From: Thermoleophilia bacterium | GTDB taxonomy: Bacteria; Actinomycetota; Thermoleophilia; Gaiellales; F1-60-MAGs149 | DNA: 64,000 bases | Assembly: GCA_037133755.1 (NCBI GenBank) | Contig: JBAXNN010000010.1 | Coordinates: 10,296 to 74,295, forward strand | Direction of reading: 5' to 3' | Shown here: one piece after another, positions 1 to 64,000 of the stretch | Position numbering within the stretch: position 1 is the stretch's first letter | Layout of the letters: each line of letters begins with the position of its first letter | Made by a program: the position numbers and the translations under genes | The notes under the pieces: model-generated | Databases searched by the model: none | What the model was told of the DNA's origin: nothing | What the model saw: the letters and a program-made list of their open reading frames with translations, nothing else

Positions 1-1095
1 GCGCTCGAGGCGCGGGTTCGGCAGGGGCTCACGACCGACCTTGCCGCCGGGCTTGCCATCGACCATCACGACGTCCGCCGTGAAGTCGCACGAACCGCGG
101 ATCAGCGCCGAGCCCACACCGTACGAGTCGACCGGCACCCCAGCCGTCTCGAACTCACGGATCTTCGCGGCGGTGAAGCCGCCGGAGACGACGATGCGGA
201 CGTCTTCGAAGCCCGCCGTATCGAGTGCGCTGCGCACGTTCCAGACCAGCTGCGGGTTGACGCCACGCGGATCGAAGCGACCCATCATGTCCCACAGCGA
301 GCTATCGACCATCGTCCCCGACGTGTCGAGGCGGACACCCCACAGGCGCTCGCCAAGGGCCTCGGCGACGCGCACCGCGGTGCCGGGACAGTCGTTGTCG
401 AAATCAACGAGGACGACGAGGTTCTGACCCGGATCGGAGCACCGTGCGAAGGCCTCGGCGGCCGCGACGGTGTCGCCGTTGTACGCCGCGATCAGGCCGT
501 GCGGGACGGTGCCGAGGCCGCGCTCGCCCCACCAGTCGGCCTGGGCGTCGGTCGAGACGCCGATCGCGCCGGCGATGTGGGCGGCGTAGCCATCGCCGGT
601 CTGCACGCGGTAGTGATCGTGCCGGGCGGGGAAGTACATGATCGGCTTCGGCGAGGCGGCCTGTACGACCTCGCGGACGTTCGTGGCGACGAGGCTGCGA
701 CGCGCAAGGCTGCCGAGGTAGACGGTCTCGAGATGACAGAAGTACGTGTAGTCACCCTCGATCGTCAGCACGCTCTCCCACGGCGAAATCTCGTCGCCGT
801 CGTAGAGCGCGTGCACGACGAGGTCATCCCAGCCGGCCTCCCACGTGCCGTCTTCGCGAACGAGGCCGGCGCACTCGCGCAGCGTGGCGATCGCCTCATC
901 AACGCCGCCGAGCACCGACGAGCCGCGCTGGAACACCTGCACCAGCACGCGCGGGCGGTGCGCATCGCGCACCAAGACCTTCTGCGTGTGGTTGAAGTAC
1001 GCGTCCGAATACCAGCCCGAGCGGATCTTCTCGATCGGCAGGTCGAACACCTCCGAGGGGAGGCGGGTCTTGGTGGTGCGGGGCAGAGTGCTCAT
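1..1095 (-). CDS. pncB: Nicotinate phosphoribosyltransferase family protein. Only the N-terminal 365 codons are present; the 3' end lies beyond the window start.
   Basis: My own minus-strand translation from the ATG at 1095 reads MSTLPRTTKTRLPSEVFDLPIEKIRSGWYSDAYFNHTQKVL...DTSGTMVD...VVSGGFTAAKI. The frame is open to position 1, so it is absent from the ORF track (no stop in the window). It resembles the type II PRTase family and uses GC3-rich codons. Confidence 0.6.
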   Translation of the reverse strand, partial: MSTLPRTTKTRLPSEVFDLPIEKIRSGWYSDAYFNHTQKVLVRDAHRPRVLVQVFQRGSSVLGGVDEAIATLRECAGLVREDGTWEAGWDDLVVHALYDGDEISPWESVLTIEGDYTYFCHLETVYLGSLARRSLVATNVREVVQAASPKPIMYFPARHDHYRVQTGDGYAAHIAGAIGVSTDAQADWWGERGLGTVPHGLIAAYNGDTVAAAEAFARCSDPGQNLVVLVDFDNDCPGTAVRVAEALGERLWGVRLDTSGTMVDSSLWDMMGRFDPRGVNPQLVWNVRSALDTAGFEDVRIVVSGGFTAAKIREFETAGVPVDSYGVGSALIRGSCDFTADVVMVDGKPGGKVGREPLPNPRLER

Positions 1096-1163
1096 CGTCG
1101 ACGACGTGCGTTGGCGGGATCGTACAGGCGCCGCGGATCCGGGGGCGTGCGCATACTCCTGCC

Positions 1164-1727
1164 ATGGCTCTGATCACACACCTGCCCGCCTCGGACTACG
1201 TCGCCATGCCGTGGCGCAATGGCGCCGGCACGACGCACGAGATCGCGATTGATGACACCCCCGGTGCATCCGGTGCGCCGTTCCGCTGGCGGCTCTCGAT
1301 GGCCGACCTGGCGGGTGACGGCCCGTTCTCGGAAATCGGGGACGTGGATCGCATCCTCGTGCTGCTCGCCGGTGATGACGTCGAGCTGACGATCGACGGT
1401 GCGGCCCCTGCGCCGCTCGGGCGCCACGAGGCGATCGCGTTTCCGGGCGACGTACCGACGAGCCTGACGATGGCTCCGGGCTCCGGTCGCGACCTCAACC
1501 TGATGTGGGATCGCACGCGCGCCAACGGCACGGTCGAAGTGCTGCAGATCGGCGACGAGCGGTCGCTCGCAGCGCCGATCGCCTTCGCGATCGCCCTCGG
1601 CGGTTCCGCGACCGTCGCGGTCGATGACGAGGAGCACGCGCTCGGCGAGCAGGACGCGCTGCAGCTCGACGGCGGTGGGACGCTCGCGGTGATCGACGGC
1701 GAGGTCTACCTCGCCACGATCAGCTAG
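1164..1727 (+). CDS. hutD: HutD-family protein
   Basis: 187-aa ORF with the N-terminus ...YVAMPWRNGAGTTHEIA typical of HutD/Ves. It is convergent with hutH, and the two stop codons overlap (CTAG). Confidence 0.6.
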   Translation: MALITHLPASDYVAMPWRNGAGTTHEIAIDDTPGASGAPFRWRLSMADLAGDGPFSEIGDVDRILVLLAGDDVELTIDGAAPAPLGRHEAIAFPGDVPTSLTMAPGSGRDLNLMWDRTRANGTVEVLQIGDERSLAAPIAFAIALGGSATVAVDDEEHALGEQDALQLDGGGTLAVIDGEVYLATIS

Positions 1728-3238
1728 CCGAAGACGCCGACGCGAATCGCCTCGGCGACCGCCTCGAACTCCGCAGACTGGGAGCGATCCTCGACGAGCG
1801 GTGGCGAGAGTGCGCGCACCTTTGCGTACTCGGCTTCGAGCTTCGGCCCCGACAACAGGGGGCGGCGCAGATCGAAGCCCTGGGCGGCGGCGATCAGCTC
1901 CACCGCGACGACGCGCCGTGCCAGCGCGAGCACTTGCAGCGCCTGCAGTCCGGCGGTCGCACCCATCGAGTTGAAGTCCTCCTGCCCGGCGCTGGTCGGC
2001 AGGCTGCCGACACCGGCGGGGTGCGACAGGACGGCGCCCTCGGCAACGAGGCTCGCGGCCATGTACTGCGCGATCATCAGGCCGGACTTCGTGCCCGGCT
2101 CTGCGATCAGGAACGGCGGCAGCGCGTGCGGATCGCCACTGCGGCCATCCATCAGGCGGAAGATGCGGCGCTCGGAGAACGCTGCGAGTTCCTGGACGGC
2201 GATGGTCAGCATGTCGAGCGGGAGCGAGAGCGGCTGGCCGTGGAAATTGCCGCCACTGAGCACATCGCCGTCCTCGACGAACAGCAGCGGATTATCGGTG
2301 ACGGCACCGAACTCGGGCTCGAGCGCACGATCGACGTAGGCAAGGGCCTCGCCCACCGCGCCCAGAACCTGCGGAATGCACCGCAGCGTGTAGGCATCCT
2401 GCACGCGGTCGCAGTCGACGTGGCTCTCGCGCATCTCCGACCCGTCGATCAACTCCAACAGGCGCGCGGCGACAGCCTGCTGCTCCGAGCGATTGCGCAG
2501 GACGTGCAGTCGCGGGTCGAACGGTGCCGACGAGCCGAGCAGCGCATCGACGCTCATCGCGGCGGCAACCTGCGCAGCGGCGTAGAGGCGCTCGGCCTCC
2601 GTCAGGGCGAGGGCGCCAATCGACGCCATCAGGTGTGTGCCGTTGAGCAGCGCGAGCCCCTCCTTGGGGCCGAGCGCGATCGGCTCGACACCGACGAGCC
2701 GCAGGGCAGCAGCACCGTCGATGCGCTCGCCGGCCGGGGAGAACGCCTCGCCTTCGCCAATCAGCACGAGCGCAACGTGGGCGAGCGGCGCGAGGTCGCC
2801 ACTGGCACCGACCGACCCGCGCGACGGCACGACGGGCGTGACGCCAGCGTTGAGCAGTTCGACGAGCAACTCCACGATGTCGATACGCACGCCGGAGTGG
2901 CCGCGCGACAACGACGCCGCCAGCAGCAAGAGCATGCCCCGCACCACATCGACGGACAACGGATCACCGACACCGACGGCGTGGCTACGGACGATATTGA
3001 CCTGGAGCTCGGAGAGCTGGTCATCGGGGATGCGGACCGACTCGAGCGAACCAAAGCCCGTCGTCACGCCGTAGACCGCCTGCCCTTCGCCCGCGACGCG
3101 AGCAATGAGCTCGGCGGCCGCTGCGATGCCCGCGCGGGCATGCTCGCCGAGCGCGACATCGGCGTCGCCACACGCGACGGCGACGACCTCCGCGCGGGCC
3201 AATGCGCCTCCGTCCAGCACGATCTTCATCCGCTTCAT
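1724..3238 (-). CDS. hutH: Histidine ammonia-lyase
   Basis: MIO-forming ASG lies in GSVGASGDLAPLAHVAL, and the protein is HAL-like throughout. I trimmed ORF 1724..3745 to the ATG at 3238 (MKRMKIVLDGG...). The upstream 169 aa are Arg/Ser/Pro-rich and overlap the next gene. Confidence 0.9.
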   Translation of the reverse strand: MKRMKIVLDGGALARAEVVAVACGDADVALGEHARAGIAAAAELIARVAGEGQAVYGVTTGFGSLESVRIPDDQLSELQVNIVRSHAVGVGDPLSVDVVRGMLLLLAASLSRGHSGVRIDIVELLVELLNAGVTPVVPSRGSVGASGDLAPLAHVALVLIGEGEAFSPAGERIDGAAALRLVGVEPIALGPKEGLALLNGTHLMASIGALALTEAERLYAAAQVAAAMSVDALLGSSAPFDPRLHVLRNRSEQQAVAARLLELIDGSEMRESHVDCDRVQDAYTLRCIPQVLGAVGEALAYVDRALEPEFGAVTDNPLLFVEDGDVLSGGNFHGQPLSLPLDMLTIAVQELAAFSERRIFRLMDGRSGDPHALPPFLIAEPGTKSGLMIAQYMAASLVAEGAVLSHPAGVGSLPTSAGQEDFNSMGATAGLQALQVLALARRVVAVELIAAAQGFDLRRPLLSGPKLEAEYAKVRALSPPLVEDRSQSAEFEAVAEAIRVGVFG

Positions 3239-3245
3239 GACGGCA

Positions 3246-4328
3246 TCATCGCGCACTCGCGACGGCCTGCGCGAAGGCTCCGTCGATAAGCGCGAGTGGA
3301 TCCACCGGTGCGGCGAGCCAGCCGGCGGCAGTCGCTGCAGCGTCAATCTCTCTGAGGGTCTGGTCGTAGTACTCGCCGCCGGGCAGGAGATCGACGGCAT
3401 TGGCCGGCACGTCGTAGAGCGCGTTGCCCGCAAGGTCGGCGTTGACGTCCTCGACCGCGATATCGCCCCGTGCCGCGATGCCCGTCGCGACCGCATCGGG
3501 ATTATCTCGCTCGAAGCTATAGAGGTCCTGCCACGCTCGAATGAAGGCGAGTACCTGCCCCGGGCGCGAGCGCGCAGTCTCCTCGCGCACCACAAGCACC
3601 TGGGAGAGCAGACCCGGCTCATCGCCGGCAGTTGCGATCGGCACAATCGTCGGATCGGCAGCCTGCACCTCGACGGCCTGCACCTCGGTGTCGACCGCCG
3701 CATCGGCGCTGCCATCGAGCAGCAGCACACCCGGTGCGGTCCCACCCGAGCGGACGAGCTGAAGCTGCGTCACCGGCACGTCGTTGGCGGCCAGGATCCC
3801 GCGCAGTAGGAGCTCGCCGTCGGTGCCCGCCGCGTAAGCGACACGCTTGCCGACAAGGCCGGTCACATCGCCGACGTCAGGACGGGCCAGAATCACCTCG
3901 CCCGAGGTGACCGACGTGAGCAGCAGCACGATCCGCAGCTTGGCATCCCGCGAGGCGAGCGCGAGCGCCTCATCCGACGAGACGACCGCAGCATCGGCCG
4001 CTCCCGAGCGCAGCGCCGCGAGAATGGCGTCGCCGGATGCGGGAGGACCGATGCGCATGCTGAGCCCCTCGCGGCCGACAAAACCGAGCGCGGCGCCTGA
4101 GCGCACGAGGTCGAAGGCGAGCGATGGCTGGCCGGTCAGCCGGAAGATGCCGGGCTCGGCTGGTGTGTCAGCCGGGATCGTCGACGCAGGCACCGTGGCC
4201 GTGAGCGGATCGATCGACGCAGCATCCGTCGACCCGCCGTCCGACGAGCCGCAGGCCGCAACCAGCGCGGCCACGCCGATGCAGGCCATTGCCAGCACGC
4301 CCCGCGTTGCGCTCCTCCCTATGCCCAC
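3246..4328 (-). CDS. ABC-type substrate-binding lipoprotein (NMT1/SsuA/TauA-like)
   Basis: A lipobox LVAAC-G follows a basic n-region if translation starts at the GTG at 4328 (MGIGRSATRGVLAMACIGVAALVAACGSS). The periplasmic-binding-protein-like body is consistent with this family. An alternative ATG at 4289 would leave too short a signal peptide. Confidence 0.6.
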   Translation of the reverse strand: MGIGRSATRGVLAMACIGVAALVAACGSSDGGSTDAASIDPLTATVPASTIPADTPAEPGIFRLTGQPSLAFDLVRSGAALGFVGREGLSMRIGPPASGDAILAALRSGAADAAVVSSDEALALASRDAKLRIVLLLTSVTSGEVILARPDVGDVTGLVGKRVAYAAGTDGELLLRGILAANDVPVTQLQLVRSGGTAPGVLLLDGSADAAVDTEVQAVEVQAADPTIVPIATAGDEPGLLSQVLVVREETARSRPGQVLAFIRAWQDLYSFERDNPDAVATGIAARGDIAVEDVNADLAGNALYDVPANAVDLLPGGEYYDQTLREIDAAATAAGWLAAPVDPLALIDGAFAQAVASAR

Positions 4329-4395
4329 GGTCGAATCATGCCGCGCCGCGGCGGATCTCGCTTGGCTCCCTCGCCGTGCGGCACACTGTGAGCGC

Positions 4396-5706
4396 ATGAG
4401 CGGCCCCATCGACTTCTCTCTCACCGCAACCCCAGGCCGCGTGCTGCCGACGGCGGTGCGCGCCGAGGGCTGTCGGATCTGGACCGCTGACGGGCAGGAA
4501 TGGATCGATGCCTGCGGCGGTGCGATGGTGATGAGCGTCGGGCATTGCCATCCACGGCTCGTCGAGGCGCTCAAGCGCCAGGCCGAGCAGCTGACGTTCA
4601 CCTACCGGTTCTCGTTCTCGAACGAACCGATGCTCGAGCTCGCCGAGCTGCTGCGCGAGATCTCGCCGATGCCCGACTCGTGGGCGTTCTTCAACTCGTC
4701 CGGCTCGGAGTCCGTCGAGTCGGCCATCAACCTCGTCTTCCTGTACTGGCAGGAGCTCGGTCGACCGGAGAAGACCGGGCTGATCTCGCGGGTGCCGTCG
4801 TACCACGGCTCGACGGTCGGCGCCCTCGGGCTGTCGGGGACCGCGCGCCGCGATGACTACGAGGCGCTGCTCGATCCGAACGCGATCGCCCCCACGCCCG
4901 GTGCCGACATCGGTGCGCGCCGCACGCCCGAGGAGGAGTGCGCCTACGCCCTCACCGAGCTTGAGGCCGCGATCGTCGCGCGCGGGCCAGAGACCGTCGG
5001 TGCCGTGTTCCTCGAGCCGATCACCGGCGCCAGCGGGGCAGCGTTGACGCCGCCTGACGGGTACCTCCAGGGCGTCCGCGAGCTCTGCACCCGCTACGAG
5101 CTGCTGATGATCTGCGACGAGACGATCACCGGCTTCGGTCGCACCGGTACCTGGTTCGGCGTCGAACAGTGGCGCGTGGAGCCCGACGTCATCACCTTTG
5201 CCAAGGGTGTGACGAGCGGCATCGTGCCGTTCTCCGGCATGCTGACGGCCGGTTATGTCGCCGAGGTACTGATGCGCCGCCCCGACGGCTTCCCGGTCGG
5301 TCACACGTTCTCTGGCTACCCGCTCGGATGTGCCGTCGGCGCCGAGATGATCCGCGTGATCCAGGACGAGCAGCTGCTCGAGAACGCCGCCGCGATGGGC
5401 GCGCATCTGCGCGCTGGCCTCGACCGCATCGCCACCGCCAGCCCCCACGTCGGCCAGGTCCGCGGCATGGGCCTCTTGCAGGGCATCGAACTCGTCGAGG
5501 ACCGCGACACCCTCTCCCCGCGCGCCGGCGCGACCGCCCGCGTGGTCGCCGCGGCGCGCGAACAGCACCTGATGATCTACTCGTGCGTCACGCGTGTCGG
5601 GAGTCGCGTGGTCGAGGCTGTCATGCTGGCGCCACCACTCAATATCAGCGGGGCCGATGTGGACATCGTCCTCGCTCGCCTCGAAGGAGCGATGGAAGCC
5701 GCATGA
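4396..5706 (+). CDS. Class III PLP-dependent (omega-) aminotransferase
   Basis: Starts at ATG 4396 (MSGPIDFSL...). Family motifs include SGSESVESA, CDETITGFGRTG and the PLP lysine context FAKGVTSG. It is divergent from the binding protein, with a 67-nt gap. Confidence 0.85.
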   Translation: MSGPIDFSLTATPGRVLPTAVRAEGCRIWTADGQEWIDACGGAMVMSVGHCHPRLVEALKRQAEQLTFTYRFSFSNEPMLELAELLREISPMPDSWAFFNSSGSESVESAINLVFLYWQELGRPEKTGLISRVPSYHGSTVGALGLSGTARRDDYEALLDPNAIAPTPGADIGARRTPEEECAYALTELEAAIVARGPETVGAVFLEPITGASGAALTPPDGYLQGVRELCTRYELLMICDETITGFGRTGTWFGVEQWRVEPDVITFAKGVTSGIVPFSGMLTAGYVAEVLMRRPDGFPVGHTFSGYPLGCAVGAEMIRVIQDEQLLENAAAMGAHLRAGLDRIATASPHVGQVRGMGLLQGIELVEDRDTLSPRAGATARVVAAAREQHLMIYSCVTRVGSRVVEAVMLAPPLNISGADVDIVLARLEGAMEAA

Positions 5707-5999
5707 CCGAGATGGATGACGCCGCAGCGATGTACCGAGCGGCCGTTGACGTCGCCCTGACGGGCGAGGTCGGCATGGCTCCCGACTTCGATCGCCACCT
5801 GCAGGAAGAGGTCTGGCGCTTGCTCTGCAACGACCGCGACCGCCTGCTGACCTACTGCCAGCGCATGGGCATCATCGTGACGAAGCTGACCACCCGGCAG
5901 ACGCTGAAGAGCGACAAGCCGATCTTCGAACTGATCGTCACCGGCGACGACGCCGACACCGTCCGGAAGCTCGCCGGGCGCGATCGTCCGATCCGGTAG
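5703..5999 (+). CDS. Hypothetical 98-aa protein, translationally coupled to the aminotransferase
   Basis: The ATG at 5703 overlaps the upstream TGA (ATGA). The frame is in phase with ORF 5169..5999 and uses GC3-rich codons. I recognise no family (MTEMDDAAAMYRAAVDVALTGE...IVTKLTTRQTLKSDKPIFELIVTGDDADTVRKL). Confidence 0.45.
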   Translation: MTEMDDAAAMYRAAVDVALTGEVGMAPDFDRHLQEEVWRLLCNDRDRLLTYCQRMGIIVTKLTTRQTLKSDKPIFELIVTGDDADTVRKLAGRDRPIR

Positions 6000-6037
6000 C
6001 CCCGTGGTGGCAGGTTCACGAACCTGACCTCCGTACC

Positions 6038-7108
6038 ATGCATCGCATGGCCCGCCCCGTCGTCATCAAGCTCGGCAGTTCCACCCTGGTGGATACGCGC
6101 GGCCGCCTGCGCAAGAGCCGCCTCGATCGCATCGCCGACGAGATCGGTGCCATCACTGCCGACACACCGATCTGCATCGTGTCGTCGGGCGCCATCGCCC
6201 TTGGTCTCGGCCATCTGGGTCGCATGGATCGCCCGGGGACGACCGCCGAGCTGCAGGCGGCAGCCGCCGTCGGTCAGGCGATCCTCCAGCAGGCGTGGCA
6301 GCGCGCGCTCGGCCGCTCTGGCCGCGGCACCGGCCAGGTGCTGCTCGCGGCGAGCGACTTCGAGCGCCGCGAGTCCTACCTCAACGCGCGCCATACGCTC
6401 GAGACGCTGCTGGGCTGGGGCGTCACGCCGATCGTCAACGAGAACGACTCGACGGCCACGCAGGAGATCACCTTCGGCGACAACGATGCGCTCGCCGCGC
6501 AGGTTGCCGTGCTGCTCGGTGCCCGCCTGTTGGTGCTGCTGACCGATCAGGAGGGGCTCTACACCCGTGATCCCAAGCACCCCGACGCGGCGCTCGTGCG
6601 CGAGGTGCCCGATGCGTCGGTGCTGGACGACGTGGATACCGCCGCGGCCGGCTCCGGCTGGGGCAGCGGCGGCATGCGCTCCAAGGTCGTCGCCGCCGAG
6701 ATGGCGCGCGCCGGCGGTTCGGCATGCGTGATCGCCAACGGTGGACGCAGCGGCTCGATCGCCGCGGCGATCGCCGGCGAGCAGGTCGGCACGCGCTTCC
6801 CCGCCAAGGGGACCTCGCCGTCGGCCTACAAGCTGTGGCTCCGCCACGCCCTGCCGACGACGGGCCGCATCGAAGTCGACAGTGGCGCGCGCACGGCGCT
6901 TGAGCAGGACGGTGCCTCGCTCCTGCCCGTGGGCATCAAGGCCGTCAACGGGCGGTTTGCGGCCGGCGACGGCGTCGAGCTGGTCGATGCGAAAGGCGTC
7001 GTGTTCGCCCGTGGTATCGCAGAGATGGGCAACACGGAGCTGAAGCAGCAGATCGGCAAGCGCGGCGCCGACCCGGCCGTGCACCGCGACCGCCTCGTGC
7101 TGCTCTAA
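6038..7108 (+). CDS. proB: Glutamate 5-kinase with a C-terminal PUA domain
   Basis: VIKLGSSTL, NENDSTAT and FGDNDALAA are amino-acid-kinase motifs, and the tail is PUA-like. The gene lies immediately upstream of proA. Confidence 0.9.
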   Translation: MHRMARPVVIKLGSSTLVDTRGRLRKSRLDRIADEIGAITADTPICIVSSGAIALGLGHLGRMDRPGTTAELQAAAAVGQAILQQAWQRALGRSGRGTGQVLLAASDFERRESYLNARHTLETLLGWGVTPIVNENDSTATQEITFGDNDALAAQVAVLLGARLLVLLTDQEGLYTRDPKHPDAALVREVPDASVLDDVDTAAAGSGWGSGGMRSKVVAAEMARAGGSACVIANGGRSGSIAAAIAGEQVGTRFPAKGTSPSAYKLWLRHALPTTGRIEVDSGARTALEQDGASLLPVGIKAVNGRFAAGDGVELVDAKGVVFARGIAEMGNTELKQQIGKRGADPAVHRDRLVLL

Positions 7109-7153
7109 CCGCACCGCTCGCCGAACGCGCTCCAGCCTCTATCCTTGGCGACC

Positions 7154-8404
7154 ATGAGCGCCACCACGCAGAGCGAGATCGCCACCCGAGGCCGCGCCGC
7201 CGCGCGCGCCATCCGCAGTGCCAGCACCGACGTCCGCGACGCGGCGCTGGCCTCGATCGCCGCTCACCTCGAGGCCGACGCCGCTGCGATCCTCACCGCC
7301 AATGCGCAGGACGTCGCCGCCGCCGTCGCCGACAACACCACTGCGGCACTGATCGATCGACTCACGCTCAACGACGAGCGCCTGGCCGCACTGGCCCAGG
7401 CCGTCCGCGATGTGGCTGCGCTCCCCGATCCCGTCGGCCGCGTGATCGACGATCGCCGCCTGCACAACGGCCTCGAGCTCTCCAAGGTGCGCGTCCCGAT
7501 CGGCCGCGTCCTCGTGGTCTACGAGGCACGCCCCAACGTGACGGTCGACGTCGCCGCGCTGTGCATCAAGTCGGGCAACGTGGCACTGCTGCGTGGCTCG
7601 GCCTCTGCGAAGCACACGAACGCCGCCCTCAGCGCCGCGGTGCGCGGCGGCCTCGCCGATGCGGGCCTGCCCGAGGACATCGTGATCCCGATCGAGGGCT
7701 CCCGTGACGACCTCGGCGAGCTCGTGAGCGACGCCAGTGCCGCCGACATCGTGGTGCCCCGCGGTGGCGAGGCACTCAAGGACTTCCTGCTCGAGAAGAG
7801 CCGCATTCCCGTCCTCGCAGCCGCCGGCGGCATCTGCCACGTCTACCTCGATCGCGATGCGAACGCCGACATGGCCGTCGCGATCACGCTGAACGCCAAG
7901 GTCCACCGCCCCGGCGTGTGCAACGCGGCCGAGACGCTGCTGGTGCACGCCGACCGCACCGACCTGCTCCAGCCGGTGCTCACGGCCCTGCGCGATGCAG
8001 GGGTCGAGCTGCGCGGCGATGAGCGCACACGCGCCGCGATCGACTTCGAGATCAACGAGGCGACAGAGGCCGACTGGGATGCCGAGTATCTCGACCTGAT
8101 CCTCGCCGTGCGCGTGGTCGATGACCTCGACGCCGCCCTCGACCACATCGACCGGCACTCGACGGGCCACTCCGAGGCGATCGTCACCGACTCGCTCGAG
8201 GCGTCGCGCACCTTCACCGACGGCGTCGATTCGGCGTGCGTCTACGTGAACGCCTCGACGCGCTTCACCGACGGCGGCGAATACGGCATGGGCGCCGAGG
8301 TGGGCAACTCGACGGCGCGCCTGCACGTGCGCGGTCCGATCGGGCTCGAGGATCTGACGACGACGAAGTACGTCGTCATCGGCACCGGCCAGACGCGCGC
8401 GTAG
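7154..8404 (+). CDS. proA: Gamma-glutamyl phosphate reductase
   Basis: Aldehyde-dehydrogenase-like ProA signatures are present (VYEARPNVT, catalytic Cys in HRPGVCNAAETLLVH, STGHSEAIVT). I chose the ATG at 7154; the ORF track starts at a TTG at 7145. Confidence 0.9.
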   Translation: MSATTQSEIATRGRAAARAIRSASTDVRDAALASIAAHLEADAAAILTANAQDVAAAVADNTTAALIDRLTLNDERLAALAQAVRDVAALPDPVGRVIDDRRLHNGLELSKVRVPIGRVLVVYEARPNVTVDVAALCIKSGNVALLRGSASAKHTNAALSAAVRGGLADAGLPEDIVIPIEGSRDDLGELVSDASAADIVVPRGGEALKDFLLEKSRIPVLAAAGGICHVYLDRDANADMAVAITLNAKVHRPGVCNAAETLLVHADRTDLLQPVLTALRDAGVELRGDERTRAAIDFEINEATEADWDAEYLDLILAVRVVDDLDAALDHIDRHSTGHSEAIVTDSLEASRTFTDGVDSACVYVNASTRFTDGGEYGMGAEVGNSTARLHVRGPIGLEDLTTTKYVVIGTGQTRA

Positions 8405-8406
8405 GC

Positions 8407-9456
8407 ATGGGCGCGCGACCGTTGCGGATCGCGTTCGACCTCTCGGCCACGCGCCTCGGCCAGGCCGGTGTGGCGCGCACTGCGCTGCAGCTGGCCGACG
8501 CGCTCGCTGATCGCGCCGACGCCGACGTGCTGCGGATCGGCATGGGCTCGACGCCGGCCGCCGGCACCGCCAGCCGGCGGGCGCTCGCCCTCCGACTTGA
8601 TCTGGCGTGGGCGACGCGCGGCGCACGCGCCGAGGCCGCTGCGCGTGGTGCCGACGTGCTGCACCTGCCGCTGCCCCGCGGGCCGCTCTCGCCGGGACGG
8701 CCGCCGACCGTCGTGACGGTGCACGACCTCGCCGTTGTCCGCCACCCCGAAACGCTGAGTCGCTGGAACCGCACCTACACCCAGCGCACCCTGCCGCGTG
8801 TGCTGGCGGCCGCCGACGCGATCGTCGCCGTCTCGCAGGACACAGCCGATGACGTCGCCGCGTTCGCACCGGGCGTGGCGCATCGGATCCATGTGATCCC
8901 CAACGGCGTCGATGCGTTCTGGTCCACGCCAGGCGAGCCCGCAACGAACAGCACCCCGTACGTGCTCGCCGTCGGCACACCCGAGCCGCGCAAGAACCTG
9001 CAGCGCCTGGTGGACGCCATGCGCCTGCGCCGCGAACGCGGCTCGGAGGAAGAGCTGGTGCACGTGGGCGCCGACGGCTGGGGCGATGTGCGCCTGCCCG
9101 ACGCGCCGTGGCTGCGGTGCGCCGGCCGCGTGTCCGACACCGAACTGCGTGCGCTGTACCGTGGCGCAGCCGCCGTGGCGATCCCGTCGCTGCACGAGGG
9201 CTCGGGCCTTCCCGCCCTCGAGGCCTTCGCCGCTGGCGCACCGGTCGTAGCCGCCCGTGCCGGGGCGCTGCCCGAGACCTGCGGCGAAGCGGCCGTACTC
9301 GTCGATCCGCTCAACGTCGAGTCGATCGCCGCGGGCATCGACGAGGCGATCGACCGCCGCGATCAGCTGATTCTCGCTGGGCGCGCACGCGCCGAGCAGG
9401 CGACGTGGGCGATCGCCGCCGAGCGCTACGTCGAGCTCTACTGCTCGCTGGTCTGA
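8407..9456 (+). CDS. GT4-family glycosyltransferase
   Basis: Starts at ATG 8407. It has a GT-B/GT4 C-terminal signature (EPRKN...PSLHEGSGLPALEAFAAGAPVV). The upstream part of ORF 8236..9456 is the out-of-frame 3' end of proA. Confidence 0.8.
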   Translation: MGARPLRIAFDLSATRLGQAGVARTALQLADALADRADADVLRIGMGSTPAAGTASRRALALRLDLAWATRGARAEAAARGADVLHLPLPRGPLSPGRPPTVVTVHDLAVVRHPETLSRWNRTYTQRTLPRVLAAADAIVAVSQDTADDVAAFAPGVAHRIHVIPNGVDAFWSTPGEPATNSTPYVLAVGTPEPRKNLQRLVDAMRLRRERGSEEELVHVGADGWGDVRLPDAPWLRCAGRVSDTELRALYRGAAAVAIPSLHEGSGLPALEAFAAGAPVVAARAGALPETCGEAAVLVDPLNVESIAAGIDEAIDRRDQLILAGRARAEQATWAIAAERYVELYCSLV

Positions 9457-11435
9457 CCACGCCGAGACGGCGCGAGGCCCGGTGCCTGGCCGCCGAGCAC
9501 GGTGGGGTGACGCTTGATGAAGCGCCCCACGTTGCGCAGGTGCCAGACCGTGCGCTTGTCGATGAACTTGCCGTCGCTGGCGGCCTGGTGCGCGTGCACG
9601 ACCTCGGCGGCGGGCTCCTGCCAGATCTCCCAGCCGCGCTGCCAGAGGCGCCACTGCAGCTCGATCTCCTCGACGTAGAGCGGCGCGAAGGCCTCGTCGA
9701 ACCCGCCGACGTCGTCCCACGCCTCGCGGCGGATCAACAGGAACGCACCGAGCGACCAGTCGACCAGTCGCGGACCCGTGGGCTCACCGAGGTAGTGGTC
9801 GGCGGCATAGCGCGACGGCGGCAGCACCTTGCGCAGCGGCGTGCGGCGGATGACGGAACCGGCGGGCTCGGGGAAGCGGCGTGCCGCCTCCTGGTACGAG
9901 CCGTCGAGATTGCGCAAGGTCGGTGCGACGAGGCCGCAGCGCGGGTGCTCCTCCATGAAGCGCACGAGTCGTGGCAGGCAGTCGAGCTGCGCAATGGCGT
10001 CGGGGTTGACGATCGCGAGATAGTCGCCGGGTGCGGCAGCGAAGGCGACGGCCTGATTCTCGGCGTACGAACGCGTATCGGGCTGCTCGACCAGCACGCA
10101 GTCGGGGTAGTCGGCGCGGATCAGCTCGGCGGTGCCGTCGCCCGGTCGATTGGCCACGACGACGATCGTGAGCGCGTCGCCCATGTTCTGCTGACGCAGC
10201 CCGGCGATCGCGTCGGGCAGGTCGTCGGCCTGGCCGGTCGAGGTGAGTGCGGCGACGACCGAGGCCTGCTTGCCGGCAGCCACGGGGCGCACCGCGCGAT
10301 GCGCCTGCGGCTGCTCGCGCAGCACGTCCTGCCAGACACCGGCCAGGCGCTCGGCCGCGGCCGTCCACGTCAGCTCGGCGGCGCGGGCGATGCCGGCGTC
10401 GCGGCAGCGCGTGCGCAGCGCCTCATCGTCGAGCAGACGCGCCAGACCGTCGGCGATCGAGGCGACGTCGAGCGGGTTGGCCAGCACCGCCGCGCCTCCC
10501 GCAACCTCGGGCAGCGCCGTCGTGTCGCTCGTGAGGACCGGCGTGCCCGTGGCCATGGCCTCGGCGACCGGCAGGCCGAACCCCTCGTAGAGCGACGGGA
10601 ATGCGAAGACGCCCGCAGCCGCGTAGAGATCGCGCAGCGCGTGCTCCCCCTGGACGTAGCCGATCCGGCGTACGTGGTTCTGGAGGCGCAGCTCGGCGAT
10701 GCGGGCATCGAGCTCGGTCTCGTCCTGCTTGGCGCCGCCAGCCAGGACGAGCAGTGGCATGTCGTCGCGCGCATCGCGCACCCGGGCGTAGGCCTCGAGC
10801 AGCCGCAGCAGGTTCTTCCGCGGCTGCAGTGCGCCGATGAACAGCACGTAGCCCGGCTCGAGCCCCCACGCCGCGCGCACGCGCTCGTCGGCGGTCGGGT
10901 CGGGCGCGTACGCCGCAGAGACGCCGTTGGGAATCGCGACGACGTGGCTCGGGTCGAGCCCGGGCACGGTGCGCAGGACGTCCTCGCGGGAGTGCTCGGA
11001 GACCGTCACCACGCGCGCCGCGCGGCGGATCGACCACGGCACGAAGCGACCGAAGGCAAGCGCGTCGGCCTTGGGCATCAGTTCGGGCGCAAAGCGGTAC
11101 GACGAGTCGTGGACCGTCACGACACCCGGACAGGTGAGACCCGGCGGCAGCACGTAGTTGCCGTGGTACAGCGCGGGGCGATCAGCGCGCAGGCGGGCGG
11201 GCAGACTCACGGCCACGCGGCGGTAGTTGGAGCCCACGTCGACGGCCACCGGACGCACCACGCCAGAGGCGGTGATGACCTCGGGCACGCGGTCGGGGTC
11301 GCGCACGTACGCGAGCACGGTGAAGGGCAGGTCGTCGCGCGCCGCGAGCGCCGTCAGCAGGCCCGTGGCAACGGTCTCGTCACCGGTGCGATTGCGGCCG
11401 ATGACGTCGGCGTCGAAGGCAATGACGTCGGGCAT
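9438..11435 (-). CDS. Two-domain glycosyltransferase with an N-terminal GT4 and a C-terminal GT2
   Basis: 665 aa. The GT4 signature is PRKN...PSLYEGFGLPVAEAMATGTPVL in the first ~375 aa. After a linker comes a GT2 (GT-A) domain (VVALTSTG...IVNPD...GAFLLIRREAWDDVGGFDE). Confidence 0.8.
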   Translation of the reverse strand: MPDVIAFDADVIGRNRTGDETVATGLLTALAARDDLPFTVLAYVRDPDRVPEVITASGVVRPVAVDVGSNYRRVAVSLPARLRADRPALYHGNYVLPPGLTCPGVVTVHDSSYRFAPELMPKADALAFGRFVPWSIRRAARVVTVSEHSREDVLRTVPGLDPSHVVAIPNGVSAAYAPDPTADERVRAAWGLEPGYVLFIGALQPRKNLLRLLEAYARVRDARDDMPLLVLAGGAKQDETELDARIAELRLQNHVRRIGYVQGEHALRDLYAAAGVFAFPSLYEGFGLPVAEAMATGTPVLTSDTTALPEVAGGAAVLANPLDVASIADGLARLLDDEALRTRCRDAGIARAAELTWTAAAERLAGVWQDVLREQPQAHRAVRPVAAGKQASVVAALTSTGQADDLPDAIAGLRQQNMGDALTIVVVANRPGDGTAELIRADYPDCVLVEQPDTRSYAENQAVAFAAAPGDYLAIVNPDAIAQLDCLPRLVRFMEEHPRCGLVAPTLRNLDGSYQEAARRFPEPAGSVIRRTPLRKVLPPSRYAADHYLGEPTGPRLVDWSLGAFLLIRREAWDDVGGFDEAFAPLYVEEIELQWRLWQRGWEIWQEPAAEVVHAHQAASDGKFIDKRTVWHLRNVGRFIKRHPTVLGGQAPGLAPSRRGQTSEQ

Positions 11436-11438
11436 CGC

Positions 11439-12389
11439 TCAGCCGACGCGGCTGCCGCGCACCGGACGATCGCGCGTCGCCTCGGGGAAGACCGCCCGCT
11501 CGCCGAGCGTGGTGCGGGCGAAGTCGAGGAACGACACGACGAGGCGACTCTGCGGCCGCGACGCATTGCGCACCGCGTAGAACAGGCGGCCGGGCTCGAG
11601 ACCCTTGACCGTCGCGCTCGACAGGCGCCCCTCTTCGAGCTCGCGCTCGACCGCAAGGCGCGAGAGGAACGTCACCCCCAGGCCTGCCTCGACGGCCGAC
11701 TTGGCCGACTCCTGCAGGCCGAGCTCGGCGACGACGTTGAGATCGCGGGCGCGGATGCCGTGGGCGCGCAGCTCGCGTTCGACCACGGTGCGCACACCGG
11801 CACCTTCCTGCTGGACGACGAGCGGCTCGTGGACGAGCTCCTCGACGGTGATCTGCTTGCCGGCGAACGGATGATCGTTGGTGACGACGAGGACGACCTC
11901 GTCGCGCAGGAACGGCTCGAAGACGAGCGAGCGATGCGCGCGCTCGGCGCCGACGATGCCGAACTCGAGCTGCCGATCGAGGACGCGATCGACGATCGTC
12001 TCCGTGTCGTCGACACGCAGCGAGACGAGCACCTCGGGGTACTCCTTGTGGAACGCCCCGAGCAGCGCGGGCAGGATGCGTTCGCCTGGCCCGGTCGAGG
12101 CGCCGACGATCAGGTGCCCGTGCAGACCCTCGCCTTCTTCCTCGAGGCTGTGAAACAGATCGCGCTCGGCACCCAAGATGCGCTGTGCATGGCGATAGGC
12201 AACCTGACCGGCCTCGGTCGGCTCGACGACACGGCCAGAGCGATCGATCAGCTGGCAGCCAAGGCGCTTCTCGAGCGAACGGATCGCGAGCGAGACGGCG
12301 GGCTGCGTGACACCGAGCTGCTCGGCGGCCTGCGAGAAACTGGAGCGGTCGACGACGGCGACCAGCGCAGCGAGCTGCTTGGTGTCCAT
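11439..12389 (-). CDS. LysR-family transcriptional regulator
   Basis: The N-terminal wHTH reads MDTKQLAALVAVVDRSSFSQAAEQLGVTQPAVSLAIRSLE and is followed by a LysR substrate-binding domain. The ATG shares nucleotide 12389 with the capD-like stop codon. Confidence 0.9.
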   Translation of the reverse strand: MDTKQLAALVAVVDRSSFSQAAEQLGVTQPAVSLAIRSLEKRLGCQLIDRSGRVVEPTEAGQVAYRHAQRILGAERDLFHSLEEEGEGLHGHLIVGASTGPGERILPALLGAFHKEYPEVLVSLRVDDTETIVDRVLDRQLEFGIVGAERAHRSLVFEPFLRDEVVLVVTNDHPFAGKQITVEELVHEPLVVQQEGAGVRTVVERELRAHGIRARDLNVVAELGLQESAKSAVEAGLGVTFLSRLAVERELEEGRLSSATVKGLEPGRLFYAVRNASRPQSRLVVSFLDFARTTLGERAVFPEATRDRPVRGSRVG

Positions 12390-14245
12390 CAGTCGGTCAC
12401 CTTGCGGGTCGCGACGGTTTCGCGCACCGGCGCCTTGGCAGCGGCAAAGTAGAGCTCGAGCGCCTCGGCGTCTGCCCCGCGCTGGAGCGCCAGGTCGATC
12501 TCGTCAAGGCGGCCGGCAAGCCACGCAGCGTCGATGCGACCACGGCGGGCGCGCATCAGCTTGTCGTGGTGCGTGCGCTCGACGGACTCGTCGTCGGCGA
12601 AGAGGCGCTCGTGCAGCACCTCGCCGGGGCGGCGACCGATCACGCTGATCTCGATGTCCTTGCCGGGCTCGCGGCCCATCAGGCGCACCATGTCCTGCGC
12701 CAGGTCCATGATCCGCACCGGATCGCCCATGTCGAGCACGAAGATGTCGCCCGACTGGCCGACACCACCCGCCTGCACGATCAGCTGCACGGCCTCGGGG
12801 ATCGTCATGAAGAAGCGCGTCATCTCGGGGTCGGTGACGGTGACCGGGCCGCCTTCGAGGATCTGACGACGGAACGTCGGGATCACCGAACCAGACGAGC
12901 CGAGGACGTTGCCGAAGCGGACAGCCATGAAGCGCGTGCCGGGACGCTCCTGGGCCTCGGCTTCGACGACGTACTCGCAGAGGGCCTTCGAGGCACCCAT
13001 CGCGGTCTCGGAGATGACGGCCTTGTCGGTCGAGACGAGCACGAAGCGCTCGACGCCCGCATCGGCGGCGATCTCGGCCAGCGCGCGCGTGGCGAGCACG
13101 TTGTTGCGGAGGGCGCTGAAGGGGTTGATCTCCATCAGCGGCACGTGCTTGTAGGCCGCCGCGTGGAAGATCACGTTCGGCTGGGCCTCCGCGATGATCT
13201 TGCGCATGCGGTCGGCGTCCTTGACGTCGGCGACACACGAATGCACGTTGGCGATCTCGTGCTCGCGCAGCCACTGGTCGATCTGGAAGATGTTGTCCTC
13301 TGCGTGATCGATCAGCGTGAGCCGCGCCGGCGAGAGGCGGCTGATCTGGCGCACGAGTTCCGAGCCGATCGAGCCGCCGGCGCCGGTCACGACCACCGAC
13401 TGGCCGGCGAGGTAGCCGCCCATCGAGGCCAGGTCGAGATTGACGGGCTGGCGGCCGAGGATGTCCTCCACCTGCACTTCGCGCAGACGGCGCAGCAGCG
13501 TCGGGTCGCCATCCAGCAGGTCGTAGAGACCCGGCAGCGTCTTGACCGGCACGCCGGCGCGGCGACACGCGTCGACGACGCGCTGGCGCGCGGTACCGTC
13601 GGCACCGGGCATGGCGATCACGACCTCATCCGGCGGCGAGGCCTTGAGGACGCTGGCCAGATCGTGCGTGGTGCCGTCGACCTTGACGCCGTGGAGGCGC
13701 ATGCCCTGCTTGCGAGGATCGTCGTCACAGAGGCGGATCGGCGTCATGCGCAGCGAGCGGTTGGCGAGCATCTCGCGCACGATCACGGAACCGGCGTCGC
13801 CGGCGCCGACCACGATCACCTCGCGGCCGCGGGGGAACAGCGTGCCGCGACCCTCGAGGATGGTGCGCGCCACGGCGCGGACGCCGACGGTGCCGAGCAG
13901 GAGCAGCAGGAACCAGATCGCCAGGACACCACGCGGCGGCGTGGCGGCGACGGGCGGGAAGAGGTTCGCGTAGAGCGCGACGACCACGAGTGCGATCACC
14001 GAGGCGCGCAGCAGCAGGCGCACGTCGCGCAGCGAGACGTAGCGCCACCAGCGTGTGTACAGCCCGTTGAGCACGAACACCGCGACGGTCAGCACGACGA
14101 CCCACGGCAGCGTGGCCCAGAAGAGCGTATTCGCCCAGATCGGCACCACGTCGAACCGCAGCTGGAACGCGAGCCACCAAGCAGCCGCCGCCACCGCGGC
14201 GTCTGCCGCCATATGACCCACGCGATGCCAGGAGGGAAGACGCAT
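12389..14245 (-). CDS. Membrane-anchored CapD/PglF/WbpM-like nucleotide-sugar 4,6-dehydratase
   Basis: It has N-terminal TM helices and two Rossmann motifs (VVGAGDAGS, VTGAGGSIGSE) with a CapD-like body. The start is ATG 14245 (MRLPSWH...) or ATG 14257. Confidence 0.85.
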   Translation of the reverse strand: MRLPSWHRVGHMAADAAVAAAAWWLAFQLRFDVVPIWANTLFWATLPWVVVLTVAVFVLNGLYTRWWRYVSLRDVRLLLRASVIALVVVALYANLFPPVAATPPRGVLAIWFLLLLLGTVGVRAVARTILEGRGTLFPRGREVIVVGAGDAGSVIVREMLANRSLRMTPIRLCDDDPRKQGMRLHGVKVDGTTHDLASVLKASPPDEVVIAMPGADGTARQRVVDACRRAGVPVKTLPGLYDLLDGDPTLLRRLREVQVEDILGRQPVNLDLASMGGYLAGQSVVVTGAGGSIGSELVRQISRLSPARLTLIDHAEDNIFQIDQWLREHEIANVHSCVADVKDADRMRKIIAEAQPNVIFHAAAYKHVPLMEINPFSALRNNVLATRALAEIAADAGVERFVLVSTDKAVISETAMGASKALCEYVVEAEAQERPGTRFMAVRFGNVLGSSGSVIPTFRRQILEGGPVTVTDPEMTRFFMTIPEAVQLIVQAGGVGQSGDIFVLDMGDPVRIMDLAQDMVRLMGREPGKDIEISVIGRRPGEVLHERLFADDESVERTHHDKLMRARRGRIDAAWLAGRLDEIDLALQRGADAEALELYFAAAKAPVRETVATRKVTD

Positions 14246-14255
14246 ATCAGCGATC

Positions 14256-14317
14256 ATTATAGGTGTCCGGCACGAAGTGCGGGACACCTATGGCCGAGCG
14301 AAGCTCGGGCATAGGTG
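14256..14317 (-). promoter_or_regulatory. capD-like gene control region. A TATAAT -10 box overlaps the first of three ATAGGTG/CACCTAT boxes, and two mutually exclusive GAA-loop hairpins are present.
   Basis: The minus strand reads TATAAT at 14261-14256, 10 nt before the ATG at 14245. Hairpin A spans 14259-14291 and hairpin B spans 14285-14317. They share CACCTAT (14285-14291). The box centres are exactly 26 bp apart. Confidence 0.4.
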
Positions 14318-14479
14318 GTGCTTCCCACTCGTCCATAGATTGGGCTTCCCGCTGGGCCCTGCGAACCCTGCCTCCGTTGACGACGCGAAGGCCTCGAGGT
14401 CATCGCGTCGCCTGGAGTCGATGCCCTCGGGAACAGGCGCAACTGCTCGCGCAGGCAATCAATCGAGGCGACCTGCTGA

Positions 14480-14521
14480 CCTCGAGGTGAATCGGTCCTT
14501 TCGGACCGAGCCACCTCGAGG
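14480..14521 (-). terminator. Stem-loop 11 nt after the DUF354 stop codon (10 bp + 2x2 internal loop + 7 bp, GAAA tetraloop on the sense strand), with no U-tract
   Basis: CCTCGAGGTG (14480-14489) pairs with CACCTCGAGG (14512-14521). The inner stem TCGGTCC/GGACCGA closes a TTTC loop, which reads GAAA on the minus strand. Confidence 0.45.
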
Positions 14522-14532
14522 CCACCAAGTCG

Positions 14533-15540
14533 TCAGACGAGCCCATTGAACGCCAGATCCACGAGCGTCGCCGGGTCGCGCAGCGTCGGCGCTGCAGCCG
14601 GCCCGCGCGGTGCGATCACAAGGTCCTCGACCCGTTCCAACTGCTTGAGCCGCCCATCGGCGATCAGCGCACGATCCACGGCACCAAGCGTGCCCGCGAA
14701 CGTCGTCCAGACCGGCGTACCGAGGACCACTGCCTCGCGATTCATCGTGCCACCCGCCGAGATGACGAGATCGGCAGTGGCGACGAGACTACGGGCGTCG
14801 ACGGCGCGCTCGGGGACGATCACGTGCTCGAGGCCAAGTGCGCGCACCGCATCGCCCTGCTCACGTGTGCGCGGCAGCACGACTTGATCTACGCGCGCAT
14901 CGGCGGACAGCGCGCGCAGCACCTGGCCGAACAGCGGGTTGTCGGTGCGGTGGTAGAGCGCGAGCTCCGGCGGCGGCCGCATGATCGCGAGGAGCGCGTC
15001 GGCGCGCACGCCAAGGTCAACGCGGACGGACGGGTTGGCCTCGAAGCCCCAGAGCGCGTACTCCTCTTTGAGCCCCGGGAAGCGCACGACGTTCGTCGCC
15101 TTGGCGCCGTGCGCCGTGATCGCCTCGAGCGGGATCGCGTCGGGCACGAGGACACGGGCGGCCAGCCGGCAGTTGACGCCGTGCTGGAGCTTCGCGCCTT
15201 CGTAATCGAACATCGTCACCGTCGGAAAGCCGAGCAGGCGACCCACCATCGGCTGGTCGGTCGAGCCGTGCGCCAGCCCGACGTCGAAGCGACGCGGCTT
15301 GGCCCATTGACGCAACGCGTGTACGCGACCCACCGCAGCACGGCCCTTGCCAAATCGAGACCGCCCACCGTGTGCGCCGACCTCCTCGACGTGCAGGCCG
15401 TGCAGCGCGGCGAGCTCCGCGGTTTGGCCATACGGCCGCGCCGTCAACTCGACCGTGGCGCCACGGCTCTCGAGCACGCGCACGAGTGGTGCGAGGACCG
15501 GCACGTGCGGCGCGTTGGTGAGATCGATCCAGACGCGCAT
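14533..15540 (-). CDS. DUF354-family protein (GT-B/epimerase-like fold)
   Basis: Starts at ATG 15540. The N-terminus MRVWIDLTNAPHVPVLAPLVRVLESRGATVELTAR matches the DUF354 pattern (MKIWIDI.N.PHV..F). It lies 7 nt downstream of degT. Confidence 0.7.
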   Translation of the reverse strand: MRVWIDLTNAPHVPVLAPLVRVLESRGATVELTARPYGQTAELAALHGLHVEEVGAHGGRSRFGKGRAAVGRVHALRQWAKPRRFDVGLAHGSTDQPMVGRLLGFPTVTMFDYEGAKLQHGVNCRLAARVLVPDAIPLEAITAHGAKATNVVRFPGLKEEYALWGFEANPSVRVDLGVRADALLAIMRPPPELALYHRTDNPLFGQVLRALSADARVDQVVLPRTREQGDAVRALGLEHVIVPERAVDARSLVATADLVISAGGTMNREAVVLGTPVWTTFAGTLGAVDRALIADGRLKQLERVEDLVIAPRGPAAAPTLRDPATLVDLAFNGLV

Positions 15541-15547
15541 TGCGCGG

Positions 15548-16648
15548 CTACGCGGAGGCGGCCTCGAGGGCGGCAATCAGCGCGTGCTGATCGGCCTCGG
15601 GCAGCGTCGGGTACATCGGCAACGCGAGGCACTCGCGCGACGCGCGCTCGGTCTCGGGCAGGCTGCCCTCCTCGTAGCCGAGGTCCGCGAAGACGGGCTG
15701 GAGGTGATGCGGGGTGTCGTAGTAGACGACGCTACCGACCTCAGCTGCCTTGAGTGCTCCCTGGATCGCGTCGCGATCCGCACACCGCACGACGTAGAGG
15801 TGGTAAATCGGATCTGCACCGACGGCGGAGCCGGGCAGCTCGACGAAGCGGTCAAGGCCAAGGTCGGCATAGCGCTGAGCCGCGGCCTGGCGCATGTCGT
15901 TCCAACCGGCCAACTCGGGCAGCAACACGCGCAGGATCGCGGCCTGCATTTCGTCGAGACGGGAGTTCATGCCCACCTGCGTGAACGTGCGCTTGTCCTT
16001 CGAGCCGTGGAAACGCAGCTCGCGGATGCGTTCGGCGATGGCGTCGTCGTTCGTCGTGACGAGGCCGCCATCACCAAAGCCGCCAAGGTTCTTGGTTGGG
16101 AAGAACGAGAACGTCGCGATGTCGCCGATCGCGCCGCAGCGCACGCCGTCCAGCGAGGCGCCGTAGGACTGCGCCGCGTCCTCGATCAGCAGCAGGCCCT
16201 TGGCGTCCGCAATGGCGCGCAGCTCCTTCATCGGCGCGGGATGGCCGAAGAGGTGGACCGCCATGATCGCCTTGGTGCGATCGGTAATGGCCGCCTCGAC
16301 CGAGGCCGGATCCAGCTGGTACGTGGTCGGCTCGATGTCGGCAAAGACCGGCGTGGCGCCGACAGCCGCAATCGACTCGGGCGTGGCGTAGAAGGTGTAG
16401 GCCGGGCAGATCACCTCGTCACCGGCGCCGATGTCGTGCGCGCGCAGCGCCAGCAGCAGCGCGTCGGTGCCGTTGGCCACGCCAACCGCATGCGCGACGC
16501 CAAGATCGGCGGCGGTTTCGGCCTCAAACGCCTTGACGTTCGGACCGAGGATGAATACGCCACTCGAGATCACCTCGCCGACCGCCGTGGTGATCTTGTC
16601 GTGGAGCGGGGCCCACTGGCCGCGCAGATCCATCAGAGGTACGCCCAT
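15548..16648 (-). CDS. DegT/DnrJ/EryC1/StrS-family sugar aminotransferase
   Basis: Starts at ATG 16648 (MGVPLMDLRGQW...). The PLP-lysine context is FSFFPTKNLGGFGDGG, with family motifs throughout. Confidence 0.85.
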   Translation of the reverse strand: MGVPLMDLRGQWAPLHDKITTAVGEVISSGVFILGPNVKAFEAETAADLGVAHAVGVANGTDALLLALRAHDIGAGDEVICPAYTFYATPESIAAVGATPVFADIEPTTYQLDPASVEAAITDRTKAIMAVHLFGHPAPMKELRAIADAKGLLLIEDAAQSYGASLDGVRCGAIGDIATFSFFPTKNLGGFGDGGLVTTNDDAIAERIRELRFHGSKDKRTFTQVGMNSRLDEMQAAILRVLLPELAGWNDMRQAAAQRYADLGLDRFVELPGSAVGADPIYHLYVVRCADRDAIQGALKAAEVGSVVYYDTPHHLQPVFADLGYEEGSLPETERASRECLALPMYPTLPEADQHALIAALEAASA

Positions 16649-16718
16649 GCGCCGCAGGATACCGTCCGCCCCGCCCGGGACGGAGCGGTAGGCTTCGGGC
16701 GTGTTCGATCTCCCACGC

Positions 16719-17882
16719 ATGGTCACCGACGCTGCGGGCGTCGCTGAGGTGACCGCGGCGGCCCGCGCAGCAGGACGTTGCGCGCTCGACACCGAGTTCA
16801 TGTGGGAGAAGTCCTACGCCCCGCAGCTCTGCCTCGTACAGGTCGCGGTCGGCGACACGATCTGGCTCGTCGACCCGCTGGCCGGCGCTCCGCTGGAGCC
16901 GCTTGGCGAGCTGATCGCGGATGCATCGGTGCAGAAGTTGATGCACGCGCCGTCGGCCGATCTGATCGCCTTCGGACTCCACTTCGGCTCGGTGCCCGCC
17001 AACGTGTTCGATACGCAGATCGCCGCCGGCTTCGTGGGCCTGACGGCCAGCGCCAGCCTCGACCGTCTGCTCGATGCGGTGCTCAACGTGCGCCTCAATC
17101 ACAACGAGACGTTCTCCGACTGGACGCGCCGTCCGCTCAAGGAGGCCCAGCTCCACTACGCCGCCGATGATGTGCTCTATCTCGACCAGCTGGTCGAAGA
17201 ACTCGAACGCCGGCTCGTGGAACGCGGTCGCCGCGACTGGGCCCATGCCGAGATCGAGCGCCGCTTCTGCACCCCTGAGGCCGCCGGCGGCGATCCCGAG
17301 CGCGCGTACCGCAAGGTCCAGCGTCGCGGCAAGCTATCGCCGCAGGCACAGGCCGTCCTCGTCGACGTCGCCGCCTGGCGCGAGCAGCTGGCCCGCCGGC
17401 GGGATCAGCCGTCGGGTTGGGTCATGAAGGACCCGACGCTCGTCGAGATCGCCCGCGCCGCACCGCGCACGGTCGCCGACCTCCAGCAGATCCGCGGTCT
17501 CGGCAAGAGCCTCGGCGAGCGCGAGAGTACGGAACTCCTTGCCGCCGTGGCGCACGGCCTCGACCGTGAGCCGCCGCCGGCCGAGCGCAGCGTGCCGCAG
17601 CGCATTGCCCGCCAGGTCGATGCTGTCGCCACACTCGCCGTGCCGATGGCGCGCATCCGCTGTCAGGACGCCGACCTCGCCCCCGAGCTCGTCGCCAACC
17701 GCGCCGACCTCGACCGCTTTCTCGAGGCCGTCGTCGGCGGCGAGGACCTCTCCACGCTTCCGCTCGGCCAGAGCTGGCGCAAGGATCTCCTCGGCGACAT
17801 CCTCGTGCGCCTCGTGGCAGGTGAGATCAGCCTGTCGCTGAACCAGTCGGCGCCGTTCCTGAACGTCGAAGAGCGCTGCTAG
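16719..17882 (+). CDS. rnd: Ribonuclease D
   Basis: DEDD exonuclease motifs are present (ALDTEF, HAPSADL, YAADDVLYL), followed by HRDC-like C-terminal regions. I prefer the ATG at 16719; the ORF track starts at a GTG at 16701. Confidence 0.85.
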   Translation: MVTDAAGVAEVTAAARAAGRCALDTEFMWEKSYAPQLCLVQVAVGDTIWLVDPLAGAPLEPLGELIADASVQKLMHAPSADLIAFGLHFGSVPANVFDTQIAAGFVGLTASASLDRLLDAVLNVRLNHNETFSDWTRRPLKEAQLHYAADDVLYLDQLVEELERRLVERGRRDWAHAEIERRFCTPEAAGGDPERAYRKVQRRGKLSPQAQAVLVDVAAWREQLARRRDQPSGWVMKDPTLVEIARAAPRTVADLQQIRGLGKSLGERESTELLAAVAHGLDREPPPAERSVPQRIARQVDAVATLAVPMARIRCQDADLAPELVANRADLDRFLEAVVGGEDLSTLPLGQSWRKDLLGDILVRLVAGEISLSLNQSAPFLNVEERC

Positions 17883-17884
17883 CG

Positions 17885-18301
17885 ATGCGGCGCGTCGGCA
17901 TCGCCGTCGGTGTCGCGCTCTTCACGCTGCTGGTCATTGCGATCCCGACGGATCTGATCCCCAATTCGCTGTTTGGCCGGCAGGTCGAGGCAACCGCCTG
18001 GGCCTGGCCCGTGGCCATCATCACCGCCGTGCTCGCCGGCGTCCTGATCGCCCTCCCCCGCCCGAGCAGCTGCCGTCCGGCGACGCGCACCGGCATCATC
18101 GGCGGCGGCCTGACGTACCTCGCAGTCGGCTGCCCAACATGCAATCACCTCGTCGTGCTGGCACTCGGCGCCACGGGCGCACTCACGTGGTTCGCCCCCA
18201 TCCAGCCGTACCTCGCCCTGATCGCCCTCGCCGTCCTGCTCGGTGCGATCGTGCACCGCGTCTGGCTGCTGCGACGCAGCGGCGACCTTCGGCTCGCCTA
18301 G
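17885..18301 (+). CDS. Small polytopic membrane protein with an intramembrane CxxC (CPTC)
   Basis: 138 aa with four hydrophobic segments. There is one loop Cys (SSCRP) and GCPTCN in the third segment. I recognise no family. Confidence 0.5.
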   Translation: MRRVGIAVGVALFTLLVIAIPTDLIPNSLFGRQVEATAWAWPVAIITAVLAGVLIALPRPSSCRPATRTGIIGGGLTYLAVGCPTCNHLVVLALGATGALTWFAPIQPYLALIALAVLLGAIVHRVWLLRRSGDLRLA

Positions 18302-19444
18302 CTAGCCCTGCTCGCCGTTCGTTGCGGCCTTCAGCGTCGCCTCGGGATTGTCGTTGACGACGCGGTAGTAGGTGTCGCGCTGAATTGGCTTGTAGCCCGC
18401 ATTGCGGATCACGCGGCAGAAGTCCTCGCTCGTGGCGCGGTACGTCGTGCCGGCACTCGAGACGACGTTCTCCTCGAGCATGATCGAGCCGAGGTCGTCG
18501 GCGCCGAAGTGCAGTGCGACCTGCCCGATCTTCATGCCCTGGGTGACCCACGACGACTGGATGTGCGGGACGTTATCGAGGTAGAGGCGCGAGATGGCCT
18601 GGACGAGCAGGTACTCGAACGACGTCGGCGTCTCCTTGACGGATTCGCCGAGCACGGTGTTATCCGGCTGGAACGTCCAGGAGATGAAGGCGCGGAACCC
18701 CGGCACCTCGTCCTGCAGGGCGCGGATCTTGCGCATGTGCTCGACACGCTCCTCCAGCGTCTCGACGTGCCCGTACATCATCGTGGCCGACGTCGTCATG
18801 CCCTGGCGGTGCGCCTGGCGCATCACCTCGAGCCACTCCTCGCTCTTCGTCTTCTTCGGGGCGAGGATCTGGCGCACGCGATCGACGAGGATCTCGCCGC
18901 CGCCGCCCGGGATCGAGTCGAGGCCAGCGTCGCGCAGACGCGAGATGGTGTCGGCAATCGAGAGGTGCGCGCGCCGCGAGATGAACGTCACCTCAGGCGG
19001 CGAGAGCGCGTGCAGGTGGAACTTCGGGTATCGCTCCTTGATCGAGCGGAAGATGTCCTCGTACCACTCGATGCCGAGATCCGGGTTGTGGCCACCCTGC
19101 ATCAGCGCGCCCGTGCCCCCGACCGCGATGGTCTCCTCGATCTTGGCGAAGATGATCCGCTTCGGCAGGACGTAGCCCTCGCGCTCGTCACCGGGCTTGC
19201 GGTAGAAGGCGCAGAAGTTGCAGTCCGTGACGCAGACGTTGGAGTAGTTGATGTTGCGATCGACGATGTACGTGACCTCGCCGGGGTTCGCCTTGCGGTT
19301 GCGGATCTCGTTGGCGGCAGCACCGATCGCGACAAGGTCGCGCGACTGCATCAGCGTGAGCGCATCGGCATCGGACAGACGCTCGCCGTCCAGCACGGAC
19401 TTGAGGATCTCGCTGACGGTCTTGGTGGATTCGACGACGGCCAT
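18302..19444 (-). CDS. mqnC: Radical-SAM cyclic dehypoxanthine futalosine synthase (MqnC-like)
   Basis: The radical-SAM cluster motif is CVTDCNFC. Other matches are GGGGEILVDRVR, TATMMYGHVET and GFRAFISWTFQP. The assignment versus the MqnE paralogue rests on remembered family signatures. Confidence 0.7.
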   Translation of the reverse strand: MAVVESTKTVSEILKSVLDGERLSDADALTLMQSRDLVAIGAAANEIRNRKANPGEVTYIVDRNINYSNVCVTDCNFCAFYRKPGDEREGYVLPKRIIFAKIEETIAVGGTGALMQGGHNPDLGIEWYEDIFRSIKERYPKFHLHALSPPEVTFISRRAHLSIADTISRLRDAGLDSIPGGGGEILVDRVRQILAPKKTKSEEWLEVMRQAHRQGMTTSATMMYGHVETLEERVEHMRKIRALQDEVPGFRAFISWTFQPDNTVLGESVKETPTSFEYLLVQAISRLYLDNVPHIQSSWVTQGMKIGQVALHFGADDLGSIMLEENVVSSAGTTYRATSEDFCRVIRNAGYKPIQRDTYYRVVNDNPEATLKAATNGEQG

Positions 19445-20247
19445 TACGCCTCCGCTCCGTGGTGGCGGGCCCCAGCGAAGACGAGCTCGGGGGCGGTTTC
19501 GATGATGCCGGCCTGTGCAGCCAGTTCGAAGTATCGCTGCAAACCCTCGCGCTTGCGATCGGTGAAGCGGTACTGCAGGTGCTCAAAGTAGCGGGCGAGA
19601 AAGCCGGCGGGGAAGCCATAGCGCTCGGCGGCGGCCTCGGCGACCAGCGCGGCGTGCTCAGAGGCGTCGGCGACAGCGGAGGCAAGCGCATGGTCGAGCT
19701 CGAGCAGGCGTTCGCTGTCGACCGTGCGGCGCGCCGCCCAGACGGCGAAGACCATCGGCAGGCCGGTGCGCTCGAACCACAGTTCGCCGAGGTCATGATG
19801 CGGCGTCGGATCGTTGATCGAGGAGCGCAGCGCTTCATCCCCGATCAGCAGCGTGGCGTCGGCCGGCGTACCCTCGGGCAGGATCTCGGCATCGGGAAAC
19901 AACACCCGGACCAGCGCCACGGACGCGGCGCTCTGACTCGTCACCGCGATCGTGCGGATGGCCGGCAACGGCACGTCCGTGACGAGGTTGACGGAGTCGA
20001 CCTCGCCCTCGGAGGCAATGCACATCGACGGCAGCAGCACCCAGTCGTCGGCGTTGCGCGCGTAGGCAATGCTCGAGACGTTGGCGACATCGAGCTCGCC
20101 GGCGGCCAGCAGCGCGTTGAGCTGCGTCGGTACCGCGAGCGTCTCCTCGATCGTGCCCGGTTCGAGCCGGTGCGTGAGCGACCAGGCGAGCGGGAACGTG
20201 TTGATGAAGTCAACGCGCCCGACGCGGAGAGGGCTCAGCTGTCCCAA
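19444..20247 (-). CDS. mqnA: Chorismate dehydratase (futalosine pathway)
   Basis: LRVGRVDFINTFPL... is a periplasmic-binding-protein-like MqnA signature. The gene is sandwiched between the two Mqn radical-SAM genes. Confidence 0.85.
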   Translation of the reverse strand: MGQLSPLRVGRVDFINTFPLAWSLTHRLEPGTIEETLAVPTQLNALLAAGELDVANVSSIAYARNADDWVLLPSMCIASEGEVDSVNLVTDVPLPAIRTIAVTSQSAASVALVRVLFPDAEILPEGTPADATLLIGDEALRSSINDPTPHHDLGELWFERTGLPMVFAVWAARRTVDSERLLELDHALASAVADASEHAALVAEAAAERYGFPAGFLARYFEHLQYRFTDRKREGLQRYFELAAQAGIIETAPELVFAGARHHGAEA

Positions 20248-21347
20248 CGCCGCAGCTCGTTGTAGAAGGTGTCGCGCTGGACCGGAATCTTGCCGGCCTC
20301 CTGAATGACGCGCACGAGGTCGGCGATCTTCTCCTCGGTCGGCGTGACGGCGCCGGCGGCGTGGGCGATCTTCTCCTCGACGACCGTCCCCTGGATGTCG
20401 TTCGCGCCAAAAGACAGGCCGACCTGGGCCAGCGGCGTGGAGATCATGATCCAGTACGCCTTGACGTGCTCGATGTTGTCGAGCATCAGGCGCGAGACGG
20501 CGAGCATCTTGAGGTCGTCCTGGCCGGTCGAGAACTTCCAGCCGCGGCGCTCGAAGACGGTGTTCTGCGGATGGAACGGCAGCGGGATGAACGCCATGAA
20601 ACCGCCGGTCTCGTCCTGCAGGTCGCGCAGGGAGAGCAGGTGCTCGATGCGCTCCTCGTACGTCTCGACGTGGTTGTAGAGCATCGTGCAGTGCGTCTTC
20701 AGGCCCAGACCATGCGCAATGCGGTGCGTCTCAAGCCACTGCGCACCCGGCTCCTTGCCCGGCGCGATGATCTTGCGCACGCGCGGCGAGAAGATCTCGG
20801 CGCCACCACCCGGCAGCGTGTCGAGGCCCGCGTCGATCAGCTCGCGCAGCACCTGCTCGTGCGTCATGTCGCAGGAGCGCGTCATGTGGTGGATCTCCGA
20901 CGCGGTGAAGAGCTTGAGGTCGACGCCCGGCAGGCCCTCCTTGAGGGCGCGCGTGATGTCGGTGTAATACGAGAAGTCGAGGTGCGGGTTCTCGCCGCCG
21001 ACCATGTGAATCTCGGTGAACTCCTGATGCTCGCGCACGTTCTGCGCGTGGGCCACCAGATCGCCGATGTCCCACATCACGGCGTCGGCCTGCTTCGACG
21101 TGCGGGCGAAGGCGCAGAACTTGCACTTCACGCGGCAGATCGTCGTGTAGTTCAGGTACAGGTTGTTGACGAAGAACACCTCATCGGTGCCGCCACGATT
21201 GCGGCGCGCGAGGTCGGCCAGCTCGCCAAGCTCGAGGATGTCGTGCGACTCGAGCAGCGTGATACCGTCGTCGAGGTCCAGGCGCTCGCCCGCCACGACC
21301 TTCTCGCGGATCTCCTGCAGTGCGGTGTTGCGTGCGATGGTGGCCAT
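20235..21347 (-). CDS. mqnE: Radical-SAM aminodeoxyfutalosine synthase (MqnE-like)
   Basis: The radical-SAM cluster motif is CRVKCKFC. Other matches are LFTASEIHH, IDAGLDTLPGGGAEIF and LRDLQDETGGFMAFIPL. The paralogue assignment is of moderate certainty. Confidence 0.7.
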   Translation of the reverse strand: MATIARNTALQEIREKVVAGERLDLDDGITLLESHDILELGELADLARRNRGGTDEVFFVNNLYLNYTTICRVKCKFCAFARTSKQADAVMWDIGDLVAHAQNVREHQEFTEIHMVGGENPHLDFSYYTDITRALKEGLPGVDLKLFTASEIHHMTRSCDMTHEQVLRELIDAGLDTLPGGGAEIFSPRVRKIIAPGKEPGAQWLETHRIAHGLGLKTHCTMLYNHVETYEERIEHLLSLRDLQDETGGFMAFIPLPFHPQNTVFERRGWKFSTGQDDLKMLAVSRLMLDNIEHVKAYWIMISTPLAQVGLSFGANDIQGTVVEEKIAHAAGAVTPTEEKIADLVRVIQEAGKIPVQRDTFYNELRRWDS

Positions 21348-21358
21348 GGTGCTCCTCC

Positions 21359-22330
21359 TCAGGTATCGCGATCGACGACGCCGCGGACGACCATCCGCAG
21401 CGGTGCCGTGTCGAGATCTCCCTGAATCCGGTCGAGTGTCTCCTCCGCCTCGCGGACGAGTTCGCGCGCGGTCTCCCGCGCCTCATCGAGTGCGCCCGTC
21501 GCAGCGACGCGCTGCAAGAGCGGCAAGACCTCATCGGCCGGCGGCTGGGTGCGCAGGGCGGCTGCGATCGCATCATCGTGGCGCGCCGCGTAGAGCAACG
21601 GCAGCGTGGCCGTGCCGCCGATCAGGTCGGTACCGAGCGCCTTGCCGGTCGCGTCGGAGCTGCCACCGCAGTCGAGGATGTCGTCGGCCACCTGGAAGGC
21701 GATGCCCAGCAGGCGGCCGTACTCGGCGAGCGCCTCGGCATCAGCCGACGGCAGACCGCCCAGACGACCACCGAGGCCGCAGGCCGCGGCGAACAGACGC
21801 CCGGTCTTGAGCGTGCAGCGCTCGAAGTACTGCTCGGGTGTCGTTGCCGGATTGCGCGTCTGCAGCATCTGCAGCGCCTCGCCCTCAGAAAGGCCGAGTG
21901 CCGCCTGCGCCAGCAGCTCGAGACATTCGAGGTCGCCGGCCTCCGCAAGCACAGCAAAGGCCCGCGCGAAGAGGAAATCGCCCGTCGCACCGGCGACGAA
22001 GTCGCCGTGCTGCGCCCAGACGGTCGGACGACCACGCCGCAGCGACGCGTGGTCCAGGACGTCGTCGTGCACCAGCGTCGCCATATGGACGAGCTCGACC
22101 GCGCTGCCGGCACGAACGAGGTTGTCGGTCTGCTGGCCTGCGGCAGGCGCCGACAGGAGCACGAGCAGCGGGCGCAGGCGCTTGCCGCCCGCCGTCAGCG
22201 TCTCTCCGGCCGTGGCTGCCGTGGACCCACCAACCCAGGCGACGTCGTCGCTTAGGCGATCCTCGACGCGCACGAGGTATTCCCGGATGCCGGGCAGTGC
22301 CAGGAGGTCGGTGAGCGTGGCGGTGCTCAT
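21359..22330 (-). CDS. Long-chain trans-polyprenyl diphosphate synthase (HepT/IspB-like)
   Basis: Both aspartate-rich motifs are present (LVHDDVLD and QVADDILD), and the body is all-helical. Confidence 0.85.
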   Translation of the reverse strand: MSTATLTDLLALPGIREYLVRVEDRLSDDVAWVGGSTAATAGETLTAGGKRLRPLLVLLSAPAAGQQTDNLVRAGSAVELVHMATLVHDDVLDHASLRRGRPTVWAQHGDFVAGATGDFLFARAFAVLAEAGDLECLELLAQAALGLSEGEALQMLQTRNPATTPEQYFERCTLKTGRLFAAACGLGGRLGGLPSADAEALAEYGRLLGIAFQVADDILDCGGSSDATGKALGTDLIGGTATLPLLYAARHDDAIAAALRTQPPADEVLPLLQRVAATGALDEARETARELVREAEETLDRIQGDLDTAPLRMVVRGVVDRDT

Positions 22331-23106
22331 CAGCGCGCGCCCTCAACCGTGCCGACGTGCAGCGCGACGATACCGCCGCCGAGCGTGCGGAACTTCACGT
22401 TGCGCAGACCGGCCTCGTACATCACGTGCGCGAGCGGCGTCGGCCCCGGGAAGCGCTTGACCGAGGCGGGCAGGTACGTGTACGCGCTGTCACCCTTGCG
22501 ATCGGCGATCTTGCCGAAGGCCGGCACCAGCCGATCGAACCACAGCCGGTGGAACGGCACGAGCGGACCGGATTCGGGCGTCGTGATCTCGAGGCAGACG
22601 ACCTTGCCCCCCGGACGGACGACACGGCCCAGCTCGCTGAGTCCCTGGTGCAGGTCGGCGACGTTGCGGATGCCGAAGGCAACGGTCGCGGCGGCGAAGC
22701 GGTCGTCTTCGAACGGAAGGTCGAGCGCATCGCCGTGCAGGAGCGTCACCTGCTCCATGCCCTTCTTGGCGACCTTGCGGCGGCCGATGTCGAGCATGCC
22801 GTCAGAGAAATCGACGCCGACGACCTCACCGCTGGGACCGACGCGACGCCCGAGCTCGAGCGAGAGGTCCGCCGTACCGCAGCAGCAGTCGAGCACGCTG
22901 GCGCCCTGGCCGACCTCGGTGGCGTCGGCTGCGAGCTTGCGCCAACGTACGTCGAGTCCCGCGGTCATCACACGATTCATCGCGTCGTACGGCCGCGCGA
23001 TGCGGTCGAACATCGCCTGCACGCGCTCGGGTGGCAGCGTGCCGGCCTCGGCCCCGTACGTGACGGGGTGGTTGTTCGTGGTCGCAGGAAGGTTGTCGGT
23101 GCTCAT
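22330..23106 (-). CDS. menG: Demethylmenaquinone methyltransferase (UbiE/MenG)
   Basis: YDAMNRVMTAGLDVRWR is the UbiE signature, and the SAM motif is VLDCCCGTADL. Confidence 0.85.
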   Translation of the reverse strand: MSTDNLPATTNNHPVTYGAEAGTLPPERVQAMFDRIARPYDAMNRVMTAGLDVRWRKLAADATEVGQGASVLDCCCGTADLSLELGRRVGPSGEVVGVDFSDGMLDIGRRKVAKKGMEQVTLLHGDALDLPFEDDRFAAATVAFGIRNVADLHQGLSELGRVVRPGGKVVCLEITTPESGPLVPFHRLWFDRLVPAFGKIADRKGDSAYTYLPASVKRFPGPTPLAHVMYEAGLRNVKFRTLGGGIVALHVGTVEGAR

Positions 23107-23726
23107 GCGTTCCCCCAGCGTTGCAGCAAAGTGTTGTCGATGCCGCAGAGATCCAGCACGCGACCGGCCACGAAGTCGACCATGTCCTCGACCGACTCGG
23201 GATGGGTGTAGAACGCGGGCATCGCCGGCGTGACCATCGCACCGGCCTCGGCCAGCGTCGTCAGCGCGCGCAGCTGCAGGACGGACAGCGGCATCTCGCG
23301 CGGCACGAGGACGAGCTTACGGTGCTCCTTGAGTGCCACGCTGGCCGCGCGGTGGATCAGATTGGCCTGGCTGGACGAGGCGATCGTGCCGCACGTCGCC
23401 ATCGAGCACGGGCAGATCACGTAGGCGTCGACCTTGGCCGAGCCCGAGGCGTACGGGGCAAACCAGTCTCGCTCGCCGTAGAGCGTCGCGCCCTCTCCGC
23501 CGAACTCGGCGACGAAGCGCTCGACGGCTTCGAGCGGCGGAATCGTCTTGTCGCGATACACCTCCCAGGCAATCACCTCGCCCGCCGAGGCCGAGGCGCA
23601 CACGCCTACCTGTGCGCCCGCAGCATGGAAGCCCTGCAGGAGGCGGGCGGCGTAGGGAGCGCCAGAGGCGCCGGTGATTCCGAGGAAAACGTGCATGGCG
23701 TGAGCCTGTGCAGGATACGGGAGCAC
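23103..23726 (-). CDS. ubiX: Flavin prenyltransferase UbiX
   Basis: FLGITGASGAPYA and PCSMATCGTIA are UbiX motifs. I prefer the GTG at 23726, which lies 11 nt after AAGGAGGG. An ATG at 23696 is possible; the ORF track starts at a TTG at 23771. Confidence 0.8.
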   Translation of the reverse strand: MLPYPAQAHAMHVFLGITGASGAPYAARLLQGFHAAGAQVGVCASASAGEVIAWEVYRDKTIPPLEAVERFVAEFGGEGATLYGERDWFAPYASGSAKVDAYVICPCSMATCGTIASSSQANLIHRAASVALKEHRKLVLVPREMPLSVLQLRALTTLAEAGAMVTPAMPAFYTHPESVEDMVDFVAGRVLDLCGIDNTLLQRWGNA

Positions 23727-23777
23727 AGGGGTGCTTCCCTCCTTTCGCCGCTGCGCCGCCACCGGCCGCAACCGCCC

Positions 23778-23815
23778 AAAAAAGAGGAAGGGCCGGGTGT
23801 TGCCACCCGGCCCTT
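23778..23815 (-). terminator. Intrinsic terminator after qcrC
   Basis: The minus strand reads AAGGGCCGGGTG-GCAA-CACCCGGCCCTT (12-bp stem, GNRA loop) followed by CCTCTTTTTT. It lies 27 nt after the qcrC stop codon and upstream of ubiX. Confidence 0.8.
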
Positions 23816-23842
23816 GCCGTCAATTCCGTTGTGGCGCGGGAG

Positions 23843-24709
23843 CTAGCCCGCCGCGGCGGTGCCGGCGAATTCGCCACCGGCCTTCTCGCACGACGCCGGG
23901 TAGGTATCCTTGGCCGTGGCGGCCTCCGGACCCTCCTTGCCGGCGGGTGCGCCCGAATGGGTCGCGACGTAGCCGGCGAAGCACTCGATCTGGTCCTTGG
24001 TGTACTGGGCCTTGAACGAGGGCATGCCACCCTGACCGTTCGTGATCAGGCCGAGCGCCTTCTCGTAGTCGACCGCATTGGCCGTGAGGCTCGGACCGAC
24101 GTTGCCGGCGGTTCCCGCGTCGGCGAACGTGTGACACGTCGAACACGGGCCGTTCGCGAACGCGGCTGCGCCCGGAGCGGTCGAGGCCGCACCGCCCGAA
24201 CCCGGCGCCTTCGAGCCGTAGAATGTCAGCGTCAGCAGCACGACCGGCACCATCACGCCGACTGCGAGCGCAACGGGGCGACGCGAGAGACGACGGTCAG
24301 GGTTGCGGTCGATGAACGGCCAGCCGATCAGCAGGACCATCCAGATGGTCGGGATGATGACCGAGCCGACGATCAGCAGCTGCGGCGTCTTGAAGATGCG
24401 CAGCAGCTCGAACAGGAAGAAGAAGTACCACTCCGGACGCGGGTCGTAATGGAGCACACCCGGGTCGGCCTTCGCTTCGTAGGCGGGGCCGAGGATGCCA
24501 CCGATGCGGCCTGCGTCAAGCTCGCTCGGAATGGCGCCGAACTGGGCATGCCAGAGGATCGCCATGCCCATGATCAGGCCGACGACGATCAGGCTGACCA
24601 TCGTGTCGTGGAAGACGGCGTGCGGGAAGAACGACTTGCCGTGCTTCTTCTGGAATGCGTACTCGCGCTCGTAGGACTCGCGGCGCTCGCGTGCGGTGAG
24701 ACGAGGCAT
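23843..24709 (-). CDS. qcrC: Menaquinol-cytochrome c reductase subunit IV fused to a monoheme cytochrome c (Bacillus QcrC-type)
   Basis: The N-terminal half resembles the C-terminal part of cytochrome b / PetD (PEWYFFFLFELL). The C-terminal domain carries the heme-c motif CSTCH. Confidence 0.8.
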   Translation of the reverse strand: MPRLTARERRESYEREYAFQKKHGKSFFPHAVFHDTMVSLIVVGLIMGMAILWHAQFGAIPSELDAGRIGGILGPAYEAKADPGVLHYDPRPEWYFFFLFELLRIFKTPQLLIVGSVIIPTIWMVLLIGWPFIDRNPDRRLSRRPVALAVGVMVPVVLLTLTFYGSKAPGSGGAASTAPGAAAFANGPCSTCHTFADAGTAGNVGPSLTANAVDYEKALGLITNGQGGMPSFKAQYTKDQIECFAGYVATHSGAPAGKEGPEAATAKDTYPASCEKAGGEFAGTAAAG

Positions 24710-25422
24710 TAGACGTCACCCTCCGTGACCTGCATGCGCGACCAGGGCGGCGACGTGACGCCGAGCCGGACCACGAGCAGCATGTGCAGACCGATCAGAC
24801 CGCCGAGGATGCTCGGGATCACCAGCATGTGCAGCGCGTAGAAGCGCGACAGCGTGTGCGTGGAGATCTCGGGGCCGACCATCAGGATCCACGACAGGGC
24901 CGGTCCGAGGATCGGCGCCGTGCCGTTGATGTTCACGCCGACGATCGTGGCCCAGTAGGCGCGCTCGTCGAAGACCAGCAGGTAGCCGGTGAACGACATG
25001 CCCATCACCAGGATGAAGATGATCGCGCCAGTGATCCACGTCATCTCGCGCGGGTACTTGTACGCACCGAACAGGAACGTGCGGCCCATGTGCAGGAAGA
25101 GCAGCACGACCATGACCGACGAGCCCCACTTGTGCATACCGCGGACGAGCCAGCCGAGCGTGGCGTCGTCGGTGATGAACTTGATCGTCGTCCAGGCGGT
25201 ATCAGGATCGGGCTGGTAGTACATCGCGAGCAGAATGCCGGTGGTCACCTGCAGGATGAAGACGGTGATCAGCGCGGAGCCGAGCGTCTGCAGCCACGAG
25301 ATGTCTTTCGGCACGTTGCGGAAGAGCATGAACTTGCCGAGCGAGACGAGACCGGAGCGCTCCTCAACCCAGTCGACGGGCATCTTCGCGATTTCAGCTG
25401 GGGGCGGAAGCAGGGTAGACAT
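24709..25422 (-). CDS. qcrB: Cytochrome b6-type subunit of the menaquinol-cytochrome c reductase
   Basis: A short (237-aa) cytochrome b N-terminal domain (WLQTLGSALITVFILQVTTGILLAMYY, RGMHKWGSS, LHM). Starts at ATG 25422. Confidence 0.85.
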   Translation of the reverse strand: MSTLLPPPAEIAKMPVDWVEERSGLVSLGKFMLFRNVPKDISWLQTLGSALITVFILQVTTGILLAMYYQPDPDTAWTTIKFITDDATLGWLVRGMHKWGSSVMVVLLFLHMGRTFLFGAYKYPREMTWITGAIIFILVMGMSFTGYLLVFDERAYWATIVGVNINGTAPILGPALSWILMVGPEISTHTLSRFYALHMLVIPSILGGLIGLHMLLVVRLGVTSPPWSRMQVTEGDV

Positions 25423-25436
25423 AGGGTTGTTCTGCC

Positions 25437-26066
25437 TTAGTTGCTGGGTACAGGGTAGAGCCAACCGAGGAGGCCACCAACGGGCTCACCGGGAAGCTTG
25501 AACTGATCCGTCATGACGACCTTGCCATCGATCTCCTCGGTCGCGAAGACGCGCCCGACGAACAGGCTGCCGCTATCGACCTTGTACTCGAAGCGGTTGA
25601 GCGGACGGATCGGCGGTCCGGCCGTGCGGATGCCCTCGGTGTCGTACTGGCCACCGTGGCACGGGCAGGCGAAGCCGGTCGTCTTGAACTGCACGGGGCA
25701 GCCGAGGTGCATGCACACGTTCGAAATGATCGTGAACTCCTCGGCACCATCGCGGCGAACGTAGGCGACGCGCCGATCGAGCTCGCCGTTCTTCCCGCGC
25801 TCGAAGATGACGGGCTCGAAGGTGCCCTCCTTGTACGCCGCGTTATCGACCGGGCCCAGACTCGTCCAGTACCAGTCTTCCTTGGCGAACGACGGTCCGA
25901 GCACGAAGCCCAGAACGGGAACCGCGACCGCGATGCCGATCAGGCCACCGAGGCCGACCGTCGCTCCGGTCAGGAACTTGCTGCGGCTGATCACCGCACG
26001 GGGGTCGTTGACGTCGCTAAACGACGACACGCCAGCGCGATCGTTTCCGTTCTCAGCCACGGGCAT
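25437..26066 (-). CDS. qcrA: Rieske 2Fe-2S subunit
   Basis: Rieske boxes CMHLGC and CPCHGG are present, with an N-terminal Tat-like SRSKFL followed by a TM helix. Confidence 0.85.
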   Translation of the reverse strand: MPVAENGNDRAGVSSFSDVNDPRAVISRSKFLTGATVGLGGLIGIAVAVPVLGFVLGPSFAKEDWYWTSLGPVDNAAYKEGTFEPVIFERGKNGELDRRVAYVRRDGAEEFTIISNVCMHLGCPVQFKTTGFACPCHGGQYDTEGIRTAGPPIRPLNRFEYKVDSGSLFVGRVFATEEIDGKVVMTDQFKLPGEPVGGLLGWLYPVPSN

Positions 26067-26150
26067 TGCCTCCAGTCACGTAGGTATCTTGGAGGTGGTC
26101 CCCCCGGGATGTCAAAGTCGCCACGATCCGCACAAGCGTTCCGTTCGCGA

Positions 26151-26564
26151 TCATGCCTCTGCCTCCTCGCGCGTGAGCGAGCAGGAATTGATGCAGTAGC
26201 GCATGCCGCCAGGCCCGGGCCCGTCGGGAAAGACGTGGCCCAAGTGGCCGCCGCAGGCCTTGCAGACGACCTCAATGCGGCGCATGCCGTGCGAGGAATC
26301 CTCGCGCGCACCGACGTTGTCGTCCTCGACGGGGCGCGTGAAACTCGGCCAGCCCGTGCCGCTGTCGAACTTGTCGTCCGACGAGAACAGCGGGGTGCCG
26401 CAGCCGGCGCAGTGATACATGCCCGGCGCGTGGTCGTCCCAATAGGCGCCGGTGAACGGCGCTTCGGTGCCCTGCTGGCGCAGCACGGTGTACTGCTCCG
26501 GCGTCAGAATCGCGCGCCACTCTTCGTCAGTTCGCTCCACCGGGGAATCTCCTTGCGCAGCCAT
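26151..26564 (-). CDS. msrB: Peptide-methionine (R)-S-oxide reductase
   Basis: Starts at ATG 26564. It has two CxxC zinc motifs ([21 protein letters not shown]), GWPSF and the catalytic RYCINS. Confidence 0.9.
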
Positions 26565-26616
26565 CAGCAGCCGCCTCGCGATGCGAGCATAGTGCGACGC
26601 GTCACGGGCATCGACC

Positions 26617-28071
26617 TCATCGAACGTGCCCCGGCATGTCGATACCGAACGACGCCCAGCGCTCGTCGACCCGCGCCTTGACGTCGTCGGGGATGCGGTT
26701 GACCTCGGGCCAGCCTCGCGTGTAGCCCTCGCCCTCCCACTTGGCCGTCGCATCGAAGCCGATCTTGCCGCCGAGCGCCTTGAGGCGCGCCGCATGATCG
26801 AGCTGGTCGAGCGGGCCGTAGGACATCAGGATGTCGTGCGCCGGATCGATGTTGGCACCCATCTGCCACACAACATCGGTGTAGTTGTGGACGTCGACCC
26901 ACTCGTCAACCACGATCACCGCCTTCGTCAGCGACAGCAGCCCCGTGCCCCAGATGGCGTTCATCACCTTCTGCGCGTGGCCGGGGAAGCGCTTCTTGAT
27001 CGAGACGATCACGCAGTTGTGGAACGTCCCGGCGTACGGGATGTCGTAGTCGACGACCTCGGGCAGCGTCACGCGCACGGCGGGCAGGAAGATGCGCTCC
27101 GTGGCCTTGCCGAGCCAGAGATCCTCGCACGGCGGCGGGCCGACGACGATCGACGGGTAGATGGGATCGCGGCGCGACGTGATCGCCGTGACGTGCAGGA
27201 CCGGGAAGTCATCGACGGGTGTGTAGTAGCCGGTGTGGTCGCCAAACGGCCCCTCGGGCTTCGTCTCGCCGCGGATGCAGTAGCCCTCGATCACGATCTC
27301 CGCGTTGACGGGGACCTGCAGATCGACGGTCTTGCATTGCACGAGCTCGATCGGCTCGTCGCGCAGCCAGCCGGCGACCATGTACTCGTCGATGTGCTTC
27401 GGCAGCGGCATCGAGCCCGAGTACGCCGTGATCGGATCGGTGCCGAGCGCGAGCGCGACCTCCATGCGGCCGTCGCCCTCACGGTGATCCGCAGCGGCAT
27501 CCTTGTGCATCTGCCAGTGCAGGCCGAGTTCGTTCTTGCTGTGCTTCTGCAGGCGGTACATGCCGACGTTGCGCCCGCCGGTGACGGGGTCCTTTGTGAT
27601 GATGTTCGCCATCGTCATGTACGGGCCGCCGTCGTCGGGCCACTGGAACTGGATCGGCAGCAGGTCGAGATCGGGCTCGGGCCAGACGACCTCCTGACAG
27701 GCACCGGAGCGCACGACCTTGGGCCGCGCGTCGGCGACGCCCTTGAGGCGGCGCAGCGCCTGCACCTTGTCCTTGAGTCCGTCCGGCGGCTTCAGCTCGA
27801 GCAGCTCGCCGATCTCCTCGCCGATCGAGTCGAAGTCGTCGCGGCCCATCGCCAGCAGCATGCGGCGCTCGGTGCCGAACTGGTTGATCAAGAGCGGGAT
27901 GCGCGAGCCCTTGACGTTCGAGAAGAGCAGTGCCGGTCCGCCGCCCTTGAGGACGCGGTCGGCGATCTCGGTGATCTCGAGGTGCGGGTCGACCTCCTGG
28001 GTGATCTCCACGAGCTCGCCTTCGCGGCGCAGCAGCTCGATCCAGGCGCGCAGGTCCTTGGGGCCGTTCAT
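26617..28071 (-). CDS. UbiD-family decarboxylase (menaquinone-pathway type)
   Basis: 484 aa and UbiD-like throughout ([24 protein letters not shown]). The genomic context contains ubiX, menG and mqn genes. Confidence 0.85.
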
Positions 28072-28610
28072 GCGTCTCCCATCAGTCGACGGTGCTCGGC
28101 CAGCAGCGGCGCCGATTCGACGTCGGCTACGAGCGCGAGCAGTGCGGCACCGTCGCCGGCGCGCAGCGCGTCGCGGGCGACCGCGAGCTCGTCGGTACGC
28201 GGACCGGCGAGGTGACGTGCCGTGGCGAGCCAGAGTTCGGCGTCGAGTCCCGTGCCGGTGACGCGCTGATGCGCGGCGAGCGAGATCAGGTCGGCCAGCG
28301 CGGCGATGGCATCGACGTCGCCGGCTTCGCAGACCTGGACGAGCCCGGTCGCGTAGAGGTAATCGCCGAGGAGGAGCCCCTGCTCGCGGTCCAGCGGCGA
28401 GAACACACGGGCGCGGGCCCCGTGGTGCACGAGGTAGCCCTCGTAGATCGTCTCCACGCCCGCACTGAAGGCGGTACCGCTGACGGGACCGAACAACGCG
28501 TCACCGGTGCGATCGGCCGGTGCCAGCACGGAACGGCCCCAGACCTCGCTGCCGCGGGCGGCGGCATCGGCGATGCGATCGATGCGGGAGACAGCCTCTA
28601 CCGGAGCCAC
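28068..28610 (-). CDS. Hypothetical 180-aa helical protein, overlapped by hemB upstream and by the ubiD-like gene downstream
   Basis: The stop overlaps the UbiD ATG (ATGA), and the start lies inside the last 13 nt of hemB. Codons are GC3-rich. The segment YEGYLVHHG...LLLGDYLYATGL is reminiscent of prenyl-synthase helices but lacks any DDxxD. Confidence 0.5.
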   Translation of the reverse strand: MAPVEAVSRIDRIADAAARGSEVWGRSVLAPADRTGDALFGPVSGTAFSAGVETIYEGYLVHHGARARVFSPLDREQGLLLGDYLYATGLVQVCEAGDVDAIAALADLISLAAHQRVTGTGLDAELWLATARHLAGPRTDELAVARDALRAGDGAALLALVADVESAPLLAEHRRLMGDA

Positions 28611-29572
28611 TGCGCGGCCTCCACGGCCCCGTAGGTGATGACGGCCCGCGCGCCGGCGCGTCGGATCGACAGCAGCGACTCGAGGTACGCGTCCTTGAAC
28701 TCAAAGGCGCCGGCCGCAGCCGCGTGCTTGAGCATGGCGTACTCACCCGACACCTGGTACGCGAGCACCGGCAGGTCTGTCTGGTCCGACAGGTCGGAAA
28801 TCACGTCGAGGGCGGTGAGAGCGGGCTTGACCATCAGCATGTCTGCCCCCTCCTCTTCGTCGATCAGTCCCTCGCGGACGGCCTCACGACGATTCGCGGG
28901 ATCCAGCTGGTGCGAACGGCGATCGCCTTGCGTCGGCGTCGAGTGCGCGGCATCGCGGAACGGGCCGTAGAAGGACGAGGCGAACTTCGACGAGTAGGCG
29001 AGGATGCCGACGGACTCGGCGAAACCATCCTCGTCGAGCGCGTCGCGAATCACCCCGACGCGGCCGTCGAACATGTCGGAGGGGGCCACGAGGTCGGCGC
29101 CGGCGCGCGCATGCGCGACCGCGGCACGGGCCAGGTTGGTCAGCGAGGCGTCGTTGAGGATCTCGCCGTTGGGACCGACCAGGCCGCAGTGGCCGTGGTC
29201 GGTGTACTGGCAGAGACAGACGTCGGTGATGACCACGAGGTCGGGCGCAGCGGCACGGATCGCGCGCACGGCGGAGGGCACGGGGCCGTCAGGGTCCCAT
29301 GCGGAGGTACCGACGGCGTCCTTCTCCTTCGGCAGTCCGAACAGCAACACGCCGGCGACACCGACAGCGGCAGCCTGCGCGGCCAGCTCGGCGGCGAGAT
29401 CAGGCGACAGGCGATCGACGCCCGGCAGTGCACCAATCGGCTCGCGGCGCCCGGTACCGGGCAGCACGAAGATCGGCAGGATCAGCTGCGATGGCGCCAG
29501 CGAGGTCTCGCGCACGAGTGCGCGGAGCATCGGCGTGCGGCGAATACGGCGAGGTCGACTGTCCGGGAACAC
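28598..29572 (-). CDS. hemB: Porphobilinogen synthase (delta-aminolevulinate dehydratase)
   Basis: The Cys-rich zinc site is DVCLCQYTDHGHCG. The active-site lysine contexts are MVKPA and YQVSGEYAM. Confidence 0.9.
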   Translation of the reverse strand: MFPDSRPRRIRRTPMLRALVRETSLAPSQLILPIFVLPGTGRREPIGALPGVDRLSPDLAAELAAQAAAVGVAGVLLFGLPKEKDAVGTSAWDPDGPVPSAVRAIRAAAPDLVVITDVCLCQYTDHGHCGLVGPNGEILNDASLTNLARAAVAHARAGADLVAPSDMFDGRVGVIRDALDEDGFAESVGILAYSSKFASSFYGPFRDAAHSTPTQGDRRSHQLDPANRREAVREGLIDEEEGADMLMVKPALTALDVISDLSDQTDLPVLAYQVSGEYAMLKHAAAAGAFEFKDAYLESLLSIRRAGARAVITYGAVEAAQWLR

Positions 29573-29614
29573 CGCGACAGGGTACGGCAGACCCGGCGGC
29601 GGGTCGTCCGCTCC

Positions 29615-30721
29615 CTAGCCGATCTGCAGCGACATCTCCGGCGCCGTGGCGCCGGTGTCACCAGACATTGTGGTAACCGGTGCGGTGTCCGTGACCGGCG
29701 GGACGCTGGCCGTGGTGTCCGTGAAGACCTCGAACGTATCGGTCACGCCGGTATCCGTCACGACGCCGGGCAGCGGCAGCGTGTCGCCGGTCACGGTCAG
29801 CGTCAGCGAGCCCGCATCGGGCAAGGTGAACGTCGGCACACCCGTGCCGGTGGTCGTCGCATCGTCATTGCCGCCGATGTCGCTGCCGTTGATCGCCGCG
29901 ATGGCGAGCACGATGGCGAGCAAGGCGATACCGCCGACGATCACCGCGAGACCGGCATCGGAGATGCCACGACGAGGCGTGGTCGGCAGCGGCGGCTGCG
30001 GCAGCGGGGCCGGCGCAAGATCGCGCGGCAGGTTCGCGCCAGCCATCGCACGCAGACGACCGGCAGTCGCAGCCGCAGGCGGCGGCGGACGACGCGCGTC
30101 ACTCGAGAGGAGCGCGAGAATCAGGCCGTTCAACGCGGGCGAGATATCCGGCGCGAACGTCATCGGCGAGGCCGGCGGCTGGGCCGGCTCCCGGCCTGCC
30201 ACGAGCGTGTAGAGGATGGCGCCAAGCGCACGCATGTCAGCGGACGCGACCGGTGCGGCTGTGCCGTCGGCGGTGGCCTTGGCGGCAGCAAGTCCGGCGC
30301 CCATCACAACCGGGCGCCCGGAGGCGTCGAGCACGACGGCATCGGAAATCAGATCCCCGTGCGTCTGACCCACGCCGTGCAGCGCCGCGAGGGCGTCGGC
30401 GATGTCCGCACCGACGAGGAGGGCGCTCGCCTGCGGCATGAGCACGCCGCCGAGCAGCGGGCCGTCGGCCTGCGCCTCGACGTAGGCGACCTTGCCCTCA
30501 TCGAGCAGCGCGATGTCGAGCACCGGCGCGAGGCTCGCATGCCGAATCGCTTGAAGCGCGCGCAGATGGCGCTCGACGGCCTCGACGCGATCGCCGGCCT
30601 TGAGCTTGGCGACGGCGACCCGGTGGTCGGCGACCTGATCGACGGCAAGCTCGCGCTTGACACCGCCAATGGCGGGCAGAGGGGCGACAGGGCGGTAGCG
30701 GCCGGCGATGGGTTCGGACAT
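29615..30721 (-). CDS. Membrane-anchored Ser/Thr-kinase-like pseudokinase with a Thr/Asp-rich extracytoplasmic tail
   Basis: Starts at ATG 30721. It has a kinase-like fold (RYRPV...VAVAKL, DMRALGAILYTLVAGREP), but HGDLISD replaces HRDLKPxN and there is no DFG aspartate. One TM helix (AGLAVIVGGIALLAIVLAIAAI) is followed by an 85-aa tail containing 23 Thr. Confidence 0.6.
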   Translation of the reverse strand: MSEPIAGRYRPVAPLPAIGGVKRELAVDQVADHRVAVAKLKAGDRVEAVERHLRALQAIRHASLAPVLDIALLDEGKVAYVEAQADGPLLGGVLMPQASALLVGADIADALAALHGVGQTHGDLISDAVVLDASGRPVVMGAGLAAAKATADGTAAPVASADMRALGAILYTLVAGREPAQPPASPMTFAPDISPALNGLILALLSSDARRPPPPAAATAGRLRAMAGANLPRDLAPAPLPQPPLPTTPRRGISDAGLAVIVGGIALLAIVLAIAAINGSDIGGNDDATTTGTGVPTFTLPDAGSLTLTVTGDTLPLPGVVTDTGVTDTFEVFTDTTASVPPVTDTAPVTTMSGDTGATAPEMSLQIG

Positions 30722-30809
30722 GATGAGAGGAAGTTCGACCGCAGGGGGCGGAACGTCCAGCGCTGTATACCATGCCGGGCGAAGCACCACGCACGTTCTT
30801 CACCGGACC

Positions 30810-32012
30810 ATGACCACCGAACTCCCCGCCGACCTCCCGCACCTCCGCACTCCCGTCGAGGAGGCGCGCGCCATGATCGTCGCCGCGCTGACCCCCTTGC
30901 CGGTCGAGCAGGTGGCGCTACGCGACCTGGCGGGCCGTGTTGTCGGGGCGCCGATCGTGGCACCCCATGACCTGCCGCGCTACGCCAACTCCGCGATGGA
31001 TGGGTTCGCCATCAACTCCTCCACGCCCTCGCCTTGGCCGCTGTCGGCGCACATCCTGGCCGGCGACGACCCCGCACCGCTGACGCCTGGCACCGCCGCG
31101 GCAATCGCCACCGGCGGCGTCGTGCCTGACGGCGCGGACGCGGTGATCCCCCTGGAGCGCGTCGTTGAGGAGCGCGACGTGATCACCGCCATGGCACCGG
31201 TCGAGCCGGGCGCGCACATCCGCCCCGCTGGCGCCGACGCCCGCTCCGGTGACGTCGTGCTCGAGCGCGGACAGCGCCTGTCGCCGCTGGCAGCGTCTGC
31301 CGTCTCCGGCCTGGGACTCACCGAGATCCCCTGCACCCGGCGTCCACGCGTCGTGGTGCTGACCACCGGCGACGAACTCGTTCCTCCCGGCCAGCCGCTC
31401 CGTCGTGGTCAGATCCACGAGTCGAACGCCGTCCTGGTCGCCTCTACCCTGGCAGCCGCCGGGTGCGAGATCGTGCGCACGGGCGGCGTCCCCGATACCG
31501 CCGAGGCAACGCGCCGCGCCTTCGCCGACGCAATCGCTGACGCCGACCTCGTCGTCTCGACCGGCGGCGTCTCCGTGGGACCGCGCGATCACGTCAAGCC
31601 CGCGCTGCGCGCACTCGGTGTCAGCGAGCTGTTCTGGCGCATTGCGACGCAACCGGGCCAACCCGTCTGGTGCGGCACGGCCGAGAACGGCACGCTCGTA
31701 GCGGGCCTGCCAGGCAATCCGCTGTCGGCGCTCGTCGGTCTGCACCTGCTGCTGATCCCTGCCGTCCGAGCACTGACGGGAGCTGCGCCCGAGCCGCAGA
31801 CCGTCCGCGCCGAGCTGACCGCCCCGATCGGACAACTACCCGCCCGCCTGCGCGCGATCCCGATGCGCCTGGTCGATGGACGCCTGGAGCAACTTGGTGC
31901 CAGCCTCTCGCACCAGCTGGCGCGCGCCGCCCAGGCCAACGCGCTGGCGCTGATCCCGACCGGCGAGGGCGACCTCCCCGCCGGCACGATCGTCGACGCC
32001 GTCACCCTCTGA
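30810..32012 (+). CDS. moeA: Molybdopterin molybdenumtransferase
   Basis: Starts at ATG 30810 (MTTELPADL...). MoeA motifs include NSAMDGFA and [12 protein letters not shown]. Confidence 0.85.
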
Positions 32013-32105
32013 TCAGCCTGCGGGCGAGAGCCTGCGAAGTGGTTGAGGGCATCGCGCTACGGTGCGAGCAGTTCACCCCAACGGCAATTGCGGAGAAGGC
32101 AGGAC

Positions 32106-33506
32106 ATGACCGAGTATCGGATCGAGACGGACAGCATGGGCGAGGTCAAGGTCGCCACGGATCGCTACTGGGGCGCACAGACCGAGCGCTCGATCGACAA
32201 CTTTCAGATCGGCCGCGACACCTATCAGTGGGACCGCCCGATCATCCGCGCCCTCGGCGTCCTCAAGAAGTCGGCTGCCCGCGCGAACAAGGATCTCGGC
32301 CAGCTGCCGCCCGACGTCGCCGACATGGTGATCGCCGCCGCCGACGAGGTCATCTCGGGCCAGCTTGACGACCACTTCCCGCTCGTCGTCTGGCAGACCG
32401 GCTCCGGTACGCAGTCGAACATGAACGTCAACGAGGTGATCTCGAACCGCGCGATCGAGCAGGCCGGCGGTGACATGGGGTCGAAGACGCCCGTCCATCC
32501 CAACGATCACGTCAACCGCGGCCAGTCGTCGAACGACACGTTCCCGACCGCGATGCACATCGCCGCCGTCGAGGTCCTCGAGAACGACCTGCTGCCGAAC
32601 GTCAAGATCCTCCGCGACACGCTCGATGCGAAGGCGAAGGAGTTCGCCGACGTCGTCAAGATCGGCCGCACGCACCTGCAGGACGCCACGCCGATCACGC
32701 TCGGCCAGGAGATCTCCGCCTGGGTCGCCCAGATCGACGACGCCGTCGCGCAGGTGCGCCACGCGATCACCGGTCTGCTTGAGCTCGCCATCGGCGGCAC
32801 CGCCGTCGGCACGGGTCTCAACGCACATCCGGAGTTCGGCGATCTGGCCGCGAAGTACATGGCCGAGGAGACGGGCCACGCCTTCTACTCCGCCGAGAAC
32901 AAGTTCAAGGCCCTCGCCTCGCATGACGCGATGGTCAACGCCTCGGCAGCCGAGCGCACGCTGGCCGGCGCGCTGATGAAGATGGCGAACGACGTCCGCC
33001 GTCTGGCCTCCGGTCCCCGCGCCGGCATCGGCGAGATCGAGATCCCGGAGAACGAGCCGGGCTCGTCGATCATGCCGGGCAAGGTCAATCCGACGCAGTG
33101 CGAGGCGCTCACGATGGTCTGCGTGCAGGTCTTCGGCAACGACGCCGCCGTCGCCTTCGGCGGCACGCAGGGCGACTACCAGCTGAACGTCTACAAGCCG
33201 GTGATGGTCTGGAACGTGATCGAGTCGGCCGAGCTGCTCGGCCAGGCGTGCAAGTCGTTCAACGACCGCTGCGCCGTCGGTATCGAGCCCAACAACGAGA
33301 CGCTCGAGCGCAATCTCAACGCCTCGCTCATGCTCGTCACGGCGCTCAACAAGCACATCGGCTACGACAACGCCGCCAAGATCGCCAAGAAGGCGCATCA
33401 CGAGGGCACGACGCTGATCGAGGCCGCCACGGCCCTCGAGCTGCTGACGCCCGAGCAGTACGCCGAGTGGGTCGTCCCGGTGGACATGACCCGCCCGAGC
33501 GCCTGA
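32106..33506 (+). CDS. fumC: Class II fumarate hydratase
   Basis: Starts at ATG 32106 ([16 protein letters not shown]). The signature [16 protein letters not shown] is present, and the protein is FumC-like over its full length. Confidence 0.95.
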
Positions 33507-33516
33507 CGGATCAGAT

Positions 33517-33556
33517 CCCGCCCGCGCGCCTGATCGAGGTCAGGCGCGCGGGCGGG
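33517..33556 (+). terminator. fumC terminator hairpin (17-bp perfect stem, 6-nt loop, no U-tract)
   Basis: CCCGCCCGCGCGCCTGA (33517-33533) pairs with TCAGGCGCGCGGGCGGG (33540-33556). It begins 10 nt after the fumC stop codon. Confidence 0.6.
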
Positions 33557-33572
33557 TCATGTCCTGCGGTGA

Positions 33573-33685
33573 GGATGCTCCAAAGGGGTCAGACCCTTTT
33601 GGAGCACGTCCGCAGACCCCGGCGCTTCTCCAGCGATACCCGCGGCGGTCATGCTCCAAAAGGGTCTGACCCCTTTGGAGCATCC
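33573..33685. repeat. Double-palindrome repeat element, copy 1
   Basis: Inverted 31-mers lie at 33576-33606 and 33652-33682 and are exact reverse complements. The 25-nt core TCCAAAGGGGTCAGACCCTTTTGGA is shared with copies at 41.2 kb and 51.5 kb. Confidence 0.85.
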
Positions 33686-33755
33686 GGGCTGGATCCAGCC
33701 CGAACCTGCGACGATCGTCGGCCTCACGACGAACGACACGGGGATCACCCGTCGG

Positions 33756-35414
33756 TCAGTCGTCTGACGCGAAGACCCCCACCGCTCCCGCGCCAATGAG
33801 CACCGCACCACCGACGACCAGCGCCGCGGGCAGCGCCCCGGTCCCGGCCGCGCCGATCAGCGTCGCCAGATCGGCCCCGCGCAGCAGGAAGATCAGGAGT
33901 CCCATTACCGCGACGGGCCCGAGGGCCCAGGCGACCCGCGGCAGCGGCTCGACCGGGCGCGGCAGCAGCGTCCATAGCCAGAGCGCGGGCGCGGCGATCA
34001 GCACCGAGGCGGGGCTCCCGGCCAGCAGCAACGCGGCGGCGACCAGGCCGATGGTGGGGGCGGCAAGCAGCGGCATCGCCGCCGTGCGACGGCGTACGAG
34101 CAGGTAGCCAGCAAGGGCGAAGACCACCAGTGCGGCAAGCACGACGAGCGCGATCGTCAGCAGTCCGGCACGCGGCCAGCCGGAGCCAGGCGGGGTGTCG
34201 ATGCCGCCGGCCAGATTGGCGGCACGCGCGATCAGTACCGCGGCGATGCCAGGTACGGCACCGACCACGGCGACCGTGAGGGCGGCGCTCCAGCCGGAAC
34301 GGGACGGGCTGCCGCCCTGCAGAAGTCGACGCCCGACGGCGTACAGCGGGCCGATCAGCAAGGCGATCGCCAGCAGCGCGATCGCCTTGCCGGGAATCAC
34401 GCGGCCCGAGACGGCGATGTACGCACCGCTCGGTGGCGCCGGGCGCGGCTCCGCGTCGAGGCGCACCAGCAGCGTGCCAATCGCCGAGCCAACAGCGCCG
34501 AGTCGGGCGTCGCTGATCGCCTCCGTCCCCACACCGCCGCCGCCGCTGCCGAGCTGAATCGCCGCGACTCCCGCATCGAGGAACGGCACCTGCGCGCCCG
34601 ACGGCTCGACCGGTGCGATCAGATCGAGCACCTGCAGCACCGGATTCTCCGGTGCCGCCGAACCCGCATTCTGCTGCGTCTGCAGCGACTCCTCGAGGCC
34701 CTTCAACAGGACCTCTGGCGTGCGTACGCCGCCGGTGCCGGCAAAGAGGATCGGCAGGGTGCCCGTCGGACCACCGATCGCATTGAGCGAGACCACCGCG
34801 ACCGGGCGCACGCCATCGGCACGCAGTGATGCGAGCAAGTGCTCGTTGCCGGCCTGCCCGACGGTACCGCCATCGGTTGAGGCGAGTACGAGAGCACGGG
34901 AGCGCTCCACGCCCGAGAGGTCGCGGGCGAGCTCGACCAACGCCGCCGTCCCCGTCGCGTTGTCGTCGAGACCCGGCCCCGGTGAGACGTCGTCGCGGTT
35001 CGCGATCAGCACGATCGCCTCGTCCGACGACCCCTGCTCGACGACCCAGAGGTTCTCCATCTTGACATCGCTGCCCGAGGCTCCGGGCGCCCGGAACGCG
35101 GCGCGGTGCACGGGCTCGCCACTCGCCTCCGCCAGCGACCCCGCAATCTGGTCAGCGGCCTGCTGCGCCGTCACCGTCCCGGGGGCGCGATCCGGGGTGC
35201 GCTCGGCGAGCCTGCGGGCGTACGCCGCCGCCAGCGGCCCGTCGAAACTCGGGGCCACGGCGATGGTGGCGGACGGTCCGAGCGGCGTGCGAACGCTGAT
35301 CAGCAGGATCACGAGAGCGATCAACGGCGGTGCGATGAAGGCAATGCGCAGCGCGCGCCCAGCACGATCGCGGGGCCGTGCAGCCGTTTGCATGCTGGCG
35401 CGCTGGCGGTCCAC
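33756..35414 (-). CDS. M28-peptidase-like domain (metal ligands apparently degenerate) fused to a polytopic membrane domain
   Basis: GLDDNATGTAALVELARDL is the M28 hallmark. However, the upstream HxD is NRDD and the Glu-Glu box is STDGG. The C-terminal ~230 aa form about six hydrophobic helices. Confidence 0.55.
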   Translation of the reverse strand: MDRQRASMQTAARPRDRAGRALRIAFIAPPLIALVILLISVRTPLGPSATIAVAPSFDGPLAAAYARRLAERTPDRAPGTVTAQQAADQIAGSLAEASGEPVHRAAFRAPGASGSDVKMENLWVVEQGSSDEAIVLIANRDDVSPGPGLDDNATGTAALVELARDLSGVERSRALVLASTDGGTVGQAGNEHLLASLRADGVRPVAVVSLNAIGGPTGTLPILFAGTGGVRTPEVLLKGLEESLQTQQNAGSAAPENPVLQVLDLIAPVEPSGAQVPFLDAGVAAIQLGSGGGGVGTEAISDARLGAVGSAIGTLLVRLDAEPRPAPPSGAYIAVSGRVIPGKAIALLAIALLIGPLYAVGRRLLQGGSPSRSGWSAALTVAVVGAVPGIAAVLIARAANLAGGIDTPPGSGWPRAGLLTIALVVLAALVVFALAGYLLVRRRTAAMPLLAAPTIGLVAAALLLAGSPASVLIAAPALWLWTLLPRPVEPLPRVAWALGPVAVMGLLIFLLRGADLATLIGAAGTGALPAALVVGGAVLIGAGAVGVFASDD

Positions 35415-35440
35415 AGGCCTGCTGACGGTAGCATTGGGGT

Positions 35441-36151
35441 GTGCAGACGCAGCCCGTGGTGCTCATCATCGATGACGAGGAATCGCTGCAGGAGCTCCTG
35501 CTCCATGCGCTCGAGCGCGACGGCTATCGCGTCGTCGTGGCGGGAACGTGCGCGGACGGTCTGGCCGCCTTCCACGGCGACACGCCCGACGCGGTTCTGC
35601 TCGACGTGATGCTGCCCGACGGTTCTGGCCACGACGTCTGCAAGGAGATCCGCATCACCTCGACGGTGCCGATCATCATGCTGACCGCGCTCGACGATGA
35701 GGTCGACAAGGTGATTGGCCTTGAGCTCGGCGCCGACGACTACATCACGAAGCCGTTCGGCATGCGTGAGCTCCGCTCTCGCGTGAAGGCGATTCTGCGA
35801 CGCGCCGCCATGACGACGCCGTCGGCCGAGACCGATGCAACGGCGGCCGAGGAGCGCATCGAGCGGGGCGGGGTGGTCGTCGATCGCGTCCGCCACACGA
35901 TCGAAGTCGATGGCGCCGGCGTCGACCTGACCTACGTGGAGTTCGAGATCCTCTCGACGCTGATCATCAGCCCCGGCCGGGTGTTCAGCCGCAACCAACT
36001 GCTCGACGCCGTCTGGGGCTCGTCGGACTTCCGCGAGCCGCGCACCGTCGACGTCCACGTGCGGCACCTGCGCGAGAAGATCGAGCAGGACCCCGCCAGC
36101 CCGACCCGCATCCAGACCGTGCGCGGCGTCGGCTACCGCTTCGAGGGCTAG
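35441..36151 (+). CDS. OmpR/PhoB-family response regulator
   Basis: The receiver domain reads VLIIDDEE...LLDVMLPDGSG...ITKPF. It is followed by a winged-helix output domain (TVRGVGYRF). Confidence 0.9.
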   Translation: MQTQPVVLIIDDEESLQELLLHALERDGYRVVVAGTCADGLAAFHGDTPDAVLLDVMLPDGSGHDVCKEIRITSTVPIIMLTALDDEVDKVIGLELGADDYITKPFGMRELRSRVKAILRRAAMTTPSAETDATAAEERIERGGVVVDRVRHTIEVDGAGVDLTYVEFEILSTLIISPGRVFSRNQLLDAVWGSSDFREPRTVDVHVRHLREKIEQDPASPTRIQTVRGVGYRFEG

Positions 36152-36154
36152 CGC

Positions 36155-37567
36155 GTGGACTGGCTCGTCGATCGCGTCTTCCCGTTCCGGCGGCTGACGG
36201 TCTGGCTCGGCCTGCTGCTGCTAATCGTGATCGTGCTGGCGCTCGCTTTGACCGCGCTGCTGGTTCTGCCCAAGCTCGACGAGAGCCTCGTCAGCAACCG
36301 CGTCGACACCGTCGCCCGCGCCGCCACGCAGAGTGCGCCGACCTTCCAGTCGAACTTCGAGAACGCGCTCAACGGCGTCGCCGGCACGCCGGATACCGAC
36401 GCCGTCACGGCCGCCTACGGCCAGCTGACGAACACCGACGCCGCTGTGTATCAGGCAATGAGCACCACGGAACTCGTGCCCGTCACCGCCATGGCACCGC
36501 GCGAGCCGAGCCAGATCGCGCTCGCCGCCGCGACCAGCAACGGCGTCCAGAAGGGCACCGTCGGCAGCGGCGGCGACCGCCGCGCCGAGGCGGCCTATCC
36601 GATGGAGATCGGCGGCACCGCCTACGTCGTCGTGCTCTCCTCGAACCTCGACGACGTGAATGCGGCTGTGACCCTGACGATCCGCCGGAGTCTGCTCGGC
36701 GCACTGATCGCCGTGCCGCTGGCCGTGATCATCGGTGTGCTCGCCGCAGGACTGCTGACGCGCCGCCTCCGTCGCCTCGAACGGTCGGCCCGCCAGATCA
36801 GTGCCGGCCGCCTCGACGAGCCGATCCTCGATCGCGGCAAGGACGAGATCGGCGACCTGGCCGTGGCCCTCGACCGCATGCGCGACGAAATCGCCGCGAC
36901 CGACGCCTCGCGTCGCGCCTTCGTCGCCAACGCGTCGCATGAGTTGCGCACCCCCGTGTTCGCGCTGTCCGGGTTCCTCGAACTGCTGATCGACGAGGAG
37001 GACGAGGCGGTACGTGCGCAGTTCCTCACCACGATGCAGGACCAGGTCGATCGCCTGACCAAGCTCGCGACGGACCTCCTCGACCTGTCGCGCCTCGATG
37101 CCGGCAAGGTCCCCATGGAACACGAGCCGATTCAGCTCGCCGCCGTCGCCGAGCGCATTGCCGGCGACCTCACCCCGATCGCCGGCAAGCGCGGCGCCAC
37201 CATCAACGTCGCGGTAACGCCGGCGATGGCCGTCGGCGACGAGGCGCGCATCGGCCAGATCACCCGCGTGCTGATCGACAACGCGATGCGCCACAACCCC
37301 GCCGGCGTCGAGATCATCGTCGCAACCGAGCACGTGCCGGGCACGGCGACGATCATCGTCAGCGACTCCGGACCGCGCATCCCCGACGAGGAGATCGCAG
37401 CGATCTTCACGCGGTTCTCGCGCGGGGCGCGTGCCGGCGAGGGCTCTGGTCTCGGACTCGCGATTGCCTCCGAGCTCGCGATTCGCATGGGTGGCCGCCT
37501 GATGCTCGACCAGTCCGGGACGCGCAAGGCCTTCCGGCTCGAGCTCCGCGCCGACGACCCGTCGTAG
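36155..37567 (+). CDS. Sensor histidine kinase (two TM helices, HAMP, HisKA, HATPase)
   Basis: The H-box is FVANASHELRTPV, and the N/G boxes are DNAMRHNP and DSGPRI...GSGLGLAI. It lies 3 nt after the response-regulator gene. Confidence 0.85.
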   Translation: MDWLVDRVFPFRRLTVWLGLLLLIVIVLALALTALLVLPKLDESLVSNRVDTVARAATQSAPTFQSNFENALNGVAGTPDTDAVTAAYGQLTNTDAAVYQAMSTTELVPVTAMAPREPSQIALAAATSNGVQKGTVGSGGDRRAEAAYPMEIGGTAYVVVLSSNLDDVNAAVTLTIRRSLLGALIAVPLAVIIGVLAAGLLTRRLRRLERSARQISAGRLDEPILDRGKDEIGDLAVALDRMRDEIAATDASRRAFVANASHELRTPVFALSGFLELLIDEEDEAVRAQFLTTMQDQVDRLTKLATDLLDLSRLDAGKVPMEHEPIQLAAVAERIAGDLTPIAGKRGATINVAVTPAMAVGDEARIGQITRVLIDNAMRHNPAGVEIIVATEHVPGTATIIVSDSGPRIPDEEIAAIFTRFSRGARAGEGSGLGLAIASELAIRMGGRLMLDQSGTRKAFRLELRADDPS

Positions 37568-37612
37568 GCCGGGCCGCACTGCGTGCGGCCGCAGGCGCGC
37601 TACATTCGTGAC

Positions 37613-39085
37613 ATGGCACGCGAACGTCACCGACTCACGGTCGTCTCGAATCGCGGTCCGATCCAGTACGCGCGGATCGACGACGAACGTGTTGCGCTGC
37701 GCGGTGGTGGCGGACTCGTGTCGGCGCTGCGCGGTCTGATCGGCAACCACGACGTGACGTGGATCGTCTGCGCGATCTCCGACGAAGACCACGTCGTCGC
37801 AGCCGAGCAGAACGGTCGCGCGCTCGACGAGACCGATGCCGTTGGCAACCCCTTCAAGGTCCACTTCGCCGATCCGGCGCCCGCCGATTTCGCGGCGATG
37901 TACAGCCAGATCGCCAACCCGCTGCTGTGGTTCATCCAGCACGGCCTCTACGCGTCGGGCGAGGAGCCGGTCGTCAGCACCGACATCCGTGAGGCGTGGG
38001 CGGGCTATCGCCGCTACAACGCGGCCGTGGCTGCCGCGGCAGCAATGGAACGCGACTGCGACGCGCTGATGATCCACGACTACCAGCTGTATCTCGTGCC
38101 AGCGATGCTCCGCGAGGCGGGCGTCACCTCGCCGATCCTGCACTTCACGCACATCCCCTGGCCCCGCCCTGAGGCGTGGAAGCAACTGCCCGTCGATCTG
38201 CGTACCGAGCTCTTGCACGGGCTGCTTGGGTCCGACATCGTCGGCTTCCATACCCAGCAGGACGTCCACAATTTCCTCGCCACGTGCGCCGAATTCCTGC
38301 CCAGCGTCGAGGTGTATGCCGACGATGCGCGCGTGCGCCTGATCGTCGACCACGAGGCACGCGATGTGCACATCCGTGCGTATCCGATTTCGATCGACCC
38401 GGCCGAGCTGCGCGCGCACATGCGCAACCCGGAGATGATCGCCGCGCACACGGAGCTGCTGCGCACGCGCCCCGAAAAGCTGATCCTGCGCGTCGACCGC
38501 ACCGACCCGTCGAAGAACATCCTGCGCGGGTTTCACGCCTACGGTCGCCTACTCGACCGGCGGCCCGACCTGCACGGCCGCGTACAGTTGCTGTCGCTGC
38601 TCGATCCCTCGCGCCTCGCCGTGCCGGTCTACGCGAACTACCTCAAGCGCATCAACGCAATTGCCGCCGAGATCAATGACAAGCACGGCCGCGACGGCTG
38701 GCTCCCCATCGACGTGCGGATTGGCGATAACTTCCCGGTCGTCGTCGCCGCCTATCGCGAGTACGACGCCCTTCTCGTGAACTCGATCGCAGACGGCATG
38801 AACCTGATCTCCAAAGAAGCACCGCTCCTCAATGAACGCAGTGGCGTCGTCGTGTTGAGCGAGAACGCGGGCTCGTTCGAGGAGCTCGAGCAGTGGGTCC
38901 TTCCCGTCGATCCGCTCGACGTCGAGCAGACCGCCGCGCAACTGGAGCGCGCCCTTGAGCTGCCGCAGCCCGAGCGCTCCGAGCGCGCCGAGGCCATCCG
39001 CGCATTCGTCGAGACGCATGACGTGGCACGCTGGATCGACCTCCAGCTGTTGGATCTGGAGTTCCTCGCGGAGTCCCGCGCATGA
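37613..39085 (+). CDS. otsA: Trehalose-6-phosphate synthase (GT20)
   Basis: Starts at ATG 37613. GT20 motifs include VVSNRGP, IHDYQLYLVPAMLR, HFTHIPWP, RVDRTDPSKN and ADGMNLISKE. Confidence 0.85.
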   Translation: MARERHRLTVVSNRGPIQYARIDDERVALRGGGGLVSALRGLIGNHDVTWIVCAISDEDHVVAAEQNGRALDETDAVGNPFKVHFADPAPADFAAMYSQIANPLLWFIQHGLYASGEEPVVSTDIREAWAGYRRYNAAVAAAAAMERDCDALMIHDYQLYLVPAMLREAGVTSPILHFTHIPWPRPEAWKQLPVDLRTELLHGLLGSDIVGFHTQQDVHNFLATCAEFLPSVEVYADDARVRLIVDHEARDVHIRAYPISIDPAELRAHMRNPEMIAAHTELLRTRPEKLILRVDRTDPSKNILRGFHAYGRLLDRRPDLHGRVQLLSLLDPSRLAVPVYANYLKRINAIAAEINDKHGRDGWLPIDVRIGDNFPVVVAAYREYDALLVNSIADGMNLISKEAPLLNERSGVVVLSENAGSFEELEQWVLPVDPLDVEQTAAQLERALELPQPERSERAEAIRAFVETHDVARWIDLQLLDLEFLAESRA

Positions 39086-39909
39086 GTGATCCGATCCTGA
39101 TTGTCGCCGCGCTCAACGGCACCCGCAGTGCCGAGGAGTGTCCGAAGCTGCCGCTCAAGCCGCAGGATCTGGCCGCCGAGGCGAAGCGCTCGGTCGAGGC
39201 CGGCGCCGGCATGATCCACGTGCACGCTCGCAAAGCAGACGGCTCGCCGAGCTTCGATTTCGTGATCGACGAGATCGTCGCTGCCATCCGTGGCGCGGTG
39301 GACGTGCCGATCTCCATCTCCACGCAACGGGCGCGCCAGACGTCACTCGGCACGGTCACCGCACTGTTCGGCGTGCTGCGCGACCTGCCCGATGTCGGCG
39401 CCGTCCACGTGCGCCCGCCGGAGCCCGAACTTCCTGCGCACCGCGAGGAGGCCCGCCAGATCCTCGACGCGCTCGAGGAGGCCAACGTGCGCCCCGCTCC
39501 CGTGGCCGGCAGCCTTGACGCGATCGGCGATCTGCAGGCGCTCTACCACGACCAGCTGCTCGGCCGAGCGCCGTTTCTCCTGCTCACGCTCGGTGGGCCG
39601 ACCTCCGAGTCGTCCGACCTCGCAGCCGGCACGCCGCAGAATGCACTGCACCTGATTGAGGCTGCCCACTCCGCACTGTCGGGCGTGCCGATCGTGGCTA
39701 GCGGACGCGACGAGTCAAGCCCGATCGTGCAGGCGATCGCCGCCGCGAGCGGCGAGCACATCCGTGCCGGCTTCGAGGACGCGGCCACGCTGCCGGATGG
39801 CTCGCCGGCCACATCGAACGCGCAGCTCGTCGAGCATGCGGTACGCCTTGGTGCGGCGCTCGGCCGGGCACCGATGTCGCCCGACGACGCCCGTCGTCTC
39901 TTGCGCTGA
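39082..39909 (+). CDS. DUF849 / BKACE-family (3-keto-5-aminohexanoate cleavage-like) enzyme
   Basis: LIVAALNGTR...AGAGMIHVHAR (HxH) and the C-terminal RAGFEDA match BKACE TIM-barrel signatures. The ATG overlaps the otsA stop (ATGA). Confidence 0.7.
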   Translation: MSDPILIVAALNGTRSAEECPKLPLKPQDLAAEAKRSVEAGAGMIHVHARKADGSPSFDFVIDEIVAAIRGAVDVPISISTQRARQTSLGTVTALFGVLRDLPDVGAVHVRPPEPELPAHREEARQILDALEEANVRPAPVAGSLDAIGDLQALYHDQLLGRAPFLLLTLGGPTSESSDLAAGTPQNALHLIEAAHSALSGVPIVASGRDESSPIVQAIAAASGEHIRAGFEDAATLPDGSPATSNAQLVEHAVRLGAALGRAPMSPDDARRLLR

Positions 39910-39938
39910 CCGGCCCGCCCGCGCGATACGGTTGGCGC

Positions 39939-40481
39939 ATGTCGCGTCGTGGCAAATCCATTCTTGTTGCGCTGATCGCGGTCGGCGTCGTCTGCCTCGG
40001 CATCGGCCTCTACGGCATCACGCAGCAGTCCGACACGACAGCGGCACCCACCGAGGGGAGCCTGATCCCGGCCTTCGAACAGGGCCCGGCGCCGGCGGTC
40101 GTCGGCACGACACTGACCGGCGAGCCCTTCGATCTGGCCACGTACCGCGGCACGCCCGTCATCCTCAATTTCTGGGCCTCATGGTGCGCACCGTGTCGCA
40201 AGGAGCTGCCGGCGATCGCGGCCTTCGCCAAGGCGCATCCCGAGATCGCGGTGGTCGGCGTCAGCTACCAAGACAGCGTCAAGGACGCCACGGCCTTCGC
40301 GAAGGAACGCGGCGTCACCTGGCCGAGCGTCGTCGATGACGGCCCGATCGGCGCGGCGTACAAGGTTCCCGGTCTGCCCGCGACCTTCCTGATCGACGCC
40401 CAGGGGCAACTCGTCGACCGCATTCTCGGCGAGGTCACCGAGGCGACCCTCGACGCGCACGTCAAGGAACTCACCGCGTGA
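39939..40481 (+). CDS. TlpA/ResA-like membrane-anchored thiol:disulfide oxidoreductase
   Basis: It has an N-terminal TM anchor and a thioredoxin fold with FWASWCAPCRKE. Confidence 0.8.
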   Translation: MSRRGKSILVALIAVGVVCLGIGLYGITQQSDTTAAPTEGSLIPAFEQGPAPAVVGTTLTGEPFDLATYRGTPVILNFWASWCAPCRKELPAIAAFAKAHPEIAVVGVSYQDSVKDATAFAKERGVTWPSVVDDGPIGAAYKVPGLPATFLIDAQGQLVDRILGEVTEATLDAHVKELTA

Positions 40482-41194
40482 TCGGCGCGATCTCGCTGTC
40501 GGGCCTCGGCCTGATGACGGCGTTCGCAGCGGGATTCATCTCGTTCCTCTCTCCCTGCGTGTGGCCGCTCGTGCCCGCGTACCTCTCCTACGTCTCCGGC
40601 GTGCCCTACGAGGAGCTCGGCTCCAACACGCGGCGCGTCGTGCTGACCACGCTGGCCTTCGTCGGCGGCTTCACCGTCGTGTTCGCGCTGTACGGCGTGA
40701 GCGTCGGCTACCTCGGCTCGCTCGTCGCCGATTACCGCCGCACGATCGAGATCATCGGCGGCCTGCTGGTGATCCTGATGGGCCTGGCGCTGCTCGGTTT
40801 CGCACAGCGCCTGGTCGGGCGCGAGGCGCGCGTGGGCCTCCCCGCCCGCCCGACGACGTTCGTCGGCGCCGGCGTGGCGGGCGTCGTGTTCGCCGTCGGC
40901 TGGACGCCGTGCATCGGCCCGGTGCTCACCTCGATCCTGCTCTACGCCGCCACGCAGGGCTCGGCCGGCGGCTCGGTGCTCCTGCTCGCCTACGGCATTG
41001 GCCTCGGCGTGCCGTTTCTCCTGTCCGGCCTGCTCGCGTCGTGGCTGCTCGAACGCACCGGCGCGTACCGCAAGTACGGCGCGTGGGTCAACCGCATCGC
41101 CGGCGTGATCATGATCATCGTCGGCGTCCTGCTCGCGACCGGGCAGCTGACGCAGATCACGCAGCAGCTCAGCGGCTACGGCCTGATCGTCTAG
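40478..41194 (+). CDS. ccdA: Cytochrome c biogenesis thiol-transfer protein CcdA (DsbD-core family)
   Basis: Six TM helices with conserved cysteines in FLSPCVWPLVP and GWTPCIGP. There is a 4-nt overlap with the tlpA-like gene. Confidence 0.85.
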   Translation: MIGAISLSGLGLMTAFAAGFISFLSPCVWPLVPAYLSYVSGVPYEELGSNTRRVVLTTLAFVGGFTVVFALYGVSVGYLGSLVADYRRTIEIIGGLLVILMGLALLGFAQRLVGREARVGLPARPTTFVGAGVAGVVFAVGWTPCIGPVLTSILLYAATQGSAGGSVLLLAYGIGLGVPFLLSGLLASWLLERTGAYRKYGAWVNRIAGVIMIIVGVLLATGQLTQITQQLSGYGLIV

Positions 41195-41201
41195 GCGCGA
41201 G

Positions 41202-41309
41202 ATGCTCCAAAGGGGTCAGACCCTTTTGGAGCATGCCCGCGAGTGACATGTCGCATGGCAATTGGCATGGTCGCGCATGTTCCAAAAGGGTCTGACCCCT
41301 TTGGAGCAT
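41202..41309. repeat. Double-palindrome repeat element, copy 2
   Basis: Inverted 31-mers lie at 41203-41233 and 41278-41308 with one G-T mismatch. The spacer is 44 nt. The element starts 7 nt after the ccdA stop codon. Confidence 0.85.
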
Positions 41310-41385
41310 TGGACTCGAGTCGCGAGCCCGCCGTCCTTGCCATCCGTCTCCCACGCCTTGTGCCGCCGCGGACGGACCAGCGACC

Positions 41386-41889
41386 TCACCCCAGCGCATA
41401 CCCGGCCAGCGCAAGATTCAATCGTGCACTAGGTGTGAGCGGCTCCGGCCACGCGCCGACGGGGAAGATCCCGAGGCCGATCACCTCAGGCAGCATCAGC
41501 CCGAACGGGCCGTCGGCGCGCAAACGGAAAACGCCTGCCATCTCGGTCTCGTCCCCGAGCTCGTTGAGGAACGTGCCGACGTGCTCCGGCGCTGGGCCGG
41601 CGTAGCCGAGCTCCTCACCCAGCTCGCGCACGACCGCCTCGAGGTAGGTCTCCCCGCCATCGACGTGGCCCGAGCAGGCGAGGTCCCAGAAGCCCGGAGA
41701 CGAGTCCTTGCGCAGCGAGCGACGCTGGAAGAGCATGCCCTCCGACGTCTCGACGATCACGCTGACCGAGCGGTGGATCAGCGACGCGTCGGCGTGGCAC
41801 TCGGCGCGCGTGCGGTAGCCCAGCACGGTGTCGTCACGATCCACGACGCAGAACATCTCGTCCTGCCGCTGCACGGGGGCCGGTTCCAT
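41386..41889 (-). CDS. NUDIX hydrolase
   Basis: The Nudix box is GHVDGGETYLEAVVRELGEELG. Confidence 0.7.
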   Translation of the reverse strand: MEPAPVQRQDEMFCVVDRDDTVLGYRTRAECHADASLIHRSVSVIVETSEGMLFQRRSLRKDSSPGFWDLACSGHVDGGETYLEAVVRELGEELGYAGPAPEHVGTFLNELGDETEMAGVFRLRADGPFGLMLPEVIGLGIFPVGAWPEPLTPSARLNLALAGYALG

Positions 41890-41909
41890 GACGCATATCG
41901 TATGACGCG

Positions 41910-42962
41910 ATGGCCAAGGTGCTCTCCGTCGTGGGCAACCGCCCCCAGTACGTCAAGGCCGCGCCGCTCTGCGTGGCGCTGGCTGCGCATGCCGAGGTCG
42001 TCGGCGTCGACACGGGGCAGCACTACGACCCCGAGCTATCGCAGGTCTTCTACGACGAACTCGGCATCGCCCCACCGACCCATCGCCTCGAGGTCGGCTC
42101 GGGCTCGCACGGCGCGATGACCGCCCGCATCCTCGAGCGCATCGAGCCGGTGCTCGTCGCCGAGCAGCCCGACTGGTGCGTGGTCTACGGCGACACGAAC
42201 TCCACCATCGCCGCGGCGCTTGCCGCCGCGAAGCTCGGCATCCCGGTCGCCCACGTCGAGGCCGGGCTGCGCTCGTTCGACCGCTCGATGCCCGAGGAGG
42301 TCAACCGCGTCCTGACCGACGCCATCTCGAACGTGCTGCTGGCGCCCTCGCAGACCGGCGCCGACAACCTTGCCGCCGAGGGCATTACCGCTGGCGTGCA
42401 CGTAGTCGGCGATGTCATGGCCGACGCTGCACGCCTGTTCGGACCTGTCGCAGAGCGCTCGACCGCGCTGGCCGACCTCGGCCTCGAACCGGGCGGCTAC
42501 GTGCTCGCGACGATCCACCGCGAAGCCAATACGCGCCAGCCCGCGCTCGGCCGTCTCGTCGACGCACTCAGCGCGCTCGACACCGACGTCGTGCTCCCGA
42601 TCCACCCACGCACCGCCGCAGCGCTCGAGCGCGACGGGCTCGCCTTCGGTGGCCGCGTCCGCGTCGTGCCACCCGCGCCGTACCTCGGCTTCACGGCCCT
42701 GCTGCGTGGGGCCGCCGTGCTCGTGACCGACTCCGGCGGCGCGCAGAAGGAGGCGTGGTTCCACGAGGTGCCGTGCGTCACGCTGCGCGACCGCACCGAG
42801 TGGGTCGAGACCGTTGAGGCCGGCGGCAACGTGCTCGTCGGCGACGCTGCGGACGCCATCGCAGCCGCGATAGCGCACCCGCCACGGCCCGCCTCCTGGC
42901 CTGCGCTCTACGGCGACGGACACGCCGCCGAGCGCATCGCCGACGTGCTGCTCGGCTCCTGA
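41910..42962 (+). CDS. Non-hydrolysing UDP-N-acetylhexosamine 2-epimerase (WecB/WbpI-like)
   Basis: GNRPQYVK, YGDTNSTIA and HVEAGLRSFDRSMPEEVNR are epimerase signatures. Confidence 0.85.
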   Translation: MAKVLSVVGNRPQYVKAAPLCVALAAHAEVVGVDTGQHYDPELSQVFYDELGIAPPTHRLEVGSGSHGAMTARILERIEPVLVAEQPDWCVVYGDTNSTIAAALAAAKLGIPVAHVEAGLRSFDRSMPEEVNRVLTDAISNVLLAPSQTGADNLAAEGITAGVHVVGDVMADAARLFGPVAERSTALADLGLEPGGYVLATIHREANTRQPALGRLVDALSALDTDVVLPIHPRTAAALERDGLAFGGRVRVVPPAPYLGFTALLRGAAVLVTDSGGAQKEAWFHEVPCVTLRDRTEWVETVEAGGNVLVGDAADAIAAAIAHPPRPASWPALYGDGHAAERIADVLLGS

Positions 42963-43001
42963 CGCGGCATCGCAGGCACTCAGCCCGGTACCATCCGGCG
43001 C

Positions 43002-44270
43002 GTGCAGCGTGATGTCGCAGTTGTTGGCGCCGGTTATGTCGGCCTTCCCCTGGCAGTCCGCCTCGCCGAGGCAGGGCGGACTGTGGTGTGCCTCGACCCG
43101 GCCGCGGACAAGATGGAGCGCCTCAATGCGGGCGACTCGTACATCGAGGACGTGGCCTCCGCCGATCTCAAGCGCCTCGTCGACGAGGGCAAGCTCGCCG
43201 GCACGACCGATGAGGGCGAGCTCCGTGACGCCGACGCGATCCTGATCTGCGTGCCCACGCCGCTGGCCGAGCACCGCGAGCCCGATCTCGGCGCCGTGCG
43301 CTCCGCTACCGCCGCCGTCGCGCGCAACCTCCGCAAGGGGCACGTCGTCGTGCTCGAGTCGACCACGTACCCGGGCACTACGCGCGAGGTGCTGCAGCCG
43401 ATGCTTGAGGAGGGCGGCCTCAAGGCCGGAACCGACTTTCACCTCGCGATGTCGCCCGAGCGCATCGATCCAGGCCGCACCGACTTCACCGTCCACACGA
43501 CCCCGAAGGTGATGGGTGGCCTCACGCCCGCCTGCGCCGAGCGCGCCGCCGCCGTCTACCAGGGCGCCGTCGACACGATCATCCAAGTCTCCTCGCCCGA
43601 GGCGGCAGAGCTCGCCAAGCTGCTCGAGAACATCTTCCGCACCGTCAACATCGCGCTCGTCAACGAGCTCGCGATGCTCTGCGATCGGATGGGCCTCGAC
43701 GTCTGGGAGGTCGTCGATGCGGCCGCCACGAAGCCGTTCGGCTTCATGCGCTTCGAGCCCGGCCCCGGCCTCGGCGGCCACTGCCTGCCGATCGACCCCT
43801 TCTATCTGACGTGGAAGGCGCGCGAGCACGAGTTCTCGACCGAGTTCATCGAGCTGGCCGGCAAGGTCAACGGCAACATGCCGAGCTACTGCGTCGATCG
43901 CATTGCGCGCGTCCTCAACGACGCCGCCAAGAGCGTGCGTGGCGCCAACGTGCTGGTGCTCGGCGTGGCCTACAAGAACGACGTCGGCGACATGCGCGAG
44001 TCGCCCGCGCTACCGATCATCGAGCTCTTGCGCGACCGCGGCGCGAACCTCAGCTACCACGATCCGCACGTCGCGACCATGCCGGAGCTGGGCCTCGAGT
44101 CCGTCGCGCTGACTGCTGATGCCGTAGCCGCCGCCGACTGCGTCGTGATCATCACCGGCCACAACGACGTCGACTACGCGATGGTCGTCGACCGCGCCAA
44201 GTCCGTGCTCGACCTGCGCAACGCGACGGGCCGCCGCTCGCTCGGAGGCGCGAATGTCCAGCGCCTCTAG
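43002..44270 (+). CDS. UDP-N-acetylhexosamine 6-dehydrogenase (WbpA/WecC-like nucleotide-sugar dehydrogenase)
   Basis: The Rossmann motif is VVGAGYVGLPLA, and the catalytic Cys lies in GLGGHCLPIDP. The protein belongs to the UDP-glucose/GDP-mannose dehydrogenase family throughout. Confidence 0.85.
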   Translation: MQRDVAVVGAGYVGLPLAVRLAEAGRTVVCLDPAADKMERLNAGDSYIEDVASADLKRLVDEGKLAGTTDEGELRDADAILICVPTPLAEHREPDLGAVRSATAAVARNLRKGHVVVLESTTYPGTTREVLQPMLEEGGLKAGTDFHLAMSPERIDPGRTDFTVHTTPKVMGGLTPACAERAAAVYQGAVDTIIQVSSPEAAELAKLLENIFRTVNIALVNELAMLCDRMGLDVWEVVDAAATKPFGFMRFEPGPGLGGHCLPIDPFYLTWKAREHEFSTEFIELAGKVNGNMPSYCVDRIARVLNDAAKSVRGANVLVLGVAYKNDVGDMRESPALPIIELLRDRGANLSYHDPHVATMPELGLESVALTADAVAAADCVVIITGHNDVDYAMVVDRAKSVLDLRNATGRRSLGGANVQRL

Positions 44271-45279
44271 CCCCGTCCGCATCGGGATCGTCGGCCTCGG
44301 CTACTGGGGCCCCAACCTGGCCCGTGCACTGGCCTCGACGCCCGGCTGCGAACTGGCCTACGCATGCGACCTCGACGAGAGCAACCGGGCCCGCATCGAG
44401 GGCCGCTATCCCGGCACCGTCCTGACCGACCGCTTCGACGACCTGCTCGAGGACGACACGCTCGACGCGATCGTCGTGGCGACGGGCGCTCCCAGCCACC
44501 ACGCGATCGGCATGCGCGTGCTCGAGGCCGGCAAGCACGCGCTGATCGAGAAGCCGCTGGCGCTCACCGTCACCGACGCGCGCGAACTCGTCGAGACCGC
44601 CGACGCCAAGGGCCGCGTGCTGATGGTCGGTCACCTGCTGCGCTTCCACCCCGTCTTTCAACAGCTGCAGGCAACGACGGAGTCTGGCGCCCTCGGCCGC
44701 ATGCTCTACCTGTACACGAACCGCCTCAACTTCGGCAAGGTCCGCGCCGATGAGAACGCGCTGTGGAGCCTCGCACCGCACGACATCTCGCTCGCCCTAG
44801 CGCTGGCGGGCGAGCGCCCCGAAGAGGTGTCCGCCCGTGGCGAGGCCTTCTTGCGCGAGGGCGTCGAAGACGTCGTGTTCGGCTACCTGCACTTCCCGAG
44901 TGGCCTCGTCGCGCACCTCCACGTTTCGTGGCTCGACCCGCACAAGAGCCGCAAGCTCACCGTCGTGGGCTCTGAGGGCATGGCCGTCTTCGACGACACC
45001 GAGGCCGATCGCAAGCTGACCGTCTACGAGAAGGCGTCGTCGCCGTCGCGTTTTGACACGTGGGGCGAGTTCCAGGCGCTGCGCACCGGCGACGTCAAGA
45101 TTCCGCAGGTTCCGAACGCCGAGCCGCTGATTCAGGAGACCAAGGCCTTCGTCGACGCGATCGTCGCGGGCAAGGCGACGGTTGCCTCGGGCGATGAGGG
45201 TCTGGCCGTTGTCGAGGTGCTGACCGCGCTGCAGACGTCGCTCGAGCAGCACGGGGCACCGATCCGGCTGGACGCCTGA
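44254..45279 (+). CDS. Gfo/Idh/MocA-family oxidoreductase (WbpB-like)
   Basis: RIGIVGLGYWGPN and the EKPLALT motif are present. There is a 17-nt overlap with the dehydrogenase gene. Confidence 0.8.
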   Translation: MSSASSPVRIGIVGLGYWGPNLARALASTPGCELAYACDLDESNRARIEGRYPGTVLTDRFDDLLEDDTLDAIVVATGAPSHHAIGMRVLEAGKHALIEKPLALTVTDARELVETADAKGRVLMVGHLLRFHPVFQQLQATTESGALGRMLYLYTNRLNFGKVRADENALWSLAPHDISLALALAGERPEEVSARGEAFLREGVEDVVFGYLHFPSGLVAHLHVSWLDPHKSRKLTVVGSEGMAVFDDTEADRKLTVYEKASSPSRFDTWGEFQALRTGDVKIPQVPNAEPLIQETKAFVDAIVAGKATVASGDEGLAVVEVLTALQTSLEQHGAPIRLDA

Positions 45280-45983
45280 TGGCCGGCATTCACCCCACTG
45301 CGATCGTCGAGGACGGCGTCGAGCTGGGTGCAGACGTCGAGATCGGTCCGTACGCCGTCGTGCGCGCCGGCACGGTGCTCGGTGACAACGTCACGGTCGG
45401 CGAGCACGCGGTCCTCGGCAAGCGTCCGAAGCTCGGTCCCAAGTCGGTCGCCAAGACAGGTGAGCTTGACGGTCTCGTCGTCGGCGCCGGCTCCACTGTC
45501 TCGACCCACGCGGTTGTCTACGCCGGTACGACGCTCGGCGAGCGCGTGATCATCGGCGACCAGGCCTTCGTCCGCGAGCGCTGCACGATTGGCAGCGGCA
45601 CCGTGATCGGCCGCGGCGTGACCGTCGAGAACGACACGTCGATCGGCGAAGGCTGCCGCGTGCAGTCGCAGTCGTACATCACTGCCAAGAGCCTGCTCGA
45701 GGACGACGTCTTCATCGCGCCGTGCGTCGTCACCACGAACGACAACTTCATGGGTCGGACCGAGCAGCGCCATGCGCTGTTGAAGGGCCCCACGATCCGC
45801 CGTGGCGCACGCATCGGCGGCGCCGTCTGTCTCTGTCCCGGCATCGAGGTCGGCGAAGAGGCCTTCATCGGCGCCGGTGCCGTGGTGACGAAGGATGTGC
45901 CGGCCGGCACAGTGATGGTCGGCGTACCTGCGCGTGTCCTGCGCGACGTCCCCGAGGACGAGTTGCGCGCCAACGGCGGCTGA
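45279..45983 (+). CDS. Left-handed beta-helix N-acetyltransferase (WbpD-like)
   Basis: Hexapeptide repeats run throughout (IGPYAVV, VGEHAVLG, IGDQAFV, IGRGVTV...). The ATG overlaps the upstream TGA. Confidence 0.8.
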   Translation: MAGIHPTAIVEDGVELGADVEIGPYAVVRAGTVLGDNVTVGEHAVLGKRPKLGPKSVAKTGELDGLVVGAGSTVSTHAVVYAGTTLGERVIIGDQAFVRERCTIGSGTVIGRGVTVENDTSIGEGCRVQSQSYITAKSLLEDDVFIAPCVVTTNDNFMGRTEQRHALLKGPTIRRGARIGGAVCLCPGIEVGEEAFIGAGAVVTKDVPAGTVMVGVPARVLRDVPEDELRANGG

Positions 45984-45990
45984 GCCGTCC

Positions 45991-46596
45991 GTGGGTGTCG
46001 CGCTCGCCGGGTTCCTCACCGGCCTCTCCCTGATCGTCGCGATCGGCGCCCAGAACGCGTACGTCCTGCGTCTTGGCCTGGCCCGCAACCACGTGGGCAT
46101 CGCCGTCGCGATCTGCGCAGGATCCGACGCGCTGCTGATCGCCGCCGGAGTCGGTGGCCTCGGCGCCATCGTGCAGGCGCACGGGGACGTGCTCACGGCG
46201 ATCGCCCTGATCGGCGCGGCGTACATCCTCTGGTTCGCCTTCACCTCGTTTCGGAGAGCGCTGCACCCGGACGTCCTGCTGCCGACCGAGCAGCCGCCGC
46301 AGCCCGCCGCAGCCGTCGCCATTGCCGTGCTCGGCTTCACGTTCCTCAACCCGCACGTGTACCTCGACACCGTCCTGCTCGTCGGGACGATCGGTGCGTC
46401 GTTCGGCGACCAACGCTGGTGGTTCGGCCTCGGCGCCGCGCTCGCCAGCCTCGTCTGGTTCACCAGTCTCGGCTTCGGCGCGCGTCTGCTGTCGCCGCTG
46501 ATGGCCCGCCCACGCACGTGGCGCATCCTCGACGCAGCGATCGGCGTCGTGATGGTCGTGATCGCGCTCGCGCTGCTGCGCTCGGCCCTCGGATAG
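45991..46596 (+). CDS. LysE/ArgO-family basic amino-acid exporter
   Basis: Starts at GTG 45991. It has GFLTGLSLIVAIGAQNAYVLRLG and five to six TM helices. Confidence 0.8.
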   Translation: MGVALAGFLTGLSLIVAIGAQNAYVLRLGLARNHVGIAVAICAGSDALLIAAGVGGLGAIVQAHGDVLTAIALIGAAYILWFAFTSFRRALHPDVLLPTEQPPQPAAAVAIAVLGFTFLNPHVYLDTVLLVGTIGASFGDQRWWFGLGAALASLVWFTSLGFGARLLSPLMARPRTWRILDAAIGVVMVVIALALLRSALG

Positions 46597-46605
46597 GCTC
46601 TGCGC

Positions 46606-46989
46606 ATGAGCGAATCCGGCCCGGCCCACGACATCGCCGATCCCGACATCACCGTCGAGGAGCGCGAGGCGCACATCGTCATCTCGATCGACGGCACGGT
46701 CGTCGCCGACTCGCAGCGCCCGTCCGTCGTGCGGCAGACCAACAGCGGCGTGGCCCGCTACTACCTCCCGCCCGAGGATGTCCGCGTCGAGCTGCTCGAG
46801 CGCACCGCCACGACGACGCACTGCCCGTACAAGGGCGACGCCTCGCACCACTCGGCGCGCATCGGCGACACGGTTCACGCCGACGTCGCGTGGACGTACG
46901 ACGACCCGCTGCCGGCCGCCGTCGATGTGGCCGGCTGGTACTCGTTCTATGACGACAAGGTGCACGTCGCGATTGGTCCCGTCGACTAG
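46606..46989 (+). CDS. DUF427-domain protein
   Basis: ARYYLPPEDV...THCPYKGDASH...AWTYDDP...WYSFYDD matches the DUF427 pattern. Confidence 0.65.
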   Translation: MSESGPAHDIADPDITVEEREAHIVISIDGTVVADSQRPSVVRQTNSGVARYYLPPEDVRVELLERTATTTHCPYKGDASHHSARIGDTVHADVAWTYDDPLPAAVDVAGWYSFYDDKVHVAIGPVD

Positions 46990-47038
46990 CGGCACGGTCC
47001 ACCGGGCCAGACCCGGTTTTGCGAGCAGCAGGTAGCGT

Positions 47039-48310
47039 GTGGTCATGTTCGAACTCGAGACTCTGCCCAATGGCGCTCGCATCCTGAGCGCACCCATGCG
47101 CGACGCAGCCAGCGTCGCCGTCGTCATCTCCGTCGCAGCCGGCTCGCGCTGCGAGACCCCCGAGGTTGGCGGCATCGCCCACTTCTCGGAGCACATGTTC
47201 TTCAAGGGCACCGAGCGCCGCCCGACCGCGCGGGATATCTCCGCGGAGATCGACGGCATCGGTGGCGAGTTCAACGCCTTCACCGGCAAGGAGCTGACCG
47301 CGTACTACGTCAAGTGCGCGGCGGCCGACGGTGGCACGGCGGTCGACGTCCTCAGCGACATGTTCCTCCACTCGACCTTCGACGAGGAGGAGCTCGAGCG
47401 CGAGAAGGGCGTGATCGTCGAGGAGATCAACATGTACACCGACACGCCGCGCGACATCGTCGGCCAGGTGTACGACACGGCGCGCTACGGCGACTCGCCG
47501 ATCGGCCGCCCGATCATCGGCACGAAGGAGACGGTCCGCGCGGCGACGCGCCAGACGTTCCTCGACTACCTCGGTGCGTGGTACCGGCCCGAGCGGATCG
47601 CGATCGGCCTCGGTGGCAACGTCTCCGACGCCCTGCTCGCCGACGTCCGCGAGCGCTTCGGCGCGCTGCCGGGTGAGCCCACCCCCGCGCTGCCCGAGAC
47701 GATCATCCCGGAGATCACCGAGCCCCTCGTCTCGATCGAGCGGCGCGACGGCGACCAGGCTCACATCGTGCTGGGTGTCGATGGCCTCCGCTCGAACGAC
47801 GAAGACCGCTACGCGATGGCCGTCTGGCAGGCCGTGATCGGCGGCGGCATGTCGTCGCGTCTCTTCACCGAGGTGCGCGAGCGCCGCGGGCTCGCGTACT
47901 ACGTCTTCGGCCGCAACGCCGCGTACACCGACACGGGCTCGTTCGCCGTGCAGGCCGGCGTCGACATCAATCGCGCCAACCTCGCCGTCGAGGTGATCGC
48001 GCAGGAGCTGCGCCGCATGGTCGAGGAGCCGATTCCCGCCGAGGAGATCAACAAGGCCAAGCGCTACCTGATCGGCCACACCGTCCTCAACCAGGAGGAC
48101 CCGAGTGGTCGCATCTTCTTCGGCCTGCGCCGCGAGCTGCTCGACGGCGGCTGGGTCGATCTCGACACCGTCATCCGCGGCATCGAGGCGGTCACGCCCG
48201 AAGACCTGCAGCGCGTTGGTCGCCGTGTCGTGACCCTCGACCGCGCGGTACTCGCAGGCGTCGGTCCGCTCGACGACCTCGATGGCCTGCGCGCCGCGCT
48301 GGGCGCCTGA
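47039..48310 (+). CDS. M16-family (insulinase-like) zinc peptidase
   Basis: The inverted zinc motif HxxEH lies in GIAHFSEHMFFKGT, with the downstream glutamate in VIVEEINM. Confidence 0.8.
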   Translation: MVMFELETLPNGARILSAPMRDAASVAVVISVAAGSRCETPEVGGIAHFSEHMFFKGTERRPTARDISAEIDGIGGEFNAFTGKELTAYYVKCAAADGGTAVDVLSDMFLHSTFDEEELEREKGVIVEEINMYTDTPRDIVGQVYDTARYGDSPIGRPIIGTKETVRAATRQTFLDYLGAWYRPERIAIGLGGNVSDALLADVRERFGALPGEPTPALPETIIPEITEPLVSIERRDGDQAHIVLGVDGLRSNDEDRYAMAVWQAVIGGGMSSRLFTEVRERRGLAYYVFGRNAAYTDTGSFAVQAGVDINRANLAVEVIAQELRRMVEEPIPAEEINKAKRYLIGHTVLNQEDPSGRIFFGLRRELLDGGWVDLDTVIRGIEAVTPEDLQRVGRRVVTLDRAVLAGVGPLDDLDGLRAALGA

Positions 48311-48321
48311 CCCCGGATACA

Positions 48322-49491
48322 GTGATGCCCGTGGAACTGCATGAGGAAGTCGCTGGCGTCTTCGCCCGCATGGACGCACTGATCGATGAGCTCGCCGGCG
48401 ACGGCATCCGCATCGACCCACACACGCACCTCGGCCTCGACGAGGACGGGATGTCGCAGACGCTCGAGGAGCTGATCGCGCACCTCGACGCGCACAAGGT
48501 CGCCCACGCGGTCACCTTCCCGCTGCACGATCCGGATCGTGGTGAGAACTACACGGTGCCGAACGACCGCGTCCTCGAGTGGGCCGCCGCGTCGAATGGC
48601 CGCGTGATCCCCTTCTGCCGTCTCAACCTGACCGGCGATCCGCTGGCCGAGGCACGTCGTGCGATCGCAGCCGGTGCCCGCGGCATCAAGCTGCACCCGC
48701 GGGCCCAGGCCTTCAGCGTGGACGATGAGCGCCTGACCCCCGTCTTCGAGATCGCGGCCGAGCACCGGCTGCCGATCCTGATCCACGCCGGCCGCGGCAT
48801 GCCGCCGATCGGCGAGGCCCTCGCGACCGCGGCCGAGCGCAATCCCGACGCCACGCTGATCCTCGCGCACGCCGCGATCGTCGATCAGGACCGCATCGCC
48901 TCGCTGGTGGCCGGCCGCCCGAACGTCGTGTTCGACGCCTCGGCCTGGAGCCCGATCGACCTGCACGGTCTGCTCACGCGTGTCCCGCCCGAGCAGCTCG
49001 TCTGGGCCTCCGACCTACCGTACGGCACGATCCGCGAGAGTCTCTTCGCCACGCTGGCCGTGCTCTGCGAGATCGGCGCCGACATGAAGACGCGCGCGGC
49101 GGTGCTCGGCGGCACCTCGGAGCTGCTCCTGCGCGGCGAGCACCCCACGCTGTCTGCCACGCCGCTCGCGCCGCGTGACCGCGTCGTCAATCTGGCCCGC
49201 CAGCGCCTCGGCGGCTACCTCACCGCGATGCTGCCGATGATCTGGCAGCGCCGCCCCGACTACGTCGGGCACTTCGGCCTCGCCGCGGCCGTCTGCCGCG
49301 ACGAGGAGGAGCAACTCGGCGGCATCGGCGACCTGATCCGCATTGCCGAGCGCCGTTGGGACCAGGCGCTCGCCGGCGAAGATCGTCCCACCCTCGAGGA
49401 TGTGCGCGAGACGTTCGAGATCGTCCTCGCCGCGTGGGTCCTCGCCTACTCGCCCGCCACCCAGGCGCGCTGGAACGAGCTCCCCGCATGA
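48322..49491 (+). CDS. Amidohydrolase-2-like TIM-barrel metal hydrolase with a ~110-aa helical C-terminal extension
   Basis: The HxH motif lies in IDPHTHLG, and later ligand contexts are KLHP, LIHAG and ASDLPYG. I do not recognise the C-terminal third. Confidence 0.6.
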   Translation: MMPVELHEEVAGVFARMDALIDELAGDGIRIDPHTHLGLDEDGMSQTLEELIAHLDAHKVAHAVTFPLHDPDRGENYTVPNDRVLEWAAASNGRVIPFCRLNLTGDPLAEARRAIAAGARGIKLHPRAQAFSVDDERLTPVFEIAAEHRLPILIHAGRGMPPIGEALATAAERNPDATLILAHAAIVDQDRIASLVAGRPNVVFDASAWSPIDLHGLLTRVPPEQLVWASDLPYGTIRESLFATLAVLCEIGADMKTRAAVLGGTSELLLRGEHPTLSATPLAPRDRVVNLARQRLGGYLTAMLPMIWQRRPDYVGHFGLAAAVCRDEEEQLGGIGDLIRIAERRWDQALAGEDRPTLEDVRETFEIVLAAWVLAYSPATQARWNELPA

Positions 49492-50258
49492 TCGCCACTG
49501 TCGTCCTCGCCGCTGGCCGCTCCGAGCGGTTCGGCACCCCGAAGCTCCTCGCCGAATGGTGGGGACGCCCGCTCGTCGAGCGCGCGCTTGAGATCGCGCC
49601 CGCCGGCCCGCGCATTGCGGTCGTCGGGACGCACACGGCGAAGCTGCTGCCGCTCTTCCAGGCCCACGGTTTTCAGTGTGTCCGCAACCCGAAGCCTGCG
49701 CAGGGGCAGTCGTCGTCGTTGCGCCTCGCGCTCGACGTGATGCCCGCGCAGGTCGACGCCGTGCTCGTGCTGCTCGGCGATGCGCCGGCCGTCCCGCCCG
49801 TTGTGGTCGATCGCATCCTCACGGAGTACCGCCGCCTCAACTGCGCCGTCACCGCCGAGTTCGGTGATCGCACGGCGCCGCCGATCATGATCCCGCGTTC
49901 CGACTGGGACAAGATCGCTGCCACCGGCGACAACCCGGGTGCCGCGCTCGAGCCCATCGCCATCGACATGAGCGACCTGCTCGAGGGCGACGAGGACGTC
50001 GATACCCCCGAGGACCTCTTCGCCCTGTCGGCCCGCCGCGCCGGCGTCGACCTGCTCGAGCCCGCCGACCAGTCCGTGCTCGACGCCCGCCTCGACGACC
50101 CCGAGCCGTTCGCCGTGCGCCTACGCCGCCGTAACACGGCCGGCTCTGAGCGCCTTGCCGTCACGCCCCTTGCCCTCGAGAAGCTCGCCATCGAGCACTT
50201 CCGCGGCACCGAGGTGATCGCGCGCGTCGGCGACGAGTACGTGGCCCTGTTGGGCTGA
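49488..50258 (+). CDS. MobA/MocA-like molybdenum-cofactor nucleotidyltransferase with an extra C-terminal segment
   Basis: Starts at ATG 49488, overlapping the upstream TGA. VVLAAGRSERFGTPKLL and LLGDAP are family motifs. At 256 aa it is ~60 aa longer than typical MocA/MobA proteins. Confidence 0.7.
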   Translation: MIATVVLAAGRSERFGTPKLLAEWWGRPLVERALEIAPAGPRIAVVGTHTAKLLPLFQAHGFQCVRNPKPAQGQSSSLRLALDVMPAQVDAVLVLLGDAPAVPPVVVDRILTEYRRLNCAVTAEFGDRTAPPIMIPRSDWDKIAATGDNPGAALEPIAIDMSDLLEGDEDVDTPEDLFALSARRAGVDLLEPADQSVLDARLDDPEPFAVRLRRRNTAGSERLAVTPLALEKLAIEHFRGTEVIARVGDEYVALLG

Positions 50259-50290
50259 CGTCGTCAGCCCAACAGGGCCACGTACTCGTC
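50232..50290. repeat. 29-bp perfect inverted repeat around a single central T, covering the last 8 codons and the stop codon of the mocA-like gene
   Basis: I checked the pairing base by base: 50232-50260 against 50262-50290 with no mismatch. It probably acts as a bidirectional terminator. Confidence 0.8.
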
Positions 50291-50389
50291 TGCGGACAAT
50301 TTGGGCCCGGGCGTGAAATGAACGCAGCCAGCGTCACGAACACCCAGACCAGGGGCGGTCATTTCGGGCCCGGGCCCAAATTGTCCGCA
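50291..50389. repeat. 99-nt element with 22-bp perfect terminal inverted repeats (about 30 bp with two non-Watson-Crick positions)
   Basis: TGCGGACAATTTGGGCCCGGGC (50291-50312) pairs with GCCCGGGCCCAAATTGTCCGCA (50368-50389). Inner pairing GAAATGA/TCATTTC extends the stem. Confidence 0.75.
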
Positions 50390-50469
50390 GGCAACCGGTG
50401 TCTCCCAAGCAGGCAGACAAGCACGCGACCGATCGCTGCGCGACCGCTCGCGTGAAGTCTGCGACTCGA

Positions 50470-51429
50470 CTAACAGGCCGCGTGCTTCTCCAACAGCTTC
50501 ATCAGGTCCACGAGGAACGCGTCGCGCTGGCGCTGCAGGTCCGCGATCGACCGCCCGGCGGCCTCCTCGTCGCAGCCGGCGACCATCTTGTCGCGGAGGT
50601 CCTTCGTCAGCTCGGGCGCCTCGAGGCGCGTCCACGGCTCGAGCAGCGAGTCGCCGAAGTGGTCGAGCATGTGGCCCATGCCGCCCTCACCGCCCGCCAG
50701 ATGGAAGGTGAGGCCGACGCCCATCTGCGCCCAGCGGACGCCGGGGCCGTAGACCAGCGCGACGTCGCACTCCTCGACCGTCGCCTCGTCGTTGGCAACC
50801 ATGTGGAGCAGCTCGCGCCAGACGGCATCCTGCAGGCGGTTCGCGACGAAGCCCGGCAGCTCGTTCGAGCAGCGCAGGGCCTTCTTCCCGGCGCGCGTGT
50901 AGAAGTCGAGCGACCAGTCGACCACGGCCGGATCGGTCAGCTCGCCTCCAACGACCTCGACGAGCGGCACGAGGTACGGCGGGTTGAACGGATGCCCGAC
51001 GACGAGGCGCTCCGGATGCGCGGCGCCACCGGCCATGTCGGTCATGCGGTAGCCCGACGTGCTCGACAGGATCGGCACGCCGGCGGGCGCGGCAGCATCG
51101 AGGCGCGCGAGCATGTCGATCTTGAGGTCGAGCACCTCAGGGCAGCTCTCCTGGATGACGTCGGCCTCGGCACAGAGCTCTTCCAGCGTGGCCGCCATCC
51201 GCAGGCGATCGCGCGACGCGCCGGGCGCGAGACCGAGCTGTTCGAGCGCGGGCCAGGCGATGTCGTGCAGGCGCTGGAGCTTCTCGGCGGCGTCAGGTGC
51301 CGGATCCCAGGCGATCACGTCGTAGCCCTGCGCGAGGAACTTCGCGGCCCAACCGCCACCGATCACGCCCGTGCCGATCACGCCGACGGTCTTGACGGCG
51401 TCAGGGGTGGTCTTGGGCGTCCAGCTCAT
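50470..51429 (-). CDS. 3-hydroxyacyl-CoA dehydrogenase-family NAD oxidoreductase (L-carnitine-dehydrogenase-like)
   Basis: The Rossmann motif is VGVIGTGVIGGGWA, and HPFNPPYLVPLVEVV is typical of this family. Confidence 0.75.
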   Translation of the reverse strand: MSWTPKTTPDAVKTVGVIGTGVIGGGWAAKFLAQGYDVIAWDPAPDAAEKLQRLHDIAWPALEQLGLAPGASRDRLRMAATLEELCAEADVIQESCPEVLDLKIDMLARLDAAAPAGVPILSSTSGYRMTDMAGGAAHPERLVVGHPFNPPYLVPLVEVVGGELTDPAVVDWSLDFYTRAGKKALRCSNELPGFVANRLQDAVWRELLHMVANDEATVEECDVALVYGPGVRWAQMGVGLTFHLAGGEGGMGHMLDHFGDSLLEPWTRLEAPELTKDLRDKMVAGCDEEAAGRSIADLQRQRDAFLVDLMKLLEKHAAC

Positions 51430-51494
51430 GCGGATTCTCCGGAAGGTCAGCCGTCACACGACGGTCGGCCGGAGTCTATCGCCGGCGTTGGCCT

Positions 51495-51607
51495 CCGGTC
51501 GATAGTCCAAAGGGGTCAGACCCTTTTGGAGCATGTGCGACCTTCAGCGATGCTTCGCTGCCACGGCATGATCCAAAAGGGTCTGACCCCTTTGGACTAT
51601 CGACCGG
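51495..51607. repeat. Double-palindrome repeat element, copy 3 (36-bp perfect arms)
   Basis: 51495-51530 is the exact reverse complement of 51572-51607. The same 25-nt core is present. The element ends 3 nt from the rsrA stop codon. Confidence 0.85.
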
Positions 51608-51610
51608 CGA

Positions 51611-51862
51611 TTACTCGCAGTCGCAGTCGTCGCAGATGCGACGGAGCTCGGCGCGCAGCCCCTCAGGGCACGGCTCGTCGCAGGCCTTGCGCATGACGGT
51701 GCGCACGCCGACCTCGAGGCCGTAGCACTTGGCGCAGCACGGGCACACGGCGAGGTGCGCGTCGACGACGGTGACCTCTTCGGCCACGAGCGTGCCGTCG
51801 ACGTACTCCTGCACGCAGCGCTGCGCGTGGAGACAGGCCTCAGAGCGAACGTGGGTGCTCAT
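51611..51862 (-). CDS. rsrA: Zinc-binding anti-sigma factor (ZAS; RsrA-like)
   Basis: The HxxxCxxC motif lies in HLAVCPCC, followed by an RsrA-like CAKCYGLEVGVRTVMRKAC. There are 11 Cys in 83 aa. The ATG overlaps the sigma-factor stop codon. Confidence 0.8.
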   Translation of the reverse strand: MSTHVRSEACLHAQRCVQEYVDGTLVAEEVTVVDAHLAVCPCCAKCYGLEVGVRTVMRKACDEPCPEGLRAELRRICDDCDCE

Positions 51863-52503
51863 GCGGCCTCCGGGTCGGTGTGGTCGGCTAGCGCCTTCTT
51901 GAGAACGCGACGACCGCGGTGCAGGCGACTCATGACCGTGCCGACGGGAATCTCCAGGACGTCGGCGGCCTCCTGATAGGAGAGATCGCCAAGGTCGACG
52001 AGCACGACGACCTCGCGGAACGGCAGTGCGAGCTCTCCCAGCGCGTCGAGCACGGGACCGGGCGACAGGCGCTCGATCAGCCGGTCGACGTCGGGTGCGG
52101 CCGGGCCGTTGAGACGGTCGTACAGGTAGTAGTCGTCGGCCTCGAGCCCGAGCTGCTCGGGCTGGCGCTGCTGCTTGCGGGCGTTATCGATCGCGAGGTT
52201 GTGGACGATGCGCAGCAGCCACGCGCGCAGGTTGGTACCCGGCTCGTACTGCTTCCACGAGCGGAAGGCACGGGTGTACGCCTCCTGCATCAGGTCCTCG
52301 GCGGCCTGGGGATCGCGCGTCAGCCGGCGCGCCACGCGCCAGACGTCGTCGGCTAGCGCCAGCGCCTGCTCATCGAAGACCAGCCGCGCGGGATCGGCCG
52401 CCGACGCGTCGGTGGTCTGGGCGGTCTCGTCGGCCACGTTGCGAGCGTACCACCCAGCGGTGGCCGTGCCCGAGGGACCCGTGATGGCGGCAACTGCCTG
52501 CAT
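51859..52503 (-). CDS. sigR: ECF sigma factor, SigR/SigH-like
   Basis: Region 2 reads EDLMQEAYTRAFRSW...NLRAWLLRIVHN, and region 4 reads LSYQEAADVLEIPVGTVMSRLHRGR. A GGAAT-N18-GTT promoter lies directly upstream. Confidence 0.85.
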   Translation of the reverse strand: MQAVAAITGPSGTATAGWYARNVADETAQTTDASAADPARLVFDEQALALADDVWRVARRLTRDPQAAEDLMQEAYTRAFRSWKQYEPGTNLRAWLLRIVHNLAIDNARKQQRQPEQLGLEADDYYLYDRLNGPAAPDVDRLIERLSPGPVLDALGELALPFREVVVLVDLGDLSYQEAADVLEIPVGTVMSRLHRGRRVLKKALADHTDPEAA

Positions 52504-52512
52504 GCCCTGTTC

Positions 52513-52538
52513 AACGCGTCGGGTTCCCCCCGCATTCC
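52513..52538 (-). promoter_or_regulatory. SigR/SigH-type autoregulatory promoter (GGAAT-N18-GTT)
   Basis: The minus strand reads GGAAT (52538-52534), then 18 nt, then GTT (52515-52513), then 9 nt to the sigR ATG at 52503. This exactly matches the consensus spacing known for SigR/SigH regulons. Confidence 0.65.
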
Positions 52539-52562
52539 AGCAACCTCGGCGATACTGCGGTC

Positions 52563-53471
52563 GTGCGCGCGTTCCTGTCTCGCCTCACCGGCCCCGGTGC
52601 CTTCCGCCCGCTTGCGGTGGTCACACTGATTGCGATCTACGTGAATGTCGTCTCGGGCGCTCTCGTGCGCGTGACGAATTCGGGACTTGGCTGCCCCGAC
52701 TGGCCGCTCTGCAACGGAAAGCCGACGCCCCCGTTCCAGTTCCACGGCCTGATCGAGTTCACCAATCGCGTGCTGGCGTTCTTCGTGATCGTGGTCGCGA
52801 TCCTCCTCGCGATCTCCGCGTATCGCTCGCTGCGCGGCCAGAGCCGGTGGCTCTGGCGCGGTGCACTGTGGATCGGCATCCTGACGTTTGCCCAGGGACC
52901 GCTCGGTGGAATCACCGTGCTCGTCGACCTTCACCCGATCGCCGTGCTGTCGCACTTCCTGCTGGCCATCGTCGTCCTGCTGATCTCCGTCGTGATCGTG
53001 CTCGAGGCATTCGGCATCGCGGGTGGCTGGACGCCGCCGCCCGCCGGTTGGGTGCCGTGGGTCGGCATCGGCTTGGCAGCCTGGGCGTGGCTGACGATCA
53101 TCTCGGGCGGCGTGGCGACGATGTCGGGCACGCACCCGGGCAGCGACAACGTGCCGCGCCTGTGGAATCTGCTCGATGCCGTCTACGTCCACGTGCGCGT
53201 CGCCGCGAGCTTCATCGTCGCGATCGCGGTGATGCTGATCGTGCTGTCGCGCGTGCTCCAGCCGCCGCGTGCGGTCACGCGAGCTGCGTGGGCGCTGGTG
53301 CTGCTCGTCACGCTGCAGGTGATCGTCGGCGAGTGGCAGTGGCGTACGCAGCTGCCGTGGTACCTGACGTTGCTGCATGTCGCGGTCGGTACGGCTGCGA
53401 TCGCCACGGCTGGTGCCTTCGGCTGGTTGCTCGCGGTCTCGCGCCGCCAGGCACCTGCCACCACCGACTGA
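52563..53471 (+). CDS. ctaA: Heme A synthase (COX15/CtaA)
   Basis: VTNSGLGCPDWPLCNG, the HR/H motifs (FTNRVLA, LSHFLLA, LLHVAVG) and eight TM helices are present. Confidence 0.85.
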   Translation: MRAFLSRLTGPGAFRPLAVVTLIAIYVNVVSGALVRVTNSGLGCPDWPLCNGKPTPPFQFHGLIEFTNRVLAFFVIVVAILLAISAYRSLRGQSRWLWRGALWIGILTFAQGPLGGITVLVDLHPIAVLSHFLLAIVVLLISVVIVLEAFGIAGGWTPPPAGWVPWVGIGLAAWAWLTIISGGVATMSGTHPGSDNVPRLWNLLDAVYVHVRVAASFIVAIAVMLIVLSRVLQPPRAVTRAAWALVLLVTLQVIVGEWQWRTQLPWYLTLLHVAVGTAAIATAGAFGWLLAVSRRQAPATTD

Positions 53472-53497
53472 CGACCGTCTGCGATGATTGGTCGCGG

Positions 53498-54949
53498 GTG
53501 GATGGGATCCTGATTCCGATTGCAGGCGTCGTCGCGGCGCTTGGCGTGGCGGTGCTGCTGTGCACCAGCTCGACGCCGCTGCGCGTGGTCGGCGCGGTGC
53601 TCGCGGGAGTCGGTGGCGTGCCGCTGGTCCTGTCGCGCACCTCGCAGGCGCACACGCTGCTCGATCGACCGGCGCTGCTTGGTGTTGGCGTGGTCGCGGG
53701 CGTCGTCGCGCTGGCGGTACTGACCCTCGTATTCATACGGTATCCGTGGCTCGTCCCGCCCATCGCGCTGGTGATCGGCCTCCGTATCCCACTGCGCAAC
53801 CCGCCAAGTCCGACCGACCACTTGCTGCCGCTCTATCTCGTGCTGGCGGCTGGGACAATCGCCCTCGTGCTGCACGCCCTGCGGGGGAATGCTCCGCCGA
53901 ACCGGCTCGGCTACGTCGGGTACGCCCTTGCGGGGTATGTCGTGATCGCCGCCGCCAGCCTGGCTTGGACTGCCGATCGCGACGCCACGGCGTATGCGGT
54001 TGTTGCCTTCACCCTCCCGCTCGGCCTGTTGGCTGCCCTGACCGGAACGCTGCTGCCGCTGCCGCCGCTGACGAAGGTCCTGCCGTGGCTGCTGATCGGC
54101 GCCGCCACCATTCTCGCGTTCGTCGCGATCTGGCAGTGGCACACGCACGACATCTTCTGGAACGAGAAGCTGATGCGCACGAATGCGTACGGCGGGTTCT
54201 TCCGCACCAACTCGCTGCTCTTCGACCCGAGTCTGTTCGGCCGCGTCGAGGCGCTCGCCTTGGTGGCGATCGTCGGCCTGCTGGCACTCGCGCGCCCGCG
54301 CAAGCTGCTGCTGCTCCCCGCGCTCGTCGCGGTCCCGATCTTCCTCGGCCTGGCCACGTCGTATTCGCAGTCGTCCCTTGTCGCGCTCTCGGCGGGCATC
54401 CTCGTGATCGCCTGCGTCGTCTGGCGTTGGAAGGCCGTGATCGGCATCGGCGCGATCATCGTGATCGTCGCGATCGGCGCGCTCGCCACCCCACAGGGCC
54501 GGCATCTGCTGCACGAGCCTGCACAGAAGGCATCGAGCGCGCGCCTCGGCCTTGTGACGCGCTCCATCGACCTCTTCGAGGCGCATCCCGTCGAAGGCAG
54601 CGGTCTCGGGGCCTTCGCGACGGCGACCGATAAGAAGAAGGCGGCACCACACAACGTCATCGCCGGCTCGGCAGCGGAGCTCGGCATCCTCGGTACCTTG
54701 GCGCTGCTCGCGGTGCTGCTCAGCGTCCTCTGGGCGATCCGCCATCGCCGCCCCGACGCGGATCGGCCGACGCACATCATTCTGGCTGCGCTCTTCGCGA
54801 CGATCTTCGTCCACGCCCTGTTCTACGACAACTTCTTCGCCGACCCCTCGATGTGGGTGATCGCGGCGCTGCTGGCTGCGGGCGCAGGGCTGTTTCCGCT
54901 CGAGCTCGAGCCCGAGCCGGATGACTGGATCGCGAGGCGGGGACTGTGA
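53498..54949 (+). CDS. O-antigen-ligase/Wzy_C-domain polytopic membrane protein
   Basis: Starts at GTG 53498, the first start after the ctaA stop in this frame. It has ~11 TM helices and a periplasmic loop ending in GSGLGAF...APHNVIAGSAAELGILG. The upstream part of ORF 52175..54949 is a shadow frame. Confidence 0.65.
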   Translation: MDGILIPIAGVVAALGVAVLLCTSSTPLRVVGAVLAGVGGVPLVLSRTSQAHTLLDRPALLGVGVVAGVVALAVLTLVFIRYPWLVPPIALVIGLRIPLRNPPSPTDHLLPLYLVLAAGTIALVLHALRGNAPPNRLGYVGYALAGYVVIAAASLAWTADRDATAYAVVAFTLPLGLLAALTGTLLPLPPLTKVLPWLLIGAATILAFVAIWQWHTHDIFWNEKLMRTNAYGGFFRTNSLLFDPSLFGRVEALALVAIVGLLALARPRKLLLLPALVAVPIFLGLATSYSQSSLVALSAGILVIACVVWRWKAVIGIGAIIVIVAIGALATPQGRHLLHEPAQKASSARLGLVTRSIDLFEAHPVEGSGLGAFATATDKKKAAPHNVIAGSAAELGILGTLALLAVLLSVLWAIRHRRPDADRPTHIILAALFATIFVHALFYDNFFADPSMWVIAALLAAGAGLFPLELEPEPDDWIARRGL

Positions 54950-56271
54950 CGCTCTCCCGCGAACGCCTCGGCCTGGCGCTGCTTGGCGTCCTGATCGGCC
55001 TCGTGCTGATCGACGTGCCGTGGCTCGGCGTGGACGCGTGGGCGTTTGTGGCGCCGGACGCGACGACCGGCGGCCTGCTCGGCCCACTCGTGCGCGCGGC
55101 TGACGGACAGTGGGATCTGGGCATCGTTCGAGCACCCGCCCTGCTTGCGGGTGTCCTGGTCGCGGTGCTCGCACTCGTGCTGCCGAAGCGCGAGCCACTG
55201 CGACGCGTCCTGCTGATCATCGCCACCGTGGGCGTCGTGGCCGCGCTGCTCGTACCCGCCACGCTGCTGCAGATCGGCCTGCGCGAGGGCACGTCGCCGT
55301 GGTTCCACACGAACGACGCGGCGTACCAGGTCGAGCTGGCCGGCAATCGCATCATCCACGGCGACAACCCCTACGGCGTCGACTACACGGGCACCGGTCT
55401 CGAGCGCATCTACTCGCTCGACGGCACGCCCGTCACCGACGGGCGCGTCGAGACCGTCGCGCTCAAGCACCTTGCGTACTTCCCGGGCCTGCCAGTGATC
55501 GGTGCCGTCAGCGCCGCACTGCCGGGGCCGCTCGGCGACGTGCGGATCCTGATGCTGCTGTTCGCGCTCGCGCTGATCCCCGCTGCGCTGCTGCTGCCCG
55601 GTCCGCTCGAGCTGCGCCTCGGCGTCGGCGCGCTCCTGGCCGCCAATCCACTGCTGCTGCGCAGTACGTGGTTCGGGATCCTCGATGCCCCCGTCGTGCT
55701 CGCGCTTGTGCTGGCCTTCGCGCTCGCATTGAAGGGCCGCTGGGGCTGGACCGGCGCGCTCGTGGCTCTCGCGCTGGTGGAGAAGCAGTACGCCTTCGTG
55801 GCGATTCCGTTCCTCGCCGTTGCCGCGTGGCAGGCGGGCGGCCGCGACGCGCTCGTGCGCGCCGGTGCATGGCTCGTGGGCGTCACCGCCGTGGTCGTGC
55901 TGCCGTTCCTGCTCTGGGGGCCAACCGCCTTCATCGACGACACGCTCGTCTACGGCACCAGCGCGTACCGCATCGTCGGCTACGGCCTGAGTGGCATCCT
56001 CGTCGACCTCCATGTCGTCGTGCGCGACGGGTCGTACCCGTTCATCCTGCTCGCACTCGTGATCTGGCTCCCGCTCACGCTGATCGCGCTGCGCCGCCAG
56101 TGGCTGGCGCCCACGCCGTGGCGCGCCGCACTCGGCTTCGCGCTGTCGTTTCTGATCCTCGCGTGGATCGCCCGCTACTTCCAGACCTCCGGGTTCGTGT
56201 ATCCGCTCGCCGGCCTGCTCGTGGCGGCCGCGATTGCGCTCGCCCCCTCCCTGGCGAAGGACGACGCCTGA
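54946..56271 (+). CDS. GT-C-fold membrane glycosyltransferase (DUF2029/GT87-like)
   Basis: Polytopic. The first extracytoplasmic loop reads NDAAYQVELAGNRIIHGDNPY, matching the D..Y...G.NPY pattern of DUF2029-type mannosyltransferases. The GTG overlaps the upstream TGA. Confidence 0.55.
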   Translation: MTLSRERLGLALLGVLIGLVLIDVPWLGVDAWAFVAPDATTGGLLGPLVRAADGQWDLGIVRAPALLAGVLVAVLALVLPKREPLRRVLLIIATVGVVAALLVPATLLQIGLREGTSPWFHTNDAAYQVELAGNRIIHGDNPYGVDYTGTGLERIYSLDGTPVTDGRVETVALKHLAYFPGLPVIGAVSAALPGPLGDVRILMLLFALALIPAALLLPGPLELRLGVGALLAANPLLLRSTWFGILDAPVVLALVLAFALALKGRWGWTGALVALALVEKQYAFVAIPFLAVAAWQAGGRDALVRAGAWLVGVTAVVVLPFLLWGPTAFIDDTLVYGTSAYRIVGYGLSGILVDLHVVVRDGSYPFILLALVIWLPLTLIALRRQWLAPTPWRAALGFALSFLILAWIARYFQTSGFVYPLAGLLVAAAIALAPSLAKDDA

Positions 56272-56897
56272 TGCACACCCGACTGCTGCTCGCCCGCCAC
56301 GGCCAGGCCACCAGCGGCCCCGACCACCGCTGGACCGCCGAGGATCCACTGACCGAGATCGGTCTGCGCCAGGCGCAGGATCTTGGCCGTGCCGTCGCCG
56401 CACGCTCGCCGCAGCCCGACCGCATCGTCGCCAGCCCTGCCGTGCGTGCCCAGCAGACCGCACAGGCCTGCGCGGATGCGCTCGGGCTCCCGATCGAGAC
56501 CGATCCGAGGCTGATGGAATTCGGCAGCGGAGCGCTCAGTCCGTTCACCCTCGCCGAGATGATCGAGCTGGCGCCGTACGACGACATCTGGCACCCGCAC
56601 GATGCGGCCTGGGATGGCGAGACGATCGGCGCCTTCTGGCAGCGCACAGGCGAGGCCGCCGAAGCGGTCTGGCAGGCCGGTGGCAACCCCCTCGTCGTCT
56701 CGCACGCGGGCACCACGCAGGGGATTCTGCGCTGGTCGATGCAGATTCCGCCCGACGCGCCTGACTCGTTCTCCCTGTTCGTCGGCAACGCGAGCCTGAC
56801 CGACGTCGTCGTGCGCGTCGATCGCCACGGCCGTCGTCGTGCCGACCTCAAGCAACTCGGCTCGACCGAGCATCTGACAACCGCGACGGACATCTGA
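56271..56897 (+). CDS. Histidine phosphatase (phosphoglycerate-mutase-like) family protein
   Basis: The RHG catalytic motif lies in LLLARHGQATS, and the second His lies in VVSHAGT. The ATG shares one nucleotide with the upstream TGA. Confidence 0.75.
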   Translation: MHTRLLLARHGQATSGPDHRWTAEDPLTEIGLRQAQDLGRAVAARSPQPDRIVASPAVRAQQTAQACADALGLPIETDPRLMEFGSGALSPFTLAEMIELAPYDDIWHPHDAAWDGETIGAFWQRTGEAAEAVWQAGGNPLVVSHAGTTQGILRWSMQIPPDAPDSFSLFVGNASLTDVVVRVDRHGRRRADLKQLGSTEHLTTATDI

Positions 56898-56924
56898 CCG
56901 CCTCGGTCTGGTAGCGTCGCCCGC

Positions 56925-57686
56925 ATGGCCGTCGACCCGGACAACCCCCTCAGCGACGAGCTCAACGGCGTCTTCGCACCGGTTCGCACGGCCAATGCGT
57001 TCGAACAGACCGTCGAGCGCCTCGGCCGCGCCATCCGGATGGGCCTCTTGACACCCGGCGAGCAGCTGCCGAGCGAACGCGACCTCGCCCAGCACCTGGC
57101 GCTGTCCCGTTCGACCGTGCGCGAGGCCCTACGCGTGCTGCAGGAGTCGGGCTACCTCGAGGCGCGGCGCGGTCGTGGCGGCGGCACGTTCGTCTGCGAG
57201 ACGCTGCCCTCCGACGAGGATCGCCCGCCCGAGGACGGCGTACGCGATCTGCGTGGCGAGGAGCTCGCCGCACTGCTGCGCTACCGGCGTATCCTCGAGA
57301 CCGGTGCCGCCGAGCTCGCCGCCGAGCGCTCGACGGCCGCCGAGCGCGAGCGTCTGGCCGAGCTCGTCGACGAGATGGGCGGCTTTCACCTCTCTGACTA
57401 CGTCACCTACCGCGGCATCGACTCGCGCTTTCACATCGCGCTGGCCGCGATCGCCGGCTCGCCCGACCTCGTCACCGCGATTACCGACACGCAGGCGGCA
57501 CTCAGCGATGTCCTCAACGCCGTGCCGCGCTCCGAGGAGTCGATGATCAACTCGCAGACCCAGCATCGCCGCATTCTGGCCGCGTTGGAGGCCCACGACC
57601 GCGACGCCGCGCGCGTCGCGATGCGCGAGCACCTCGAGGGCATCGAGCACCTGCTGACCGTCTTGCTGCCGAAGGGCGGCGCATAG
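56925..57686 (+). CDS. GntR/FadR-family transcriptional regulator
   Basis: The wHTH reads LPSERDLAQHLALSRSTVREALRVLQESGYLEARRGRGGGTFV and is followed by an FCD-type helical domain. Confidence 0.85.
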   Translation: MAVDPDNPLSDELNGVFAPVRTANAFEQTVERLGRAIRMGLLTPGEQLPSERDLAQHLALSRSTVREALRVLQESGYLEARRGRGGGTFVCETLPSDEDRPPEDGVRDLRGEELAALLRYRRILETGAAELAAERSTAAERERLAELVDEMGGFHLSDYVTYRGIDSRFHIALAAIAGSPDLVTAITDTQAALSDVLNAVPRSEESMINSQTQHRRILAALEAHDRDAARVAMREHLEGIEHLLTVLLPKGGA

Positions 57687-57722
57687 CGCCGGCGACCGCG
57701 CCAGCCCTGTAGGCTTGCGGCA

Positions 57723-58793
57723 ATGGAGGTCAAGGGACTCGTCTTGTCGGGTGGTGCGGGAACGCGTCTGCGCCCCATCACCCACACCCGCGCCAAGCAG
57801 CTGGTGCCGGTTGCCGGCAAGCCCGTGCTCTTCTACGGGCTGGAGGCGATGGCCGCCGCCGGCATCACCGAGGTCGGCATCATCATCGGCGACACGGGCG
57901 ACGAGATCCGCACTGCGGTCGGCGACGGCTCGCAATTTGGCCTCGAGGTCACCTTCATCCCGCAAGATGCGCCGCGCGGCCTGGCCCACGCCGTCCTAAC
58001 GGCCGAGGAGTTCATCGGCGACAGCGCCTTCTGCATGTACCTCGGCGACAACCTGCTGCGCGATGGCGTCGCGGGCTTCGTCGACAAGTTCCGGGCCGGC
58101 GACGCCGACGCCATGATCCTGCTCCAGCACGTGCCGAACCCGTCCGAGTACGGCGTCGCCGAGCTCGACGAGACCGGTGCTGTCAAGCAGCTGGTCGAGA
58201 AGCCGAAGGAGCCCAAGAGCGACCTCGCGCTCGTGGGTGTGTACCTTTTCACGAGCTCGATCTTCGCCGCCGCCAAGCAGCTCGAGCCGTCGTGGCGGGG
58301 CGAGTACGAGATCACCGATGCCATCCAGGGCCTCGTCGATAGCGGCCTGCGCGTCGAGCCGCACGTCGTGACCGGCTGGTGGAAGGACACGGGGCAGCTC
58401 GTCGACATGCTCGAGGCCAATCGCCTCGTGCTCGACGCGATCGACACCGACATCCAGGGCACCGTGGTCGACTCCAAGATCGAGGGCCGCGTCGTCATTC
58501 AGGCCGGCGCCACCGTCGAGCGCTGCCACATCCGCGGGCCGGTGGTGATCTGCGCGGGCGCGACCGTGCGCGACGCGTACATCGGCCCGTACTCGGCGAT
58601 CTCGGAGGACGCGCACGTCGAGCGCGCCGAGATGGAGCACGCGATTCTGCTGGAGCGCTCTAGCATCATCGGCATCGACACCCGCATCGAGGACTCGCTG
58701 ATCGGCGCCGACTGCCAGATCCGCCGCTCCGATGCCATCCGCTCCGCGAACCGCCTGCTGGTCGGCGACGGCTCGCGCATCGAGATCCTGTGA
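57723..58793 (+). CDS. rmlA: Glucose-1-phosphate thymidylyltransferase, long form with a C-terminal beta-helix
   Basis: GLVLSGGAGTRLRPITHTRAKQLVPVAGKP is followed by a LbH tail. It is the first gene of the rmlACDB string. Confidence 0.8.
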   Translation: MEVKGLVLSGGAGTRLRPITHTRAKQLVPVAGKPVLFYGLEAMAAAGITEVGIIIGDTGDEIRTAVGDGSQFGLEVTFIPQDAPRGLAHAVLTAEEFIGDSAFCMYLGDNLLRDGVAGFVDKFRAGDADAMILLQHVPNPSEYGVAELDETGAVKQLVEKPKEPKSDLALVGVYLFTSSIFAAAKQLEPSWRGEYEITDAIQGLVDSGLRVEPHVVTGWWKDTGQLVDMLEANRLVLDAIDTDIQGTVVDSKIEGRVVIQAGATVERCHIRGPVVICAGATVRDAYIGPYSAISEDAHVERAEMEHAILLERSSIIGIDTRIEDSLIGADCQIRRSDAIRSANRLLVGDGSRIEIL

Positions 58794-59299
58794 GTCCCAC
58801 GCCGCAGACCACGCCGATCGATGGTGCGCTCGTCGTACCGCTGACGAAGCATGAGGACAGCCGCGGCTGGTTCCTCGAGGCGCGCAAGGAGTCGTGGTTC
58901 CGCGAGCTCGGCGGCAAGCCGAGCATGCAGACGAACATCGTCTACTCGCGCCAGGGCGTGATCCGCGGCCTGCACTTCCATGAGCTCGGCCAGGACGACC
59001 TCTTCTTCTGCGCCCAGGGCATGGTGCGCGTCGTGCTGTTCGACCGCCGCGAGGATTCGCCGACGCACGGCACCGCGTGGAGCATCGACATCGGCGACGA
59101 CAACCCGTGCGCCGTCTACGTGCCGGGTCGCACCGCGCACGGCTACGAGTCGCTGACGGATTGCCTGTTCTGTTACCACGTGACACACGAGTACAACCCG
59201 GACGACGAGAACACGTTCCCGTGGAACGACGAGCGCGTCATGCACCTCTGGTCGACCGCTTCGCCGATCCTCTCCGCCCGGGACGTGATGGACGGATGA
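58790..59299 (+). CDS. rmlC: dTDP-4-dehydrorhamnose 3,5-epimerase
   Basis: It has a cupin fold with HEDSRGWFLE and VIRGLHFH. The GTG overlaps the rmlA stop codon. Confidence 0.8.
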   Translation: MSPTPQTTPIDGALVVPLTKHEDSRGWFLEARKESWFRELGGKPSMQTNIVYSRQGVIRGLHFHELGQDDLFFCAQGMVRVVLFDRREDSPTHGTAWSIDIGDDNPCAVYVPGRTAHGYESLTDCLFCYHVTHEYNPDDENTFPWNDERVMHLWSTASPILSARDVMDG

Positions 59300-60126
59300 C
59301 CGTGCTCGTCACGGGTGCGGGCGGCCAGGTCGGCCGTGCCGCCCTGCGCGAGCTGGGCGATCGCGGCATCGGGCTGCGACACGCTGAGCTTGACGTCACC
59401 GACGCCGCTGCCGTCTTGGCCGCGGTCGAGCAGCACCGTCCCGAGTTGATCCTGCACGCCGCCGCCTGGACCGACGTCGACGGTGCCGAGACCGATCAGG
59501 AGGGCGCGACGCGCGCCAACGTCGATGCCAACCGCCATGTGGCCGAGGCCGCCAAGGCCGTCGGTGCGCGACTCGTCACGCTCTCGACCGACTTCGTCTT
59601 CGCTGGCACCAAGCGCGAGCCGTACCTCGAATCAGACACTGTTGGCCCGATCTCGTTCTACGGCGAGACGAAGCTGCTCGGTGAGCGCGCCGCGCTCGAG
59701 GCGTATCCGGACGGCACCTGGGTCGTCCGCACCGCGTGGGTGTACGACGAGGAGGGCACGAACTTCCCGCGGCTCATCATGCGCCTCGCCGAGACGCGCG
59801 ACACGCTGCGCGTCGTCGAGGACCAGAGTGGCAGCCCGACGTACGCCGGCCACCTCGCCCCGCTGCTGCTCGCGCTGCCCGACCAGGTACCGCCGGGCAT
59901 TCGCCACATCGCGGGCTCGGGCGCCGCCACGCGCCGCGAGTGGGCCGAGGCCGTGCTCGCGGCTGCCGGCCGCAGCACCGTCGTGGACGGCGCCACGAGC
60001 GACGAGTTCCCCACGCCCGCTCGCCGCCCCGCCTACTCGGTGCTGGCCTCCGAATTCGACGACACGCCGCTGCTGCCCCCGTGGCGCGCAGGCGTGGAGG
60101 CCTGCATGGCAGGATTCGTCGCATGA
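59296..60126 (+). CDS. rmlD: dTDP-4-dehydrorhamnose reductase
   Basis: Starts at ATG 59296 with an ATGA overlap. Motifs include VLVTGAGGQVG, STDFVF and YGETKLLGE. Confidence 0.85.
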   Translation: MTVLVTGAGGQVGRAALRELGDRGIGLRHAELDVTDAAAVLAAVEQHRPELILHAAAWTDVDGAETDQEGATRANVDANRHVAEAAKAVGARLVTLSTDFVFAGTKREPYLESDTVGPISFYGETKLLGERAALEAYPDGTWVVRTAWVYDEEGTNFPRLIMRLAETRDTLRVVEDQSGSPTYAGHLAPLLLALPDQVPPGIRHIAGSGAATRREWAEAVLAAAGRSTVVDGATSDEFPTPARRPAYSVLASEFDDTPLLPPWRAGVEACMAGFVA

Positions 60127-61130
60127 ACAAGGTCCTCGTCTCCGGCGGCTGCGGCTTCATCGGTTCGCATCTCGTGCGGCGCCTGCTGCGCGAGCACCCC
60201 GACCTGCACGTCGTCAACATCGACCTGCTCACGTACGCCGGCCGCCCCGAGAACGTGCGCGACCTCGAGAACGACGCGCGCTACACCTTCGTCCACGGTG
60301 ACATCGCGAACGCCGATGACGTCGCGCGTGCCGCCGAGGGTGTCAACGGCATCATCAACGTTGCCGCCGAGAGCCACGTCGACCGCTCGATCATGGGTGG
60401 CGACGAGTTCATCACCACCAACGTCTTCGGCACCAAGCGGCTGCTCGACCACGCCCGCCAGCACGACCTGCGCTACCTGCAGGTCTCGACCGACGAGGTC
60501 TACGGTGACGTCGACGCACCGCACCGCTCGAAGGAGGACGACCCGCTGCACGGGTCGAGCCCGTACGCCGCCTCGAAGGCCGCCGGCGATCTGCTCGTGC
60601 AGTCGTACGCGCGCACCTTCGGCCTCAATGCGTCGATCACGCGTGGCTCGAACACGTACGGCCCGTACCAGTTCCCCGAGAAGCTGATCCCGCTGTTCAC
60701 GACGAACGCATTCGACGGCAAGGACCTCCCGCTCTACGGCGATGGCATGCAGGTCCGCGAGATGCTGTTCGTCGAGGATCACTGTTCCGCGATCGATCTC
60801 GTCTTCCACCACGGCGAGGCCGGCGAGGCCTACAACGTGGGCGCCGAGCACGAGGTGCCGAACATCGAGACGGCGCGCAAGATCATCGAGCTGACGGGCG
60901 CCGATCCGAATACGCTGAAGAGCGTCGCGGACCGCCCCGGCCACGACCGCCGCTACGCGCTCGACTGCACGAAGCTCCGCGGCATCGGGTGGGAGCGCCT
61001 GACCGACTTCGATACGGGTCTCGCACTAACGGTTGAGTGGTTCCGCGAGAACCGCGCGTGGTGGGAGGCGATCAAAAGCGGCGAGGCCTTCGCCGACTAC
61101 GCCTCGAAGAACTACGGCTCGCGCAGCTAG
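60123..61130 (+). CDS. rmlB: dTDP-glucose 4,6-dehydratase
   Basis: Starts at ATG 60123 with an ATGA overlap. Motifs include VSGGCGFIGSH, STDEVYG, YAASKAAGD and PGHDRRYA. Confidence 0.9.
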   Translation: MNKVLVSGGCGFIGSHLVRRLLREHPDLHVVNIDLLTYAGRPENVRDLENDARYTFVHGDIANADDVARAAEGVNGIINVAAESHVDRSIMGGDEFITTNVFGTKRLLDHARQHDLRYLQVSTDEVYGDVDAPHRSKEDDPLHGSSPYAASKAAGDLLVQSYARTFGLNASITRGSNTYGPYQFPEKLIPLFTTNAFDGKDLPLYGDGMQVREMLFVEDHCSAIDLVFHHGEAGEAYNVGAEHEVPNIETARKIIELTGADPNTLKSVADRPGHDRRYALDCTKLRGIGWERLTDFDTGLALTVEWFRENRAWWEAIKSGEAFADYASKNYGSRS

Positions 61131-61133
61131 CCC

Positions 61134-61796
61134 GTGCGCGTTCTCGTCGCCCGCTGCTCGATCGGGTACTCGGGTCGCCTGACCACGCGCCTCGCCAGCG
61201 GCGACCGCATCATCATCTTCAAGGACGACGGCTCCGTCTGCGTGCACGGCCCGAAGGGCTTCAAGCCGATCAACTACATGTCGGGACCGACGGCGCTGAC
61301 CGAGGAGGATGGCTTGATCACCGTGCGCCGCCCCGAGACCGGCGAGGTGCTGATGATCGAGGTCGAGCAGGTGATTGCCGATGACGCGCATGGCCTCGAG
61401 GACAACGCGGTGCTGGAGCGTGAGGGCCGCGAGCTCGAGCTGCACGCCCTGCTCGAACGGGCGCCCGACCTGATCGAGGAGGGCCTCGAGATTCTCGAGC
61501 GCGAGCGCTCCACCGACGTCGGCCCCGTCGACTTCCTGGCCAAAGACGCCGAGGGCCGCATCGTCCTCGTCGAGGTGAAGCGCGTGAAGGCCGTCGTCGC
61601 CGCCGTCGAACAGGTCGTCCGCTACCGCGAGCACATCGAGAAGGACGCCGCCTACGCGGGTGCCCGTGCGATCGTGCTGGCGCCGGACTTCGCCCCGCAG
61701 GCCCGCAAGCTGGCCGAGCGCCGCAACGTGGAATGCGTCGTGCTTGACGTGGCGGCGCTCTACGCCGGTACCGAGCAGGACCCAACCCTGTTCTAA
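61134..61796 (+). CDS. nucS: Endonuclease NucS (EndoMS)
   Basis: MRVLVARCSIGYSGRLTT...DGSVCVH...KPINYM is the N-terminal domain. The RecB-like C-terminal nuclease domain reads GPVDFLAKD...VLVEVKR. Confidence 0.85.
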   Translation: MRVLVARCSIGYSGRLTTRLASGDRIIIFKDDGSVCVHGPKGFKPINYMSGPTALTEEDGLITVRRPETGEVLMIEVEQVIADDAHGLEDNAVLEREGRELELHALLERAPDLIEEGLEILERERSTDVGPVDFLAKDAEGRIVLVEVKRVKAVVAAVEQVVRYREHIEKDAAYAGARAIVLAPDFAPQARKLAERRNVECVVLDVAALYAGTEQDPTLF

Positions 61797-61852
61797 CGGG
61801 AACGCCGCGCACTCGACCCAGATGCGCGGGTCGTTCACCGTCAGCTAGGCGA

Positions 61853-62614
61853 CTACAGCCCCATCGCGTGATAGCCGGCGTCGACGTAGGCGACGGTACC
61901 GGTCACGTTCTCGGCGTCGAGCAGGTACGCGGCGGCCTTGCCGACGTCGCCCTGATCCACGTTGCGCTGGAGCGGCGAGCGCTGCAGCACGAGCTCTTCC
62001 ATCGTCGTAAAGCCCGGGATTGAGCGGCCGGCGAGCGTGCGCACCGGGCCGGCGGAGACCGCGTTGACGCGGATGTTCTTCGGGCCGAGGTCAGCGGCGA
62101 GATACCGCATCGACGAGTCGAGCGCCGACTTGGCGACGCCCATCACGTTGTAGCCCGGCACCGCGCGCTCGCCGCCCAGGTACGTCATCGTCACGATCGA
62201 GCCACCGCCACGGGCTTCCATGTGCGGCTCGGCTTCGCGCGCCATCGCCACCAGCGAGTAGGCCGAGACGTCGACCGCAAGCCAGAAGTCCTCACGCTTG
62301 GTCTCGATGAAGCGCTGCTGCAGGTCGTGCGCCTGCGCGAAGGCGATCGAGTGGACGAGGATGTCGAGCCCGCCGAGCTGTCCAACGACGGTGTCGAAGC
62401 CAGCCTTGATCGAGGCGTCGTCACGGGCGTCCATCTCGACGCAGATGTCGGAACCGACGGTTGCCGCGAGGTCGCGGACGTTCTTCTCGACGCGCTCACC
62501 CTGGTAGGTGAAGGCGAGCTTCGCGCCCTGCCGGTGCAGTTCTTCTGCGATACCCCACGCGATCGAGCGCTTGTTCGCGACACCGGCGATAAGAGCGAGC
62601 TTGCCTTCGAGCAT
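61853..62614 (-). CDS. fabI: Enoyl-[acyl-carrier-protein] reductase (NADH), FabI-type
   Basis: GVANKRSIAWGIA and the YNVMGVAKSALD (Y-x6-K) motif are present. A GGAGG Shine-Dalgarno sequence lies upstream of the ATG at 62614. Confidence 0.85.
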   Translation of the reverse strand: MLEGKLALIAGVANKRSIAWGIAEELHRQGAKLAFTYQGERVEKNVRDLAATVGSDICVEMDARDDASIKAGFDTVVGQLGGLDILVHSIAFAQAHDLQQRFIETKREDFWLAVDVSAYSLVAMAREAEPHMEARGGGSIVTMTYLGGERAVPGYNVMGVAKSALDSSMRYLAADLGPKNIRVNAVSAGPVRTLAGRSIPGFTTMEELVLQRSPLQRNVDQGDVGKAAAYLLDAENVTGTVAYVDAGYHAMGL

Positions 62615-62650
62615 GGGGTCCTCCGAGAGTTCCGGGTACCGGCGAATCGT

Positions 62651-62684
62651 ACGGGGTCGGGCTCACGAACGAGCCCGACCCCGT
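62651..62684 (-). terminator. Stem-loop 5 nt after the coxM-like stop codon (14-bp stem, 6-nt loop, no U-tract)
   Basis: ACGGGGTCGGGCTC (62651-62664) pairs with GAGCCCGACCCCGT (62671-62684). Confidence 0.5.
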
Positions 62685-62689
62685 GCCGA

Positions 62690-63505
62690 TTACCTGCTGC
62701 TGGCCTCGGTGTGCGCGCGTCCGGCGAGGACGCCGACGAGGTGCTGCTTGTACTCCGTCGAGCCGTCGAGATCGGCCGTCGGCGATAGACCATCAGCCGC
62801 TTTGGCGATTGCGTTGGCGAGGGAGCCGCCGCCGTTGAGCACGGCCTCGAAGCCCTCGAGACGCATCGGACGATCGCCCACACCGGTGGCCGCGGCGCGC
62901 ACGCCGTCTGTCCCGACGCTGACCCCGACGCCGATGATCGACCAGTCGATCGCGCGGCGATGGAACTTGGCGTACGCCGACTGCCCCGCGCCCTTCGGCA
63001 AGCGCACCTGGGTGATTAGCTCGTCGTCGGCGAGCGTCGTGGTCAGGTAGCTGCTGATCAGGTCGTCGAGGCCAATGCGGCGCTCGCCGCTCGGTCCACG
63101 GACGATGACTGCGCCACCCGCGGCGAGCACAGCCGCAGGCAGGTCGCCATGCGGATCCGCATGGGCGAGCGAGCCGCCGATCGTGCCGCGGTTGCGGATC
63201 GTCATGCTGCCGACGCCGGCCGCAGCCTGCGCAACGACATGGCAGTGCTGTGCGATCAGCGGATCGGCGGCGACGACGCGATGCGGCGTCATTGCGCCGA
63301 CTGCGATCTCGTCGCCGTCCTCGCAGATACCCACGAGCTCCGCAACGCCACCGAGGTCGACAACCGCACCGGGCGCAGCCAGACGCAGCTTCATCATCGG
63401 CATCAGGGACATGCCACCCGCGAGCGGGCGTGCACCTGCCGCGACGGCGGCAACCGCCTCGTCGATCGACGAGGCCTTCGTGTACTCGAGCGTGGACGGA
63501 ATCAC
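62690..63505 (-). CDS. FAD-binding medium subunit of a xanthine-dehydrogenase/CO-dehydrogenase-family molybdoenzyme (CoxM/CutM-like)
   Basis: Starts at the GTG at 63505, 7 nt after AGGAGG, overlapping the large-subunit stop codon. Motifs include AGGMSLMP and IRNRGTIGGSLAHADP. Confidence 0.8.
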   Translation of the reverse strand: MIPSTLEYTKASSIDEAVAAVAAGARPLAGGMSLMPMMKLRLAAPGAVVDLGGVAELVGICEDGDEIAVGAMTPHRVVAADPLIAQHCHVVAQAAAGVGSMTIRNRGTIGGSLAHADPHGDLPAAVLAAGGAVIVRGPSGERRIGLDDLISSYLTTTLADDELITQVRLPKGAGQSAYAKFHRRAIDWSIIGVGVSVGTDGVRAAATGVGDRPMRLEGFEAVLNGGGSLANAIAKAADGLSPTADLDGSTEYKQHLVGVLAGRAHTEASSR

Positions 63506-64000
63506 GACTTCGCCTCCTGCATGACGTTCCAGATACGCGCCGGCTGCATCGGCATGTCGATGTGCCGGACGCCGAGGCCCGACAGTGCGTCGACCGCCGC
63601 GTTGACGATCGCCGCCGAGGCGCCGATCGTGCCGGCCTCGCCGATGCCCTTGACGCCCAGCGGGTTCGAGGGCGACGGGGTGACGGTGCGGGCCAGCGTC
63701 ATCGACGGAACGTCGGCGGCACTGGGCACCAGATACTCGACCAACGTCGGAGTCAGCATCTGCCCATCCGCGCCGTAGACGGTCTCCTCGAAGAGCGCCT
63801 GGCCAAGGCCTTGGATGATGCCGCCGTGGACCTGCCCATCCACGATCAGCGGGTTGATCACGTTGCCGCAGTCGTCGACTGCCGTGTAGTTGACGACCGT
63901 GACGCGACCCGTCTCCGGATCGATCTCGACCTCGCACACGTGCGTGCCGCTCGGGAACGTGAAGTTCGGCGGATCGTGGAAGGTCGTGGCTTCGAGCACC
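63502..64000 (-). CDS. Molybdopterin-binding large subunit (CoxL/XdhB-like). Only the C-terminal ~165 aa are present; the 5' end lies beyond the window.
   Basis: VEIDPETGRVTVVNYTAVDDCGNVINP, HGGIIQGLGQALFEE and NPLGVKGIGEAGTIGA are conserved C-terminal motifs of this family. Confidence 0.8.
   Translation of the reverse strand, partial: VLEATTFHDPPNFTFPSGTHVCEVEIDPETGRVTVVNYTAVDDCGNVINPLIVDGQVHGGIIQGLGQALFEETVYGADGQMLTPTLVEYLVPSAADVPSMTLARTVTPSPSNPLGVKGIGEAGTIGASAAIVNAAVDALSGLGVRHIDMPMQPARIWNVMQEAKS

Follow-up and report, generated by a model that had tools for sequence, protein, structure and literature searches.

REPINs and RAYTs have been described in P. fluorescens SBW25 and E. coli (PMC3116915, PMC2817692; see also PMC5581495), and a structure of TnpA-REP is available (4ER8, PMC3479197). 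In Pseudomonas, the singlet REPs have been proposed to be decay products of REPIN doublets (PMC3116915). Nearly all REPIN-RAYT systems characterised so far are those of Proteobacteria. The TIRYTs are RAYT-like genes flanked by inverted repeats, many of which share the motif GGGGWSAS (Di Nocera et al. 2013, PMC3733652), and some of their repeat families are self-complementary and occur as dimers (PMC3733652). Quentin et al. (2018, PMC6006769) placed most TIRYTs in TnpA-REP subclass 2.1, whose members have a C-terminal HTH_23, HTH_28 or Bac_DnaA_C domain and which about 15% of strains possess. In the literature searched, this HTH-bearing TIRYT/subclass 2.1 branch was named in these two papers only (PMC3733652 and PMC6006769), the latter reporting that REP-like sequences were not found beside the subclass 2.1 genes.

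The DNA analysed here, a stretch of 64,000 nucleotides that we refer to as the window, comes from a Thermoleophilia/Gaiellales-like freshwater actinobacterium, a member of a poorly studied lineage, and it carries three loci that are REPINs, a kind of element that is already known. An initial annotation made from the sequence had read them as REP/MITE-like, and this reading was supported and can be sharpened to REPIN, given the doublet structure and the RAYT-type gene found in relatives. We consider it highly probable that each locus is a non-autonomous REPIN that depends on a RAYT-type (TIRYT/TnpA-REP subclass 2.1-like) Y1 HUH transposase encoded elsewhere in the genome. The observed basis of this explanation consists of the architecture of the loci, their long hairpin, their fixed polarity, the repeat-bracketed transposase gene in relatives with its intact HUH and Tyr residues, and the turnover of copies. 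The family belongs to the already described RAYT/TIRYT world (PMC3733652, PMC6006769), and it represents a clean case, in uncultured freshwater Actinomycetota, of the HTH-bearing branch having a true population of REPINs.

As in the REPINs of SBW25 and E. coli, two imperfectly palindromic REPs stand in inverted orientation around a less conserved spacer and form a long hairpin, the elements are extragenic and lie near the 3′ ends of genes, singlets resembling decay products occur, and a Y1 HUH gene flanked by its own REPs (a REPtron) is found in a conserved chromosomal neighbourhood. Unlike those REPINs, the elements described here have no 5′ GTAG tag, the conserved element being instead the apical GGGGTCAG core; an HTH is present at the C terminus of the transposase; the host is an actinobacterium and not a proteobacterium; and the spacers are far more variable between copies. 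The IS200/IS605 elements (IS608, ISDra2 and miniatures) share with this system the HUH-Y1 fold, the probable need for imperfect single-stranded DNA hairpins, and a strand-specific asymmetry of the hairpin, which here consists of one G-T position and a central A. In contrast, the ends of IS200/IS605 elements are two hairpins in direct orientation, and the elements carry their own gene and multiply as a unit, whereas here the hairpins are inverted and the gene is apparently fixed in a conserved neighbourhood.

Inverted doublets and their long hairpin

The features of the window considered below are the following.

33573 to 33685, no strand assigned: REPIN copy 1, with a REP at 33576-33606, a 45-nt spacer and a REP at 33652-33682
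41202 to 41309, no strand assigned: REPIN copy 2, with a REP at 41203-41233, a 44-nt spacer and a REP at 41278-41308
51495 to 51607, no strand assigned: REPIN copy 3, with a REP at 51503-51533, a 35-nt spacer and a REP at 51569-51599
33517 to 33556, plus strand: stem-loop of 17 bp, perfect, just 3′ of fumC, outside the repeat family
33686 to 33701, no strand assigned: palindrome GGGCTGGATCCAGCCC, 16 nt, perfect, abutting copy 1, outside the repeat family

The initial annotation had located three loci that share a 25-nt core, identical in six copies, and a pattern search found the loci and the cores exactly there. When up to three mismatches were allowed, the core was still matched exactly six times, in inverted pairs at 33579/33655, 41206/41281 and 51506/51572, and the further matches in the window were near-palindromic reverse readings of those six sites only; the control, 100 dinucleotide-preserving shuffles, produced no matches. 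The REP positions are intergenic, and the 64 kb contain six REPs where none would be expected. Every 31-mer is self-complementary, as had been claimed: the repeat finder reported each as a 15+15 near-palindrome with one G-T/A-C position. The lengths of 45, 44 and 35 nt given for the spacers between the 31-mers also agree with our analysis. The inverted pairing at copy 1 was confirmed, but its length of 34 bp was not, since the repeat finder returned arms of 41 nt that are 95% complementary (33573-33613 and 33645-33685). The corresponding arms are 38 nt long and 95% complementary in copy 2 (41202-41239 and 41272-41309), and 41 nt long and 98% complementary in copy 3 (51495-51535 and 51567-51607). 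In copy 1, GGGGTCAG is found inward at 33585-33592 and its complement, CTGACCCC, at 33666-33673. The outer arms of copy 3 (CCGGTCGATAGT and ACTATCGACCGG) are off the family consensus, yet they pair perfectly with each other. The spacers of the three window copies are mostly unrelated to one another, and they are looser than those of the classic Pseudomonas REPINs.

All three copies had been described as lying just 3′ of a stop codon, and the gene context agrees, because copies 2 and 3 lie 7 nt and 3 nt from stops and copy 1 is past the stop of fumC. Copy 1 occupies, as annotated, a 249-nt gap between two convergent genes, fumC (Lyase_1 and FumaraseC_C; stop ending at 33506) and a gene for an M28 peptidase (stop at 33756). 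Copy 2 begins 7 nt past the stop of a DsbD_TM/CcdA-like gene (ending at 41194), with 76 nt between it and the stop of a NUDIX gene in convergent orientation. Both neighbours of copy 3 are on the minus strand: a zf-HC2 anti-sigma gene, whose stop (51611) is 3 nt from the end of the copy, and the next gene, for a 3-hydroxyacyl-CoA dehydrogenase (3HCDH), whose start is 65 nt downstream of the copy. The genes beside the copies belong to unrelated housekeeping families. The anti-sigma gene forms part of an ECF sigma factor/zf-HC2 anti-sigma pair that spans 51611-52503, and copy 3 is directly downstream of this pair, in the short gap before the 3HCDH gene.

Two other structures had been noted around copy 1. 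The 17-bp stem at 33517-33556, which had been proposed as the fumC terminator, is present, and it is mostly kept in L049, the orthologous region of a related genome; the consensus terminator scan, however, made no call on it, and it has no T-run. It may serve fumC as a 3′ hairpin of its own. The second structure, the palindrome of 16 nt (33686-33701), is present as well; it is absent from the orthologous L049 region, where the sequence is unrelated.

Folded as single-stranded DNA, copies 1, 2 and 3 reached −53.8, −49.3 and −57.7 kcal/mol, with z-scores of −13.1, −12.2 and −15.0 relative to shuffled sequences, and a lone 31-mer hairpin reached about −13 kcal/mol. The initial annotation had proposed that the locus folds either as two small hairpins or as one long hairpin; folds, pairing and covariation favoured the long form, and the small forms were less supported. 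To assess covariation, the paired arms of 28 distinct inverted doublets from the lineage of the window were aligned. The model with one long hairpin had 91.5% of the cells paired, 26 pairs changed on both sides and a covariation score of 0.255, compared with 80.4%, 16 pairs and a score of 0.168 for the model with two small hairpins, counts that overstate the independent support because the copies of a family share descent. The outermost arm positions are paired in the long form only. The copy 1 orthologue in L049 has two adjacent bases changed in each outer arm (GCTCC/GGAGC to GTGCC/GGCAC), a compensatory change that keeps the long hairpin and disrupts the small ones. The unit is the whole doublet (REPIN) and not the 31-mer, and the long hairpin is better supported than the small ones.

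The polarity of the doublets was fixed. In all 28, the left REP is of the form AAAGGGGTC-A-GACCCTTTT (...GGGGTC-A-GACCC...) and the right REP is its complement; the reverse arrangement did not occur (0 of 28). This arrangement results in one inward GGGGTCAG per REP, and the match to GGGGWSAS is likewise found exactly once inward in each REP, since that motif allows only A at position 7. Neither a GTAG nor a CGTC tetranucleotide was found at the ends of the palindromes, which distinguishes the family from the classic proteobacterial ones (PMC3733652), and the aligned arms begin with a G-A-T-G-like foot. Membership in an Rfam RNA family was considered and rejected: no family was detected at the gathering threshold anywhere in the window, in accordance with the initial annotation, which had recognised none, and a permissive scan of the copy 1 locus returned only generic hairpin matches to miRNA models, below threshold.

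A RAYT-type transposase gene in related genomes

The ORFs of the window and of the listed loci were searched with RAYT/IS200-like probes and a 104-sequence HMM. Neither the probes nor the HMM detected a RAYT gene in the 64-kb window, which is consistent with the earlier remark that no transposase gene accompanies the element, and none was detected beside the copies from other phyla in the listed loci sampled. The single strong match was an ORF located at 558-1355 on the minus strand of L054, a locus from a MAG that is about 91% identical to the window at the nucleotide level and is the closest among the matches listed. The predicted protein matched Pfam Y1_Tnp with 36.8 bits (cut-off 23), has a C-terminal HTH_23/HTH_17, and matched NCBIfam REP_Tyr_transpos with 73.6 bits (E 1.5e-20), slightly below the curated cut-off of 80. 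Among PDB structures, 4ER8 (TnpA-REP of E. coli) matched it best, and the alignment brings together the HUH histidines and the catalytic Tyr of the two proteins. A search of protein databases returned a clade of homologues that extends from 100% down to about 44% identity, several of which are named RayT by their sources, and the motifs N-H-x-H and R-Y-x-x-x-N-P-V are invariant across this clade.

The L054 gene is bracketed by a single perfect-palindrome REP at its stop and by a slightly degenerate inverted doublet just upstream. The repeat-bracketed gene is the REPtron arrangement of RAYT-REP systems. The initial annotation had named a RAYT/IS200-like gene elsewhere as something to look for, and such a gene was found in the closest relative and, with the same repeats flanking it, in all its orthologues. 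In every one of these orthologues (L102-L112; 82, 58, 54, 50 and 44% identity) the flanking doublets or singles contain the GGGGTCWGACCCC core, and the arms around it are lineage-specific (for example, GGATGTCACAAA...; GAGATTTCGTGTT... with ...TTTACGAAACC; CTGGACAAA...). The genes around the orthologues (aconitase-like, Asp/Glu racemase [Asp_Glu_race], SDR and copper amine oxidase) are also conserved, and the persistence of this neighbourhood from 100% to 44% identity argues for vertical descent of the RAYT gene. The transposase is found in a conserved neighbourhood, and its hairpin partners combine an invariant 13-nt tip with stems that change from lineage to lineage, a combination that makes the rule of protein-DNA recognition directly testable.

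Some features of the contigs that carry the gene were recorded along the way. At L102:3760-3795 (also in L103 and L104) a REP extends into the end of the RAYT reading frame, and the last residues of the protein, ...KGSDPFVT, are encoded by the repeat. Many of the contigs that contain the RAYT gene (P0001-P0017) are merely 0.9-2 kb long, and motif matches are often located within about 60 nt of a contig end (e.g., L001, L002, L052 and L059). RAYT contigs of about 1 kb and motif matches at contig ends indicate that the repeats break short-read metagenome assemblies.

The system resembles TIRYT/subclass 2.1 in that the protein has a Y1 core with the catalytic Tyr and a C-terminal HTH_23-type domain, and in that GGGGTCAG, which is present in all flanking repeats and in all window REPs, fits GGGGWSAS, the motif given both for the inverted repeats of TIRYT genes (PMC3733652) and for the HTH-bearing subclass 2.1 (PMC6006769). 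As with the TIRYTs, there are self-complementary repeat families and dimers. On the basis of its domains and the flanking motif, the transposase can provisionally be classified as TIRYT/subclass 2.1-like. A distant homologue from a Ramlibacter MAG (L114:74-914, 28% identity) has the plain TIRtron form, with flanking 24-nt TIRs that contain the same 8-mer, GGGGTCAG, and the repeats flanking another distant homologue (L113:1380-2220, 38% identity) contain GGTGTCAG. Unlike the subclass 2.1 genes as described (PMC6006769), this one lies between true hairpin REPs and doublets, which are also dispersed genome-wide.

The link between the window copies and a transposase is inferred from the genes of the relatives, and mobility and mechanism can be proposed by analogy with the IS200/IS605 TnpA and the E. 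coli TnpA-REP. According to this proposal, the transposase would be the product of a single-copy gene and would act in trans on the doublets. The element would fold once its DNA is single-stranded, as it can be on the template of the lagging strand, and the transposase would recognise the hairpin and its GGGGTCAG-containing tip. The strand would then be cut and rejoined through a 5′-phosphotyrosine link, and the doublet would be excised or copied. Doublets could later become single REPs by deletion between short direct repeats of the palindromic core.

Turnover of copies and rival explanations

The same site was found in different states in related genomes. At the site of copy 3, the window and L033 both have a doublet and L095 has one REP only; the difference is an indel of 66 nt with TTTGGA as a direct repeat at its boundaries. 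The doublet of L101 is matched by a single REP in L035, and that of L019 by an empty site in L054. A doublet in L107 corresponds to a perfect solo palindrome in L106; the difference is a clean 68-nt indel with identical flanks, and both encode an identical transposase. To judge from these alignments, the single REPs look like decay products of doublets. The doublet/single indels are explained equally well by replication slippage between short direct repeats, which is possible because the palindromic core creates such repeats. A transposase nick at the centre of the core was considered as the origin of the singlets and rejected: it fits the L106/L107 indel, but the L095 single breaks at TTTGGA, outside the core, and slippage is the simpler explanation. 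Neither a transposition event nor a cleavage or target site was observed in the loci compared.

Sites may also be occupied by doublets of another type. L132, the only close relative returned by a metagenome scan with the CcdA-like protein, has at the site orthologous to that of copy 2 a doublet with the same core and other arms. Doublets with different arms and unalignable spacers at the same site were observed when the window (41202-41309) was compared with L132 (1930-2055) and when L005 (3056-3157) was compared with L013 (5446-5544; also L027), and at one orthologous intergenic site the arms in L101 (5711-5812) and in L035 (205-240) are each of the type proper to that genome. In all three of these cases, genomes that differ in arm type had the same site occupied. 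The finding of distinct arm types and unalignable spacers at one site suggests replacement or repeated targeting rather than simple inheritance. These genomes provide natural material for the study of repeat-population turnover and of the apparent re-use of sites. A different rearrangement was seen at L046:6423-6525, where there is a direct tandem duplication of REP plus spacer (68-nt unit, copies identical) instead of an inverted doublet.

Proximity to stop codons is the main feature of an explanation in which the doublets are primarily host RNA elements of 3′ ends (terminators or mRNA stabilisers) that are under selection, are not mobile and involve no transposase. A stop codon is found no more than about 100 nt from all the window copies and from most of the related ones, the genes on either side being convergent or co-directional, the three long hairpins fold as RNA at −82 to −93 kcal/mol, and three orthologous sites are occupied in diverged genomes. 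We nevertheless regard this explanation as unlikely. The stems are not followed by a T/U run and the consensus terminator scan was negative at all three loci, so intrinsic terminators were rejected; the differing arm types and unalignable spacers at one site look like replacement and not like conservation; filled/empty and doublet/single polymorphisms occur; and there is a dedicated transposase gene bracketed by the same repeats. An RNA role is compatible with the REPIN reading if it is a secondary use. Since the copies lie just past stop codons, they would be transcribed into very stable 3′ hairpins, which may secondarily protect or end transcripts.

The size of the elements (about 110 nt), their long terminal inverted repeats and their lack of coding capacity would suit a classical MITE, moved in a cut-and-paste manner by an IS transposase of the DDE type for which these repeats would be the recognition sites. 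This is very improbable, because there are no target-site duplications at the copies, an IS with matching ends is absent from the window and from about 100 listed related loci, and the only gene consistently bracketed by the repeats is that of the Y1 HUH transposase. We give even less credence to the palindromes being duplex binding sites for a dimeric regulator or nucleoid protein that have spread by selection for binding. Such a function could be read from the 13-bp GGGGTCWGACCCC, a perfect dyad present in many phyla, and from the HTH of the associated protein, but the sites are downstream of genes and not in promoters, the complementarity between REPs covers 38-41 nt, covaries and goes far beyond a protein footprint, and the flanking genes are of unrelated housekeeping families, as noted above.

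Distribution of the core

The motif CCAAARGGGTCWGACCCYTTTGG was scanned in bacteria and archaea, with one genome per species, and at least 101 stretches were returned. The repeat that the initial annotation had described as a three-copy family is therefore real, but it is not restricted to three copies or to one genome; a search of other genomes had been suggested there, and the core is present in relatives and in further phyla. Window-like inverted doublets were found in at least four MAGs of Gaiellales/Actinomycetota (JAPLCF01, CAINDT01, JBILWG01 and JBPCSK01), and the first two are about 86-93% identical to the window in nucleotide sequence over orthologous stretches. Among the matches listed, the core also occurs as multi-copy hairpins in other groups (Eubacterium, Clostridium, Coprococcus, Olsenella, Planctomycetota, Brocadiaceae, Nitrospira and Acidimicrobiales), each with a different lower stem. 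A relaxed pattern indicated that the common part is GGGGTCWGACCCC, 13 nt, at the tip of otherwise differing stems. The fit of the core to the TIRYT/subclass 2.1 motif probably explains why the same core is found in many phyla.

Clustering of the ORFs over about 100 listed loci identified only housekeeping paralogues as shared neighbours (ABC exporters, histidine kinases, aminotransferases and sigma factors), and a co-located effector in the other phyla is thus unsupported. In the literature, the sole match to the core sequence was an unrelated one from human genetics, and searches for RAYT in Actinobacteria returned spurious word matches only.

A broader hypothesis, which we put forward tentatively and think has a small chance of being correct, is that the GGGGTCWGACCCC tip is the shared recognition site of one very widespread HTH-Y1 branch that would have seeded independent REP/REPIN-like populations in many phyla, and that the elements also home preferentially into existing copies of their own core. 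Homing would explain that sites stay occupied while arms and spacers are replaced, as in the three comparisons out of three described above, and also that perfect-palindrome solo cores are found exactly where relatives have doublets. On the practical side, these repeats should be masked before small RNAs or terminators are called.

Other hairpin families were also recorded. The low-GC rumen MAG Eubacterium sp. RUI101 (JAILGP01; among L004-L097) has dozens of AATTTGCCAAAGGGGTCWGACCCYTTTGGTAAATT hairpins (e.g., L042:1137-1209, L044:2449-2522 and L097:1278-1351), often in direct and not inverted pairs whose members are about 27 nt apart, the conserved spacer including the palindrome-like AATTGTRCRCAATT; the sampled 8-kb blocks showed no RAYT gene. 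Short AAAAGGGGTCWGACCCCTTTT hairpins are present in 17 stretches from IMG/VR contigs (L115-L131), some of which have several copies (e.g., L117:2061-2106, 3860-3912 and 8050-8066; L127:3464-3496). None of these 17 stretches has a RAYT-like ORF, and one of the contigs is labelled as a giant-virus MAG. The viral-contig hairpins may be terminators, repeats derived from a host, or host DNA that was mis-binned. A second hairpin family, with the same tip and another stem, AGGTTCGGTTTGGGGTCTGACCCCAAACCGAACCT, is found alongside the main family in two related MAGs (L085:1219-1253 and L089:5896-5930).
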